Below are positions 1 to 64,000 of a stretch of DNA of 64,000 nt, piece after piece. The stretch's first letter is position 1, and every line of letters begins with the position of its first letter. Origin of the DNA: Verrucomicrobiaceae bacterium (lineage in GTDB: Bacteria > Verrucomicrobiota > Verrucomicrobiia > Verrucomicrobiales > Akkermansiaceae); assembly GCA_051252135.1 (NCBI GenBank), contig JBPOGH010000001.1:288001-352000 (forward strand). The letters are read 5' to 3'. The notes below the pieces were generated by a model. The model saw nothing but the letters and a program-made list of their open reading frames with translations, was not told where the DNA came from and did no database searches. The translations under genes were made by a program, and so were the position numbers.

Positions 1-2
1 CA

Positions 3-209
3 ATCGTGATGCGCGTCGGCGGGTTCGGCAAGGTTCCCGCTGTCATTAATCCTGAGACCAACGAGATCGCTTGGACCGTGAATCGCCCCTTACGCCAGTC
101 TATCTGTGACGTGAGCGTTCAATGGAGGCTTAAAGGAAAATCGAGCTACGAACCGGTCATGAAGTGGTCATTTGGAATCGATCGTGTGGCAAACTACCAA
201 GCACAGTAG
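3..209 (+). CDS. 3' end of a gene entering from the left edge; function not determinable
   Basis: Open frame from the window edge to TAG at 207-209, followed by a 159-bp AT-richer intergenic region. Confidence 0.55.
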   Translation: MVMRVGGFGKVPAVINPETNEIAWTVNRPLRQSICDVSVQWRLKGKSSYEPVMKWSFGIDRVANYQAQ

Positions 210-368
210 TTTTCATTGCGAAAGGGTGGTTGATTCGGTCGATTTGGGAGGCTAACGGTCATTTTCAAGAAGATTCATCGAAAAAATCCGGGGTTTAGCC
301 CTTAAGGCGCCCATTTTCACTTTCAATTTTCAGATTTTCTGCCAACTTCAACCCGAAAGCCTAATTTT

Positions 369-2096
369 ATGAGCAATCAACCACTCGACGGAGCCCAAGC
401 TCTAATCAAAACTCTCGATGACCTCGGGATTGAATTCATCTTCGGATATTCCGGAGGAGCGGCCATTCCCATTTTCGACGCTCTCGAAACAGTCAAGACC
501 AACATGAAATTCATCCTGGTTCGGCACGAGCAAGGAGCAGTTCACATGGCTGACGGGTATGCCCGCGCCACAGGCAAGCCTGCCGCGGTCCTCGTGACAT
601 CCGGTCCAGGAGCCGGGAATACCGTAACCGGACTCATGACCGCCCAAATGGATTCGGTTCCGATGCTTGTCATTTGCGGGCAGCAGGTCACCTGGATGCT
701 TGGCAAGGACGCTTTTCAGGAGGCTGACATTTTCGGCATCACGATCCCTGTCGTGAAGCACAACTACCTCGTCAAAGAGACCAATGATCTCGTGAGGGTT
801 ACCAAAGAGGCTTACCACATTGCGACCACCGGACGCCCCGGTCCGGTATTGATCGATGTTCCTAAGGACGTCTCTTCTGGAGATTTCACTGCTTCCATGG
901 AGCCGGATCTGGATCTCCCCGGATACGATCCAAGTGAATCCCTGAATATTGACATCAGCTCGATTGATGAAGCCGTCGCCTTGATTTCACAAGCCACTCG
1001 CCCGGTGATTCTCGCCGGTCAGGGCACCATGATTTCCCGTGCCGACGAGGAACTGATGAAGTTGGCCACCACGCTCAATTGCCCTGTCACCTCCACCCTT
1101 CTCGGGAAAGGTGTCTTTCCGGAAACCCATGACCTTTCCCTCGGCATGCTTGGAATGCATGGCACCGCTTATGCGAACAAAGCAATGGTGGAGTGCGATC
1201 TCCTTCTCAACGTCGGCTCCCGATTCGATGACCGGATCATTGGACAACCCGACAAGTTTTGCGCTGATGCCAAAATCATCCACATCGACATCGATCCGGC
1301 CGAGATGGACAAGATGATTCGCCCCGACGTCCAGGTCATTGGCGACGCCAAAGCCGCGCTCAAAGAAATAATCGCCCGGGTTTCTCCATTGGAGACCACT
1401 GAATGGTTGAAAACCCTCGATGGTTACAAGAAGAAGTATCCCCTTTCCTATAAAAAGCAGGGCGGTCTCCGCATGCAGCAGGTGATCGAAGAACTCTATC
1501 TTCAAACCAAGGGAAAAGCCATCGTCTCGACCGATGTCGGACAGCACCAAATGTGGGCTGCCCAATTCTACCGGAACGATGAATCCTATCACTGGCTTTC
1601 CTCCGGAGGTGCCGGCACCATGGGATTCGGATTTCCTGCAGCAATCGGAGCCCAACTCGCCCACCCTGATAAGACAGTGATCTCGATCTCGGGGGATGGT
1701 GGCTTTCAAATGACTCTCTTTGAGTTGGCAACCGCAGCGATTCACAAGCTCCCCATCAAGATCGTCGTCCTCAACAACCACTATCTTGGCATGGTGCGCC
1801 AATGGCAGGAACTCTTCTTTGAGAACCGCGAATCAGGAGTGGATCTCGAGGGTAACCCCGATTTCTGTAAACTTGCAGCCGCCTACGGGATTCCCAGTGT
1901 TCATTTCAAGCGCCCCGCCGATTGCACCCGCAAGATCGAGGAAGCACTTGCCTACAACGATGGGCCCATTCTCATACATGCCGAATGCGTGAAATACGAA
2001 AACGTGTTCCCGATGATTCCAGCCGGAGCGGCATTGGAAGACATGATCACCGAGCCTCCCAAGACCCAGATGGCAAAACCAGTAGGTTCCACCTAG
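369..2096 (+). CDS. ilvB: Acetolactate synthase, large (catalytic) subunit
   Basis: [32 protein letters not shown] and the ThDP motif GDGGFQM...NN. Confidence 0.97.
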
Positions 2097-2143
2097 GCCT
2101 CGAATCCAATTATTAGCTAATCCATTCAAAAAACCGAATTCCA

Positions 2144-2680
2144 ATGTCCAAGAATATCGTCACTACGGACACCCCGGCAGACAGCGCCGGCGGTTCCTCC
2201 AACACATTGTCCATCCTGGTGAATAACAGCCCCGGGGTGCTGATGCGCATTTGTCAGGTTTTTTCACGAAGAGCCTACAATATCGACTCCCTCGTGGTCT
2301 CCGAAGGGCGCGATGCGGCATTTTCCCGGATGACCATCGGCATATCCGGGGACCCCTCGGGTCTGGAGCAAATCATCAAGCAGGTGAACAAGCTCATTGA
2401 TGTCATCCATTGCTACGAGCACACCGAAGCTCATGCAGTGGTTCGCGAGATGCTGCTGGTGAAGCTTCTCGCAGATCAGGAGCAACGCTCAGCGGCACTT
2501 CAGGTTATTGAGCACTTCGCTGGAAAAACCGTCGATCTCAGCCCTGAATCCATGATTGCCATGTTTACCGGGACGACCAGTAAGCTTGATGCCGCCATGA
2601 TCATGCTCGGCCAGTTCGAGGTGATTGAGACCGTTCGTACCGGCAAGGTGGTCATGGCTCGTGGCAGTCAGGAGACCTAG
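2144..2680 (+). CDS. ilvN: Acetolactate synthase, small regulatory subunit
   Basis: ACT domain (NSPGVLMRICQVFSRRAYNIDSL), C-terminal ETVRTGKVVMARG; directly downstream of ilvB. Confidence 0.95.
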   Translation: MSKNIVTTDTPADSAGGSSNTLSILVNNSPGVLMRICQVFSRRAYNIDSLVVSEGRDAAFSRMTIGISGDPSGLEQIIKQVNKLIDVIHCYEHTEAHAVVREMLLVKLLADQEQRSAALQVIEHFAGKTVDLSPESMIAMFTGTTSKLDAAMIMLGQFEVIETVRTGKVVMARGSQET

Positions 2681-2708
2681 AAACGACCTGCAAGCACATC
2701 GAATTTTC

Positions 2709-2737
2709 AACGGCGCCAAATCGGCGCCGTTTTTTTG
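2709..2737 (+). terminator. Intrinsic terminator after ilvBN
   Basis: AACGGCGCC-aaatc-GGCGCCGTT followed by a T-run. Confidence 0.85.
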
Positions 2738-2798
2738 TCCCTTCCGGGAGCGGGTTACCCTTGCAACAGCTCCCTTGGTAGCCTCTAATCCGCCCGCT

Positions 2799-5232
<2,434 letters not shown>

Positions 5233-5243
5233 TCTACCGAGTC

Positions 5244-5960
5244 ATGGGAGAAGCAGAATCCGCCTCCGAACCCCGTCACATCGCTGTCATCATGGATGGC
5301 AACGGGCGCTGGGCCAACGAGCGCGGCCTGCCGCGGAAAGAAGGACATCGCGCCGGAGCGGAATCCGTGCGTGAAGCGGTTGAAGCGTGCACCGAGCTTG
5401 GTGTCGATTACCTCACCCTCTACGCCTTTTCCTCAGAAAACTGGAAGCGGCCAAAAGCTGAAGTCACTGCGCTGATGGGTTTGCTTGAACGATTCCTGAA
5501 GACCAAGGCGCGGGAAATTACCCAAAAAAACGTCCGCTTAAAAGCAATCGGACGCCTGGAGCTACTTCCCCCCAAAACCCGGAAAGCTCTTGATCAAACG
5601 ATTGACGAAACCAAGCACAACACCGGCCTCACCCTCGTTCTTGCCCTCTCCTATGGCGCGCGCGAAGAGATTGTTGATGCGACCCGGGCGATCAGCAAAA
5701 AGGTCCTAAGCGGTGAAATTTCCACGGATGAGATCGGCAACGAGACCATTTCAAACCATCTTTACACCTCCGATATTCCCGACCCTGACCTATTGGTGAG
5801 AACCTCTGGCGAACTTAGGCTTTCAAACTTTTTGCTTTGGCAGTTGAGCTATGCTGAGATTGTCATTTCGCGCAAGAATTGGCCGGATTTCAAAAAAAAC
5901 GACATGCATGAAGCAGTTGCCGAATATTCTCGCCGTCACCGCCGCTTCGGTCGAGTCTAG
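5244..5960 (+). CDS. uppS: Undecaprenyl diphosphate synthase (cis-isoprenyl transferase)
   Basis: HIAVIMDGNGRWA, FSSENWKRP, RTSGELRLSNFLLWQ. Confidence 0.97.
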   Translation: MGEAESASEPRHIAVIMDGNGRWANERGLPRKEGHRAGAESVREAVEACTELGVDYLTLYAFSSENWKRPKAEVTALMGLLERFLKTKAREITQKNVRLKAIGRLELLPPKTRKALDQTIDETKHNTGLTLVLALSYGAREEIVDATRAISKKVLSGEISTDEIGNETISNHLYTSDIPDPDLLVRTSGELRLSNFLLWQLSYAEIVISRKNWPDFKKNDMHEAVAEYSRRHRRFGRV

Positions 5961-5967
5961 CCCCGTT

Positions 5968-7338
5968 GTGAGCACACCATCTGAGCACACCATACTATTG
6001 GTCGATCCGGATCATGATTATCTGGATTGGGCAACCAAGCATCTCAAGGCAGCCGGGATCACCATTCTCCGCTGCGATGTGGCTGACAAGGCACTCAAAG
6101 TAATTGAGAAAGCACAAGTTGATCTCGTTATTGCCGACCTCAAGCTGGAACCATTTTCAGGACTCGAACTGCTCGGACAAATTCGATCTCAGTCCCCTTC
6201 CACGATCGTCGTCCTGACCGGAGGCTTCCCCACAACAAGCCAAATTATTGAGTCCACTCAACGGGGAGCTCATGACGTCCTCAAAAAAGAATCTCTGCCT
6301 TTCGAACTCCGTCATGTTGTGGAATCGGCCCTGCAGACCATCGACCAGCGTCGGGAAGCTGGAGAAAGCAATCGAGAGGCTCCGGGACTTGAAGGAAAAA
6401 ATACCATCATTGGAGTTTCCCGCCCATTGCAGAATGTTCTCAAAATAGTCGGAAGAGTGGCTCGGTCCGATGCCCCTGTCTTGGTGACCGGGGAGAGTGG
6501 AACAGGCAAAGAGCTGGTCGCCAAATCAATTCACGACTTTAGTCCTCGTCGCAATAATGAGCTGTTGGTGATTAACTGCGGCGCCATCCCGGAGAATCTG
6601 CTCGAATCCGAATTGTTCGGTCACGAAAAGGGGTCCTTTACCGGGGCCATTGCGCGCCGCTCGGGACGCTTTGAAGAATGCCATGAGGGAACTCTGTTTC
6701 TTGACGAGGTTGGCGATCTCCCCCCTTCTGTTCAGGTCAAACTTCTCAGGGTTCTCCAAGACGGTTCTTTTTCCAGAGTGGGCTCCAATGAGGTTCTGAA
6801 AACCGACGTTCGAATCGTTACCGCCACAAACAAAAACCTCTCCTCCGAGGTTGCTGCAGGTCGTTTCCGCGAAGACCTCTTCTACCGGCTCAATGTGGTG
6901 GAAATCGAGCTTCCGCCCCTTCGAGCCCGCCCCGAGGATGTCCCGCTTTTGGCCGAATTCTTCCTCGACCGTATCGCCCGCCGCAACGGGAACAACCGGT
7001 TGCACTTGTCCGGCGAAGCGATCGAACATCTTCAAAAGCACACTTGGCCGGGAAACGTAAGAGAGCTCGAAAATACGATGGCGCGTGCTTGTGCCCTCGC
7101 TTCGAGCGAAGTTCTCCTTCCCGATGACATCCCCATTGTCAGGCGGCTTTCCGCCTCTCCCATATCCGGTGCGCTGGAGACCATCGTCTCGGCGGCATCA
7201 AGGGAAGGAGTGGATAGTCTCACTTATGCTCGCGATGCATTGTTGAAATACGCTCTTGAGAAAGCGGGAGGAGAAAATCAAGCAGCGGAACTTCTGGGGA
7301 CCAAAGTCTCCGAATTTGGAAAGAAGAAGAGCAAGTAG
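5968..7338 (+). CDS. Sigma-54-dependent response regulator (NtrC/AtoC family: receiver + AAA+); probable GTG start
   Basis: N-terminal receiver (LLVD...VIADL), GESGTGKE, ESELFGHEKGSFTGA, LFLDE, FREDLFYRL, WPGNVRELEN. Confidence 0.93.
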   Translation: MSTPSEHTILLVDPDHDYLDWATKHLKAAGITILRCDVADKALKVIEKAQVDLVIADLKLEPFSGLELLGQIRSQSPSTIVVLTGGFPTTSQIIESTQRGAHDVLKKESLPFELRHVVESALQTIDQRREAGESNREAPGLEGKNTIIGVSRPLQNVLKIVGRVARSDAPVLVTGESGTGKELVAKSIHDFSPRRNNELLVINCGAIPENLLESELFGHEKGSFTGAIARRSGRFEECHEGTLFLDEVGDLPPSVQVKLLRVLQDGSFSRVGSNEVLKTDVRIVTATNKNLSSEVAAGRFREDLFYRLNVVEIELPPLRARPEDVPLLAEFFLDRIARRNGNNRLHLSGEAIEHLQKHTWPGNVRELENTMARACALASSEVLLPDDIPIVRRLSASPISGALETIVSAASREGVDSLTYARDALLKYALEKAGGENQAAELLGTKVSEFGKKKSK

Positions 7339-7342
7339 AATC

Positions 7343-7963
7343 ATGTCCGACCTCAGCCACCACCCGCTCTTAGCCGACCGAATGTCCCAACTCAGATCGG
7401 TTGAGTGTCCGCCACAAGAGTTCCGAAGACATGTTGTGGATATCGCCAGGCTGCTCGTCCTTCCCGCCACCGAAGGCCTCGAAACAGTCGATTCTTCGGT
7501 TACTACTCCAATTCAAAAGATGAACGGGCAGCGACTTGCCCGCCCCGTGGTTCTCGTCCCGATCCTCCGTGCCGGGCTTGGACTCAGCGAAGGGTTCCAT
7601 CAACTCTTGCCTGAAGCCTCCATCGCACATTATGGCTTGGCCCGAAACGAAGAAACCCTCGAGGCAGAGGTCTACTTTGAAAAATTCCCTCCGGGCATGG
7701 AAAATTCCGAGGTGTTTGTTCTCGACCCCATGCTGGCGACTGGGGGAAGTGCGGTAGCCGCGCTGACCCGTCTCAAGGAGCAGGGTGCACAGCACCTTCA
7801 TTTTGTGTGCCTTGTTGCCAGTCCGGAAGGAATGGCCCTCCTCAAGAGTTCGCATCCCGATGTCCCGGTAACTTGCGCGGTCATCGACGAAGGATTGAAC
7901 GAAAAAGGCTACATTGTTCCAGGCTTGGGTGACGCCGGAGATCGCACCTTCGGAACCTTATAA
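7343..7963 (+). CDS. upp: Uracil phosphoribosyltransferase
   Basis: VPILRAGL, DPMLATGGS, YIVPGLGDAGDR. Confidence 0.97.
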   Translation: MSDLSHHPLLADRMSQLRSVECPPQEFRRHVVDIARLLVLPATEGLETVDSSVTTPIQKMNGQRLARPVVLVPILRAGLGLSEGFHQLLPEASIAHYGLARNEETLEAEVYFEKFPPGMENSEVFVLDPMLATGGSAVAALTRLKEQGAQHLHFVCLVASPEGMALLKSSHPDVPVTCAVIDEGLNEKGYIVPGLGDAGDRTFGTL

Positions 7964-8001
7964 ATTGGCCACTTCCCCAATTTGGGATTAGCTTTCTTCC
8001 C

Positions 8002-10464
8002 GTGGGACGATTTACGACCATCCTTTTATTACTCACCCTCTCAATCAGCGCAAAGGAGCTGACATGGAGGGATGTTCAGCAACTTGATGAATTCAAGACC
8101 GCTCAGGTCGCGCTATCCGACCACCTTCCCGAGCTTGCAGTCACGGCCTTGAAGGGACTGGGCAACTCCCGCGAACTCTCCAGGGAAGCATCCACGAATC
8201 TCAATCTCCTTTTGGGCGAGTCCCATATTCGGAGCAATCAACCTGAGCTGGCTCTCGAAGTTCTTGAGGGAACCAGCACCCAGGCCCTGCGTTGGAGGGC
8301 CTTGGCCTTGGTTCAAATGGGGAGGCTGAAGGAAGCAGAAGAGCACCTCTCCAATCTCAAGGAAAAAGCCGATGTGCGTCACCGCGCCACCCTCCTCTCT
8401 GCTCTTCGCCAATACGAACAGGCACTGGTGGTCCTTTCCCCGCTTCTCAAAGAAGATTCGCTCGCGCAACTCATCGCAGCCGGAATTCATTTGGATCAGG
8501 GAGATTTGAAAGAAGCCGAGCTGCTCATCACATCGATCAAGCCCAAGGATGATTTGCAGGAAGCCAACTTGGAACTCTTGGAGGGAAGGCTTGCTCTGGG
8601 CCGCGGAGACCGTGTCAGCGCTGTGAGAACCTTCCGCGCACTTGTTCCGGAGAAACCAACCGACAAGCTCCCTCCCGCGCATGTTTACCATCAGGCCGTT
8701 GTCGGACTTGCCGATAGTCTGGCCCTCGGGGGTGGCGAAGCTGCCGCTGCTGCGTTTTTAGTATCCCATCTCCAAAATCACCCGCAAAGCAGCAACCTTT
8801 CGGCTCTGTTCTCCAGATTGCGACAGTGGCGGGACCATGTGCCCAATGACCAATTGTTAAAATGGTCAGCTTCTCCCCCGCCACCGATGACGCTTTTAAG
8901 CGGGAGTCTCCCCCCACCTCCTGCTTCGGGTTTACATGTTTTTTCCCTTCAACTCTCTGCACTCAAAGCAGTCGATGGAGACATTCCTTCTCACGCCGCT
9001 TTCCTGTTCTCCCGGTTTTTACTGGAAACACCGGCTGAATACGAAGATCAGATCAGTCAATCACTCATTGATCTGGGGCTGTTCCATTTCGAACTCAATC
9101 AAGTTACACAGGCCTTATCTGTGTTTCAATTGGTGCGAGACAGAGCTCCCGAAGGGCGTCTGCAGGCCATTGCAACCTCGCTACAAGGAGCTGCTGCATT
9201 TGCACTTCAAGATCCAAAGCAAGCTGCTGCTGCCTTTGAGGAAGCCAAGGCTTCCGCTCTCTTGTTTAGAGAAGTCGACCTCGCTCATGCGGCGTCAATG
9301 AATCAGGCGTTGAGCTATCTGGAAATGGGCCGTGACGCCGATTTAACCTCACTTGAGGAGCCCGCGAAAGCGGATCTCTTCCTGGAGCAGGGCCTTTTGA
9401 TGGCCAGTAGAGATGAAGCCGGCGCACGAGAATTCCTTGAAAATTTCAGGTCCCGATTCCCCGACCACGAGCGGATCGATGAGGCCACTTTGGCATTGGC
9501 TGAGAATTATATTTTCGCCTCCAATTCCGACACCAAAGAGGGTTCCAAAGCAAAAGCACTCAAATTGTTAGCGGAGCTAAATTTTGATGACGTGGAAGAA
9601 CCATTGGAATCTGCGAGGAAACTCATCGCACTGATGGAGCTGAACCAGGGAATTGAAGCGGCCTCCTTATGGCTGAACCGAAATCCAAACCATTCAGCGA
9701 CTCCCAATCTCCTGTTTTATTTGGCCCGCGCCCAACACCAAAATGGCAAAAGCGGCCCTGCATTTGCCAGTTACGAGCAATTGATCCAAAATTTCCCCGA
9801 TCATTCGTTGATTAGAACAGTAGGCCTATACAGCGCGCGTGCCGCCTTCTCGGTTGGCACCGAATCCGCCGAAGCTCGGGGCTTCGAGCGTTACCGTGAG
9901 CTCATGACGGGAGATGATCCGCTGGCCGTTCAGGCTGCGATCGAATTTGCCCGACTGCAAATTGATCGCGGCGAAGAGTTGGTCGCGATCAGCGAGCTCG
10001 AGAAATTTCTTGGAAAGAAGACTCTCGATCCGAAAGACAAAAGACGGTTTTTGGTACTCATCGCTGAAGCGGAACGTCAGTCAGGACAATTCCAAAAAGC
10101 CCTCTCCCATTACGAACAACTCCTTAATCAGAGTGATCTGCCGGTATCATTTTTCAATCAGGCATCCTACCTTAAAGGGCGCGTTCTTGAGGATCTTCGG
10201 CAGCCCAATGCCGCACTCGAATCATACTACAGTGTGATCAACCGGAATCTTGATCCCGATAAGGCCGCTGAAGTGGAGTGGCGGTGGCATGACCGCTGCG
10301 CTCTTGAAGGAGCACTCCCTATCCTTGAAAAAAATAACAAGTGGGAAGCCGCCCTTGCGCTTACTCGCAAAATTGCGCTCAGCGGGGGGCCCAGTGCTCA
10401 GCGGGCTGCCGAGCGAGCCAAAAGAATCCAGTTTGATCACATGATCTGGGACGAGGCCGAATAG
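8002..10464 (+). CDS. Exported tetratricopeptide-repeat protein
   Basis: Signal peptide (MGRFTTILLLLTLSISA), all-helical TPR-like repeats including 'F..RFPDH' and 'LIQNFPDH' hairpins. Confidence 0.8.
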   Translation: MGRFTTILLLLTLSISAKELTWRDVQQLDEFKTAQVALSDHLPELAVTALKGLGNSRELSREASTNLNLLLGESHIRSNQPELALEVLEGTSTQALRWRALALVQMGRLKEAEEHLSNLKEKADVRHRATLLSALRQYEQALVVLSPLLKEDSLAQLIAAGIHLDQGDLKEAELLITSIKPKDDLQEANLELLEGRLALGRGDRVSAVRTFRALVPEKPTDKLPPAHVYHQAVVGLADSLALGGGEAAAAAFLVSHLQNHPQSSNLSALFSRLRQWRDHVPNDQLLKWSASPPPPMTLLSGSLPPPPASGLHVFSLQLSALKAVDGDIPSHAAFLFSRFLLETPAEYEDQISQSLIDLGLFHFELNQVTQALSVFQLVRDRAPEGRLQAIATSLQGAAAFALQDPKQAAAAFEEAKASALLFREVDLAHAASMNQALSYLEMGRDADLTSLEEPAKADLFLEQGLLMASRDEAGAREFLENFRSRFPDHERIDEATLALAENYIFASNSDTKEGSKAKALKLLAELNFDDVEEPLESARKLIALMELNQGIEAASLWLNRNPNHSATPNLLFYLARAQHQNGKSGPAFASYEQLIQNFPDHSLIRTVGLYSARAAFSVGTESAEARGFERYRELMTGDDPLAVQAAIEFARLQIDRGEELVAISELEKFLGKKTLDPKDKRRFLVLIAEAERQSGQFQKALSHYEQLLNQSDLPVSFFNQASYLKGRVLEDLRQPNAALESYYSVINRNLDPDKAAEVEWRWHDRCALEGALPILEKNNKWEAALALTRKIALSGGPSAQRAAERAKRIQFDHMIWDEAE

Positions 10465-10521
10465 ACCTTTGATTGCCTGAAAACACTGGACAGCGCACGC
10501 GAGAGACTCCAGCTTGCGCCG

Positions 10522-11604
10522 ATGTCAAAACCCAAGCTTTTCATCCCAGGACCAGTCGATGTTGCCCCTGAAACCTATGCTGCCATGGCCGGCCCGGCCA
10601 TCGGCCATCGCGGAAAGGACTTCGAAGAATTATACGCCTCGATCCAACCAGGTATCCGCGAGGTTGTTGGAACTTCCCGTCCCGTCTTCTTCTCCACATC
10701 CTCTGCTTGGGGAGTCATGGAAGGATGCATTCGGAACCTCGTAAAGAAGAAGGTTCTCAATTTGTGCTGCGGCGCCTTCTCGGACAAATGGTTCGGAGTA
10801 GCCCAAAGCTGTGGCAAGGATGCCGAGAAAATCCAAGTGGAATGGGGACAGCCCATCGACCCCGAAGATGTCCGGGCCAAGCTCAGCGAAGGCGGCTTTG
10901 ACACGGTCACGCTTGTCCATAACGAGACCTCAACCGGAGTCCTCAACCCTCTCAAGGAAATCTCCGAGGTCGTCAAATCCTTCGAAGGGGTCCTCCTGGT
11001 TGTCGACACCGTATCCTCTCTTTCGGCAATGCCGATCAACTTCGACGAGCTAGGCATCGATGTGCTTCTCGCTGGTGTTCAAAAAGCCATTGCCCTCCCC
11101 CCTGGCCTTGCCGTTTTCGTAACCTCTGATGCTGCCCTTGAGCGCGCCTCAACAATTGATGACCGGGGTTACTATTTTGATTTTTGTGAATTTGCATCGA
11201 ATGATGCCAAGAATAACACTCCTTCCACCCCGGCGATCCCCCATCTCTACGGTCTCCTGGAGCGTGTAAATGTGATGATTGAGGAGGGTTTGGAAAATCG
11301 CTTCAAGAGGCATGCTTCCAATAACGCCATGGTTCACGCATGGGGGGCGAAACATGGCTTCGAACTCCTTCCACCAGAAGGTTATCGCTCGCTTTCACTT
11401 TCCTGTTTCGTCACCCCTGACAATCTCGATCAAGGTGGCTGGATCAAAGCGGTTAGCCAGAACCATGGATTCGCCATTAACGGTGGTTACGGGAAGATCA
11501 AAGGCAAGACTTTCCGGATTTCAAACATGGGCAACGAGACGGCGGAAACGATGCAGGAGCTCCTCGATGCTCTCGATGCGGAATTGCCAAAATTTCTTAG
11601 CTGA
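10522..11604 (+). CDS. Class V PLP aminotransferase (alanine-glyoxylate/serine-pyruvate family)
   Basis: LFIPGP, VHNETSTG, VDTVSS, GVQKAIALPPGL (PLP lysine), FRISNMG. Confidence 0.93.
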   Translation: MSKPKLFIPGPVDVAPETYAAMAGPAIGHRGKDFEELYASIQPGIREVVGTSRPVFFSTSSAWGVMEGCIRNLVKKKVLNLCCGAFSDKWFGVAQSCGKDAEKIQVEWGQPIDPEDVRAKLSEGGFDTVTLVHNETSTGVLNPLKEISEVVKSFEGVLLVVDTVSSLSAMPINFDELGIDVLLAGVQKAIALPPGLAVFVTSDAALERASTIDDRGYYFDFCEFASNDAKNNTPSTPAIPHLYGLLERVNVMIEEGLENRFKRHASNNAMVHAWGAKHGFELLPPEGYRSLSLSCFVTPDNLDQGGWIKAVSQNHGFAINGGYGKIKGKTFRISNMGNETAETMQELLDALDAELPKFLS

Positions 11605-11624
11605 ATTTCCTGATCACCAGAATC

Positions 11625-11665
11625 AAAATGAGGCAACGTTATTGAAACGTTGCCTCATTTTTTTT
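11625..11665. terminator. Bidirectional intrinsic terminator between convergent aminotransferase and cysE
   Basis: AAAATGAGGCAACGTT-attga-AACGTTGCCTCATTTT plus T-run. Confidence 0.9.
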
Positions 11666-11679
11666 GCGAAAACGTCCTG

Positions 11680-12531
11680 CTAGAGTCCTGAGCACTTGAG
11701 GCTCTGATCCATCGCCTTCGCCGGGTTATCCGACGGACTCTCCCCCACGACCACGGCGGGGACACCCGCTACCGTCTTGTGAGCCTCGACATTGTCCAAC
11801 ACCACACTTCCCGCCCCAATTTTTGCACCGGTGCCGATTTCAACCCGGCCAAGAATCTTTGCCCCTGCACCAATCATCACCCCTGTCCTCACGATAGGGT
11901 GCCGATCACCGGTTTCCTTGCCTGTACCTCCAAGAGTAACCTCATGGAGAATTGAGACATCATCCTCTACTATCGCCGTCTCTCCGATCACCAGACTCGT
12001 CGCATGATCGAGGAAAATCCCACAGCCAAGTCGAGCCGCGGGGTGAATATCAACTCCAAATACTTCACTCGCCAGACTCTGGAAATACAAAGCCAACGCA
12101 CAACGATCGTTTTTCCATAGTTGGTGGCTTATCCGGTACGTGGAAATCGCCATAAATCCCTTATAATAGAGGAGAGGTTGAATTACCGAGGTGCAAGCAG
12201 GGTCACGGTCAAAAATGGCCACGGTGTCGGCAGCCATGCTTTCCACGAGCTCAGGATGTTCGGTAAATATTTCCACCAACAACGGAAAAAGCTCGTCCCT
12301 GGTCATATCCTCCCGGGCAAGTTTCCGCGAAAGGCGGGCTGCCGCAGACCTCCCAAATGACTCCCGAGAAAGGAAAACATCAGCCATTAAGGTCTCCAGA
12401 CGATGCTCGGTCTGAGCGATGCAGGAAGCCTCCCGGCAAATTTCAGTCCAGAGTTTTTCCAGATCCGGTTTTCCTTGCGCGCAGAGCAGGTTCTGACTCG
12501 CCCCTTCGGGTTGGGTGTGTTCTCCTTTCAT
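11680..12531 (-). CDS. cysE: Serine O-acetyltransferase
   Basis: DRDPAC, GVDIHPAA, DHATSLVIGET, GGTGKETGDRHP, hexapeptide repeats; start placed at ATG 12531 (uncertain). Confidence 0.95.
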   Translation of the reverse strand: MKGEHTQPEGASQNLLCAQGKPDLEKLWTEICREASCIAQTEHRLETLMADVFLSRESFGRSAAARLSRKLAREDMTRDELFPLLVEIFTEHPELVESMAADTVAIFDRDPACTSVIQPLLYYKGFMAISTYRISHQLWKNDRCALALYFQSLASEVFGVDIHPAARLGCGIFLDHATSLVIGETAIVEDDVSILHEVTLGGTGKETGDRHPIVRTGVMIGAGAKILGRVEIGTGAKIGAGSVVLDNVEAHKTVAGVPAVVVGESPSDNPAKAMDQSLKCSGL

Positions 12532-12533
12532 CA

Positions 12534-12944
12534 GTGAGGGTCTCTCAGAAATTGGATTACGCAAGTCGGGCACTCGTTCATTTGGCGAGGAAGCACGATG
12601 GCGAATCGGTTGTTAGGACGGATGATATTGCACAGAGTGAGGCGATACCACCCAGTTTTTTGGCTCAAATTCTTCACGAGTTGAAACGTTGTGGTCTCGC
12701 GACCAGTCGACGGGGAAAAACCGGTGGGTGGAAACTCACAAAATCCCCCAATCAGGTGTCACTTCTCGAAGTTGTCGAGGCCCTCGAACCGGAAGCATTG
12801 GGGCTCCCCGGAGATGGCGCAGGTGAATCCGGCGCCGTGGTCCAACAGACTTTTGCAACAGCCCGCGAAGCGACCCGCACCATTCTTTCCGGGATCACTC
12901 TCGAGAGTATGGCGGCCAGTTCCGAGCCCATGTACTTCATCTAA
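12534..12944 (+). CDS. cymR: Rrf2-family transcriptional regulator, CymR-like (probable GTG start)
   Basis: DYASRAL, IA....IPPSFLAQIL..L, SRRGKTGG; lacks the Fe-S cysteine cluster; ends MYFI like CymR; lies inside the cys cluster. Confidence 0.85.
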   Translation: MRVSQKLDYASRALVHLARKHDGESVVRTDDIAQSEAIPPSFLAQILHELKRCGLATSRRGKTGGWKLTKSPNQVSLLEVVEALEPEALGLPGDGAGESGAVVQQTFATAREATRTILSGITLESMAASSEPMYFI

Positions 12945-12945
12945 T

Positions 12946-12980
12946 AAAAACGCGTCCTCACCTTGGGGTGGGACGCGTCT
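12946..12980 (-). terminator. Intrinsic terminator after cysK (convergent with the Rrf2 gene)
   Basis: ACGCGTCCTCACC / GGTGGGACGCGT hairpin, preceded on + by an A-run (U-tail on the minus strand). Confidence 0.75.
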
Positions 12981-12998
12981 TGGAGCAAGTATTCACCT

Positions 12999-13967
12999 TC
13001 AGGCAGGGAGCTCCGAAACAGGGAGATTCATCACCTCCTCGCGGTAGTGCTCTGCGAGTGGCGTGCTCAGGTAACGCTCTGTAGAAGAGCAACCAATTGT
13101 CACAATTCGCTTGCCCGCAAACTCAGGGCGGGCTGCAATTTTGAGGGCGGAAGCCACATTCGCTCCAGTGGAAATGCCTGCAGGAAGTCCTTCTTGCATT
13201 GCCAATTTCTGCGCCATTTCAAAAGCCTCTTCATTGGTCACCGTAAGAACTTCGTCGATGATCTCTGTATTCAAATTTCCGGGAATGAATCCGGCACCGA
13301 TGCCCTGAATCTTGTGGGGTCCGGGAGCGCCACCGCTGATCACAGGACTATTCTCGGGCTCTACGGCAAACACCTTGAAATTCGGGTTGCGCGACTTCAG
13401 CACTTCTCCCACCCCGGTGAGAGTTCCTCCCGTTCCAACTCCCGCGACCAAGGCGTCAATGTTTCCATCGGTGTCTTTCCAGATTTCCTCCGCCGTAGTC
13501 TGGCGATGCACTTCGGGATTTGCCGGATTATCAAATTGACCGGGACCGAAGGCGCTCGGATCTTCTGCAAGAAGTTGGTTGGCTTTCGCAATCGCTCCAC
13601 CCATCCCCTTTGGCCCGGGAGTAAGCACGATTTCAGCTCCCAGAGTCCGAAGAAGCACGCGTCGCTCAATCGACATCGTCTCCGGCATCGTAAGAATACA
13701 TTTGTAACCCTTGGCTCGAGCAACGAACGCGAGAGCGATTCCGGTATTTCCGGATGTCGGTTCAATGATGGTGCCACCCGGTTTGAGTTTGCCTTCGGCT
13801 TCGGCCGTCTCGATCATGGCCTTACCAATCCGATCCTTAACGCTGAAGAGAGGGTTGAAGAACTCGGCTTTCACATAAACTTCCGCCCCAAGTCCTTCGG
13901 CAACGGAATTAAGCTTAATAAGTGGGGTGTTGCCGACAGTGTCGACCATGTTGGATGCGATACTCAT
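12999..13967 (-). CDS. cysK: Cysteine synthase A (O-acetylserine sulfhydrylase)
   Basis: GNTPL, SVKDRIG, EPTSGNTG, GVGTGGT, PHKIQGIGAGF, ERYLST. Confidence 0.98.
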   Translation of the reverse strand: MSIASNMVDTVGNTPLIKLNSVAEGLGAEVYVKAEFFNPLFSVKDRIGKAMIETAEAEGKLKPGGTIIEPTSGNTGIALAFVARAKGYKCILTMPETMSIERRVLLRTLGAEIVLTPGPKGMGGAIAKANQLLAEDPSAFGPGQFDNPANPEVHRQTTAEEIWKDTDGNIDALVAGVGTGGTLTGVGEVLKSRNPNFKVFAVEPENSPVISGGAPGPHKIQGIGAGFIPGNLNTEIIDEVLTVTNEEAFEMAQKLAMQEGLPAGISTGANVASALKIAARPEFAGKRIVTIGCSSTERYLSTPLAEHYREEVMNLPVSELPA

Positions 13968-13979
13968 ATTTGTGGTTGT

Positions 13980-14699
13980 TTAGATTTGAAAGTCATTCTG
14001 GCCGGATGATTCGTGGAGTCCACATTCATATTTTTGACCATTGTAGCGAGTCGATTCAGCGTCTTCTCCATCCGCCGGTTTCCGGGTAGAGTGCCAGTCT
14101 CCCATCGTGACATAACCCTCCGCCTCCAGCGGATGGCGTGGTAGTTTGTTGTCGTAAAAGTAAGATGCCACCTGGGCATCGGCCCAATCAAGGATTGGAT
14201 ACACCTTCAAGGTGGAACGCTGTTGTTCGGCAAGGGCACGGTTGGCGCGCGTCGATGACTGACTGCGCCGTAATCCGCTCAACCAGATATCCCCCCCCAC
14301 TTCCTGTAGACCCCTGTTCATTGGCTCGATCTTGTTGATCGTCGCGTAGCGTTGTTGCTCATCCGCATCACCCTCCCACAATTTCCCATAAACCGACTCC
14401 TGATGCGCAGCGGTCATTTGAGGGACATATTTACGCAAATCAATATTGAGCTGACTGGAAAGTTGCTCGATGTAGGCATAGGTCTCCGGAAAAAGGTATC
14501 CCGTATCCACGAAGATGATGGGGATTTTGGGAGCGTGTTCAGCGATCAAGTGAAGCATCACCGCTGCCTGCAGGCCAAAGCTGGAGCTAGCCACAACCCG
14601 ATCTCCATAGGTCTCGTATAGCCAGGCAATGCGTTCCCCGGCATTCAAATCCTCAAGATGAGCAGCAATGCTCTCCGCTTCGGTTAGAGTGGCAGCCAT
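13980..14699 (-). CDS. cysH: Phosphoadenylyl-sulfate (PAPS) reductase
   Basis: SSFG, DTGYLFPETY, GLRRSQS, ECGLH; no CC/CxxC Fe-S ligands. Confidence 0.95.
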   Translation of the reverse strand: MAATLTEAESIAAHLEDLNAGERIAWLYETYGDRVVASSSFGLQAAVMLHLIAEHAPKIPIIFVDTGYLFPETYAYIEQLSSQLNIDLRKYVPQMTAAHQESVYGKLWEGDADEQQRYATINKIEPMNRGLQEVGGDIWLSGLRRSQSSTRANRALAEQQRSTLKVYPILDWADAQVASYFYDNKLPRHPLEAEGYVTMGDWHSTRKPADGEDAESTRYNGQKYECGLHESSGQNDFQI

Positions 14700-14706
14700 G
14701 GGTATA

Positions 14707-16416
14707 CTATGCCGACGCGACGTCGGATTTGAGATTTTCGTGGAAATCGAGACCGTTGACAGTGGCTGCGATGTAGCCCGCCCGGATCACAAAGTCGCCA
14801 AAATGCTCACCCTCCTCACGAGACTTGGCATAATCAAGGATGATGGGACCCAGAAGGCTCTTGATTTCCGTGCGGGGCACTGCTTCACGGAAGAGTTTGT
14901 TGAGTCGATCACCGGCATGACCGCCACCAAGGTAGACGTTGTATTTTCCCGGAGCACGGCCAACAAAAGCAATTTCCGACAGAAACGGACGACCGCAGCC
15001 ATTTGGGCATCCGGTCATCCGAATCGTAATTGCATCATGCTGGAGGCCGGCTTCCTCCAGAACCTCCTCAAGTTCGGCGATCACACCTGGCAATCCGCGC
15101 TCGGCTTCAGCTAATGCGAGTCCACAAGTGGGCAGAGCCACGCAAGCGATCGAGTTCAGCCTCATTGCCGAGCGCTCATGACTTTTCAGCAGTCCGTGTT
15201 GGTCAAGAATCGCCTCAATTTCAGGACGCTTTTTAGGTGAGACTTGAGCGATAATAAGGTTCTGGTTCCCGGTAAGTCGGAAATCCCCGTCGTGAATTTC
15301 CGCAATTTTACGCAGCCCCGTGCGGGCTTCATCGCGAACCCGTCCACCTTCGATAAATAGGTTGAGGTGGAAGTTCCCCTGGTGGTCTTCGATCCAACCG
15401 AATCGATCCCCATTGTCATCGAACTTGAATTCACGAACCGGCTCAAGCTCGTAGCCGAGATACTCATTGACCTTCTCGAGGAACCATTCGGGAGAACGGT
15501 CATCAATAGTGTATTTCAAACGGGCATGCTTGCGGTTGGTGCGATCTCCGAAGTCACGCTGGACCAACAACACCTTTTCCGACACGTCGACCACTTGTTC
15601 CGGAGTGCAAAAACCGATGATGTCCGCCAGCCTTGGATAGGTTTCGGGAGCGCCGTGAGTCATTCCCATGCCACCTCCCACGGCGACGTTGTATCCAACC
15701 ACTTTACCACCCTCTACGATAGCCACGAAGGACAGGTCGTTCGCGTGGATGTCAACATCGTTGGAAGGGGGAACGGCGACCGCGATCTTAAACTTCCGCG
15801 GCAAATAGGTCTTCCCGTAGATCGGCTCCACTTCCTCTTGGGTGGACTCGACCTTTTCACCGTCTAGCCAGATTTCATGATACGCGCCCGTCCGGGGAGT
15901 GAGGTGATCGCTGATCTCTTGGGAGATTTTGAGAACATCTGCGTGGGCCTCACTGAGGTAAGGGTTCGGGTTGCACATCACGTTCCGATTCACGTCTCCG
16001 CAGGCAGCAATGGTATCCATCGCGGCCGCATTGATTTCCTGAATCGTGCGTTTGAGTTGGGTCTTGATGACCCCGTGCAGCTGAAATGCCTGCCGTGTTG
16101 TTAACTTGATGGTCCCATTGGCAAAATCATCGGCGAGATTATCCATCTTGATCCACTGTTCCGGAGTAGCCACTCCACCTGGAACGCGGATACGAATCAG
16201 GAAGCTGAACGCTTTTTCAAGCTTGTGTTTGCGACGTCCGGCCCGGATATCGCGGTCATCCTGAAGATAGCAACCGTGGAACTTAAGCAACTGCTGTTCA
16301 TCTTCGGTAAGACCACCGGTGGAGGTGTCTGCGAGTCCTTCGGCCAAGGTGCCGCGGAGGTAGTTGCTATCGGTCTTGAGATACTCGTTGTGGGCGAGTT
16401 TTTTTTCTTCACTCAT
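14707..16416 (-). CDS. cysI: Assimilatory sulfite reductase, hemoprotein subunit
   Basis: [42 protein letters not shown] siroheme/4Fe-4S motifs. Confidence 0.97.
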
Positions 16417-16436
16417 GGGCTTGATAAAATTGGTGT

Positions 16437-18182
16437 TTAGTAAACGTCACGCTGGTAGCGCTTATTCTTCTTTAAGGCGTCAACATATGCAGTGGCGTCT
16501 TCTTGTGAAATCCCCCCCTGTTCGGAAATGATGTCGATCAAGGCGCCGTGAACATCTTTGGCCATGCGTGAGGCATCTCCGCACACATAGAAATAAGCTC
16601 CTTTTTCCAGCCATGCATAGATGTCCGCAGCACGCTTTCGCATCACATCCTGAACATAAACCTTCTCAGGTTGGTCCCGGGAAAAGGCGACATCGAGACG
16701 CGTCAACGCCTTCGCCTTGAGGTGATCCTGCCATTCCAGCTGATAAAGGAAGTCAAAATTGTAATGTTGGTCTCCAAAGAAGAGCCAACTCTCCCCTGTC
16801 GCACCTCGTTCGGCCCGCTCCTCAACGAAGGCCCTGAAGGGCGCGATGCCCGTTCCCGGTCCAACCATGATAATTGGAGTCGCGTCGTCCTCAGGGAGCC
16901 TGAAATTCTTGTTGGCGTGTGTGTAGACCGCGACCTTGGATCCTACTTCCGCCTCGTCGGCAAGGAAGGTCGACGCCACTCCTTTGCGGGGTTTGCCGTG
17001 GCCATCATAGCGCACCGCTGCAACCGTGAGATGGACTTCACCGGGATGGGCTTTCGGGCTTGAGGCGATTGAATAAAGCCTCGGAGGCATCTTGCGCAGA
17101 ATGCTGACAAACTGCTGGGCCGTAAGTCCGGCCACTGGATAGCCCTCAAGCAGATCAATAATCTGGCGCCCCCATATCCACTCGGCAAATTGCACCTTAT
17201 TCTCGTCATCAAGAAGTGATTCAAGATCAACATTGGGCGCAAGCCCGAGGTATTTTTTGACGATGGCACGCGAGAGGGCGGTGATATCAAGCTTGGATCG
17301 AAGAGCCTCGCCAAAGCTGACCTTCTCTCCACCCTTGAGTTCGACTTCCTCGGATTCCGAAAAACCGGTTACTCTCAAGATGTCGGAAACCACGTCCTCC
17401 GCATTGAGCGGAACGACAGCGAGAGCATCTCCAACTTCATAGTTCATCCCCGATCCCTCAAGCGACAACTCCAGATGGATTGTTTCTTTCGCGCTTCCCT
17501 CACCATTGAGGATGACGTGATCCAACACCTCTGCCGGGAAATAATTCTTCTTGCCATACTCTACCGATGGTTGGGCGGAGATTGCAGCAACAGGTGCAGC
17601 ACTCCCACCACCCCCGACTTCGGCCAAGAAACGATCAAGCCAGGCATTGTAGCTATCCTCAAAGTCAACATCGCAGTCCTCTCGCGCAGTCAGTCGTTTC
17701 GCTCCCAGGTTCTCCAGTCGGGAATCAAATATTTTTCCGATTTCACAAAATTTCTCATAGGAAGTGTCTCCCAATGCACAAACCGAGAAGCTCGACCCCT
17801 TCAAGTCGGGCGACTCTTTCATGAAATTTTCATAAAAGCCTTCTACTGCCTCGGGCGGTTCACCATCTCCCCACGTGCTGATAATGAGTCCGATATTTTC
17901 AAAGGATGCCAAATCAGCAGGCTTGAGATCGGCGAGATTCTTCATCACGGCTTTTGCCCCCTTTTTCTTGGCTGCCTTTACTGTTCGATCGGCTAGCTCT
18001 TCACTATTTCCCGACTCTGTCCCGTATAAAATGGTCAACGTTGGTTGTTCGGCGACTGCTGCTGGAGCAATTCCGGCCAGGAATCCGCTCAACCAGCTGG
18101 ATTGTTCCGGTGTAAATCCTGAAATGAGGGCAGAAAGCGAGGTTTTCTGCTCCGGAGTAAAGGGCGCGTGCGATGGGATCAT
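16437..18182 (-). CDS. cysJ: Assimilatory sulfite reductase, flavoprotein subunit
   Basis: Flavodoxin [38 protein letters not shown]-terminal RYQRDVY. Confidence 0.97.
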
Positions 18183-18195
18183 TCTAATACCTAAT

Positions 18196-18211
18196 AAAGT
18201 TGATCAACTTT
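18196..18211. promoter_or_regulatory. Perfect 16-bp palindrome upstream of cysJ; candidate Rrf2/CymR operator
   Basis: AAAGTTGATCAACTTT, 13 nt upstream of the cysJ start codon. Confidence 0.65.
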
Positions 18212-18314
18212 GTCATCTTTGACTGAGTGAACATCGCTTCTTTGGGACGAAGATGCAACTCCTTTTTCAGTTGGTTGACGCATCGGCCTCAGTCGTCTTG
18301 AGTGCACCAGCTAT

Positions 18315-19037
18315 ATGAGACGCTCTTTGCTGACCTACCCCCTTCTCATCTTGGTCCTTTTTCTCAATTCGTGCATCGAAGGAGAGGAGGAGATCTGGAT
18401 CAATCTTGATGCTTCGGGAAAGATCAGGGCCCACTACGAGTTTCCCCCGGCCCTGAGGGCACAGCTTGGAGACCCTGCCAATATAGTGTCTGCAATTGAG
18501 CAAATTGATGAAGCCGAGGATGGCATTGAGGTACAACAAATTCAGTTTTCCCAGGTGGGAAGCAAACTCGTCTTCCATCTTGAAGCTACATTTGACGACG
18601 CACGCGATCTTCTTGAAATGACCGAAAGGAGTGCGCCTGTTCTGATCGAAGAAGCAGGTATGCAACCCGAGGAACTCGATGCAGTGGCCGGCGATATCGA
18701 TCTCAATGTCGACGGACTCACCGTCAATCTTAGTCGGGCAATATCTCTCGGGAATTTCTTTCCTGAAATGATACGGCGAAACCCCAGCCTTTTGGGGAAA
18801 TCGAATTTCCGCTACCTGATCCACCTCCCCTTCCCGGCCACCAAAACAAACGCCCACGAGGTCACCAATAATGGAAAGTCACTCAGTTGGATCTTTGTCC
18901 TTCGAGACCACGTCGACAGTCCGATGGCACTTAGCTTCGAGACCCAAATTCGCCCACCGTGGTGGATGTTGATGCTGCTCGGGTTGATCGTAATTTTAAT
19001 AGCTTACCTCCTTTGGAGGCGCTTCTTGAAGGCCTAG
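18315..19037 (+). CDS. Hypothetical lipoprotein with a C-terminal transmembrane anchor
   Basis: Lipobox-like FLNSC; C-terminal hydrophobic helix followed by RRFLK. Confidence 0.75.
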   Translation: MRRSLLTYPLLILVLFLNSCIEGEEEIWINLDASGKIRAHYEFPPALRAQLGDPANIVSAIEQIDEAEDGIEVQQIQFSQVGSKLVFHLEATFDDARDLLEMTERSAPVLIEEAGMQPEELDAVAGDIDLNVDGLTVNLSRAISLGNFFPEMIRRNPSLLGKSNFRYLIHLPFPATKTNAHEVTNNGKSLSWIFVLRDHVDSPMALSFETQIRPPWWMLMLLGLIVILIAYLLWRRFLKA

Positions 19038-20218
19038 CCATTCTTTCTCCAGGGAAGACGACCGCGGGCAAAGGGCTTCTCGACTATCAAAAATAGAGCA
19101 GCGCAAAGGATGATTGCCATCGCTGCCATGACGACGATCAGGAAAGCATTCATCGGCCAATTACCCGGAGTCACGGGAATAACACTTCCGAAGAAGAAGG
19201 GTCGCAGCACTCCGTAGAGCATGAGGTTGTGAAAAAGGTAGATGGTGTAACACATCGCTCCAATCGCTGTAATCCAGCGCACCCTGAACAATTTAAGCAA
19301 TCTCCCTCCGCAAAGAACGGCAAGAAAGCCAAACAACAAGGCGAAGGGCTTCAAGTTTACCGGCGTGTGCCATTCAATGAGTAAGAATGTGACCGGCCAA
19401 ATCAGAAGACCCACACAATCCCAAGCTCCGGCATAGCCTTTCAAACGCTCAAACGACGGCGAAAGAAAAATATCAGCAAGGAGTATTCCGATCAAAAAGT
19501 AGCCCAACTGCCCAATGAGACTGTGCCCCCAGATCAATGAGGGGTGCCAGCTATGCAGCCCCTCCGTGACCACCTCTGCCAGCAGCACCCCGGCTAGTAA
19601 GATTCCCCTGCGAAACAGGACTTGCTTCACTTTAAATATCCGGCAGAGAAACGGGGCCATTAAATAGAATTGCACTTCAATCTCGAGTGTCCAGGACACA
19701 CTCAGAAGCGGATTGAGCGACCCATCGTTCAGTAGGGTGTAGCTGTAGATTAGCCCCGAAAGATAAGGCGGAAGTGTATCCCCAAGGCTTTGGCGATGCC
19801 AAATGATTGCCGTGGCAAAAAAGAATGTCAGCGTAATTAGGTAGGGCAATTCAATCCTCACCAGCCTCCGTTTAAAATACTGCTTAAGCTCGGGCTTCCG
19901 GTTCCCCTCTAGATAATGCGAGGCAAAAGGCAGAGCCAAAACCATCCCTGATATCACAAAGAATATTTGCACCCCGAACCATCCCTTCGCGATAAAGAAA
20001 TTCGGTATGTGGGTCCAGATGGTCTGCCAGTCCTTCTCCCAAAGTTGCGTGGCATCCACCGGTTCCGATCCATCGCGGAAAAAGAGATGGGAATGAAACA
20101 GGACAACCAGGACAATTGCAACAAAGCGCAAACCGTCAATCTCGGGGATATACCTGCCGGAAGATGGCTTCCGCTCAAACGGAGCCAGAATGCGATCATA
20201 AATCCGGTCCCACTTCAT
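19034..20218 (-). CDS. Acyltransferase family 3 (membrane O-acyltransferase)
   Basis: IDGLRFVAIVLVVLFH, GVQIFFVISG, RRLVRI, WTLEIEVQFY, YTIYLFH, VEKP. Confidence 0.92.
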   Translation of the reverse strand: MKWDRIYDRILAPFERKPSSGRYIPEIDGLRFVAIVLVVLFHSHLFFRDGSEPVDATQLWEKDWQTIWTHIPNFFIAKGWFGVQIFFVISGMVLALPFASHYLEGNRKPELKQYFKRRLVRIELPYLITLTFFFATAIIWHRQSLGDTLPPYLSGLIYSYTLLNDGSLNPLLSVSWTLEIEVQFYLMAPFLCRIFKVKQVLFRRGILLAGVLLAEVVTEGLHSWHPSLIWGHSLIGQLGYFLIGILLADIFLSPSFERLKGYAGAWDCVGLLIWPVTFLLIEWHTPVNLKPFALLFGFLAVLCGGRLLKLFRVRWITAIGAMCYTIYLFHNLMLYGVLRPFFFGSVIPVTPGNWPMNAFLIVVMAAMAIILCAALFLIVEKPFARGRLPWRKNG

Positions 20219-20233
20219 TTGCTGAAGCGGATC

Positions 20234-20266
20234 TAGTGGGAAGTCCTTCGACCTCCCACTAAAAAA
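20234..20266 (-). terminator. Intrinsic terminator after the aminopeptidase-like gene
   Basis: TAGTGGGA...TCCCACTA hairpin with an adjacent A-run; orientation of the U-tail is imperfect. Confidence 0.55.
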
Positions 20267-20280
20267 TGTCGGTTACAGGA

Positions 20281-21489
20281 TCAACCCTTGGCCATTGCCG
20301 CGATCACGTAGCTCGACGGACGAAAGTCCTCAATGATCTTTTCCGTGCGGTCGCCCCAGATCATTCTCACTTCTTTCACGTTAAAATTCGGGGTCTTGTG
20401 AGGCGCGAAGAGAATGTCGTCGTGCGTGCTGTTCTCATGAATTTTAAACATTTCGGGAACAATATCCCCTCCAAGATGATCATCCCTACCGGTAGCCAAA
20501 TGGCAGGTCCCCAGCACCTTTTCATCCTGAATATCTTGGTAGGAAACCGGCAGAACTTGTGTCCCGAATCCCAGTTCACCAAGCGTCCCCGTCATCGGAT
20601 CATCGGCAAGGCGGGCGTTGTGCGCGTCAATGGTGGCCTGATCTCCCTCAATCAGCGTAGAACGAACAACATCACGATTCTCCACATCAAGAACTCCCAA
20701 GGTCCCGTCGTCATATTTCATCGGGAACTTCCCGCGAGCATCCTGAGGAACAAAGTAGACCTCCCCCGCCGGAAGATTGGCAATATCCGGCGTGGTTCCC
20801 TGGCAGAGGCCATGTGACTTTTGGGCTGCCTGCCCGTTCAGTCCCAACCACGCAGTCAGGATCGTCCCGTCCTCGAGTTCGAAATCAATCTCGACTTCAT
20901 CCGCCTTATCAAGCGCCTTGCGCATTTTCTCGGCATCAGCGGAAACCTCTTCGTAATTCACGGCGAGTCCGGAATTCAGAATGATCTCGTTCATCCCGTG
21001 CATGGTTGCACCGCGAAAGTTGAATTCCTTGCATTTCGCAGTGAGAGGAGCCGTCGCTGAAAATGTCGAAATACAGAGGATGATGTCGTAGTTCGGATAA
21101 ATATCCTGATCGAGCGAGAGCATATTTCCTTCCGCATCATAAACTTCATCCTTTAAATCCAAGTTTGACCCGTTGGTGCAGCGGTAGGCATACATCTCCC
21201 CCCCACTCATCCCGAGTTCATCCATCACTCCGCCCTTCAACCCCTCGAAAAAGTATTCGTAGGCTTTATTTTGAACCGGGAAGCGATCATCATTGAGGAA
21301 ACCGTAGCCCTTCATTAACAATCCCGGGTCTTCGAAATCAGTAAGGATACAGACCTTACAACCCTGGGTAGGCTTAAACACGGTCTCAAGAAGACGCTTG
21401 AGATCGAAGTCGGGAAACTCCCGTCTATCCGGGTTGAGGAGGATTTCTTCGGTGAGATAGTCGGGCAGATCGGGCGCGAGAGTGCTCAT
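20281..21489 (-). CDS. Aminopeptidase-like metallopeptidase (M29/AmpS-like)
   Basis: NLPAGEVY, LGELGFG, DEKVLGTCHLATG, H.D metal-ligand pattern. Confidence 0.75.
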   Translation of the reverse strand: MSTLAPDLPDYLTEEILLNPDRREFPDFDLKRLLETVFKPTQGCKVCILTDFEDPGLLMKGYGFLNDDRFPVQNKAYEYFFEGLKGGVMDELGMSGGEMYAYRCTNGSNLDLKDEVYDAEGNMLSLDQDIYPNYDIILCISTFSATAPLTAKCKEFNFRGATMHGMNEIILNSGLAVNYEEVSADAEKMRKALDKADEVEIDFELEDGTILTAWLGLNGQAAQKSHGLCQGTTPDIANLPAGEVYFVPQDARGKFPMKYDDGTLGVLDVENRDVVRSTLIEGDQATIDAHNARLADDPMTGTLGELGFGTQVLPVSYQDIQDEKVLGTCHLATGRDDHLGGDIVPEMFKIHENSTHDDILFAPHKTPNFNVKEVRMIWGDRTEKIIEDFRPSSYVIAAMAKG

Positions 21490-21540
21490 GAGTGATCGAA
21501 AATACCTTTCATTGGCCTCCCCGCAACCAATTCTTTGGGA

Positions 21541-22014
21541 TCAATCGTCTCCGATTCCATATCCACCCTGCACACCGCTTTGCGAACGCAGGTCTTCCAG
21601 AGTCTGACTCACATCCTCCAGACCTTCCCACACGCCGCTTGCCACAAAGATCGGAGCCCCCTTCCTCACCGCCATCGCGATGCAATCACTCGGACGTGCG
21701 TCAAGCTCCACAATTTTCCGCTCCATGATTTCATTCTCAGCCTTTATGAATAGCCGGGAGTAGAAAACCTCACCCTCGACATTTACAATCGTCGTGTGGA
21801 GCACCTCGGCACCAAAAGCATCGAGAGTCTGGGTGAACAAATCATGGGTCAAGGGTCGCGGAGGTTCGGCTCCCGCCAAAATTGCATTGATCGACGCGCC
21901 GATTGAGGGGTCAATGTAAAATACGATCGCCTTCGAACCGTCTCCCAAAAATACCGCACATCCGGCTTGGGTGGGTAGCAGGGCAATCGGCTCAACTCGG
22001 ACTAAGTCACTCAT
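21541..22014 (-). CDS. Bifunctional nuclease family protein (DUF151)
   Basis: RPLTHDL, DARPSDCIAMAVR..APIFV. Confidence 0.92.
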   Translation of the reverse strand: MSDLVRVEPIALLPTQAGCAVFLGDGSKAIVFYIDPSIGASINAILAGAEPPRPLTHDLFTQTLDAFGAEVLHTTIVNVEGEVFYSRLFIKAENEIMERKIVELDARPSDCIAMAVRKGAPIFVASGVWEGLEDVSQTLEDLRSQSGVQGGYGIGDD

Positions 22015-22063
22015 TGCATGGAATCTTCAAAAAGCTGAGGGGAAATTGCGAGCGTAGAAGCAT

Positions 22064-22579
22064 TTAAAAATCCCTCTCCATAAACAGCTTTGCATTGCGG
22101 ACATACTTCTCCGCCCAACCCTTGATCTTCCCTTGCTCCCTCAGATCCAACGTTTTCACTACCTTGGCCGGGCTTCCCAGCACCAGTGAACCCGGGGGGA
22201 TGACTGTTCCCCCGGTCACCAGCGCATTGGCACCAATGATCGAGCGCTCCCCAATCACCGCTCCGTCGAGAACACAGGCCCCCATTCCCACCAACACCTC
22301 ATCCTTGATCGTGCAAGCGTGAATAATCGCGCTATGCCCAACGGTCACCAACTCGCCGACGTAGCAGCCGTAGTCGTCTGCCAGATGAACCACCGCGTTG
22401 TCTTGAATGTTGCTCTGCGGACCGATCTCGATTTCGTTGATATCCCCCCGCAGAGTGGCGTTATACCAAACGCTGGCCTGGTCCGCCAAGGTCACCCTGC
22501 CGATCAGATCCGCGCTGGCTGCCACAAAATTCGTTTCATCCAACTTGGGCCACACTCCCCCGAATGGTTCAATTGCCAT
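22064..22579 (-). CDS. Gamma carbonic anhydrase family protein
   Basis: LRGDIN.I.IG..SNIQDNAVVH, TVGH..IIHAC hexapeptide fold. Confidence 0.93.
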   Translation of the reverse strand: MAIEPFGGVWPKLDETNFVAASADLIGRVTLADQASVWYNATLRGDINEIEIGPQSNIQDNAVVHLADDYGCYVGELVTVGHSAIIHACTIKDEVLVGMGACVLDGAVIGERSIIGANALVTGGTVIPPGSLVLGSPAKVVKTLDLREQGKIKGWAEKYVRNAKLFMERDF

Positions 22580-22686
22580 GACCCGAAGTTAGGCAATTTG
22601 CCCTCCGCTTCAACAAACAACTGGAAATCCCACCAGATCGGCAGCAAGTTAAACCATCCCCGCTGCCGAGCGGATCGAATCACCAG

Positions 22687-23505
22687 ATGCGAGAATTCCT
22701 GATCGTCCTAGCCTGTGTCATCGTAGGGATCGCGCTGCGCTCCTGTCGCACGCTTCTTCTCCGAAAGCTCGGCGCTCTTGTCTTCTTGATTGCCACCGCC
22801 TTGGCCTTCTCATTCATTTGCGGATGTTGGTGGTCGGGAATCATCGGAATCGGGCTATGGTTTCTATTTCCGTGGTTCGACATTCTCACGCGAATCCGGC
22901 AACTCCGCCTCCCTCTCAATAACCGGTTAAGCTACAAAACACCGCCTTCGGAGGATTACTTCCCCAATGCCTCCCGCATGATCAGCGAAATCGAGGAAGC
23001 AGGATTTGAGCATGTCATCGATAGCGGGTGGAACTGGGCCGGGATGCAGCAGTATTTCCGGATCTACTGGAATCCCGAGCTCAAGGCGGTTGCCTCAGTC
23101 TGTCTTTGTGAACACGAAAGTGTAGCCTTTGCGTTCGCTACAATTTCCGCCCATTCCGACGAAGGCCTTGCCATCCACACCACCAACTATCCCTTTTCTC
23201 CTACCCTGAAGCACCCTCCCAATTCACGATGGGATCATCTTCCATGCGAAAAAAACCGCTTTCCCATGGTTTTCCATGATCATGAAAAGCACCTGGCACG
23301 TCTCAAAATCGGGCCCGACTGCTTACTGATGCCGGATCCCGATGAGGTCGTCTCCCGGATCGAGAATGAAATGCGGAATCAGATCGATCATAATGTCGAT
23401 CGCGGGCTCATCACCCTCACCGGGGACGGACATTTCCGATATTCCGTGCGGGGACTTTTTTTTCTTTGGAAACAATCCGTGAAGGACATGATTCGGCTTT
23501 GTTAA
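22687..23505 (+). CDS. Hypothetical membrane protein
   Basis: N-terminal hydrophobic segments, soluble C-terminal domain; 4 bp before the next gene. Confidence 0.75.
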   Translation: MREFLIVLACVIVGIALRSCRTLLLRKLGALVFLIATALAFSFICGCWWSGIIGIGLWFLFPWFDILTRIRQLRLPLNNRLSYKTPPSEDYFPNASRMISEIEEAGFEHVIDSGWNWAGMQQYFRIYWNPELKAVASVCLCEHESVAFAFATISAHSDEGLAIHTTNYPFSPTLKHPPNSRWDHLPCEKNRFPMVFHDHEKHLARLKIGPDCLLMPDPDEVVSRIENEMRNQIDHNVDRGLITLTGDGHFRYSVRGLFFLWKQSVKDMIRLC

Positions 23506-23509
23506 GCCC

Positions 23510-24574
23510 ATGACCGTAAGCGATCTCCTTCAGAACACCAGTGAAGCCCCACTTGAAGCCGGGTTTTCGGCTCAGCTTCAATCCGTCCGTGAACGGGAAA
23601 CCAAAGGCGGCAAGCCCTACCGGCAATGGACTCTGGCTGATGCCACCGGGGCCTTCACCATCAACCTTTGGAGCAACCACCCCCAGTGGGATGCGGCTCT
23701 TGAAATTGATTCCGACGCATTCCTCCATCTCACCGGAGATTGGACCAAGAACCAGTATGGCATCGATGGCAAGGGGTGGAAATTTCGCTTTCTCAACAAG
23801 GATGAAATTGAAGATTTCCTCAGCGGTGACCCGGTAACGCGCGCAAAGCAGAATCATGATTGGGAGACCATTCTGAGTGCCTTGGCCGATATTGCAGACC
23901 CCCGTCTCAAGGCCCTTTGCAACGAGTTTATTGGGCAGTTTGGCGACCGCTTCCGCCGAACCGCCGCCGCCAAAAAAAATCACCATGCCCGCCGTGGAGG
24001 TCTGGTCGAGCACGTCGCACAAATGATGCGATCCGCTCTTGCGCTCCATCCGGTCTATCCGGAGTTGAATCGCGATCTACTTGTCGCCGGCATCCTCTTC
24101 CATGACTGCGGAAAGCTTTGGGAAAACACCTATCCTGAAACCGGCTTCAATCAGATTCAAACGCTTCATGGTGAAATGATGGGCCACATCCCCCTTGGAC
24201 TTGAACTCGTGAACAAATTTTGGCGGGAGCTCCCTTTGGAAAGCTGGCGGGAAATGGAACCGGCCTCTGAAGATGTCCGGCTTCACCTCCTTCACCTCGT
24301 CGCCTCCCACCACGGCACCCATGAGTTCGGCTCGCCCACCTTGCCAAAAACACCGGAAGCACACACTCTCCACTACATCGATAACCTCGATGCCAAAATG
24401 GAAATGGTCCGCGACGCGTATCTAAATGGCAACGAATCCTCCCCCGGAATCTACGAACGCCAGTTCCCCCTTCCCGCCGGGCTCATCAAGCCCCTTCCTT
24501 CAATCCCTTCGGATGACGCCGTCCCGGCCGAAGAATCCCCTCCGGAAGTAAGCAACGAACTATTTGGCCAATAG
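23510..24574 (+). CDS. yhaM: OB-fold + HD-domain 3'-5' exoribonuclease (YhaM/Cbf1 family)
   Basis: N-terminal OB fold (TKGGKPY...LADATG), AAKKNHHA..GGLVEH, FHDCGK, SHHG, DNLDAK. Confidence 0.88.
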   Translation: MTVSDLLQNTSEAPLEAGFSAQLQSVRERETKGGKPYRQWTLADATGAFTINLWSNHPQWDAALEIDSDAFLHLTGDWTKNQYGIDGKGWKFRFLNKDEIEDFLSGDPVTRAKQNHDWETILSALADIADPRLKALCNEFIGQFGDRFRRTAAAKKNHHARRGGLVEHVAQMMRSALALHPVYPELNRDLLVAGILFHDCGKLWENTYPETGFNQIQTLHGEMMGHIPLGLELVNKFWRELPLESWREMEPASEDVRLHLLHLVASHHGTHEFGSPTLPKTPEAHTLHYIDNLDAKMEMVRDAYLNGNESSPGIYERQFPLPAGLIKPLPSIPSDDAVPAEESPPEVSNELFGQ

Positions 24575-24580
24575 GTTTCT

Positions 24581-25651
24581 CTACTGGTCCGCATGGGCAT
24601 CGCGGAAGGCGGGGCGCTCGATATTCGGAAGGACGTTTTCGGCACTCCTCGTGATCCTCTCCTCCGCAGCCTCGGGATCAGCCTTGGTGGTTCCGATATG
24701 AAAGAGCGCGTCACCTTCATCCACGAGACTGGCCGTTGTCCGGCCAATGATAATCCCTTCCCGATCCGATATCACCTCGGTTTCCTGTCGCCCCATCGGA
24801 TCGCCGATCACCCCCACGATCTGGCCATCCTCAACAGCTTTTCCAAGTGGCACCAACGCCCGGAAAAGTCCACCGGCCGACGCGCGAAGCCAGTGACTCT
24901 TTGTGCAATAGGCTGACGGATGATTCACATCCTTCTTGCGGGTGGGAAGCATTTCCAGCCTGCGCAATACGCGCATCACCCCTCTGAGACCAAAAGTAAC
25001 CGCCGGAATATCCAATCGTAACGCTTCCCCGGCCTCAAAAAGAACATAAGGAATACCCATCGCCTCGGCCGCACTGCGGAAGGAGCCTTCCCGATTCCCC
25101 GCCCGCAGCATCACCGGGGCCCCAAACGCTTTTGCCATTTCACGGGAGCCATGAACCCGATCCGCCATCCGGGTTTGTGGTAGATTTATTCGCCCGGTCG
25201 CCGCCGTGTGCAGATCGACACCATGACTGCACTGCGCCACCACTTCATCAATCAGGGTCTTCGCAATTCGAGCCCCGAAACTTCCATCCGCATTACCCGG
25301 AAAAAGCCGGTTCAAATCCCGTCGATCAGGCAAATAGCGTGAGCGCAAAAGAAATGCTGCGACGTTGACGATCGGAATCACCAACAAATCACCCCGCAGC
25401 CCCCGCAGCGGCTGTCGGAGGAGGCGGCGGGCAATCTCCACACCATTCAGCTCATCCCCATGAATTCCCGCCGTCACAAAGATCCGCGGCCCGGGCTTTT
25501 TGCCTCGAATCACATGCACTCGCATATCCAATTCCGCATGACTCACCAGACGCCCAACAGGCAAATCGACGATCCCCCGCTCCCCACGTTGAAATGACTT
25601 CCCCCCGATCTCCAGTAAGGCATCAGCTTCCATCGATGGAAGATTAGTCAT
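24581..25651 (-). CDS. Succinylglutamate desuccinylase/aspartoacylase family protein (start uncertain, 25651 or 25633)
   Basis: AGIHGDELNG, DLNRLFPG, VDLHT, FEAG, C-terminal biotinyl/lipoyl-like domain. Confidence 0.88.
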   Translation of the reverse strand: MTNLPSMEADALLEIGGKSFQRGERGIVDLPVGRLVSHAELDMRVHVIRGKKPGPRIFVTAGIHGDELNGVEIARRLLRQPLRGLRGDLLVIPIVNVAAFLLRSRYLPDRRDLNRLFPGNADGSFGARIAKTLIDEVVAQCSHGVDLHTAATGRINLPQTRMADRVHGSREMAKAFGAPVMLRAGNREGSFRSAAEAMGIPYVLFEAGEALRLDIPAVTFGLRGVMRVLRRLEMLPTRKKDVNHPSAYCTKSHWLRASAGGLFRALVPLGKAVEDGQIVGVIGDPMGRQETEVISDREGIIIGRTTASLVDEGDALFHIGTTKADPEAAEERITRSAENVLPNIERPAFRDAHADQ

Positions 25652-25716
25652 CTCCAATTTGATCCACAAGTAGTGATTCGATTGGTCAAAAGTTTGTTCA
25701 TCCCTATGGTTCTCCA

Positions 25717-26388
25717 ATGATTATTTGGCTCACCGGATGCACCAATGGTTTGGGTCGCGCACTTGTGCCCGAACTTGTTGATCGCGGACATATCATCGCC
25801 GGATGTGGGCGAAACGAACTCGAACTCCAACGTCTCAACGAGGAGTTCCCCGAATGCTTCTTTCAGGCTTGTGATGTCTCGGACGAAGGGAGTGTCGAAG
25901 ACTTCGTCAATGAGGCCCTCATTGCCACCGGAGAACCTGACTTCCTTATCAATAACGCCGCCGTCGTAAACAGTCCCGCACCACTCTGGGAAATCCCCGC
26001 TCACGAATTCGACCAACTCACGGCAATTAACATCAATGGGGTCGCCAACCTCATTAGACAGGTCGCACCGCTGATGATTGCCAATGATTCCGGAGTCATC
26101 GTCAACCTCTCCTCCGGATGGGGGCGCTCCACTTCTCCCGAAGTAGCGCCCTACTGCGCCTCAAAATGGGCCATTGAAGGGCTCACCCAGGCCCTTTCAC
26201 AGGAACTCCCCTCCGGTCTTGCCGCCGTAGCCCTCAATCCGGGGGTCATCAACACCGACATGCTCCGGAAATGCTGGGATGATGGCGCGCTTGATTTCCC
26301 TAATGCCGAACAATGGGCCATCACCGCAGCCCCATTCATTCTCGGCCTTTCCTCCAACGACAACGGGAAACAACTCACCGCACCATGA
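25717..26388 (+). CDS. Short-chain dehydrogenase/reductase
   Basis: TGCTNGLG, INNAA, YCASK. Confidence 0.93.
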   Translation: MIIWLTGCTNGLGRALVPELVDRGHIIAGCGRNELELQRLNEEFPECFFQACDVSDEGSVEDFVNEALIATGEPDFLINNAAVVNSPAPLWEIPAHEFDQLTAININGVANLIRQVAPLMIANDSGVIVNLSSGWGRSTSPEVAPYCASKWAIEGLTQALSQELPSGLAAVALNPGVINTDMLRKCWDDGALDFPNAEQWAITAAPFILGLSSNDNGKQLTAP

Positions 26389-27257
26389 ATCTCCGCTGCC
26401 CCTCGTCTCTGATCGCCTTCCCGCGTCGCCCCCTCCTCATGGGAATCGTCAATATCAACGACGACTCCTTTTCCGGCGACGGCAGCCTCGATCCGGAAGT
26501 CGTCATCGCACAGGCAAAGCAGCTGATCGCCGACGGAGCTGACATCATCGACATCGGCGCTGAATCAGCCCGGACAAATCGCGAAGCAATCTCGGTCACC
26601 GAGGAGGTAGGTCGACTCCGTTCATTCATGGCGAATTGGGAGGAAATCCGCACCACTCCAACCAAGGATGAAGAGCAACTTTCCCCACCTCTCCTCTCCG
26701 TCAACACCTGGCGCCCGGAGGTGGTTGAGCAGATCCTCGGTAGTGGAGTCGATATTCTAAACGACATGTCGGCACTGCCGGACGATCAAAACGCCCGGCT
26801 ATGCGCAAAGCACAATATTCCCCTCCTGATCATGCACTCTGTCGGCGAACCAAAGGTCTCTCATACCCACCAACAGTGGCCGAATCTCATGGCCTCGATG
26901 ACTACCTTCTTCGAAGAAAAAATCGCCCTCGCGCTCTCCGCTGGATTGACAAAGGAACAAATCATCATTGATCCCGGTATCGATTTCGCGAAACAGAAAG
27001 AAGACAACCTCACCCTCCTTCGTGAGCTGGGTCAACTCCATCAATTCGGCTGCCCCATCCTCTTGCCCATTTCGCGCAAAACCGTCATCGGAGACGTCCT
27101 CGATCTTCCAGACCCTTCGGATCGGGATGCCGGCTCCATTGCTCTCTTGGCGCATGGCATGATCAAGGGCGCGCACATCTTCCGGGTTCACAACGTGAAG
27201 TCCTGCTGGCAATCGGCCAAAGTCCTTCACCCCCTCACTCAAGGCCTGCCCACATAG
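26385..27257 (+). CDS. folP: Dihydropteroate synthase
   Basis: MGIVNINDDSFSGDG, DIIDIGAES, IIIDPGIDFAK, SRK, FRVHNV; ATGA overlap with the SDR gene. Confidence 0.93.
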   Translation: MNLRCPSSLIAFPRRPLLMGIVNINDDSFSGDGSLDPEVVIAQAKQLIADGADIIDIGAESARTNREAISVTEEVGRLRSFMANWEEIRTTPTKDEEQLSPPLLSVNTWRPEVVEQILGSGVDILNDMSALPDDQNARLCAKHNIPLLIMHSVGEPKVSHTHQQWPNLMASMTTFFEEKIALALSAGLTKEQIIIDPGIDFAKQKEDNLTLLRELGQLHQFGCPILLPISRKTVIGDVLDLPDPSDRDAGSIALLAHGMIKGAHIFRVHNVKSCWQSAKVLHPLTQGLPT

Positions 27258-28219
27258 AGAATCCTCGAGCTCGTATCCAAAAGAATGTGCCCGCTGGTTA
27301 GAAAATCCATCCCCAGAATACCGTCCACCGGACGCCCCGAAGGGTCACGGAAAAATCTCCGGACCTCTGGCAAAGGCGCAATGGCCACATCAATCGTTCC
27401 CACATTGACGTTACCGAAACGGAGATTGCTCAGTTGCGCCCGGCGTAAGGCAATCCGATCCCCCGAAGCATCGATCATCCGCGAATTGGTCGCATGACTG
27501 GGTAATCCAAATCGGTGAAAGGCCTCTGCCGACATCACTGAAATCTCGGCCCCGGTATCAACCACCCAGCTCACGTGCCGTCCATCAAGCGTTCCGTGGA
27601 GCAACAGATGGGGCAGCGTCCCTGCAGTTCCCATCTTCAAGACCTTTTGCCCCAACCCCGGTTGCGCTCCCAGCGGTTGGACAGTTCCGGTGCGTGCCCG
27701 GTGGGAAGATCGTCCAGGCACCCAAAGCTTCCCTGATGGAATATCCACAAGCGACCCGGTGGCATCGAGAGCATCAAGCCCCACTTGTCCGGCATACGCA
27801 CTGGTAGAGGTTGGACCCTCGGCATTTGGCGCAATCGTAAACGGAAAATTCTTCGCCATCATCGGTCCCACCCGGAGAGTTCCCCTCCCAAGCCCGCTCC
27901 TGATCTCCCTCCCCAACGCCCCCCTTGTCACAACACGGGCAGTCCTGCTTCGAACCAACCCAATCCGGTTCGCGGAGGCCTCATCGACATCGGTACTATT
28001 TGCTCCCGAATCGATCAGAAAAGACAGAGGCTCACCGTTCACATAAAACGAAGCCGAATAACGGACATCACCCTTCACCTTTTTCAATGGTACGGCCACG
28101 TAGCCCAACTCTTTGAGTTTCGACTCCCTCCCCCCCGAAGAACCCGGGATACTACCACAATTGGCCAACATTAGGGAGCCAAGCACTGCGGCCACTCCGC
28201 GAATCATCCGTCCGGTCAT
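27239..28219 (-). CDS. Lipoprotein with two retropepsin-like aspartic protease domains
   Basis: Lipobox LANC; FLIDSGA...GQVGLD and WVVDTGA...GILGMDFL. Confidence 0.85.
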   Translation of the reverse strand: MTGRMIRGVAAVLGSLMLANCGSIPGSSGGRESKLKELGYVAVPLKKVKGDVRYSASFYVNGEPLSFLIDSGANSTDVDEASANRIGLVRSRTARVVTRGALGREIRSGLGRGTLRVGPMMAKNFPFTIAPNAEGPTSTSAYAGQVGLDALDATGSLVDIPSGKLWVPGRSSHRARTGTVQPLGAQPGLGQKVLKMGTAGTLPHLLLHGTLDGRHVSWVVDTGAEISVMSAEAFHRFGLPSHATNSRMIDASGDRIALRRAQLSNLRFGNVNVGTIDVAIAPLPEVRRFFRDPSGRPVDGILGMDFLTSGHILLDTSSRILYVGRP

Positions 28220-28347
28220 CTTGCGGAGTAAGATAAGTCATTTTTCCCCGTGCGCAATCTCCGTTCGCAATCACGATTTCCTTCGGAGATTTTTTTTTCG
28301 TTTGAAATACCCAGCCCTACTCCTTAGCTGTCTGTCCGACAGATCTT

Positions 28348-29325
28348 ATGAGCAAGCGCGTCCTACTCACCACCACCTCGTTCCAGGACACTCCTGGCAG
28401 CCACCAAGACCTTCTCAACTCCCAGGATTGGGAAATCGTCCGTGCCCGCGGCCCCCTTTCGGAAGCTGAGATGCTCGAACTCGCGGGTGACTTCGATGCC
28501 TTCCTCTGCGGGGATGATGCCATCACTGCCGCGGTGATCGACAAATCACTGCCCAAGCTTCAGATCATTTCCAAATACGGGATCGGTCTTGATAAAATCA
28601 ATGTCGATTACGCCACCGAGAAAAAAATCCCCGTTCTTTTCACCCCCGGCGTCAACCACACCACGGTTGCCGAACACACCTTCGGACTCCTTCTTGGCAT
28701 CACCAAGGACATTCAATCCAATGCAGTCGCCGTCCAAAATGGCGATTGGGTCGCAGGCTGGAAAAAACCCGTCGGCAACGAAATCATGGGCAAGACCATT
28801 GGCATCCTGGGTCTCGGACGTATCGGTAAAGAAGTAGCCATCCGCGCCAAAGCCTTCGGCATGTCCATCATCGCCTTCGATCCCTATTTCGACGAAACTT
28901 TCGCCGCTGAATACGGAGTGAAAAAATGCGCCGACATGGACGAGGTCCTGCACAATTCCGATGTGGTGTCCCTCCATTGCTTCCTGAACGAAGAAACCGA
29001 GGACATGATCAACGCCTCCAAGATCGCCGAGATGCGCGACAATGTCGTGGTCCTTAACTGCGCGCGCGGCGAACTGGTCAACACCAACGACATGGCCGAT
29101 GCCCTTAAATCGGGCAAAGTCGGAGGATATGGAGCTGACGTTCTCGACGCAGAACCCCCGGCACCAAACCACCCGCTTATCGGCGCGCCGAACTGCATCA
29201 TCACCTCCCACATCGGCTCGCGCACGCACGAATCCGTCCAACGCCAGGCCAATCGCTGCCTCAATAACGCCATCAACTTCTTCTCCGGAGATTCCGATGT
29301 CCTCTGCGCCAACGGCGTCCTCTAA
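28348..29325 (+). CDS. D-2-hydroxyacid dehydrogenase (phosphoglycerate dehydrogenase-like, no ACT domain)
   Basis: GILGLGRIG, SLHC, NCARG, DV...EP, SHIG. Confidence 0.9.
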   Translation: MSKRVLLTTTSFQDTPGSHQDLLNSQDWEIVRARGPLSEAEMLELAGDFDAFLCGDDAITAAVIDKSLPKLQIISKYGIGLDKINVDYATEKKIPVLFTPGVNHTTVAEHTFGLLLGITKDIQSNAVAVQNGDWVAGWKKPVGNEIMGKTIGILGLGRIGKEVAIRAKAFGMSIIAFDPYFDETFAAEYGVKKCADMDEVLHNSDVVSLHCFLNEETEDMINASKIAEMRDNVVVLNCARGELVNTNDMADALKSGKVGGYGADVLDAEPPAPNHPLIGAPNCIITSHIGSRTHESVQRQANRCLNNAINFFSGDSDVLCANGVL

Positions 29326-29343
29326 TTTTCACTTAAAAATATA

Positions 29344-30444
29344 ATGTCACTCGATATCAAATCAGCCGACTCCTGTGCCTACGACATCCTGTCGATGGGC
29401 GAAATCATGCTCCGCCTCGATCCCGGGGACGGCCGCGTCCGCACCACTCGCCAGTTTCAGGCCTGGGAAGGCGGCGGCGAATACAACGTCGCCCGCGGCC
29501 TCCGCCGTTGCTTCGGCAAGCGCGCTGCCGTTCTTACCGGATTCGTCGATAACGAAGTCGGACGCCTTCTCGAGGACCTCGTCCTTCAGGGTGGAGTCGA
29601 CACCCGGTTCATCAAGTGGGCTGATTTCGATGGCCTCGGTGTCGCGGCCCGAAACGGTCTCAACTTCACCGAGCGCGGCTTTGGATGTCGCGCTGCCAAA
29701 GGCACCTCCGACCGTGGGCACACCGCAGCATCACAACTCACTGTCGATGACTTTGACTTCGAGCACATCTTCGGCACCCTCGGAGTCCGTTGGTTCCACA
29801 CCGGCGGAATTTTCGCCGCTCTTTCCGAAGGCAATGCCGCCCTCACCATCGAGGCCTGCAAGATTGCCAAGAAGCACGGCACCATCGTTTCCTACGATCT
29901 CAATTACCGCCCAAGCCTTTGGAAATCCATCGGCGGCCAAGCCAAAGCCCAGGAGGTCAACCGCGAGATCGCCCAGTATGTCGACGTCATGATTGGCAAC
30001 GAAGAAGACTTCACCGCATGCCTTGGCTTCGAGGTGGAAGGGGTCGATGAAGAAAACATCACCGGCATCGATATCTCGAACTTCAAAAAGATGATTGAGA
30101 AAGCCGTCGCCGAATTCCCGAATTTCAAAGCCACCGCCACCACTCTTCGTGAGGTGCACAGTGCTTCTGATAACGACTGGGCCGCACTTGCCTGGCATGA
30201 CGGCGAATTCCATAACTCGGTCAACCGCGAGCACCTCGAAATCTTCGACCGCGTCGGCGGCGGTGACTCATTCGCCTCCGGCCTCATCTACGGCTTCCTC
30301 GAGTTCAACGATGCCGCCCAAGCTGTCGAATGGGGAGCCGCTCACGGAGCACTTGCCATGACAACTCCCGGTGACACCACCATGGTCACCCGTGATGAAG
30401 TCGCCAAACTCGTCGGCGGTGGTTCCGCCCGGGTGGATCGATAG
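29344..30444 (+). CDS. kdgK: PfkB-family sugar kinase, 2-keto-3-deoxygluconate kinase-like
   Basis: GEIMLRL, GGGEYNVA, DLNYRPSLW, DRVGGGDSF. Confidence 0.85.
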   Translation: MSLDIKSADSCAYDILSMGEIMLRLDPGDGRVRTTRQFQAWEGGGEYNVARGLRRCFGKRAAVLTGFVDNEVGRLLEDLVLQGGVDTRFIKWADFDGLGVAARNGLNFTERGFGCRAAKGTSDRGHTAASQLTVDDFDFEHIFGTLGVRWFHTGGIFAALSEGNAALTIEACKIAKKHGTIVSYDLNYRPSLWKSIGGQAKAQEVNREIAQYVDVMIGNEEDFTACLGFEVEGVDEENITGIDISNFKKMIEKAVAEFPNFKATATTLREVHSASDNDWAALAWHDGEFHNSVNREHLEIFDRVGGGDSFASGLIYGFLEFNDAAQAVEWGAAHGALAMTTPGDTTMVTRDEVAKLVGGGSARVDR

Positions 30445-30463
30445 GATCAAAAAGCAATATTCC

Positions 30464-30498
30464 AAAAGCCCGACTCACGATTGTGGGTCGGGCTTTTT
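30464..30498. terminator. Bidirectional intrinsic terminator
   Basis: AAAAGCCCGACTCAC-gatt-GTGGGTCGGGCTTTTT. Confidence 0.9.
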
Positions 30499-30508
30499 CG
30501 TCCCAAGA

Positions 30509-30769
30509 TCACTGGCGCTCCGCCTTTCCATCCAGACACCTCAAGAATCCAATTCCTCCGCTCGCAACGAAAATGGCGCCCGACACAAAGCAGGCAAAAA
30601 ACATTGTCAGCTCCCCTGCCACCCACGCGAGCCCTCCCCCCATCATCAAACCGATCCCGCTGAATGTCAGCGCTGTCACCGTCCCATATCTCAACAGGTC
30701 TGGGAACGCTCCCTTAAGATTGAAGCTTCGAAGCGGACTCTCTTTAACTTGTTCTACTGGTGTTTCCAT
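30509..30769 (-). CDS. Small hypothetical membrane protein (start uncertain)
   Basis: Two hydrophobic segments; fills the gap between the kinase gene and the terminator. Confidence 0.55.
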   Translation of the reverse strand: METPVEQVKESPLRSFNLKGAFPDLLRYGTVTALTFSGIGLMMGGGLAWVAGELTMFFACFVSGAIFVASGGIGFLRCLDGKAERQ

Positions 30770-30833
30770 AACACCTCTACCTTCTCCCCGCTCCATGAAG
30801 TCATGATGAAGCGAATGTGAAAACGCGGTGAAT

Positions 30834-33392
30834 TTATCGCACGCCAAGCTCGCTCAACCGCTGATTAACCCATGCCAGACCTTCCTTTGCCTCGTCATCA
30901 TTCGGGTCTTCCTTCTGAAGGGAATCCCAGCAGGACTTGGACTCCTTTAAAAAAGCGACTCCCAGTTCACGCTTACCCGCCAAATCCGCGGAATGTCCGA
31001 GGTCCCCACAAAGATACGCCTGTGATTTCCTGACCGTCGTCGGATGGGGAATGGGAACAGCTGCATCAAGAATCAACTTGAGCAGGTCGCGGGCCTCCGT
31101 TCCCAATTTGATCTCTTCGCCGCTCTTCCCTTGCTGGCCCACCAATCCGGAAAGCTGCCACTTGAGCGAGGCCAAGAGATACTTCGCGCTCCAATCCTGT
31201 GGGTGCGTATCAATCCCGGTCTCCAGATTCTTGATCGCCCGGTTAAGGAGCTCGCCACTCGCAGTCGTCCGCCCCTCATCACGCATCACTGAGGCGATGA
31301 TCCCCTGTTGGGAAGCGATCGCTCTGGTGAGACGAAAATCATTGGGCATCTTACTGACCAGGCCAGTAAGTTCATCCAAAGCAGACTTCGCCAATTTTTC
31401 CGCGCTGAAAGTCTTGCCCATCTGCCACTCGGCAATCGCTCGGGAGGCATTGGCAGCAGCAATCTGAAAATCAATTTCCGGAATGGCCTCCTTGGACCTT
31501 TTGGCAAGTTCGGAGAACGACGCGGCGGCCTGGGCCCTCAGTGCAGCGGCATCATCAACGGCACCCCCTCCCTCAGCCGCCAAAGCTGCCCGCAAATATC
31601 CCCGTCCCAAATTCATGCGCAAAGCAGGAGTCTCCGGAAAGAGTTCAACCAGAGCATTCAGGCGTTGAAGACTGCTCTTATAATGCTTCAGGGCCGCTGG
31701 GAAATCCTTCTTAAATTCCGATTCCCGACCCTTCACAAATGAAAGCGCCGCCTCGGCCCTCATTCTCTCGGACGATCCGGTCGGCCAGGCCTCCGCGACC
31801 ACCAGACCGGTCTTTCCGATTTCATCGCTAATCGAAGCCTTCATCCCCTCTGAGACCAAAACGAGATAGCGAAGCCTCGCCCGAGCTTCATCAACGGCCT
31901 CCAGATGACTCCCCCCGACAGCTAAAGCATCCTTCAACGCGTTGAGTCCCTCATCAGCCCTCCCCGCAGCCAGGAGCACCTCTGCCTTGCGCAATCGCAA
32001 ACGCGCGGCCTGTTTTGCAAGGGCTGCCCGCGTTTCCATCCCTTCCAACTGTTCACTGATCCGTTCATCAAGGTAGGCGAGACGCCCCTGTCTGTTCTCC
32101 AGAGCCGGCAGACCGGCAACCCCCGACTCAAGAATCCAATCGAACAATTTGTCGTTCGTCATCTGAGCGGATCTCAATTCGTCTTCCGCCTTTTTTTGCT
32201 CTTGATCGAGCGCGGCTTGAAGGCGACTTGCCTTGGAAAGGCTCATCTTTTCGGATGCCTGGGCCTCATCCAGAGAGGACTCAAGCCCGGCAATCGTCTC
32301 TTCGGAAACGGCGCGATAATCGCCAAAATCATTCGCCGCCGCCGTTGCCTCATTGGTTCGCTGATACTGTGTCCACCCCCACCCTGCAGCGAGCCCCAGA
32401 ATAATCAGACCCAGAATCTTGGTGATCCCGTTCGCCACAGCACGGCGACGTTCGGCAACCTTCCGCTTCTTGGTCAGATCCTGCTGGATGGCCTCAGCCT
32501 CCAGCTCCGCGTCAATCTTCTCAAACCGGCGCGCCACCCCCCGCATATCCACCGGCCGGCCCTGAGGGTCGAGCATCAGGCAGAATTCGATCATCTCCCT
32601 CCGCCTCGCTTCACGTTCATCTACCGGATCGGCTGGCCAGGGAAGGCGCGGGTCCTCGGCCAAACCGGCGGCAATCCCCTCGTAGGAAGCTTCGATCCCA
32701 TGACGGGAATCCGCTCCTGCAGCAGGACAGACACTCTCAAAAATCCCCTGACAACGCGGAAACTGCCCGGTGAGCAACCGAAATGCCAGGACGCCAAAGG
32801 CATAAACATCCCACCCATAACCTTCTTCATTGAGGTAACCCTCGGGGTTGTTCAACTGCTCCGGTGGAGCGTAGAGCAAAGCATCACTAAAGGCCAAATG
32901 ATGAACACCGGGCATCAACCCACTCGCGTAATCGGCAAGAAGGGGCCGATCACCATCAAGAAAGATATTGCCTGGCTTCAGATTTCCGTGGGCCACCCTC
33001 ACCCCATGCAAGGTCGCAAGACGGTTCGCCAGGGCTTCAACCAACGGCCACGCCTTTTCCGTGCCCATATACTCCGCCAGCCGGGTCTGTAGCGTATTGG
33101 GGACAAATCGGCGTCCTCCGTCCTCATGGATTTCCGCCAACAGGGGCATCACCACACACGCGGGCCTCACATCAAGAGCCTCGGCGATGATCGGGACGGT
33201 CACATTCTGGGCACCACCATCCATCACCCGCTCCATTCGGCTGCGGATCAGGGCAGGATTCGAAGCCATACTTTCGAAAACCTTGATCGCAACCCGGGTT
33301 CCATCATCCCTCTTCGCCTCATAAACCGAGCCAGCCGAACCGGACCCAATCAATTCCTCGATGGTGTGGCCTTTGATGCTAGGGGGAGTCAT
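30834..33392 (-). CDS. Hanks-type Ser/Thr kinase-like membrane protein with coiled-coil and TPR-like C-terminus; probable pseudokinase
   Basis: IGSGSAGSVY, VAIK, HGNLKPGN, DYA, APPE, DVYAFG; one TM segment; helical C-terminus. Confidence 0.88.
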   Translation of the reverse strand: MTPPSIKGHTIEELIGSGSAGSVYEAKRDDGTRVAIKVFESMASNPALIRSRMERVMDGGAQNVTVPIIAEALDVRPACVVMPLLAEIHEDGGRRFVPNTLQTRLAEYMGTEKAWPLVEALANRLATLHGVRVAHGNLKPGNIFLDGDRPLLADYASGLMPGVHHLAFSDALLYAPPEQLNNPEGYLNEEGYGWDVYAFGVLAFRLLTGQFPRCQGIFESVCPAAGADSRHGIEASYEGIAAGLAEDPRLPWPADPVDEREARRREMIEFCLMLDPQGRPVDMRGVARRFEKIDAELEAEAIQQDLTKKRKVAERRRAVANGITKILGLIILGLAAGWGWTQYQRTNEATAAANDFGDYRAVSEETIAGLESSLDEAQASEKMSLSKASRLQAALDQEQKKAEDELRSAQMTNDKLFDWILESGVAGLPALENRQGRLAYLDERISEQLEGMETRAALAKQAARLRLRKAEVLLAAGRADEGLNALKDALAVGGSHLEAVDEARARLRYLVLVSEGMKASISDEIGKTGLVVAEAWPTGSSERMRAEAALSFVKGRESEFKKDFPAALKHYKSSLQRLNALVELFPETPALRMNLGRGYLRAALAAEGGGAVDDAAALRAQAAASFSELAKRSKEAIPEIDFQIAAANASRAIAEWQMGKTFSAEKLAKSALDELTGLVSKMPNDFRLTRAIASQQGIIASVMRDEGRTTASGELLNRAIKNLETGIDTHPQDWSAKYLLASLKWQLSGLVGQQGKSGEEIKLGTEARDLLKLILDAAVPIPHPTTVRKSQAYLCGDLGHSADLAGKRELGVAFLKESKSCWDSLQKEDPNDDEAKEGLAWVNQRLSELGVR

Positions 33393-33528
33393 CGAATTCT
33401 TAAATGGGATGGTCTCATGAATCCCCCGCCAAGTGACGAGCTGGCCGATTGCCAAGGGACTCAAAGTTTTTCTGCTGAATTGATTAAAATCTCCAAGCAC
33501 CCACGTAGACAACCCTTAACTGTCCCGA

Positions 33529-34863
33529 ATGATGAAAGACCCCTGCCCCGGAAACCCACTTGCCAGCGATTTCTCCCGTCGCGGCTTCCTCCACGTCGGC
33601 ATGCTCGGCGGACTCGGACTCACCCTCCCCCAATTCCTCCGCATGGAGGCCCAGGGAGCACAAAAAGACTACGAAACCCGCGAAGGCGTTGCCAAATCGG
33701 TCATCCAAATCTTCCTTCCCGGCGGAATGGCTCATCAGGAGTCCTGGGACCCCAAGCCCTATGCGCCCAGCGAATACCGCGGCCCATTCGGCACCATCAG
33801 CACCACCATCAAAGGGGAGGCCTTCAGTGAAAACATGAAGCACCTCTCCAAGGTTGCCGACAAAATGACCATCATCCGGTCAATGGCCCATGGTGAGGCG
33901 GCCCATGAGCGGGGAACCCATAACATGTTCACCGGCTACCGACCCTCCCCCGCGGTCAACTACCCCTCCATGGGAGCCGTAGTAGCTCACGAGTTGGGTT
34001 CAAAAAACAATCTCCCCCCTTACGTTTGCATCCCGAACGTTCCTAACGAATTTGCCAACTCGGGTTACCTGTCATCGGCATTCGGACCCTTCGCTCTCGG
34101 CTCCGATCCCGCCCGCGGCGATTTCCAGGTCCGTGACCTCAACATGCCTCGCGGCGTCGATGACGATCGCTTCCATCGTCGCCGCAGTCTTCTCGAGACT
34201 GTGGATCACCATTTCAAATCCCTTGAGGAATCTGATGCGCTCGATTCCATGGATGCCTTCTACCAACACGCTTACAAGCTCATCTCCTCCCAAGCAGCCC
34301 GCGAAGCCTTCGACCTCAAGGCCGAAAAAGAAGAAATGCGGAAACGCTACGGCATGAACCAACCCGGCCAGCGGATGTTACTCGCCCGCCGCCTTGTCGA
34401 AGCCGGCGTCCGCTTCGTTTCCCTCACCGCAGGTGGTTGGGACCACCACGATGACATTAAAAATCAAATCAACCGCAACCTCCCCACCGTCGATCAAGCG
34501 ATTGCGGCCTTGATCAGTGATCTCGACGAACGCGGACTCCTCGACTCCACCCTTGTCATGGTGACCTCGGAATTCGGACGCACTCCAAAAATCAACCAGA
34601 CCGGAGGTCGCGATCACTGGCCGGGGGTGTTTTCGGTTGGCCTTGCGGGTGGCGGAACACATCGGGGTCTCGTCCACGGTTCTTCCGATGCCCTCGGCGG
34701 AGAGCCGGAAGAAGACCGCGTCGGGATCGAGGATCTCGCCACCACGGTATACAACCAGCTCGGCATCACCGGTGACAAAGAGCTCATGGCCCCCGGAGAG
34801 CGACCCATCGAGATTGTTGATGGCGGGCGCATCGTTGATGAAATCCTGGCCAAAAAAGCCTAG
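33529..34863 (+). CDS. DUF1501 family protein with Tat-type signal
   Basis: SRRGFL twin-arginine motif, GG..H.ESWDPKP, RRLVEAGVRFV, GWDHH, EFGRTP, GRDHW. Confidence 0.93.
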   Translation: MMKDPCPGNPLASDFSRRGFLHVGMLGGLGLTLPQFLRMEAQGAQKDYETREGVAKSVIQIFLPGGMAHQESWDPKPYAPSEYRGPFGTISTTIKGEAFSENMKHLSKVADKMTIIRSMAHGEAAHERGTHNMFTGYRPSPAVNYPSMGAVVAHELGSKNNLPPYVCIPNVPNEFANSGYLSSAFGPFALGSDPARGDFQVRDLNMPRGVDDDRFHRRRSLLETVDHHFKSLEESDALDSMDAFYQHAYKLISSQAAREAFDLKAEKEEMRKRYGMNQPGQRMLLARRLVEAGVRFVSLTAGGWDHHDDIKNQINRNLPTVDQAIAALISDLDERGLLDSTLVMVTSEFGRTPKINQTGGRDHWPGVFSVGLAGGGTHRGLVHGSSDALGGEPEEDRVGIEDLATTVYNQLGITGDKELMAPGERPIEIVDGGRIVDEILAKKA

Positions 34864-34868
34864 CTCCC

Positions 34869-37319
34869 ATGAAAAACCTCCTCTCCTTGGTTTCAATTAG
34901 CCTGCTGCTCCTGACACTTCGTGCTGCCGCCTTCTCTCCCCATGTGGAAGTGGTGGTCCCTCGGGGAGGTCAGAAAGGAACCGAGGTGCCGGTCACATTC
35001 ATCGGAGATCGCCTCTACGAACCCGAGGAGATCCTCTTCTATCAAAAGGGCATCTCGGCAAAAGACCTGGCAAAAGGGAAAGACCACAAATCGGTAAATG
35101 CCACATTCGTCATCGCTCCTGATGCTCCCCTTGGGGAATACTCGTTCCGGCTAAGAACCAAAGGCGGCCTCAGCTACCTCCGCACCTTCTGGGTCGGCCA
35201 GTTTCCTGTAGTCGACGAAGCTCGAGACAGCGAGAACAAGCGCGACCTCAACGACACCTTCGAGGAACCGCAGAACATCCCCATGAACGTCACGGTTCAT
35301 GGCACCGCACTTCGTGAGGACGCCGACTTCTACCGCGTCGAGGCCAAGAAGGGCCAACGCCTTTCAGTCGAGGTCGAAGGCCTCCGGCTGGGCCGCATGC
35401 TCTTTGACCCCTACGTGGCCATCCTTGATAAAAACCGCTTCGAGATTGCCGCAAATGATGACTCCACTCTTCTCCGCAGGGATTGCGCCTCCTCCGTCCT
35501 CATCCCGGAGGACGGTCCCTATACCATCCTCGTCCGCGAATCCGCCTATGAGGGCGAGAACAAATGCCAGTATCGACTCCATGTCGGAGACTTCCCCCGT
35601 CCTGTTTCGGTCTTTCCTCCGGCTGGAAAACCCGGAGAGCAAATCGAGTTCACGTTCACCGGCGATGCCTCGGGCCCCATCAAGCAATCGGTCACCCTTC
35701 CCGGTGAAGATGTAAGCATCCATGCCGGAAGCGGTGTCGTTTCTCCCTCCGGACTCCCGATCAGAGTCTCTCCGTTACCCTATCTCAACGAGGCCGAGCC
35801 AAACGAAAGCCTCAAGACTTCGATTCCGCTCCAAAACCCTCCCGCCATCCCCATCGCGTTTCAAGGCACCCTGTCTCATGACAAGGACGTGGATTACTTC
35901 CGTTTCTCCGCCAAAAAGGGGCAAAACCTCCGTGCCCGGGTTCTCGCACGGAGTCAGCGCTCTCCCCTCGACTCCGTCATTTCGATCCGATCCCTGAAAG
36001 ACAACAAGGCCATCGCTGATAACGACGACGAAACACAGGGAACTCCCGACAGCCGGGTCGACTTCACCATCCCTGAGGACGGAGAATACGCCCTTCGCAT
36101 TCGCGACCAACTCGGACGCAGCGGACCGGATTTTGTCTATCGAATCGAAATCGCCCCTCGCGAACCCTCTCTAAGCGTGTCCCTCCGTCCCGCCGACCGG
36201 AATGACAGCCAGAAATACAAAATGATCGCAGTCCCTCGTGGCAACCGGCTCATCGTTGTGCCTGGAATCAATCGCTCCAATATCGGATGCGCCGTCGACC
36301 TCAGTCACACAGGACTCCCTGTCGGGGTCGAGATGATCGCCCCTCACGCGCCCCGAAACATCAATGATTTCCCAATTCTCTTCGAGGCGGCTCACGATGC
36401 ACCACTTGCCGGACAGCTCTGCCAATTCCCTGTAAAAGATCCCAAATCTGGACTCACCGGATACTTTACCGAACAGATTGATCACGTCGCCGTCAACAAT
36501 CTCGGCATCTTCCATTCCTTCAACACCGAAAGAATTGCCGTCGCCGTCATTGAGGAAGCCCCCTTCACCTTGGACCTCTTCATTCCTCCGGTCCCATTGG
36601 TTCCCAACGGCACCACCAATCTCAAGATCACCGCCACACGCAAAGAAGGCTTCGATGAAAAAATCCGCCTCACCTTCCCCTGGAAACCTCCCGGCGTAAA
36701 CGCCCCCAACTCGATCGATATTCCCAAAGGGCAGAATGAAGTCATCCTCACCCTTAATGCCAACGGAGACGCCCCAACCGGTGACTGGCAGGTTGGCGTT
36801 ACTGCCACCGCACCCGCCAAAAACGGGCGTGGGGAAATCAGACTCTCCACCCCTCTCAGACCCCTTAAGGTCGGTGAGCCCTACCTCGGGATGAGTCTTC
36901 AAATGGCTGCGACCCAACCCGGTCAAAACACCCAGGTGATTGCCAACATTGAAAACCTGAAGAGCTTCGACGGTGAAGCCGAAGTGCGCCTCCACGCCCT
37001 CCCCCACGGAACCTCATCCAAACCCGTAAAAATCAAATCGGACACCAAGGAAATCGCCATTCCCGTTGAGGTCACCGGAGAAGCAAAAAAGGGCAAGCAC
37101 GGGAACCTATTCTGTCAGGTCATCGTTATCGAAAACGGCCACCCAATCTCCCACAATCTGGGTCACGGAGGAACTCTCCGTATCGATCCCCCGCCTCCGG
37201 CACCTAAAAAGCCGGTCGAGAAACCGGCCCCCGCAGTGGCCAATGTGGAACCCAAAAAACCGGAGACCAAAAAGCCCCTCTCACGACTCGAACAACTCCG
37301 CCAAGCCAAGTCCAAGTGA
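34869..37319 (+). CDS. Exported protein with pre-peptidase C-terminal (PPC)-like domains
   Basis: Signal peptide, PRGGQKG, repeated 'D.D.Y.F.AKKGQ.L' and 'E.EPN' PPC motifs, Lys/Pro-rich tail. Confidence 0.85.
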   Translation: MKNLLSLVSISLLLLTLRAAAFSPHVEVVVPRGGQKGTEVPVTFIGDRLYEPEEILFYQKGISAKDLAKGKDHKSVNATFVIAPDAPLGEYSFRLRTKGGLSYLRTFWVGQFPVVDEARDSENKRDLNDTFEEPQNIPMNVTVHGTALREDADFYRVEAKKGQRLSVEVEGLRLGRMLFDPYVAILDKNRFEIAANDDSTLLRRDCASSVLIPEDGPYTILVRESAYEGENKCQYRLHVGDFPRPVSVFPPAGKPGEQIEFTFTGDASGPIKQSVTLPGEDVSIHAGSGVVSPSGLPIRVSPLPYLNEAEPNESLKTSIPLQNPPAIPIAFQGTLSHDKDVDYFRFSAKKGQNLRARVLARSQRSPLDSVISIRSLKDNKAIADNDDETQGTPDSRVDFTIPEDGEYALRIRDQLGRSGPDFVYRIEIAPREPSLSVSLRPADRNDSQKYKMIAVPRGNRLIVVPGINRSNIGCAVDLSHTGLPVGVEMIAPHAPRNINDFPILFEAAHDAPLAGQLCQFPVKDPKSGLTGYFTEQIDHVAVNNLGIFHSFNTERIAVAVIEEAPFTLDLFIPPVPLVPNGTTNLKITATRKEGFDEKIRLTFPWKPPGVNAPNSIDIPKGQNEVILTLNANGDAPTGDWQVGVTATAPAKNGRGEIRLSTPLRPLKVGEPYLGMSLQMAATQPGQNTQVIANIENLKSFDGEAEVRLHALPHGTSSKPVKIKSDTKEIAIPVEVTGEAKKGKHGNLFCQVIVIENGHPISHNLGHGGTLRIDPPPPAPKKPVEKPAPAVANVEPKKPETKKPLSRLEQLRQAKSK

Positions 37320-40105
37320 TGAAAACCCTCATCTCCCTTCTTACCATTTCCCAACTGGGCGCGGTCACCTTTGAAGAGGTTCAGCCGATCCTCGAAACCT
37401 CCTGTGTCGAATGCCACAATTCCGACAAGGCAAAGGGCGAGCTTCAGCTTCAATCCCGTGAAGGATTGATCACCGGGGGCGATCTCGGGACTTCCATCGA
37501 CTTTGACAAGCCCGATCAATCCGAACTCATTCGCCGGGTCATGCTCCCGCATGATGACGACGAATTCATGCCCCCTTCCTCGAAGAAAAAGGCTCGCCCC
37601 CCGTTATCCGCAAAGGAAGTCGAGACCCTCAAGGGGTGGATCGCCGCCAAGGCTCCATGGCCTGAAGGCGTCACCTTGGTTCCCCGTGAAAGGGGCCCCA
37701 TCCTGGAGGACTCCAGCGCGCCCGATCCCCATCTCGGATCCATCGCCGTCTATCCCTCATCGGTGATCCTGGAAACAAAGCGGGACTCCCATCGCCTCAT
37801 CGTTCTCGCAACTGACAAGGATGCCATCACCCGGGATGTCACAGCCTCGGCCAATTATGCTCTAAAGGACCCTTCGCTCGCAAAAATCGAAGGTTCCACC
37901 CTTCTCCCTCTCAAAGATGGCAACACCACCGTGGTCATCAACTTCCGGGGTAAAACCTCTGAAATCCCCCTTGCCATCAAATCCGCCGATGCCGATCGCC
38001 GGATCAGCTTCCAACAGGATGTCGTCCCGGTTCTCACCGCCGCAGGATGCAACACCGGCTCCTGCCATGGCTCCGCACGCGGAAGGGACGGTTTCATGCT
38101 CTCCTTGTTCGGATACGATCCCGATGGCGACCACTACCGCATCACACGCGAACAATCCGGACGAAGGATCAATCTCGCGGTTCCCGGAGAATCACTCCTC
38201 CTCACCAAGGCTGTCGGGTCCGTCCCCCATACCGGAGGCAAGCTCTTTGACGAGGATCATCCGTTCTACACCACTCTCCTGGAATGGGTCCGGAACGGGG
38301 CCCAGGCCGACCCAAAGGACATTGCTCTCCCCGTTAAAATAGATGTCGAACCCAAGCAGTTTCTCCTCGAAGGGCAGGACAAAAAAATCCCTCTTACCGT
38401 TAAGGCAACTTACTCCGACGGAACCGACCGGGATGTCTCGTCGCTCTCGAGTTACACCACTTCCAATGACTCCTCGATTGGCATCGATCCATCCTCCGGC
38501 CTCGCGATCTCCAAGAAGCGCGGTGAAGCCTTCCTCATGGCTCGATTCCACACCTTCACCGAAGGCTCGCAGGCAATTGTGATCCCCGATGGGCTCGAGT
38601 ATGAACGCCCAAAGCTCGCCGAATACAATTACATCGACTCTCACGTCCACGAAAAGCTCCACAAGCTTCGCGTCATTCCCTCCGGGCTTTGCAGCGATGA
38701 AGAATTCATCCGCCGGGTCACCCTCGATATCACCGGACTTCTTCCTACCGAGGAAGAACGGGAGAATTTCCTCAAGGATGCCAACCCGAAGAAACGGGAG
38801 GCGATCGTCGACCAACTGTTGGAACGCAAGGAGTTCACCGAAATCTGGGTCATGAAGTGGGCCGAACTCCTTCAGATTCGCTCAACCGGCGGAAACGCCA
38901 ATGACATCAGCTACAAGGCAGCCCTTCTTTGGTACGAGCAACTTCGTACGGCCATCGCTGAAAACCGCCCATTCAACAAAATCATCCGGGACATCCTCTC
39001 CTCCCGCGGCGGAACCTTTGCCAACCCCTCCACCAACTACTTCAAACTGGAAGCGGACGTCAAAAAGGTAACCGAAAACGTAGCCCAGGTCTTTATGGGC
39101 ACCCGCATTCAGTGCGCACAATGCCACAACCACCCGTTCGACCGATGGACCATGGACGACTACTACGGCTTCGCTTCCTTTTTCTCCCAAGTGAAACGCA
39201 AACGCGCCGAGGACCCCTCGGAGCAAATCATTTTCGATGGGGGTGGCGAAATCAAACACCCGATCACCAATCAAAATGCCAAACCCAAATTCCTGGGGGG
39301 CGACTACCACACCCAAACCGGTGTGACCCGCCGTGAAGCGGTTGCCGACTGGCTCACCGCTCCTGAAAACCCCTGGTTCGCTCCCAATGTGGCCAATATC
39401 ATGTGGTCTCACTTCTTCGGTATCGGAATTGTCGATCCGGTCGACGACATCCGCGTCTCAAACCCCGCCACCAACCCCCAGCTCCTGGAGGCGCTTGGTG
39501 AGAAATTCGTCGATTACAACTTCGACATGAAAAAACTCGTTCGCGACATCTGCACCTCCCGAACCTACCAGCTCTCCACTAAGGTCAACGAGACGAACAA
39601 GGACGACCACACCAACTTCTCCCATGCCCGCATCCGGCGCCTCCGCGCCGAGGTTCTCCTCGACACCCTCGCCCAGTCGACAGGCACTCCCAACAAGTTC
39701 AAGGGCTTGCCGATCGGCTCACGTGCTGTCCAAATTGCCGACGGAAACACCTCCACCTACTTTCTCACCACCTTCGGCCGCGCAACCCGTGCAACGGTTT
39801 GCTCCTGCGAGGTCAAGATGGAACCCAACCTCTCCCAGGCCCTCCACCTCCTCAATGGCGACTCCGTTCACAACCGCATCGAACGCGGGCGCATCGTCCC
39901 CGACCTATTGAAGGAAAAGAAATCACCCGAGGAAATCATCCGCTCACTCTACCGCCGAACCATCACCCGGGAACCCACTGACGTGGAGCTTTCCAAGCTC
40001 ATGACCGAGGTTGGAAAGGCCGGGGACGATAACGCCAAAAAGCTGATTCTGGAGGATATCTTTTGGGCTCTGCTCAACTCCAAGGAATACCTCTTCAACC
40101 ACTGA
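37316..40105 (+). CDS. Planctomycete-type cytochrome c + Ig-like + DUF1549/DUF1553 protein
   Basis: CVECH, GCNTGSCHG, FIRRVTLDITGLLP, CAQCHNHPFD, ALLNSKEYLFNH. Confidence 0.92.
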   Translation: MMKTLISLLTISQLGAVTFEEVQPILETSCVECHNSDKAKGELQLQSREGLITGGDLGTSIDFDKPDQSELIRRVMLPHDDDEFMPPSSKKKARPPLSAKEVETLKGWIAAKAPWPEGVTLVPRERGPILEDSSAPDPHLGSIAVYPSSVILETKRDSHRLIVLATDKDAITRDVTASANYALKDPSLAKIEGSTLLPLKDGNTTVVINFRGKTSEIPLAIKSADADRRISFQQDVVPVLTAAGCNTGSCHGSARGRDGFMLSLFGYDPDGDHYRITREQSGRRINLAVPGESLLLTKAVGSVPHTGGKLFDEDHPFYTTLLEWVRNGAQADPKDIALPVKIDVEPKQFLLEGQDKKIPLTVKATYSDGTDRDVSSLSSYTTSNDSSIGIDPSSGLAISKKRGEAFLMARFHTFTEGSQAIVIPDGLEYERPKLAEYNYIDSHVHEKLHKLRVIPSGLCSDEEFIRRVTLDITGLLPTEEERENFLKDANPKKREAIVDQLLERKEFTEIWVMKWAELLQIRSTGGNANDISYKAALLWYEQLRTAIAENRPFNKIIRDILSSRGGTFANPSTNYFKLEADVKKVTENVAQVFMGTRIQCAQCHNHPFDRWTMDDYYGFASFFSQVKRKRAEDPSEQIIFDGGGEIKHPITNQNAKPKFLGGDYHTQTGVTRREAVADWLTAPENPWFAPNVANIMWSHFFGIGIVDPVDDIRVSNPATNPQLLEALGEKFVDYNFDMKKLVRDICTSRTYQLSTKVNETNKDDHTNFSHARIRRLRAEVLLDTLAQSTGTPNKFKGLPIGSRAVQIADGNTSTYFLTTFGRATRATVCSCEVKMEPNLSQALHLLNGDSVHNRIERGRIVPDLLKEKKSPEEIIRSLYRRTITREPTDVELSKLMTEVGKAGDDNAKKLILEDIFWALLNSKEYLFNH

Positions 40106-40110
40106 TCTCC

Positions 40111-42399
40111 ATGCGCTTCTTCAGTGTCCTCCCGCTTGTCTTCGGCGTCCTTCCGGCTGCCGAAAAAATCACCTACGAAGATCACATCTTCCCGATTTTT
40201 GAATCGGCATGTCTCAACTGCCACAATCCCGATAAAAAAAAGGGGGGACTCGATCTTTCGACCTATCAGGGAGTGACGGCAGGCGGCTCGGGTGGAAAAA
40301 TCGCACTGGCCGGAGACGGCGGAAGCTCCAAGCTATTCACCGTCACCGTTCACACCGAGGAGCCCGTCATGCCGCCGGAGGGCGATAAGATCGAGAAGAA
40401 GAATGCCGACCTGATTCGCGCTTGGATCGATGGCGGACTTCTCGAGACGAAATCCTCCAAGGCCCGTAAGCCAAGCAAACCCGCAATCTCACTCACTGCC
40501 ACCGGGAACGCTCAAACCAAGCCGGAAGGTCCCCTGCCAATGCCCGCCGACCTTCTCCTCGAGCCGGTTCTCGTTCCCCGCAGGGATACAGTCGTTAACG
40601 ACATGGACGCCAGCCCTTGGGCACCTCTCCTCGCAGTCACCTCTCAGAAACAAGTTCTTCTCTACCACACGGACTCGCTTGAACTCGTCGGCATCCTCCC
40701 CTTTCCGAAGGGAAATCCGGAAACAGTCTCATTCCACCCTGGTGGAAAATACCTCATTGCCGGCGGAGGCATTGGCGGCAAGTCAGGATCCACCGTCACT
40801 TGGGATATCACCACAGGCCAAGTGATTATGACAATGGGCAAAGAGTTCGATTCCGTTCTCGCTGCCGATCTCCGTGCCGACCTCGGCGGCATAGCTCTCG
40901 GAGGCCCATCCCGATTTGTGAAGTTGTGGGATACCCAGGCAAACGAAGAGATAGCCAAGATCAAAAAGCACACCGACTGGCTCATTTCGCTCAAGTATTC
41001 CCCTGACGGAGTCCTCCTCGCCACCGGTGGCCGCGGAAATGGCGTTCAAGTCTGGGAGGCCGCTACCGGAAACGAATTTCATAGTCTTCGGGGACATCAG
41101 GGCGGAATCATCGATCTCAAATGGAGGGCCGACTCCAACCTGCTCGCCTCCGCGTCATCTGATGGCGACATTGTCTTCTGGGACATGAATTCCGGAAATC
41201 AGGTGAAGAAACAACGGGCTCACAACGGAGGAGTTCTGGCCATGGACTATGCTCGCGATGGCCAACTCGCAAGCTCTGGACGCGATAAAAGGGTGAAGAT
41301 ATGGAAACCGGATCTTGGACTAAAAAAGGAACTTCCCGCCTTCAAGGAAGACGTAACCGAGGTGGAATTCTCCCACGATTCCAAACGTATTTTCACCGCC
41401 GACTGGAACGGTGAAATCAAGGTGTGGGAAAATGACTCCTTTAAAGAAGTCGGAACCCTGGATGCCAACCCGCCCGCCATCGCCACGCGACTGGTCGAGT
41501 TGAAGGGCCAGACCTCCACCTTGGCCAAGTCCACCGCCGACCTCCGCGCCGATCTCTCCAAAAAGGAAAAAGCGATGGTTGATGCCGCCAACTGGGTCAC
41601 TTGGCTCGAAAAAAAGATTCCCGAACTCAACAATCAAAAGAAAGGCATGGAGCAGGAGATCGCAAAGCTAAACGACCTTTGGAATCGCCACAACACTGAG
41701 CAAGAATCGCTTCAAAAACATCTCCAGCAACAGAGTCAGGAGTTGCAACAAATCCGTGAGAGTCTGGGTGGACTCGAGGAACAGCGAGCTAAGGCTGCCG
41801 AGGAATTGGTGGCTGCAAAGAAGACCGATGATCCTTCCAAAATAGCTCAAATCGAAAAGGCTCTCGGTAATCTTGATGCCGACATCAAGAACTCGCGGGA
41901 CGACATGGACAAAAGGCAGGGAGTCTTCAACAAGACCCGCGATGATCACAAGGTCGCCCTGCAAAAACGGGAGACTGCTGGATCAGCCCGGCAGTCCAGG
42001 CAAGAGGAACTAAAGTCGATCCTGGGTGAGATTCCCCAGCGGGAAAAAGAACTCGATCCTGCACGCAAAGGAAAAGAATGGACGGCCAAGGTCGTTCAGG
42101 AAACCAAATCACAAATCATTGCCGCTGAAAAATCCGAGGCCAACCATCTCGCTTCAATCGCCCGCTGGCAGGCGGCACAGATCAACACCGAATTGATCGC
42201 CACCGAAGACCTCTTGACCGCAGCAGCCGCACAACTCGAAAACATGCGGTCGGATCTCCAACTCGCGGCAAAAGACGAAAAAATAGACGCCATCAGGGAG
42301 CTCAAAACCCGAATCGATACCGCTTCGTCAACCCACGCCGAACTGCTCTCCCGCAGAGACTCCCTCAAGACCCGCTACGAGGCCAGCAAGACAAAGTAA
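40111..42399 (+). CDS. Planctomycete-type cytochrome c + WD40 repeat + long coiled-coil protein
   Basis: CLNCH...MPP, WD40 repeats (HTDW..., GHQG...WD), heptad-rich C-terminus. Confidence 0.9.
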   Translation: MRFFSVLPLVFGVLPAAEKITYEDHIFPIFESACLNCHNPDKKKGGLDLSTYQGVTAGGSGGKIALAGDGGSSKLFTVTVHTEEPVMPPEGDKIEKKNADLIRAWIDGGLLETKSSKARKPSKPAISLTATGNAQTKPEGPLPMPADLLLEPVLVPRRDTVVNDMDASPWAPLLAVTSQKQVLLYHTDSLELVGILPFPKGNPETVSFHPGGKYLIAGGGIGGKSGSTVTWDITTGQVIMTMGKEFDSVLAADLRADLGGIALGGPSRFVKLWDTQANEEIAKIKKHTDWLISLKYSPDGVLLATGGRGNGVQVWEAATGNEFHSLRGHQGGIIDLKWRADSNLLASASSDGDIVFWDMNSGNQVKKQRAHNGGVLAMDYARDGQLASSGRDKRVKIWKPDLGLKKELPAFKEDVTEVEFSHDSKRIFTADWNGEIKVWENDSFKEVGTLDANPPAIATRLVELKGQTSTLAKSTADLRADLSKKEKAMVDAANWVTWLEKKIPELNNQKKGMEQEIAKLNDLWNRHNTEQESLQKHLQQQSQELQQIRESLGGLEEQRAKAAEELVAAKKTDDPSKIAQIEKALGNLDADIKNSRDDMDKRQGVFNKTRDDHKVALQKRETAGSARQSRQEELKSILGEIPQREKELDPARKGKEWTAKVVQETKSQIIAAEKSEANHLASIARWQAAQINTELIATEDLLTAAAAQLENMRSDLQLAAKDEKIDAIRELKTRIDTASSTHAELLSRRDSLKTRYEASKTK

Positions 42400-42407
42400 A
42401 TCCATGT

Positions 42408-42443
42408 TTGCCGCCTTGCTGTGACGCCGGTATTCTCTTCCCG
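42408..42443 (+). promoter_or_regulatory. Sigma70-like promoter abutting the start codon (leaderless-type)
   Basis: TTGCCG-N17-TATTCT-N7-ATG(42444). Confidence 0.6.
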
Positions 42444-44141
42444 ATGCTACGGTTTTTTCTCCTGACCATTTTCTGTCTCTCGCGATTGCCTGCTCAGGTA
42501 TCCGAGACCCCCACTCTCCAAAAGTCCCGCTACGATAAGGATTTAAGCGACGCCTATGACCGAATCGACCCTCTCAAAGACGGCTGGACATCCGAGGAGT
42601 TGAACGAACAATTCGGCCACCACCTAAAGGAGTTCGTTCACCGAATCACCGATCCCGAATTCAAATCGGTTAATCTGAACGACGAAACCCTCTCCGCGAC
42701 GCCCTTGCGCCCGTCGAGTTTGGAGAATGTCACCGTCGACCAATTTGTAATCCAGAGAGGAACCGGTCTTCCCGAGAAATTTGCCTCGGCCCCAATCCCC
42801 GATCTCAAAGGACATTCGACGAAGGTCAAAGTCGTCACCATCGAACCCCTGGCCTGCACCGCATTGATCACATTCAAGAAGCCCGGCCACCAGGTTAACG
42901 CCACCTGGAAGTGCACTTGGACACCCGACTTGGAGCTAAAATCACTCCAGGTGCTGGACTACGAAGAAGTCACCGGGCCCCCACTCCTCCGGGACATCAC
43001 CGAGTCAGTCCTTGGAGATGTCGACTCCTATCACGAACAACTCCTTCGCTCAACCGATCACTGGCGACTCCGTCTCCCCCGTGATTTCGGGCTTGATGCC
43101 CCTGCCAACCACGGACTCGCCCTCGGAGACATCAACGGTGATGGGCTTGAGGACCTCTACCTTTGCCAGCAGGGCGGCCTCCCCAATCGACTCTATTTAC
43201 AAAACGATGATGGCACCTTGAGAGACTTTAGCGTGGAGAGTAAAACCGACATTCTCGACTACTGCGCATCAGCCCTGATCATCGATCTTGATAACGATGG
43301 CGACAAGGACCTGGTGGTCTCTCAGGATTTCAAAATTCTCTTTTTTGATAACCTGGATGGCAAGGGTCACTTCGAACTCGTCTTCGGACAGTCCACCCGC
43401 GCTCAAAGCTTTTCCCTGACCGCTGCCGATGTCGATGTCGATGGCTTCCTCGATGTCTACATCTGCGGATACAACCCTTCCTATTCCTCTGCCCGTGCCG
43501 GCGCGTTGGGTGAGCCCATCCCTTTCCACGACGCCAATAACGGAGGACCCAACATGCTTTGGCGGAACCTGGGAAATTGGAACTTCGAAGACATCGCCGA
43601 AAAGACCGGGCTTGATGCCAACAACACCCGTTTTTCATTTGCCGCTTCTTTCGAGGACTATGACAACGATGGCGATCTCGACCTTTACGTCGCAAACGAT
43701 TTCGGACGAAATTGCCTCTACCAAAACCAAGGCATCCAAAAGAACGGACTCCCTTTCTTCAAGAACATCGCCGAATCGCTTGAGGTCGAGGACACCTCCG
43801 CTGGGATGTCCTCAAACTGGGGTGACATTAATCGTGATGGCCACATGGACCTCTACGTCAGCAACATGTTCTCCAGCGCCGGGAACAGGATCACCTTCCA
43901 AAGCAAATTCAAACAAGGAGTCGACGACTCAATCCGGTCCCATTACCAACGTATGGCCAGAGGAAACACCCTCTTCCAGGCGGATGGCAAAGGTGGTTTC
44001 AAAGACATTGCGATGGAAAGCCACACCACCATGGCCCGTTGGTGCTGGGGCTCCACGTTTACCGACCTCAACAACGATGGCTGGCAGGACATCTTGGCGG
44101 CCAATGGATTCATCACCGCTGAAGATACCGGAGACCTCTGA
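42444..44141 (+). CDS. Exported FG-GAP/VCBS-repeat (CRTAC1-like) protein; N-terminal part of a probable UGA-recoded gene continuing to 46154
   Basis: Signal peptide MLRFFLLTIFC; repeated D.[ND].DG..D[LIV] Ca-binding motifs; ends ...DTGDL-TGA in frame with the next ORF. Confidence 0.88.
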   Translation: MLRFFLLTIFCLSRLPAQVSETPTLQKSRYDKDLSDAYDRIDPLKDGWTSEELNEQFGHHLKEFVHRITDPEFKSVNLNDETLSATPLRPSSLENVTVDQFVIQRGTGLPEKFASAPIPDLKGHSTKVKVVTIEPLACTALITFKKPGHQVNATWKCTWTPDLELKSLQVLDYEEVTGPPLLRDITESVLGDVDSYHEQLLRSTDHWRLRLPRDFGLDAPANHGLALGDINGDGLEDLYLCQQGGLPNRLYLQNDDGTLRDFSVESKTDILDYCASALIIDLDNDGDKDLVVSQDFKILFFDNLDGKGHFELVFGQSTRAQSFSLTAADVDVDGFLDVYICGYNPSYSSARAGALGEPIPFHDANNGGPNMLWRNLGNWNFEDIAEKTGLDANNTRFSFAASFEDYDNDGDLDLYVANDFGRNCLYQNQGIQKNGLPFFKNIAESLEVEDTSAGMSSNWGDINRDGHMDLYVSNMFSSAGNRITFQSKFKQGVDDSIRSHYQRMARGNTLFQADGKGGFKDIAMESHTTMARWCWGSTFTDLNNDGWQDILAANGFITAEDTGDL

Positions 44142-44152
44142 AGTGTTTATTG

Positions 44153-44169
44153 GCGACAGGTCGTGTCGC
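44153..44169 (+). promoter_or_regulatory. Candidate bacterial SECIS element
   Basis: GCGACA-GGTCG-TGTCGC perfect 6-bp stem starting 11 nt after the in-frame TGA (44139-44141); CAGGUC core as in E. coli fdhF SECIS. Confidence 0.72.
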
Positions 44170-46154
44170 AATCGCCCCTCGATTCACAAGGGCTTGACGG
44201 AAACCTCTCCAGCTACCGAAAAGGCTGGAAGGCACTTAACCGCCTTCTCCATGAGAACAAATCCTTCAGTGGTCGCGAAACCAATAACGCCTTCCTGAAT
44301 TGCGGGGAAGGAAACTCCCGCTTCGCTGATATCTCCTCTGCAATCGCATGGGACTTTCCTGACGACGCCCGGGCCATCGGCGCCATCGATTGGGACTTTG
44401 ACGGTGATCTCGATTACTGGGTCACCAATCGCAGCGCTCCCCGGCTTCGGCTCCTCGAAAACACCCTTGCCAGCGACAACCACTTTGTAGCCTTCCTCCT
44501 CGAGGGAACTGCAAAGACAACCAATCGCGACGCCATCGGAGCTCGCATTGAACTTCGAATCAAAGGCGACCCCCGCCCCCATTTACGCACCTTGCACGCA
44601 GGTCACTCCTTCCTTTCACAATCCTCCCGTTGGGTTCATTTTGGATTAGGAGCAGGAAAAGAAATCTCTTCAATCACCGTGTCGTGGCCGGGTGGTGACA
44701 TCGAAAAATTCACCCCTCCGGCAGTAGACGGATATTTCCGGCTAAAACAAGGAACCCCTCAGCCAACCCCATTCGTCCGCAAACCGATTGCCCCTCTTGA
44801 GCCATCAATTCAGCCGGTGCCGCCGGGCACGCCCATCGCACGTATTATCCCCCCGGCCGGCCACATTCTTCCCCCTCTGGAGCTGGACGATGGTTCCTTG
44901 GATATCTCCTCTCCCGTTTTAATCCAACTTTGGAGCGGCTTGTGCAACCACTGCCAGGCTGAACTACCCCACTGGAAGGAATGGAACGATCGCATCCTCG
45001 TTTCCGCGGATATGAGCCCGGAATCAAAAGAAGCCTGTCGCCTCGCCTACGCTGCCGCCGGATTCAAGGACGAACCCCTTTTTGCCAGTGAGGACACCAT
45101 GATCGCCCTCGACGCGATTCAGTCCTCGTTGGTCGACCTCTGGGTCCCCCTTCCCGTCCCCAGCGCGTTCCTGGTCTCCGGCGATCGGGAAATCATCGCA
45201 ATCTATCGCGGCCCGATCGATCAGAATCAGGTCGAAAACGATAAAAAGCTCATCGGCACCCTGGACCGCCGAGATGCGGCAGCACCTTTCCCTGGAATCT
45301 GGATTTCCGAAGTTCCCATTGGAACCCCGTTGCGGGCGGCAAACCAGCTTCTTGAACGCGGGATGAACTCAGGGGCAATCAGCTACTTAAAAGAAGCCAC
45401 TCCCCGTCTTCACCCGAACCTCAGCCGATTCGAAAAAGGCGACACCCTGTTTACCCTTGGTCGACTCCTGGGCGCCAACGCGCAACCCAAAGAGGCTCTC
45501 CCCTTCCTCAAGCAATCCATGGAATTTCTTCCCGAAGACGTCCGCGTCGGACTTCTTTTGGCCCAAGCTTATGCAGATCTCGGTAACACGACCGAAGCAC
45601 TGCAGGCAAACTTGAAGACACTGACCCGTCACCCGGCCAATCTCGACCTTCTCAAGCAACGGTCGGCAATCTTGCACCGGTTGGAACAATGGGATTCCGC
45701 CGTCGAAACGGATCAGCGCATCGTCTCGCTCAACCCCCACTCCGGTGCTGCCATGGTTCGACTCGGGGAGGCTCTTCTCATGGCGGACAGACCCGGCGAT
45801 GCTCTCTCGCAGTTTAAGTCAACCCTCTCTAAACATCCGCGTGAACTTGCTGCTGCGGCCGCTCTTTCACGAATCCTCTCTAGCCATCCCGATGAATCGG
45901 TGCGAAGTCCGGACGAAGCTCTCGTCCTCGCTGCCCGCCTTTGCCAATTCACGAGGAACAAGAATGCTGAATTCCTCCTTACCAATGCCATGGCCCTCTG
46001 CAATCTCTCACGCTTCAAGGAAGCTGCGGAAGCGCTCGAGTTGGCAGTTGGAGGCCGCGAGCACCTCGGAAACATGAGCGTTCTTGCTCGAGAAACCTCA
46101 CAAGCCATCAAGGAACAGCGACCTGTAAGGCTGAAAAACCTACTGGCACGCTAA
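44163..46154 (+). CDS. ASPIC/UnbV domain + thioredoxin-like CxxC + TPR protein; C-terminal part of the probable selenoprotein
   Basis: SFSGRETN, DWDFDGDLD, NRDAIGARI, SFLSQSSRWVHFGLG (UnbV), WSGLCNHC, TPR helices; no signal peptide of its own. Confidence 0.85.
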   Translation: MSQSPLDSQGLDGNLSSYRKGWKALNRLLHENKSFSGRETNNAFLNCGEGNSRFADISSAIAWDFPDDARAIGAIDWDFDGDLDYWVTNRSAPRLRLLENTLASDNHFVAFLLEGTAKTTNRDAIGARIELRIKGDPRPHLRTLHAGHSFLSQSSRWVHFGLGAGKEISSITVSWPGGDIEKFTPPAVDGYFRLKQGTPQPTPFVRKPIAPLEPSIQPVPPGTPIARIIPPAGHILPPLELDDGSLDISSPVLIQLWSGLCNHCQAELPHWKEWNDRILVSADMSPESKEACRLAYAAAGFKDEPLFASEDTMIALDAIQSSLVDLWVPLPVPSAFLVSGDREIIAIYRGPIDQNQVENDKKLIGTLDRRDAAAPFPGIWISEVPIGTPLRAANQLLERGMNSGAISYLKEATPRLHPNLSRFEKGDTLFTLGRLLGANAQPKEALPFLKQSMEFLPEDVRVGLLLAQAYADLGNTTEALQANLKTLTRHPANLDLLKQRSAILHRLEQWDSAVETDQRIVSLNPHSGAAMVRLGEALLMADRPGDALSQFKSTLSKHPRELAAAAALSRILSSHPDESVRSPDEALVLAARLCQFTRNKNAEFLLTNAMALCNLSRFKEAAEALELAVGGREHLGNMSVLARETSQAIKEQRPVRLKNLLAR

Positions 46155-46298
46155 CTTAGCGCAGGTCGCCCCAACATGGGCTCCATAGCTCTACTTGCAT
46201 AAATTTGCGCTTGCTGAGCGGCCACATCAGCGGCTTTATTTGTAGTCCATCGTAAAAATGGAATGCACGCGCATTAATTTCCATAAAGTAAGCACACT

Positions 46299-49200
46299 AT
46301 GAACCCCAACAACCTCTTCAAACCCGTCTTTGGCCTCATCGGCCTCCTTTCAACGGGCCATCTGTCCGCCCAGTTTAATGCCGACCTCACCGGTTATTGG
46401 CCTCTCGACACAAATCTGACAGATGCTTCCAGCAACGGCGGAGACGGAACATTCGCTTCCAATGGCGTCTCGACCAGCCCCTCATTTACGTCCGGTGGAG
46501 TCGGTGCCGGAAGCGCACGATTTGGCGAAGCGATTCTCCTCACCGCAGCCAACGAAGAGCGCGTGAGCATCGACGGAGCGGGAAACCCCGGTTTTCTTGG
46601 CGAGGACACCTATGATTTCACTGGTGGCAGCACCACCATCTCTTTTTGGTGCTCCACCACTGCGGGGTTCACGAGCAGCTGGCAGGCCTTGGTTGCGAAG
46701 GGCGAAAACAGCGGATGGCGCGTGTCCCGACGTGGTGATGACAACGTTCTCGCCTACGCCGGAGGTTTCGGAAATGACAGTGCGGAAGGCACATCAGATG
46801 CCTCTGTCGGTCTCCATCACGTCGTCGCGGTCACCGATGCCGCCCGCGGAATTTATCTCTATGTCGATGGCCAGCTTGAATCATTCGTCCCCGGGAACCC
46901 TGCCCTCACTGATTCCGCCTCGTTCATGGAAATCGGAGGCAACCCCATTAACGGCGGAAGAACCCTCAATGGCACGATCGACGACGTCCTTTTGTTTGCC
47001 CGACCCCTCACCGGTCCTGAAGTCGCTACAATCTACAATAATGGAAACGGCACCGTGGGTTCCGATATTGTGACTTCCGCCGATGGCGACTCGGACGGCA
47101 TCCCCGATTTCTATGAAATCGCCAACGGCCTGAATCCCGCAGTCGACGATGCTGCCGGTGATCTGGATAGTGACAACCTTTCCAATCTCGACGAATACAA
47201 TGCCGGCTTGGGTGCAAACAACAATGATGCCGACGGAGACGGACTTTTCGACGGAGATGAAATTGCCAATAATGCCGATCCGTTGAATCCCGATTCCGAT
47301 GGTGACGGACTCTCGGATGGCGATGAAGTGAATATCCACTCCACCTTGCCGGATAACCCCGACAGTGACAACGATCAGGCAACCGACTTCGATGAAGTCA
47401 AAGCCAACACCGACCCCAATGACGATACGGACTTCCCCAGCTCGTGGAGCCTTGGACTGGTAGGCTATTGGAACTTTGACAACTCTCTTGCAGACACCTC
47501 CGGAACTGGCGCTGACGGCACCTTCATCAACGACACCGCGGGTTCCCCGGTCTACGCCCTTGGAAAGTTTGGCGACGGAATCTCACTCGACTCCCTCACA
47601 AATGACCGTGTGGAAATTCAATCGGTCCCCGAATCTACTTACGATTTCACCGGCGCTGACATGACCGTATCCCTCTGGTGCTCCACCACCGGATTCACCG
47701 AAAACTGGCAGGGAATTATCGCGAAGGGCGAAGGCACAAGCTGGCGGATTGCCCGTGCTGCGGGCACCAATCAGGCGTCCTTCAACCCCGGAGAATGGAA
47801 GCCCGATGGAGATGATATTCAAGGCGGTGACATTAGCGACGGCTCCCTGCATCACATCGTGGCCGTAACCAATACCGCAGGGACCGGCCAACTGTGGGTC
47901 GATGGAGTCAAAGTCGCAGAGACCACCGCTCCCCCCATCATCGGAAACACCTCCCTCAACATGCTCATCGGTGGAAACCCCGGTGCTGACGGTTTCAGAA
48001 CCTGGCCGGGAATCATTGATGATGTCGCCATTTGGGGGCGCCCACTCTCCGCTTCGGAAATCGGACGCATCTATGCCGGTGGAGGTGGAACGAGTATCAA
48101 TGGACTGATCAATGACCCGGACACCGATGGCGATGGCCTCCCCGATAGCTGGGAGATTGCCAACATGACAGACCGCTTGGTCGCGGACGCTGATGCGGAC
48201 CCTGACTTGGACCAACGCACCAATATTCAGGAGTTTCAAGACGGCACCAACCCTCAAGACGACGATTCGGACGACGACCTCCTAAAAGACGGGGAAGAAG
48301 CCACCGCCGGCTCAAACCCTCTCGTGCCGGACACAGACCGTGACAACCTCAGTGACGGTGACGAGGTGATCACCCACATGACCGATCCTACCCTCCATGA
48401 TACTGACATGGATGGATTCTCGGATTCCGTGGAATTGGAATATTCAACCGATCCCAATCTGGACACCAGCTTCCCCTCTCTCGATCAAGGACTTTTGGGG
48501 TATTGGCCACTCGATGAAGACTTCATCGATGACACCAATTCTGGAGGAGATGGAACATACTTTGATAACGCGGCAGGCAGCCCGGTCTTCCAAACCGGAA
48601 AATATGGCAATGCCATCCTCTTTGATTGGAATAACAATCAGTATGTCACGATCGACGGTGCAGGAGTCTCGACTCCTCCGGACTACACCCAGGCCGGAGA
48701 AAGTGTCTCGATCTCCGTTTGGAGCAGCGTGACCACCTTCTCGGAGAACTGGCAAGGCCTTGTCGCCCGTGGCGAAGGGTCCGCCTGGCGTGTTGCAGGT
48801 CGCGGCACCAATGGAAATAACACCGGGCAATATGCTTACGCCGGAGGCACCGGAGACATCGTTTCTCCATTGAGCTACGATGACGGACAATTCCATCACA
48901 TCGTGGCGGTCACCGAAAAGGGGTTCAACGTCCGCCTCTATATCGACGGAGTTAAGGTCTCGGATAGCGGAACCAACGCCCCCCTGCTTAGCGACAATAA
49001 CAACGCCAATAATATTCTCATCGGAGGAAACCCCGATGCCATTACCCGTTCCTGGAATGGCCTGGTGGATGATGTTGCGATCTGGGCCCGTCCACTCTCG
49101 GACACCGAGATTTCGGACCTCTTCATGGCAACCCAGTCTCTGGGGCAACAGTTGGGGCTGGGACTCAATCCCGAACTCAGAATCACCAACGTCACTAAGA

Positions 49201-49415
49201 ATAGTAACGGGACGGTCACCCTCACTTGGAATTCCAAGGATTCAGCCACTGCAAATTACGGGGTTTTCGCTTCAAATGACCTCTCTCTCCCTCTCGAGTC
49301 TTGGCTCGAGGTGATAGATGAAGTGCCCAGCGCCGGAGTGACAACAAGCTTCACAGTGCCATCCGACACCATCGGAGGTGCAGACAAGCTGTTTTTCTAT
49401 GTGAGAGAAAACTAA
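46299..49415 (+). CDS. Large exported protein with three LamG-like jelly-roll domains and Ca-binding DxDxDG repeats
   Basis: Three repeats of GYW.[LF]D...W..[LI][VI]A[KR]GE..WR...HH[IV]VAV...[LI][YW][VI]DG...IGGNP...DDV; D.D.DG..D..E spacers. Confidence 0.9.
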   Translation: MNPNNLFKPVFGLIGLLSTGHLSAQFNADLTGYWPLDTNLTDASSNGGDGTFASNGVSTSPSFTSGGVGAGSARFGEAILLTAANEERVSIDGAGNPGFLGEDTYDFTGGSTTISFWCSTTAGFTSSWQALVAKGENSGWRVSRRGDDNVLAYAGGFGNDSAEGTSDASVGLHHVVAVTDAARGIYLYVDGQLESFVPGNPALTDSASFMEIGGNPINGGRTLNGTIDDVLLFARPLTGPEVATIYNNGNGTVGSDIVTSADGDSDGIPDFYEIANGLNPAVDDAAGDLDSDNLSNLDEYNAGLGANNNDADGDGLFDGDEIANNADPLNPDSDGDGLSDGDEVNIHSTLPDNPDSDNDQATDFDEVKANTDPNDDTDFPSSWSLGLVGYWNFDNSLADTSGTGADGTFINDTAGSPVYALGKFGDGISLDSLTNDRVEIQSVPESTYDFTGADMTVSLWCSTTGFTENWQGIIAKGEGTSWRIARAAGTNQASFNPGEWKPDGDDIQGGDISDGSLHHIVAVTNTAGTGQLWVDGVKVAETTAPPIIGNTSLNMLIGGNPGADGFRTWPGIIDDVAIWGRPLSASEIGRIYAGGGGTSINGLINDPDTDGDGLPDSWEIANMTDRLVADADADPDLDQRTNIQEFQDGTNPQDDDSDDDLLKDGEEATAGSNPLVPDTDRDNLSDGDEVITHMTDPTLHDTDMDGFSDSVELEYSTDPNLDTSFPSLDQGLLGYWPLDEDFIDDTNSGGDGTYFDNAAGSPVFQTGKYGNAILFDWNNNQYVTIDGAGVSTPPDYTQAGESVSISVWSSVTTFSENWQGLVARGEGSAWRVAGRGTNGNNTGQYAYAGGTGDIVSPLSYDDGQFHHIVAVTEKGFNVRLYIDGVKVSDSGTNAPLLSDNNNANNILIGGNPDAITRSWNGLVDDVAIWARPLSDTEISDLFMATQSLGQQLGLGLNPELRITNVTKNSNGTVTLTWNSKDSATANYGVFASNDLSLPLESWLEVIDEVPSAGVTTSFTVPSDTIGGADKLFFYVREN

Positions 49416-49443
49416 TCCATTATTCTGACAGCAGGCTCAATTC

Positions 49444-49479
49444 AACTCCCGTGCGGAATATCTCCGCCCGGGAGTTTTT
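49444..49479 (+). terminator. Intrinsic terminator after the LamG gene
   Basis: AACTCCCG.GCGGA-atatc-TCCGC.CGGGAGTT plus T-run. Confidence 0.8.
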
Positions 49480-49520
49480 CTTTCTCAAAGCAAACAGAAT
49501 TTGCCACTGTCCGCCCATCG

Positions 49521-50504
49521 ATGGATCCCCAAGCACTTCAGGAACAAATATCGGAATCAGGACTCTGGGTTAACACCGTCAAACAGGAGGTTGGGCGGGT
49601 CCTTGTTGGGCAGGACAACCTGGTGGAAAAGCTCCTTATCGGCCTCCTCAGCAACGGTCACATTCTCCTTGAGGGCGTCCCCGGCTTGGCCAAGACCCTG
49701 TCCATTCGCGCCCTCGCCGGAAGCTTGAAAGCCCAATTTGCAAGGGTTCAATTCACCCCCGATCTTCTTCCTGCGGACCTCGTTGGCACGATGATCTATC
49801 ACCCCGATCAAAAATCCTTTGCTCCAAAATTGGGTCCTATCTTTGCCAACCTCGTCTTGGCTGATGAAATCAACCGGGCTCCCGCCAAAGTGCAGTCCGC
49901 CCTCCTCGAGGCAATGCAGGAACGTCAGGTGACCATCGGTGATCAAAGCTACAAACTCCCCGACCCCTTTCTGGTTCTCGCCACTCAAAACCCCATTGAT
50001 CAGGAAGGTACTTACCAACTTCCCGAAGCCCAACTCGATCGTTTTCTTTTAAAGATTCATGTCGATTATCCGGATAGAGACGAAGAACTCACTATCCTCG
50101 ACCGCATGGCATCCACCGCTGCCACTGATTACACCAATCCGGTTGTTGACCCCGCCACCGTTGCCGCCTCACGCAGCCTCGTCAATCAGGTCTACATTGA
50201 TCCGGCTGTTCGGGGATACATCGTCGACCTCGTCCAAGCTACCCGTGATGCGGGAAAATATGAAGGAGGCCTAAGAAGCCTGATTCAAGCGGGAGCATCT
50301 CCCAGAGCCACCATCAATTTTGCTCTCGCCAGCCGTGCCCGGGCCTTTCTCGACCAGAGGGCGTTTGTGACCCCCGCAGATATCAAGAATCTGGCACCTG
50401 AAATCCTGAGACACCGCATCCTGCTTTCTTATGAAGCGGAAGCGGAGGGCGTCACCACCGATGATGTCATTCAGCGACTCATGGGACGGGTTCCTGTCCC
50501 CTAA
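49521..50504 (+). CDS. moxR: MoxR-family AAA+ ATPase
   Basis: LEGVPGLAKT, QFTPDLLPAD, ADEINRAPAKVQSALLEAMQE, GASPRA. Confidence 0.95.
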   Translation: MDPQALQEQISESGLWVNTVKQEVGRVLVGQDNLVEKLLIGLLSNGHILLEGVPGLAKTLSIRALAGSLKAQFARVQFTPDLLPADLVGTMIYHPDQKSFAPKLGPIFANLVLADEINRAPAKVQSALLEAMQERQVTIGDQSYKLPDPFLVLATQNPIDQEGTYQLPEAQLDRFLLKIHVDYPDRDEELTILDRMASTAATDYTNPVVDPATVAASRSLVNQVYIDPAVRGYIVDLVQATRDAGKYEGGLRSLIQAGASPRATINFALASRARAFLDQRAFVTPADIKNLAPEILRHRILLSYEAEAEGVTTDDVIQRLMGRVPVP

Positions 50505-50620
50505 AGTCTCCGCAGCTAAAAAACCGGAACCTTGACGCATCTCCTGTTCCGGTCAGACTCCTTGGAATCTCGGAACGGAAATACCTCTTTCCAGTTCAGA
50601 GAACCCCTCCCCACACACAA

Positions 50621-51916
50621 ATGAAAAACACAAACTCTACAAGCAAGATTGCCGGCACACTTCTTCTGGGACTCGCCGCCGCAAACCCGGTCATGGGTGC
50701 TGGATTCCAACTCGCAGAACGTTCCGGTTCCGGTCTCGGGCGGGCATTCTCGGGTGAAGCCGCAATCGGCGACGATGCTTCCATCATCGCATCAAACCCC
50801 GCCGGCATGAGCCTCCTCGATGACATGTCATTCGCCTTCGGTGCCAATGTAATCATTCCCACCATCGATGTCACTGGAATATCCCCCAATGGAACCGCTC
50901 CCGGTTTTTCGCCGAACAACGACCAAAACGTCGCCTCAGATGCTCTGGTTCCCTACATGTTCATGAGCAAGAAAATCAACGACCAATGGACGGTTGGATT
51001 CGGCTCGTACACCACCTACGGATTGAAAAGCGATTATTCCCAGCAATTTGCCTCTCAGTCGGGAACAGATTTCAGTGAACTCTTTTCCTTCAATCTGAAT
51101 CCCGCTCTCTCTTACAAAGTGAATAACCAGTGGACCCTCGGAGCCGGTCTCGACCTCCTCTACGCCAAGGGAAACATCAACTCCAAGACTTTCCCGGCCG
51201 TGCCTACCGTCACTCCAGCCAATCAGGCATTCCTGGTCGGAACAAACCTCTTCAATCTCGAAGGAGATGATTGGGGCTTTGGTTACAATCTCGGAGTCCT
51301 CTACGAGGTCAATGAGGGCACCCGATTCGGTCTCCACTACCGATCCTCCATCGAATTGACTCTTAATGGAGCTTCCCAGGTCGGCCCGGCACTCGGTGGC
51401 CCGGTCATCCTCCCCACCACCTTGGATGTTGAAATGCCCGACACCATCGAGTTTTCAGCCTATCATGAGATCGATGATAAATGGGCCGTCCACGGGGACG
51501 TCATGTGGACCAACTGGAGCAAATTCCAAAGTCTCGCCCCAAAAACGGGGAATGCCGTCGTCGACGCTGCCGTCCGGATCGACGAAAATTGGACTGATGC
51601 CTTCCGCTTCGCCGTTGGCGCCACCTACAAGCACAGTGACCGTCTCACCTTCCGAACCGGGGTGGCCTACGATGAAAGCCCCGTGTCTACTCCCAACCGG
51701 ACCCTCCGCATCCCCGATGCGGACCGCATTTGGGCGTCGATTGGACTGACCTACAAACTCAACGACTGTTACAACCTGGATCTTGGCTACACCCACATTT
51801 TCGCGGACACAGCCGACATTCAGTTTGCAGCTCTCGGAGGTAATGAAGACGCGTTCCAGGGAAAGGCAGAAGGAAGCGTCGACCTCTTCGCGATTGGACT
51901 CAGCGGTTCCTTCTAA
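50621..51916 (+). CDS. fadL: FadL/OmpP1/TodX family outer-membrane transporter
   Basis: AGFQLAE.S.SGLGRAFSG..A..DDAS....NPAGM, IPDADR, C-terminal Phe. Confidence 0.92.
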   Translation: MKNTNSTSKIAGTLLLGLAAANPVMGAGFQLAERSGSGLGRAFSGEAAIGDDASIIASNPAGMSLLDDMSFAFGANVIIPTIDVTGISPNGTAPGFSPNNDQNVASDALVPYMFMSKKINDQWTVGFGSYTTYGLKSDYSQQFASQSGTDFSELFSFNLNPALSYKVNNQWTLGAGLDLLYAKGNINSKTFPAVPTVTPANQAFLVGTNLFNLEGDDWGFGYNLGVLYEVNEGTRFGLHYRSSIELTLNGASQVGPALGGPVILPTTLDVEMPDTIEFSAYHEIDDKWAVHGDVMWTNWSKFQSLAPKTGNAVVDAAVRIDENWTDAFRFAVGATYKHSDRLTFRTGVAYDESPVSTPNRTLRIPDADRIWASIGLTYKLNDCYNLDLGYTHIFADTADIQFAALGGNEDAFQGKAEGSVDLFAIGLSGSF

Positions 51917-51935
51917 CCCCCGATTTCCACTTTCC

Positions 51936-51972
51936 AAAAGCATGTTTTCCTCCGCGGGAAACATGCTTTTTC
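51936..51972 (+). terminator. Intrinsic terminator after fadL
   Basis: AAAAGCATGTTT...AAACATGCTTTTT. Confidence 0.85.
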
Positions 51973-52008
51973 TTTAGTCTCGGCAAACCGGCACTATTCT
52001 CCCGATGT

Positions 52009-52968
52009 ATGGCAGCCGCAGGAAAACGAAGAAATGTGACCAGCATTACCGTTCAGGAATTTCTGGATCGGCACGGCGAGTCTCTGGCTCTGACAATTGA
52101 TCATCCCGTCGTCGGGTTGGACCGGAAAATTCAGGAACCGGCTGTCAACCGCCCGGGATTGGCTCTTTCCGGATTCTTTACCTACTTTGCGACCAAGCGC
52201 ATTCAGGTTTTCGGAAATTCGGAGAATTCTTACCTCAAAAAGCTCTCCGATGAGCTCAAAGTTGAGCGATTCACCCAGCTTTGTGAACAAGACATCCCCT
52301 GTCTCATCATTGCCCGAGGTCATAGATTGCCCTCTGAATTAATCAAAATCGCCAACAAAAAAGGTATTGCCGTCATTAGCTCGCCAAGACCCACAATGCA
52401 GTTTCTCAACGAAGCCACCATTCGGCTCGAGCGCGACTTTGCTCCCCGCACCAGCCTGCATGGATGCATGGTCGATTATCGCGGGGTGGGAATTCTTATT
52501 ATGGGAAAGAGCGGATCGGGGAAGAGCGAGACTTCGATCGGGCTCCTGGAAAAAGGGGCCGCACTGGTGGCGGATGACGTCGTCCATATATCGCAAAAAG
52601 GAGGTGAATTGTTGACCAGGGCAAAGGACTTGGCCCGTGGATACCTCGAAATGCGAGGCATCGGCATCATCAACGTAGCCAATCTTTACGGCCTCTCGGC
52701 CATTCGTCCCGAGAAACGTCTTGATCTGGTTGTAGAGCTTAAGCCGGAAAACGATCTCAACAACGTTGACCGCTTGGGCCTCACCCAAAAAAAATACAAG
52801 ATTCTCGATACCGAAGTCCCCTTCGTTGAGATCCCCGTGGCCCCGGGTCGCGACACTGCCAGACTTGTCGGGGTCGCCGCCCTTGATTTCCAGCTTCGGC
52901 GTCTCGGCTACAATATGGCCGACGAATTCAATAAAAGGCTCCAGGAAGAGATGATGGATGGAGCCTAG
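52009..52968 (+). CDS. hprK: HPr(Ser) kinase/phosphorylase
   Basis: NRPGLALSG, LHG, GKSGSGKSE, LVADD, LEMRGIGII, IPVAPGRD. Confidence 0.96.
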   Translation: MAAAGKRRNVTSITVQEFLDRHGESLALTIDHPVVGLDRKIQEPAVNRPGLALSGFFTYFATKRIQVFGNSENSYLKKLSDELKVERFTQLCEQDIPCLIIARGHRLPSELIKIANKKGIAVISSPRPTMQFLNEATIRLERDFAPRTSLHGCMVDYRGVGILIMGKSGSGKSETSIGLLEKGAALVADDVVHISQKGGELLTRAKDLARGYLEMRGIGIINVANLYGLSAIRPEKRLDLVVELKPENDLNNVDRLGLTQKKYKILDTEVPFVEIPVAPGRDTARLVGVAALDFQLRRLGYNMADEFNKRLQEEMMDGA

Positions 52969-53070
52969 TTCAACCGGGTCACACCCATTCCTCACCGGGA
53001 CACCAAAGAAATGTCTTTTACCCTGCAGCCGTAGCCTCCACAATCTCCCCGCATCCCAGCAATTGATTTC

Positions 53071-53346
53071 ATGCCTCAGAAGGATTTTACAGTCACCAAT
53101 CAACTCGGAATTCACGCTCGCCCCGCAGCCCAGTTCGTTAAAATCGCGAACTCTTTTCCCTGCGAGATAAGAGTCGAGAAAGACGACGACGAAGTGGATG
53201 GAAAAAGCATATTGGGCCTGATGATGCTCGCAGCAGGCCATGGGTCGGTCATCACCGTCTCGGCGGAGGGTGAACAGGCCGAGGAAGCGCTCGCCGCATT
53301 GGGTGACCTGATCTCGCGTGACTTTGAAGAGGCTGTAACCAAGTAG
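53071..53346 (+). CDS. ptsH: Phosphocarrier protein HPr
   Basis: GIHARPAA (His15), DGKSILGLMML (Ser46). Confidence 0.96.
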   Translation: MPQKDFTVTNQLGIHARPAAQFVKIANSFPCEIRVEKDDDEVDGKSILGLMMLAAGHGSVITVSAEGEQAEEALAALGDLISRDFEEAVTK

Positions 53347-53413
53347 TTGTTTGGTTGCCTCATTCCCGTGATTGACCGGGAATCAAAATCCCGTCAATCT
53401 TTCCGGGTCTTCT

Positions 53414-55192
53414 ATGTCCGCCTCCCTGCCCACCGAACAAATTTTTCAGGGCACACCGGTGTCCAGGGGCATTGCCATCGGTCCGATCTCGGTAATCGCC
53501 CGGGGCTTTTCAGCCCCTCCCGTTTACCCAATCTCCCCTGGGGCCATTGAAGCCGAGAAAGAGAGGTTTGCAGAAGCCCTCACGAAAACAATCAAGCAGC
53601 TCACCGCTCTACAGGAGCGGATTGAATCGGTTTCCGGACGGGAAGAAGCACTTGTGTTTGAAGCCCACCGCATGGTTCTCGATGATCCCAGCCTTGAGAC
53701 CCGCGTTCACTCGAAAATTGAAAGTCGGCTCCAAAATTCGGAATTCTGCTTCTACGTCGTCATGCAGACCTTTCTCGAGGCCATGCGCCGGGTCTCTGAC
53801 CCCTACCTCAGGGAAAGAACGTCCGATATCGAGGATGTCACTCAGCGCGTCTTACGTAATTTTTCCGCCGATCTAGGAGTCTCCGACCCGGAAGAACCTC
53901 GTATCTTGGTCGCCTATGATCTTAGTCCATCAGACACCGCCTCGATGGACCGCGAAAAGCTTCTCGGATTTGTTACCGAGGCCGGAAGCGTCAATTCTCA
54001 CACTGCTATTCTCGCAAGAGCTCTCGGCATCCCGGCAATTGTGGGTTTGGACGGAGCTGTTCTGGCGACCACAGCACTTGCCCCGGCGATCCTCGATGGC
54101 TCCTCCGGAAAATTTATCGTCTATCCAACCCCGGAAACCACAAAGCGATACCAGAATCTCGCCCAGGAACGGCATCGGGATCGCCTCGCACTCGAGTCCC
54201 TGCGCGAGGAAGACACCAACACCAAAGACGGTCTCCACATCACTCTTTCCGCCAATATCGAGTTTACTCATGAACTCGGGATGGTGCGTGAAAACAGAGC
54301 CGAGGGTGTCGGACTGTTTCGCACCGAATTTTTCCTCCTGGAATCCTCCGCCATCGAACCACCCGGGGAAGACAGGCAATACGAAGTCTATCGGGAATTG
54401 GCCGAGGGCGTGGCGCCCCACCAGGGCATCATTCGAACTCTTGATTCCGGCGGCGATAAACTGTTGGTCGAGCCGCTAACAGAACCCGAACCAAACCCAT
54501 TCCTAGGGTGGCGGGGCATCCGTGTCTCACTCGATCGGCAGGACTTCTTTAAGCAGCAACTCAGAGCAATCCTTAGAGCAAGTGCCTACGGCAAACTTGG
54601 GATGATGTTCCCCTTCATCTCAGGAATGACCGAGATCCGGCAGTGCCGCAAACTGGTCGCAGAATGCATGACGGAACTGAAGGAGCAAGGGATCAACTTC
54701 GATCAGGATCTCGAAATCGGAGCCATGATTGAGATCCCATCAGCGGTTCTTGTTGCGCGGGAAATGGCGAGGGAGGTCGACTTCTTCTCGATTGGAACAA
54801 ATGATTTAATCCAATACACCGTAGCGGTTGACCGAATTAACCATCGTGTGGCTCATCTCTATCGCTCCAGTCACCCTTCGGTCATTCGTATGATCAAAAT
54901 GACCACGGACGCCGCCTCCGAGGCTGGGATTTGGACCGGGGTGTGCGGGGAATTGGCTGCTGATCTAAGCCTCACTCCCCTCCTCATTGGTCTGGGTGTC
55001 GATGAACTCTCTGTTGGACCGCATGACCTGGCCCCCATCAGGAAGGCTCTCATTTCTCTCAATCACGAGAAGTGCAAAGCACTCGCTGCTGAAGTCCTTC
55101 AGATGAGCACAAGTAAGGAAATTTACGATGCTTCCCAGGCCGTCGCCCGGGAAGCCTACCCCGATCTTTTCGCCGAGTTCGACGCGGACTAG
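53414..55192 (+). CDS. ptsI: PEP-protein phosphotransferase (PTS Enzyme I)
   Basis: SHTAILAR, GLFRTEF, NPFLGWRG, SIGTNDLIQY, GVCGE. Confidence 0.96.
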   Translation: MSASLPTEQIFQGTPVSRGIAIGPISVIARGFSAPPVYPISPGAIEAEKERFAEALTKTIKQLTALQERIESVSGREEALVFEAHRMVLDDPSLETRVHSKIESRLQNSEFCFYVVMQTFLEAMRRVSDPYLRERTSDIEDVTQRVLRNFSADLGVSDPEEPRILVAYDLSPSDTASMDREKLLGFVTEAGSVNSHTAILARALGIPAIVGLDGAVLATTALAPAILDGSSGKFIVYPTPETTKRYQNLAQERHRDRLALESLREEDTNTKDGLHITLSANIEFTHELGMVRENRAEGVGLFRTEFFLLESSAIEPPGEDRQYEVYRELAEGVAPHQGIIRTLDSGGDKLLVEPLTEPEPNPFLGWRGIRVSLDRQDFFKQQLRAILRASAYGKLGMMFPFISGMTEIRQCRKLVAECMTELKEQGINFDQDLEIGAMIEIPSAVLVAREMAREVDFFSIGTNDLIQYTVAVDRINHRVAHLYRSSHPSVIRMIKMTTDAASEAGIWTGVCGELAADLSLTPLLIGLGVDELSVGPHDLAPIRKALISLNHEKCKALAAEVLQMSTSKEIYDASQAVAREAYPDLFAEFDAD

Positions 55193-56046
55193 CGTATCTC
55201 CATGCCAGTCTTGGCATAGACCCACTTGCTAACTTTTCCGCCTTTGATCAGTGCCTTGGCCTGCACCGTCTTCACTCCAAAAATAGTCTCCGCTTTGTAA
55301 GCAGCCAGACCGGTCTGGAAGGTTTCGCCTCCAAAATCCTCCTCATCCCCCGCTTGCCATGCCTCGACCTGCTTAAGGGTAAATTCCTTCACCGCACCGT
55401 CAGCGATACTCTTCTTCATCACCTCGACGATTTGCTCGGGGTTAAGAGAGGCATTGGATGGCTCCGGAGTTGGCTCGGGAATGGGATCAGGCTTGGGCTC
55501 GGGAGTCATCCCGGGATTGGGTGCAGGTTCATTTCCTCCATTGTCTGCCACCACAGGTGGTGTTGGTTGAGGAGTAGGAGCTGGCTGAGGTGAAGGAGTG
55601 GGTTGGGGCGTTGGACCGGGTGCTTGGCTACCACCCGCAGCCTTCGCGCGAAGATCCGCCATCATTGCCAGTCCGATCGTTTCGAAAATATTGGTCTGGT
55701 CAATGTCGACCTCTCCCCTGGCCAGACCATCTTTCGTTTCAATGATCAGTTTCTTGTCGTTGCGATTGAGCAGCTTCACTTCGCGTCCCTCGGCAATATC
55801 CTTGAAGCCTTCGCCACTTACGGTCGGCAACTTCAAGCGCACCTTGGTCTTTACCATTTTTGGCAACTCGCTGTCCCGTAACTCGGCCAGATTCACATGA
55901 AAAACAGCATCAGAAATCTTCACATCTTGCTTCAATGAAGTATCCTCCTTCGCTTCCTTGACGACCATCGATCCCAACATGGGACCAAGCATCAAACCAA
56001 CCATATAGAGAACAAGGGGGACGACGACGAGCTTGAGATATTTCAT
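55189..56046 (-). CDS. Hypothetical membrane-anchored protein with a Pro-rich linker
   Basis: N-terminal TM; PTPQPTPSPQPAPTPQPTPP and PEP repeats between two globular parts. Confidence 0.8.
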   Translation of the reverse strand: MKYLKLVVVPLVLYMVGLMLGPMLGSMVVKEAKEDTSLKQDVKISDAVFHVNLAELRDSELPKMVKTKVRLKLPTVSGEGFKDIAEGREVKLLNRNDKKLIIETKDGLARGEVDIDQTNIFETIGLAMMADLRAKAAGGSQAPGPTPQPTPSPQPAPTPQPTPPVVADNGGNEPAPNPGMTPEPKPDPIPEPTPEPSNASLNPEQIVEVMKKSIADGAVKEFTLKQVEAWQAGDEEDFGGETFQTGLAAYKAETIFGVKTVQAKALIKGGKVSKWVYAKTGMEIR

Positions 56047-56153
56047 GAAGCGGGAAATCAGTGAGGTGTGGGGAGAATACTAAGCAAGCAATAACGATTT
56101 GTCATCCTCCAAAGACAGTTTGACCTTTTGAAAAGGACGATGAAGTCTCCGGC

Positions 56154-58913
56154 ATGTCGGATACCCAACCAGCGCGCCTTTTTCTCTTGGATGGCATGGC
56201 CCTCGTCTATCGCGCCCATTTTGCATTGATCCGTAATCCCATCACCAACTCCAAGGGCATCAACACTTCGGCGATCTTTGGTTTCACCAACACCCTTCTC
56301 ACCATCATCGAGAAGGAAAAACCCACTCACATCGCCGTCGCTTTCGACACTTCGGCTCCAACTTCCCGCCATGAGCTTTACCCCCCTTACAAGGCCCAGC
56401 GCGAAGCCATGCCCGAAGAGCTCGCCGCCGCGATCCCCGAGGTGAAAAAGGTTTGCAATGCCTTCAACATTCCGGTGCTCGAAATTAATGGCTACGAGGC
56501 TGACGACATCATCGGAACCTTGGCTCATCGTTCTGAAAAAATCGGGGGCATCGAGACCTACATGGTGACCCCGGATAAGGATTTCGCCCAACTGGTTGAC
56601 GAACACACCTTCATGTGGAAACCCGGCAGACAAGGCTCCGATCACGAAGTTCTTGATCTCGCTCAAATCTGTAAAAATTGGGAAATCAATCATCCGAAAC
56701 AGGTCATCGATATCCTCGGGCTCTGGGGCGATGCTTCCGACAACATCCCCGGGATCCCTGGAATTGGAGAAAAAACCGCTAAAAAACTGGTTGCCGCCTA
56801 CGGTTCCGTTGAAGGGCTGATTGAAAACACCGACAAGCTGAAGGGAAAGCAAAAGGAAAATGTCAGCAACTTCGCAGAGCAAGCACGCATCTCTAAGGAA
56901 TTGGCCACCATCATTCTCGATGTTCCCGTCAAGGAGACGATGGAGGACTTTGTTCTCGAAGCCCCCAATGAAGAACTCATTCGGGGACTTTTCGAGGAAT
57001 ATGAATTCCGAAGCCTGACAAAGCGACTCTTCGAAAAAGCCGAGACCTCCGATCCCGCAGAACCAGTCTTCCAAAGTCTCAAGACCATCTCTGACACCAC
57101 GCACCAATACACCTTTGCTCAATCGGCAGAAGAAATAGCGAAGCTCCTTGCCGAACTTCGGGATGCGGACTCGTTCTGCTTCGATGTGGAAACCACTTCG
57201 CTCGACCGTTTCCAGGCCAAGCTCCTGGGCATCGCTTTTTCCACCGCTCCACACACCGGGTGGTACATTCTTGCAGATCAACTGGAGTCCTTCCGGCCAC
57301 TCCTGGAATCGAATAAACCGAAGATCGGACACAACCTCAAATATGATCTCCACATACTGAGGAGCCATGGCGTAGTCGTCCAGGGTCCCTTCTTCGACAC
57401 CATGTTGGCCCATCAGATGCTGGCTCCGGAACAAAAGCACACCATGGACTACCTCTCCGAGTCCTTGCTGGGATACTCCCCCATCAAACTCACTGATCTT
57501 TTTGCGCAGTCCTCTGAAGAAGCCGACGACCTCTTTGCCAGCGCCGCGAAAAAGAAAGCTGCCAAGGGTGAACTCGATCCCTCACAAATCCCTCCCGATC
57601 AACTGGCGGAATATGCTGCAGAGGATGCCGATGTCACCTTCCAGCTCAGCAACCTGCTCTCACGCCAATTGCCTGAAGATGGGGTCGATGACATCTACCG
57701 CAAAATCGAAGCCCCCTTACTCCCGGTCCTTGTTGAAATGGAAGCTGAAGGAGTCACGGTTTCCCAGGAAGTTCTCGATGAGGTGGGATGCGAACTGAAA
57801 GAACGAATTGAGCACCTTGGCAAAGAAATTCACGAAGCCGCAGGTCGCCCTTTCAACCTCAATTCGCCAAAGCAATTGGGAGAAATTCTCTTCGGAGAAA
57901 TGGAACTCGTCGAAAAACCGAAAAAAACAAAAACCGGTCAGTTTAAAACAGACGAACAAACCCTCTCCAGCCTCGCCCCCCATCACCCGATCGTAGCCAA
58001 TATTCTTGGCTACCGGGAAGCTTCCAAACTGAAATCAACTTACGTTGATGCCCTTCCAAATCACCGCGCCACACACTCGGGCCGAGTTCACACCAATCTT
58101 CATCAACTCGTCACTGCCACCGGTCGTCTCGCCTCAACCGATCCCAATCTTCAAAATATTCCGGTTCGCTCCGAGCTGGGACGAGGCCTGCGGAGGGCTT
58201 TCGTTCCACGCGGTGAGGAGTTCACCTTGCTCGCCGCCGACTACTCCCAGGTTGAACTTCGGGTCATGGCCTCTCTTTCAGGAGACCCGGCGATGATTGA
58301 AGCCTTCCAAAACAATGCCGATATTCACCAGTCGACCGCAGCCAAGGTCTATGGCGTGAGCCTGGAGGACGTAGTGCCTGAAATGAGAAGAACTGCCAAA
58401 ATGGTCAATTTCGGCATCATCTACGGTATTTCCGCTTTCGGCCTTTCCCAACGCCTGGGCATTCCCCGGGGCGAGGCCTCCGATATCATCAAAGCATATT
58501 TTGAAAATTACCCGTCCATAAAAGAGTTCATGGACTCAACCATCGAAAAAGCCCGGGAACAGGGGTATATCGAAACTCTCACAGGCCGCCGTCGTTTCCT
58601 TAAGGATATCACCTCCGGTAATGCCACCATTCGCGCCAATGCGGAACGGGCCGCCATCAACAGCCCCATTCAGGGAACCGCAGCGGACATGATTAAGATT
58701 GCCATGATCGATGTCGCCCAAATACTTCATGATCGAAAAACCCGAATGATCCTTCAAGTTCACGACGAACTCCTTTTCGACCTCCACAAGTCGGAGGCTG
58801 AGGAACTCACCCCAAAAATCGTCGACGCAATGGAATCTGCCCTCGCTCTGCCTCTCAACGTCCCTGTTCGCATCGATACCGGCACCGGCGACAATTGGCT
58901 TCAAGCCCACTAA
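56154..58913 (+). CDS. polA: DNA polymerase I
   Basis: 5'-3' exonuclease (LLDG, EADD, DKD, GDASDN), 3'-5' exonuclease (DVET), polymerase motifs [23 protein letters not shown]. Confidence 0.98.
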
Positions 58914-58915
58914 TC

Positions 58916-58950
58916 TTGCCACCCGCCTTTCATTAACTATTCTTTCCCCG
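58916..58950 (+). promoter_or_regulatory. Sigma70-like promoter abutting the start codon (leaderless-type)
   Basis: TTGCCA-N16-TATTCT-N7-ATG(58951). Confidence 0.55.
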
Positions 58951-59604
58951 ATGAAATTCCACTATCTCCTCCCCATTCTAGCCCTCACCTGTTGCAAAGC
59001 GGAAAAGGCCGCCGAAAGCCCGCCCAAACCTAAAAATACCCCAGCCGAGAAAAATACGACTTCGGTCTCAGTGGTGATGGAGACAAGCATGGGGAACGTC
59101 ACCATTGCGCTCAATCAAGAGAAGGCTCCGATCACCGTGGAAAACTTCCTCACCTACGTGGATAAAAAATTCTATGATAACACCATCTTCCACCGGGTGA
59201 TGGATGGCTTCATGATCCAGGGCGGAGGGTTCGAACTTAAAGAGGACATTCCGACCGAGAAACCTAACGGCAAGCCAATCAAAAACGAAGGTCAGAACGG
59301 CCTCAAAAATGACACCGGAACCATCGCGATGGCTCGCACAAGTGACATCGATAGCGCAACATCCCAATTCTTCATCAATGTCGCCGACAACGCGGGTCTC
59401 AACTACCCGTCCAATGGAGGTTACGCCGTCTTTGGAAAAGTCACTGAAGGGATGGATGTGGTTAATAAAATCAAAGGTGTCGCCACTTCCACGAAATACA
59501 TGAACAGCATCACTCCGGGAGGCCGCATCCAGCCTGGAGCCCATCAAAATGTGCCGGTGGAACCCGTCATCATCAAATCCATCCGCCGCGCTAAAAAACA
59601 ATGA
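58951..59604 (+). CDS. Cyclophilin-type peptidyl-prolyl isomerase, probable lipoprotein
   Basis: [42 protein letters not shown]-terminal ALTCC. Confidence 0.95.
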
Positions 59605-60311
59605 TCTGGCTTCTCCCCTTTATCGGATTTCTCCTCGGCTCCATCCCCTTCGGTCTTTTGCTTGGCAAGCTCAAGGGGATCGACATCCGCCAGCACGGAT
59701 CGGGAAATATCGGAGCGACCAACGTCTTCCGCACCCTCGGAAAAGGCCAAGGCATACTCTGTCTTGTTCTCGATTTCCTCAAAGGATTCATCCCGGTGGT
59801 CGTCGCCCTCAACATCTCTCGGATTGGCGGTGAACCGGTTGCTTTACCTCTGGGATTTCTGGATCAGTGGAGCGCGGGATTCACTGATGACCAACGCCTC
59901 ATTTCACAGATCATTCCCGTCCTCACCGCCTTTGCCAGCATCATGGGCCACAACTACTCCCCCTGGATCGGCTTCAAGGGAGGGAAGGGAATTGCCACTA
60001 CCGGAGGAGCTCTTGCGGGCCTTATGCCCATGGGAGTCGTTGTTCTAATCATCGTTTGGGCAATTTTCGCCTTCAGTACCCGCTACGTGTCTGTTGGAAG
60101 CATCGCGGCTGCAATCGCCCTCCCACTCATCACTCTGTGGGGTTCCTTTCATCACGGAAAAATAGCCGATGGGACCTGGAATAAACCCTTGTTCACCCTA
60201 GCCCTCGTTGCTGGCATCCTCGCTGTTTTTAAGCACCGTGCGAACATCACGAGACTACGCGCCGGAACTGAAAATAAAATGGGAGCCAAAAAGAAGGGAG
60301 TCACCCAGTGA
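59601..60311 (+). CDS. plsY: Glycerol-3-phosphate acyltransferase PlsY
   Basis: [32 protein letters not shown]. Confidence 0.96.
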
Positions 60312-61318
60312 GCTCCACCTCTCTAACAAACCCCGTCATCATCGGTTGTGGTTCCTGGGGAACCGGCCTCGCATGCCTCCTCTCAAGAAACGCTTCGACG
60401 GTGACTTTGCTAGGTCGAAGCGAAAGCGATATCGATGCCATCAATCACAGGCATCTAAATCCGCGCTACCTCCCCGGTATTTCCCTGCCCGAAAACATCT
60501 GTGCTACAGCTGATGAGCAAATTACAGAGACTGCAGATGTCCTGCTTTTCGTCGTCCCTACTTCAGCTACCCGGGACACCGCCGCCCGGCTTTCCAGCCT
60601 CAACATTCCTGAGTCCACCGTTCTTGTCTCTTGTGCCAAAGGAATCGAATTCGAAAGCGGAAAACGGATGACCGAGGTGATTGCTGACTCGTTTCCGAAC
60701 AATCCCGTAGCTGTCATTTCCGGACCGAATCACGCCGAGGAAATTGCACAGCAACTTCCAGCCGCAGCCACTCTCGGTTGCGCTCACACCGCAATTGGCG
60801 AACAGCTCCGCGACCTCTTCTCCACTCCTCGTTTCCGGGCATACACCAATGAAGACCTTGCCGGTGTCGAACTGGGTGGAGCCCTTAAAAACATCTTTGC
60901 CATCGCTGCCGGTGTCGCCGCCGGCATGAAGCTGGGTGACAACGCGATCTCCGCTTTGGTTACTCGCAGCCTCGCTGAAATGATCCGACTCGGGACCGCC
61001 ATGGGCGGGAACCCTGAGACCTTCACCGGTCTCTCGGGGCTGGGTGACCTCCTCACCACGTGCTTCTCGAAGCACTCTCGCAATCACCGTGTTGGCCTCT
61101 CATTGGCCGCAGGTAAAACGCTCGCAGAAGCAGTCGAAGAGCTGGGAATGGTAGCCGAGGGCGTGCCCAATACACGGTCTATTCATGAAGCAGCCCGGAG
61201 AAAGAGCGTCCGCACCCCCATCATCGATGTCGTCTACGCAATGCTCTATGAAGACATCCCCCCTCGTGTCGCTTTGGATCGACTCTATGATCAGGCTCCC
61301 CGTGACGAGCACAGGTAG
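60308..61318 (+). CDS. gpsA: NAD(P)H-dependent glycerol-3-phosphate dehydrogenase
   Basis: GCGSWGT, AKG, SGPNHA, GALKN, GLGDL..TC....SRN, AEG. Confidence 0.96.
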   Translation: MSSTSLTNPVIIGCGSWGTGLACLLSRNASTVTLLGRSESDIDAINHRHLNPRYLPGISLPENICATADEQITETADVLLFVVPTSATRDTAARLSSLNIPESTVLVSCAKGIEFESGKRMTEVIADSFPNNPVAVISGPNHAEEIAQQLPAAATLGCAHTAIGEQLRDLFSTPRFRAYTNEDLAGVELGGALKNIFAIAAGVAAGMKLGDNAISALVTRSLAEMIRLGTAMGGNPETFTGLSGLGDLLTTCFSKHSRNHRVGLSLAAGKTLAEAVEELGMVAEGVPNTRSIHEAARRKSVRTPIIDVVYAMLYEDIPPRVALDRLYDQAPRDEHR

Positions 61319-61323
61319 CCGTC

Positions 61324-62397
61324 CTACTCCGAGACATACCGATCCTTGAGTTTCTGAATCAACGCCGCATTACGCCGGTAATCAGCGCTGGCATCATTCA
61401 TGATGGGTGCGTCCCGAAAGACCCCTTTGATATCGTCGCTTGGGAGCACCAACGTACTAATTCGGCCTGCACGGGCGATCACCATTCCGATCACCCTGCC
61501 CTTCAAGTCAATGACAGGGAGTCCGGTATCACTCGCCTCCAGCTCCATATCCGATTGCAGGACATTGGGAAAATTTCCCCTCACCCTGTTTCTAGATCCA
61601 CTGAGTGAATCCATCGCCTGTAGCCGCCGGGATTCCGGAAGAGTGTCGACCGATCCTTGCAGCTTGGGCGTCATCAGCAACTCACTCTCCCCACGTTTCA
61701 CCAGAATTTCTGGGGTTTCTCCAGCCCTCAACCTTTTGAGCCTGGTCGACACTTCGTGAAATCCCTTCACCGGTTCATCATTCACCTTAAGAATGACATC
61801 CCCTGCCCGAATTCCAGCTTCATCCGCAGCAGAATCACGGACCACTCCAAAGATTTGCACTCCCTCTCCAAGATATCTGGCATCAAGTTGAACCCCTAAA
61901 AAACCTTGATCAGCCGCACGAAGACTCCTTGCCGCTACACTCTTCACTCCGATTCCTTGCGCCTCACCGTCAGGCCGGACAGCCGCTAGAAACGAACCTT
62001 CCAAAAGATCACTGCCATCACTCCAATCGGCTGCCGGTGCCCTCAAACCTTTGACAAGTGCCACTACCAGATCCTGTTCAGGGTAAGCCGCAATCATCTC
62101 CAAAGGGATGGCCACCTTATCGCGGGAAAGGACCACAAGCCGCGGCCGATTTCCCACTTCGCTCAACTTGGCTAAAATCATCTCGTCGCCAAGTGAGACC
62201 CCGTAGGCAATGCGCTGCTTTCCCGAGTATACCGGATAAACAACTTCGCTGGCCTTAGCGGTAATCGCCCGGACAACCTTGAAAATATCCAGAGCTTGCC
62301 TGTCTGTGATTGCGGAATCCTTTTTAGGAATCTCGGGCGGAAGAATCTGCCCCCACCCCGCATAAATGGAGAGAAAAAATACTACGATCGTTTTCAT
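61324..62397 (-). CDS. Exported PDZ protein with a degenerate trypsin-like domain
   Basis: GFLGV...SAA..AGI..GDVI PDZ; QSD......DTGLPVIDLKGRVIG resembles the S1C C-lobe but lacks GxSGG. Confidence 0.8.
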   Translation of the reverse strand: MKTIVVFFLSIYAGWGQILPPEIPKKDSAITDRQALDIFKVVRAITAKASEVVYPVYSGKQRIAYGVSLGDEMILAKLSEVGNRPRLVVLSRDKVAIPLEMIAAYPEQDLVVALVKGLRAPAADWSDGSDLLEGSFLAAVRPDGEAQGIGVKSVAARSLRAADQGFLGVQLDARYLGEGVQIFGVVRDSAADEAGIRAGDVILKVNDEPVKGFHEVSTRLKRLRAGETPEILVKRGESELLMTPKLQGSVDTLPESRRLQAMDSLSGSRNRVRGNFPNVLQSDMELEASDTGLPVIDLKGRVIGMVIARAGRISTLVLPSDDIKGVFRDAPIMNDASADYRRNAALIQKLKDRYVSE

Positions 62398-62411
62398 ATT
62401 CGGGATTATTC

Positions 62412-63392
62412 TTAACGACGGCTTCGACGATATATTTGGGCGCGACTTGTCAACTTCAGAGAAAGATCAACCATCACCCCATCCCGCTTTACCGATAGGC
62501 TGACTTGGTCACCGGGAGCGAAATCGATCAAGACCTCACCCAAATCCTTCAAATTCTTCACTTCCTCGTGATTGAGAGACACAATGACGTCGCCACCACG
62601 CAAACCCGCTACTTCCCCGGGCGAACCGGGCGTCACGGATTCCACATCCAACTTCCCACTTCGAGCATCCAGCATCACCCCAATGGCAGGACTGTTGGCG
62701 GCATCAAAACCGCCCCCCAACCGGCCCCAGGAATCTCCTCGGAGCATCTTCGCCCATGACTTTTTGAACCCCGTAATGCCGGCGTGATTATTTACCGCCC
62801 TTTCATGGGCGTTGATGTGGGAGTGGATTCCGATCACCTTCCCTTCGAGATCAAAGAGCGGTCCCCCACTGTCTCCGCCAACCACTGTACAGTCCGTCGT
62901 GATGAAACCGGTTCGCCCCTTGGTCATCACACGTCCAAATCGCACCGGAGGCCGCCGGGTGGGATCATACCCTTTTGGATGCCCCATCGCCACGACCAGA
63001 TCCCCCGTCGTCAAGGGGGCCGAGTCTCCAATCCCGACAAAAGGCCACGGTCCTGCACCAACCATCTGCGCCATCGCGGCATCCCTGCTGTAATTTGCCC
63101 CCAGGACCTTCGCACGCTCTTCCCTCCCATCGGGGAAAATTACTGTCATTTCCCGGCTGCCATCCACCACATGGGCGGCGGTGAGAATCAACCCGTCCGG
63201 AGAAACGATAACGCCACTTCCAGATGCCCCGATTTTGGGAGAAACCAAAGAAACCGTGGCCGGAGTCGCCTCAAGCACGACCTTCTGCATTTTCTCCTCA
63301 ATCGCCTGGAGATCACTCAAACTGGTGATCCGGGGAGCAGCTTGGGCGGTGACCACTCCCAGAATTACTAATAAGGTGAAAATTTGTTTCAT
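62412..63392 (-). CDS. HtrA/DegP-like (S1C) serine protease with PDZ domain
   Basis: GSGVIVSPDGLILTAAHV, GDSGGPL, C-terminal PDZ; signal peptide from ATG 63392. Confidence 0.93.
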   Translation of the reverse strand: MKQIFTLLVILGVVTAQAAPRITSLSDLQAIEEKMQKVVLEATPATVSLVSPKIGASGSGVIVSPDGLILTAAHVVDGSREMTVIFPDGREERAKVLGANYSRDAAMAQMVGAGPWPFVGIGDSAPLTTGDLVVAMGHPKGYDPTRRPPVRFGRVMTKGRTGFITTDCTVVGGDSGGPLFDLEGKVIGIHSHINAHERAVNNHAGITGFKKSWAKMLRGDSWGRLGGGFDAANSPAIGVMLDARSGKLDVESVTPGSPGEVAGLRGGDVIVSLNHEEVKNLKDLGEVLIDFAPGDQVSLSVKRDGVMVDLSLKLTSRAQIYRRSRR

Positions 63393-63615
63393 CGCTTTAG
63401 CATCGTCATCCAAAGGTCCCTTTGTTTTGGAATTGTGCAAGTTCGCCTGTAATTTCTTTTCCGGAAAAGTCCGGCCTTGGACTTCGTTATACAAGGCATA
63501 GACTTCCCCCCAGATGCCCGCCCAAAAAAAGGACTCCAAGAAAAAAGGTTCCGGCAAGAGCTCAGAGTTTGCCGCCCGGCACTTCTTTCTTTCTCCATTC
63601 ATCCTTATCGGCTGG

Positions 63616-64000
63616 ATGACTCGAAACTTGGCCCCGTTCGTCAAATGGCCCCTGAGATTGGGACTTTCAGCAGGGTTTGTCGGTCTCAGCACCCTTCTGC
63701 TCGCCGCCATATTCTATTATGTCATGGCCTCCACTTACGATCTTGACGAGGTCGCCAAAATGCCAGCTCGCACTGAGATTTTGGATCGCCACGGCAACAT
63801 CCTCAAAAACACCAAAGGACAGGAAATCGGCTTTCTTCATGGGAAAAACCGCCACCTGATCAAATACGGGGATGTCTCTCCCCTATTCGTCAAAGCTCTC
63901 ATCTCAAGGGAAGATGGTCGCTTCCGTGACCACGGGGCAGTGGATTTCCGTGGTATCGCCCGCTCCATTCAACGAGCTGTCACCAGAGGAAAGGCCGAGG
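63616..64000 (+). CDS. Class A penicillin-binding protein / peptidoglycan transglycosylase, 5' part (runs off the window; absent from the ORF track)
   Basis: Manual translation MTRNLAPFVKWPLRLG..., N-terminal TM, ILDRHG, EDGRFRDHGAVD (transglycosylase motif 1). Confidence 0.88.
   Translation, partial: MTRNLAPFVKWPLRLGLSAGFVGLSTLLLAAIFYYVMASTYDLDEVAKMPARTEILDRHGNILKNTKGQEIGFLHGKNRHLIKYGDVSPLFVKALISREDGRFRDHGAVDFRGIARSIQRAVTRGKAE

Follow-up and report, generated by a model that had tools for sequence, protein, structure and literature searches.

A gene of a Verrucomicrobiaceae bacterium that is interrupted by a single in-frame TGA very probably encodes a selenoprotein: judged from its sequence, the TGA would be read as selenocysteine (Sec), with selenium inserted at this residue. 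The gene lies in a 64,000-nucleotide stretch of contig JBPOGH010000001.1, termed the window herein. Standard annotation yields two open reading frames (ORFs) (42444-44141 and 44163-46154). A preliminary description of this DNA had proposed a split gene with one frame open across the TGA, coding for about 1236 amino acids with Sec at about residue 566, and translation bore this out: the frame comprises 1236 residues, contains the TGA at residue 566 as its only one and ends with TAA. It thus shows the in-frame UGA within a continuous coding frame by which selenoprotein genes are recognized. The promoter proposed for the upstream half fared less well: a promoter and terminator scan, with counts near those expected by chance, found no site upstream of position 42444. 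A weak match visible by eye scored below its threshold, ends 7 nt before the ATG and would give a leaderless mRNA.

Features of the read-through gene (positions in the window)
Feature	Position	Strand	Remarks
Possible sigma-70-type promoter, weak	42408..42436	+	By eye; 8/12 consensus bases, 17-nt spacer
Whole read-through gene	42444..46154	+	About 1236 amino acids, predicted Sec at residue 566
Probable signal peptide	42444..42500	+	By eye; short basic start, hydrophobic core
NTF2/SnoaL-like domain, approximate bounds	42579..42995	+	Own model, pLDDT 92
Seven-motif FG-GAP beta-propeller, CRTAC1 type, approximate bounds	42972..44474	+	
FG-GAP motif starts	43128, 43284, 43428, 43656, 43824, 44064, 44388	+	Conserved Cys241 and Cys341 in propeller
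In-frame TGA, predicted Sec566	44139..44141	+	Predicted helix start in insertion past sixth FG-GAP motif
Bacterial SECIS-type hairpin	44153..44169	+	6-bp stem from 12 nt after UGA; 5-nt loop, first G
ASPIC/UnbV (PF07593)	44532..44729	+	Residues 697-762, E 7.1e-15
Trx-like (TlpA/redoxin-type) domain, W-x3-CxxC	44916..45248	+	From alignment; C834 at 44943, C837 at 44952
TPR repeats	45453..46088	+	TPR_19 E 3.3e-12, plus related models

The UGA is followed, after 11 intervening bases, by a 17-nt hairpin with a folding energy of -7.9 kcal/mol on its own, which confirms the geometry given in the preliminary description; the AUU/AAU extension of the stem claimed there can be drawn by eye but is absent from the predicted folds of positions 44150-44172. 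We take the hairpin to be comparable to the SECIS element of Escherichia coli fdhF. The published consensus for such elements is a loop of 3-9 nt, a stem of 4-16 bp, a G in the first two loop positions, a spacing of 16-37 nt and an energy of at most -7.5 kcal/mol (PMC13188914). The hairpin falls within all of these limits, with a 5-nt loop that opens with G, a 6-bp stem and 17 nt from the UGA to the loop, its energy barely passing the cut-off (-7.9 versus -7.5 kcal/mol). Compared with shuffled sequences, this energy was not significant (z values of 0.30, -1.02 and -1.06), and an Rfam search of positions 44000-44400 returned one chance match far below the gathering score; the significance of the hairpin comes from its conservation and not from its folding energy. 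With expected counts obtained by redrawing codons from each gene's own usage, the full stem was found in 35 of 39 distinct TGA contexts of the first locus set (1.7 expected) and at 40 of the 51 TGA sites from Acidobacteriota and Planctomycetota (2.2 expected), compared to 2 of 9 homologues with a sense codon (0.8 expected). In the stem alignment, 98.6% of the cells were paired and nine double changes were present, a result reached in none of 500 shuffles. The stem is kept at synonymous positions with compensatory changes, and the hairpin is under selection beyond that on the protein sequence. For comparison, among 1368 open stretches of at least 300 codons that end in TGA, 10 carry this stem, and 6 of these 10 belong to the propeller family described here. 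The base directly after the UGA was an A in all 39 contexts of the first set, with 3 exceptions among the 51 of the second, which may reflect the history of an inherited Ser codon.

The genome encodes the machinery for Sec insertion. A search for selA, selB, selC and selD, as suggested in the preliminary description, found all four: SelA (403.8 bits), SelB (299.2 bits), tRNA-Sec (61.2 bits) and SelD, the latter with an in-frame TGA of its own. Seven further in-frame TGAs were found in known selenoprotein-type families of the same genome, so that the propeller family accounts for 7 of the 14 Sec codons found. One of these other genes, of the formate dehydrogenase type, has a near-identical hairpin (6-bp stem at +13, GGUC-type loop); selenoproteins of the formate dehydrogenase alpha type, like the window gene, combine a UGA with a SECIS element inside the ORF. 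It is very improbable that the UGA is instead read as Trp or Cys, be it because the codon is reassigned throughout the genome, because read-through is leaky or because of an unusual tRNA. The variety of residues accepted at this site in homologues would suit such a reading, but none of the 119 read-through homologues has Trp there, the formate dehydrogenase-type gene has a matching hairpin, and the only tRNA with a TCA anticodon found was the standard tRNA-Sec, in an ARAGORN total of 38 tRNAs that may be an incomplete list. Moreover, TGA ends neighboring ORFs: the preliminary description had listed ordinary TGA stops at 11604, 26388, 37319, 40105 and 60311, all five of which do read TGA on the plus strand, and those at 37319 and 40105 were seen to end ORFs.

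Conservation of the codon was examined among paralogs and across phyla, as had also been suggested, and both the TGA and the covarying stem were found to be kept. All seven copies in the genome with a stop at the Sec column (the query and six paralogs, with 31-56% identity over the junction) have the TGA and the hairpin; a Cys paralog in the same genome has no hairpin. Only 11 close relatives, together with 22 distant rows, came out of the search for related loci. Altogether, TGA was present at 106 sites in Verrucomicrobiota, Planctomycetota and Acidobacteriota (55 in the first locus set and 51 in the Acidobacteriota and Planctomycetota set, where 5 of 65 loci had no located site), and TAA or TAG at none. 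A strain-specific nonsense mutation or a sequencing error, both considered in the preliminary description, was not indicated by these data; with the same TGA in six paralogs and three phyla, and with contigs from another sample in the same study that span the codon with zero differences, the probability of a recent mutation or error is negligible, and we rejected this explanation as already refuted by conservation.

It is also highly unlikely, and even less probable than reading as Trp or Cys, that the TGA is a true stop between two genes, with translation restarting at the GTG at 44163 and the two chains assembling later. Both ORFs are long, and GTG is found at the restart position of 88 of the 106 TGA sites. 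At 17 of the 106, however, this codon is GCG, ACG, CTG, GTC or GGG, with the stem mostly kept. The untranslated gap would furthermore hold W570 and R571, which lie between the TGA and the next start and do not vary among 95 aligned proteins; no stop codon other than TGA occurs at the site; and more than a hundred homologues consist of a single chain. In agreement with the preliminary description, a signal peptide is probable by eye on the upstream half, and none is evident on the second half.

The occurrence of the family follows that of the Sec machinery. All 27 relatives that gave a match have selA, and none of the 11 relatives lacking selA gave one. In the two other phyla, 39 of 40 TGA-bearing genomes have selA and the remaining one has selB, although selA is also common in those genomes of the two phyla that gave no match (26 of 34) and related genomes are not independent. 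A family gene adjoins selA in one genome (G365), and in another (G033) it is two genes away from selD/selB/selA/tRNA-Sec. A phylum-wide draw of 300 Verrucomicrobiota genomes (≥90% complete) gave 0 matches at an E value of 1e-8, indicating that the family is patchy.

The full-length protein is predicted to contain six FG-GAP-type motifs upstream of the TGA and a seventh downstream of it (44388-44414), the latter as proposed in the preliminary description. Matches to PF13517 and PF07593 place a propeller ahead of ASPIC/UnbV, the arrangement that marks CRTAC1-like proteins. These two assignments had been made before; the NTF2-like domain, the CxxC domain and the TPR repeats had been missed. Pfam AhpC-TSA/Redoxin matches to the CxxC domain were obtained for homologues and three paralogs, and for the window protein itself there was no match at E 0.001. 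NCBIfam 20.0 held no family model, the matches being of the TPR type and below their own cut-offs. For the N-terminal domain, the top rows of a VIA alignment were NTF2-like chains (Z 7-8.4, rmsd 3-4), a middling similarity that speaks for the fold only, and the ESM Atlas gave only unnamed clusters, with recognition below the reliable level. The DxDxDG loop motifs are present in the propeller, for which cation binding is predicted.

The predicted structure of residues 26-965 (pLDDT 94.5, pTM 0.95) is closest to murine CRTAC1 (PDB 9ETN; VIA Z 40.0, rmsd 2.2, 458 residues aligned; next best Z 26.8), and Foldseek gave an E value of 1.4e-26 over the propeller and the following beta domain. In a sequence search of solved structures, TPR proteins dominated and CRTAC1 appeared at E 1.6e-28. 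The identity to CRTAC1 is only 17-22%, no known enzyme activity is transferable, and unlike CRTAC1, the window protein adds NTF2-like, Trx-like and TPR domains as well as the Sec-bearing helical insertion. In the model, the Sec opens a helix (model residues 541-551) that is inserted in blade 6.

The residues that replace Sec in homologues were unexpected for a selenoprotein. Among 119 read-through homologues, the sense residues at this column were N32 A20 S18 E13 G12 D9 C7 R3 Q3 Y2, where C7 includes the query itself, read as C. The usual pairing of Sec with Cys, a criterion for discovering selenoproteins and not for defining them, is thus largely missing, although Cys homologues do exist, and their scarcity weakens a plain catalytic reading; the common non-Cys residues indicate that Sec is dispensable in many lineages. 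The preliminary description had named homologues with a sense codon other than Cys, together with an unconserved TGA and hairpin, as evidence against its proposal. The first half was observed and the second was not, and since the TGA and the hairpin are conserved, the non-Cys homologues do not refute recoding. Six of ten genomes with non-Sec read-through homologues still have selA. The Sec is linked to the CxxC of the Trx-like domain: all 52 Sec-type rows that have this domain contain the motif (the query being counted twice), compared to 12 of 100 non-Cys, non-Sec rows, and in the Acidobacteriota and Planctomycetota set it is present in 42 of 47 Sec-type rows versus 0 of 7. Of the six Cys-type rows that have the domain, four lack the motif, and in short Sec-type paralogs the thioredoxin domain is missing altogether. 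On the tree, Sec was lost independently 14 times, 11 times to a residue other than Cys, after which CxxC was missing throughout in 7 cases, kept in 6 and mixed in 1. That Sec is accompanied by an intact CxxC suggests an internal redox relay.

These data also bear on the possibility, which we regard as unlikely, that recoding is real and Sec chemistry secondary. UGA and hairpin would then form a selenium-dependent switch, with any small residue fitting position 566: cells lacking selenium would make no more than an N-terminal fragment with six blades, which is probably unstable, and cells with selenium the full protein. The toleration of N, A, S, E, G and D at the site, the 11 non-Cys replacements and the position of the TGA ahead of the last propeller motif, so that termination removes blade 7 and everything downstream, are in line with a switch. 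However, the CxxC is kept in nearly all Sec-type copies and has been lost in many non-Sec lineages, a pattern that connects the residue with thiol chemistry; exactly at the Sec column, distant short relatives have Cys; and in the model the site starts a helix, a position that favors reactive thiolates and selenolates.

We consider a cell-envelope selenol/thiol enzyme with a Sec566-CxxC relay to be the most likely function, at roughly an even chance. By binding the hairpin 12 nt past the UGA, SelB would deliver Sec-tRNA and the ribosome would read through, giving a product with, in order, signal peptide, NTF2-like domain, seven-bladed Ca-binding-type propeller, ASPIC/UnbV, CxxC domain and TPRs. 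The full-length protein is probably exported. Sec566 would attack an oxidized or electrophilic substrate held in the conserved propeller loops and be re-reduced by the protein's own CxxC; the TPRs would bind partners, and the many paralogs would differ in substrate. TlpA/redoxin-type domains are known as fusions to a catalytic partner, for example, to methionine sulfoxide reductases. Like such fusions, the window protein is predicted to unite W-x3-CxxC and a reactive chalcogen residue in one chain; its partner, however, is a propeller with no assigned activity, and electron transfer is putative. In contrast to known bacterial selenoproteins, Sec566 lies outside any CxxU/UxxC or metal-binding motif, and the protein is large, probably exported and multicopy, with Cys homologues a small minority.

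The preliminary description did not know the family as a selenoprotein family, and FG-GAP/ASPIC proteins are indeed absent from all 119 families in Table 1 of a 2026 catalogue (PMC13188914). They have been listed once as candidates: S9 Table of a 2016 study contains four split genes with these domains as candidate selenoproteins, three with a bSECISearch match, and gives G as the homologous residue in the closest database match, agreeing with the non-Cys residues found here (PMC4807772). The domain names, along with the Gly homologue, lead us to infer that these genes belong to the propeller family, so that ours is apparently not a first sighting. The table rows give no conservation, covariation, structure or thioredoxin link, and the main-text selenoprotein section is silent on the four genes (PMC4807772). 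Our literature search found no other selenoprotein link to FG-GAP, ASPIC, UnbV or CRTAC1; other recent surveys could list the family.

The recoding of UGA itself is textbook knowledge. What is added is a family that spans three phyla, has seven copies in the window genome, is split by gene callers and is missing from the 119-family catalogue. It appears to depart from the expectation of a conserved Cys counterpart at Sec sites, a working rule that underlies the discovery of most families, and other such selenoprotein families may therefore be missing too. For bacterial CRTAC1-like propellers, a candidate reactive residue that can be put to the test is now at hand, with a CxxC as its partner, and the family would add to the selenium needs of marine PVC bacteria, possibly to a substantial degree. 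Tentatively, the family may be an old and large one whose members, in Verrucomicrobiota, Planctomycetota and Acidobacteriota, act as selenoenzymes of the cell envelope, with a selenium chemistry that sulfur cannot replace; lineages losing Sec would drop the reaction rather than adopt Cys, often then lose CxxC and keep the scaffold as a binding protein. If this selenoenzyme reading is true, the family would represent a class invisible to searches for Cys/Sec pairs, and the CRTAC1 fold would have a catalytic role that is new for it.

The frame that opens at window position 42444 (forward strand) runs for 565 codons to a TGA at 44139-44141 and for a further 670 to the TAA ending at 46154, as the preliminary description had proposed, giving a protein of 1236 residues when the TGA is decoded as selenocysteine (Sec566). 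The 17-nt hairpin that it had reported was likewise found, at 44153-44169, after a gap of 11 bases from the TGA, with a 6-bp stem, a 5-nt loop whose first base is G, and a folding energy of −7.9 kcal/mol. We take this hairpin to resemble the fdhF SECIS element of E. coli. Its folding energy was not unusual in comparison to shuffles of the same stretch. By the criteria of a 2026 review (PMC13188914), it fits the bacterial SECIS consensus, in energy barely so.

Because the hairpin overlaps conserved codons, its conservation was assessed with the protein fixed and codons redrawn from each gene's own usage (2000 draws). In the first set of homologues, 35 of the 39 distinct contexts carried the full stem (1.7 expected; maximum of 6 in any draw), and the pairing codons were fixed under the same redraw, with GTG at 34/34 (11.6 expected) and TCG at 27/29 (6.0 expected). 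In two other phyla, where 60 sites were located among 65 loci, the full stem was found at 40 of 51 TGA sites (2.2 expected), several of the remainder folding in a shifted register, and at 2 of 9 sense-codon homologues (0.8 expected). Across 35 of the 39 contexts (four with 4-nt loops or a divergent register were left out of the alignment), 98.6% of cells were paired, with nine double changes, some altering the amino acid, a level reached by 0 of 500 shuffles and far above slid controls; these stem statistics are not probabilities because many of the sequences are kin, yet the pattern recurs in three phyla. Two sense-codon homologues, L129 (Glu) and L161 (Asp), retain the full 6-bp stem, which may be left over from a Sec codon lost not long ago or may be there by chance.

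All stop-type sites carry TGA (106/106). The six further genes of the window's genome with a stop at the same column have TGA (6/6) and the hairpin (6/6), so that both features, whose conservation had been left to be checked, are kept in these paralogs and in homologues of three phyla. Exactly this stem geometry occurs in 10 of 1368 TGA-ended open stretches of at least 300 codons, and family members account for 6 of the 10. An error at the TGA is unlikely; the codon is identical in contigs that the same study obtained from a second sample of seawater. Two separate genes also make an improbable reading; the stretch from the TGA to the next potential start encodes W570 and R571, both invariant. 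Of the propeller motifs, six lie before the TGA and the seventh after it. Short contig pieces from other organisms or paralogs, two at depths in the thousands, align to the gene only at window 44123-44180, and this UGA-hairpin stretch appears to be its most conserved DNA.

SelA, SelB, SelD, and tRNA-Sec, which the preliminary description had wished to see in the genome, are all encoded there (4.58 Mb, 96.6% complete), each above its cut-off. Five family searches, with SelD in addition, yielded seven further in-frame TGAs, and the genes carrying them are probable further selenoproteins. A simple stem search found no perfect stem at 3 of the 7. A stem of 6 bp at +13 was found in the formate dehydrogenase-type gene; its loop differs by one base from that of the window hairpin, and this gene serves as an in-genome positive control. 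It is very probable that SelB and the in-frame hairpin would recode the UGA as Sec, and we consider any other decoding of it unlikely.

Positions of family members, other in-frame TGA genes, and neighboring loci (Cn, contigs of the window's genome, G000; L084, homologue locus in genome G033)
Feature	Location	Strand
Sec-type paralog	C1:611450	+
Sec-type paralog	C17:30656	-
Sec-type paralog	C23:220357	-
Sec-type paralog, short, without thioredoxin and TPR domains	C23:290625	-
Sec-type paralog	C14:51825	-
Sec-type paralog, short, without thioredoxin and TPR domains	C12:106201	+
Cys paralog, shorter, TGC, no hairpin	C12:130679	-
Formate dehydrogenase-type (molybdopterin oxidoreductase, UHxP motif of formate dehydrogenase), in-frame TGA	C28:118334	-
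MsrA, in-frame TGA	C29:20861	+
Deiodinase-like gene, in-frame TGA	C5:79986	+
Peroxiredoxin-type gene, in-frame TGA	C12:72834	+
Peroxiredoxin-type gene, in-frame TGA	C6:52943	-
Thioredoxin-like gene (weaker), in-frame TGA	C2:9976	-
SelD, in-frame TGA	C27:242604	+
Family gene; laminin-G/TSP3 protein; selD fused to pyridine nucleotide-disulfide oxidoreductase; selB; selA (in this order)	L084 5273-19922	
Operon: PPC-domain protein; DUF1549/DUF1553 protein with planctomycete cytochrome c; cytochrome c/WD40 protein	window 34869-42399	+

Family matches were found in 27 of 40 relatives, with up to 20 per genome, and among the matches listed every one better than E 1e-13 had one TGA. selA was present in all 27 relatives with a match, none of the 11 without selA had one, and two selA-positive genomes had no match. 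In one genome (G019, C6:439865-441212), selA lies in two frames (frameshift or assembly error) though several TGA-type genes are present. None of 300 Verrucomicrobiota genomes drawn had a family match; draws built around one acidobacterial genome and one planctomycete genome gave 27/151 and 23/151, respectively, the acidobacterial 27 including two unpublished genomes (G392 and G490) that are excluded from all other counts. In these two-phyla draws, 39 of 40 TGA-bearing genomes had selA and the remaining one selB, and selA was also found in 6 of 10 genomes whose listed matches were all sense-codon copies and in 26 of 34 without a family match, a co-occurrence that is weak because selA is common in these phyla. 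As cases noticed rather than systematically counted, a family gene sits immediately 5' of selA in G365 and two genes away from selD, selB, selA, and tRNA-Sec in G033. At the latter locus, the laminin-G/TSP3 protein resembles that encoded at window 46299-49415, next after the family gene, and the tRNA-Sec predicted at 17576-17673 shares sequence with the 5' part of the long ORF called as selA.

The promoter claimed for the window gene was absent from a promoter scan; what stands is an 8/12 match by eye. This promoter-like match (within window 42408-42443) stops 7 nt short of the ATG; no ribosome-binding site is evident there, and the mRNA starting from it may be leaderless. The signal peptide was likewise assigned by eye from the sequence. 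A PVC-type operon lies 44 nt 5' of the gene.

Pfam assigned FG-GAP repeats, ASPIC/UnbV, and TPRs to the protein. A model of residues 26-965 (95 sequences; pLDDT 94.5, pTM 0.95) had murine CRTAC1 as its best structural match (Z 40.0, rmsd 2.2, 458 residues) and predicts that a helix inserted past motif six starts with Sec566. The N-terminal domain is like the NTF2/SnoaL fold at fold level only (Z 7-8.4), and alignment places C834-x-x-C837 in a thioredoxin-like domain. The protein presumably resembles reductase-thioredoxin fusions.

Among 119 read-through rows (the best 120 of 736 protein-search hits plus the query, minus two fragments without the site), the residue at the column was N 32, A 20, S 18, E 13, G 12, D 9, C 7 (one being the query), R 3, Q 3, and Y 2. 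For a FastTree phylogeny of 125 selected sequences, with four short relatives of Cys type as the root, the most parsimonious basal state was Sec (15 versus 17 steps), which was then replaced 14 times, in 3 cases by Cys; the sampling was biased and the margin small. CxxC was kept in 52/52 Sec-type rows with the domain (query counted twice) versus 12/100 rows with neither Cys nor Sec, and in the second set the corresponding counts were 42/47 and 0/7. The link is weaker by events: of 14 loss clades, 7 lack CxxC, 6 keep it, and 1 is mixed.

The family is uncatalogued in the sources consulted, but four split genes with these domains, probably members of it, were once listed by Kim et al. as selenoprotein candidates, three of them with a bSECISearch hit (PMC4807772, 2016, S9 Table). 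It is not in Table 1 of the 2026 review (PMC13188914; whole table and term search), nor was it found by term searches of the deep-Sep text and four supplements (PMC12013277) or the main text of the Haft and Gwadz preprint, nor in the BSepDB text and the available part of its supplement (PMC13326102). In the accessible part of another report, genes of the CRTAC1 family are described next to homologues of hydrazine synthase, and no selenium link is made (PMC12758564). According to the review, Cys homologues exist for nearly all selenoproteins, and searches depend on Cys/Sec pairs (PMC13188914), a reliance that may explain the family's omission there.

The favored function is that of a putative envelope enzyme, in which the conserved propeller face would hold a substrate for reaction with Sec566 and the fused CxxC would restore this residue afterward; we judge this about as apt to be wrong as right. 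Against it stand the residue's dispensability in many homologues and the short Sec-type paralogs without a thioredoxin domain. The main rival, a selenium-dependent switch in which residue identity is of little importance, seems rather improbable to us, and the envelope enzyme is preferred. That the Sec codon is real is well supported; its mechanism is a known one, and it is the pattern of residues at this position that is unusual.
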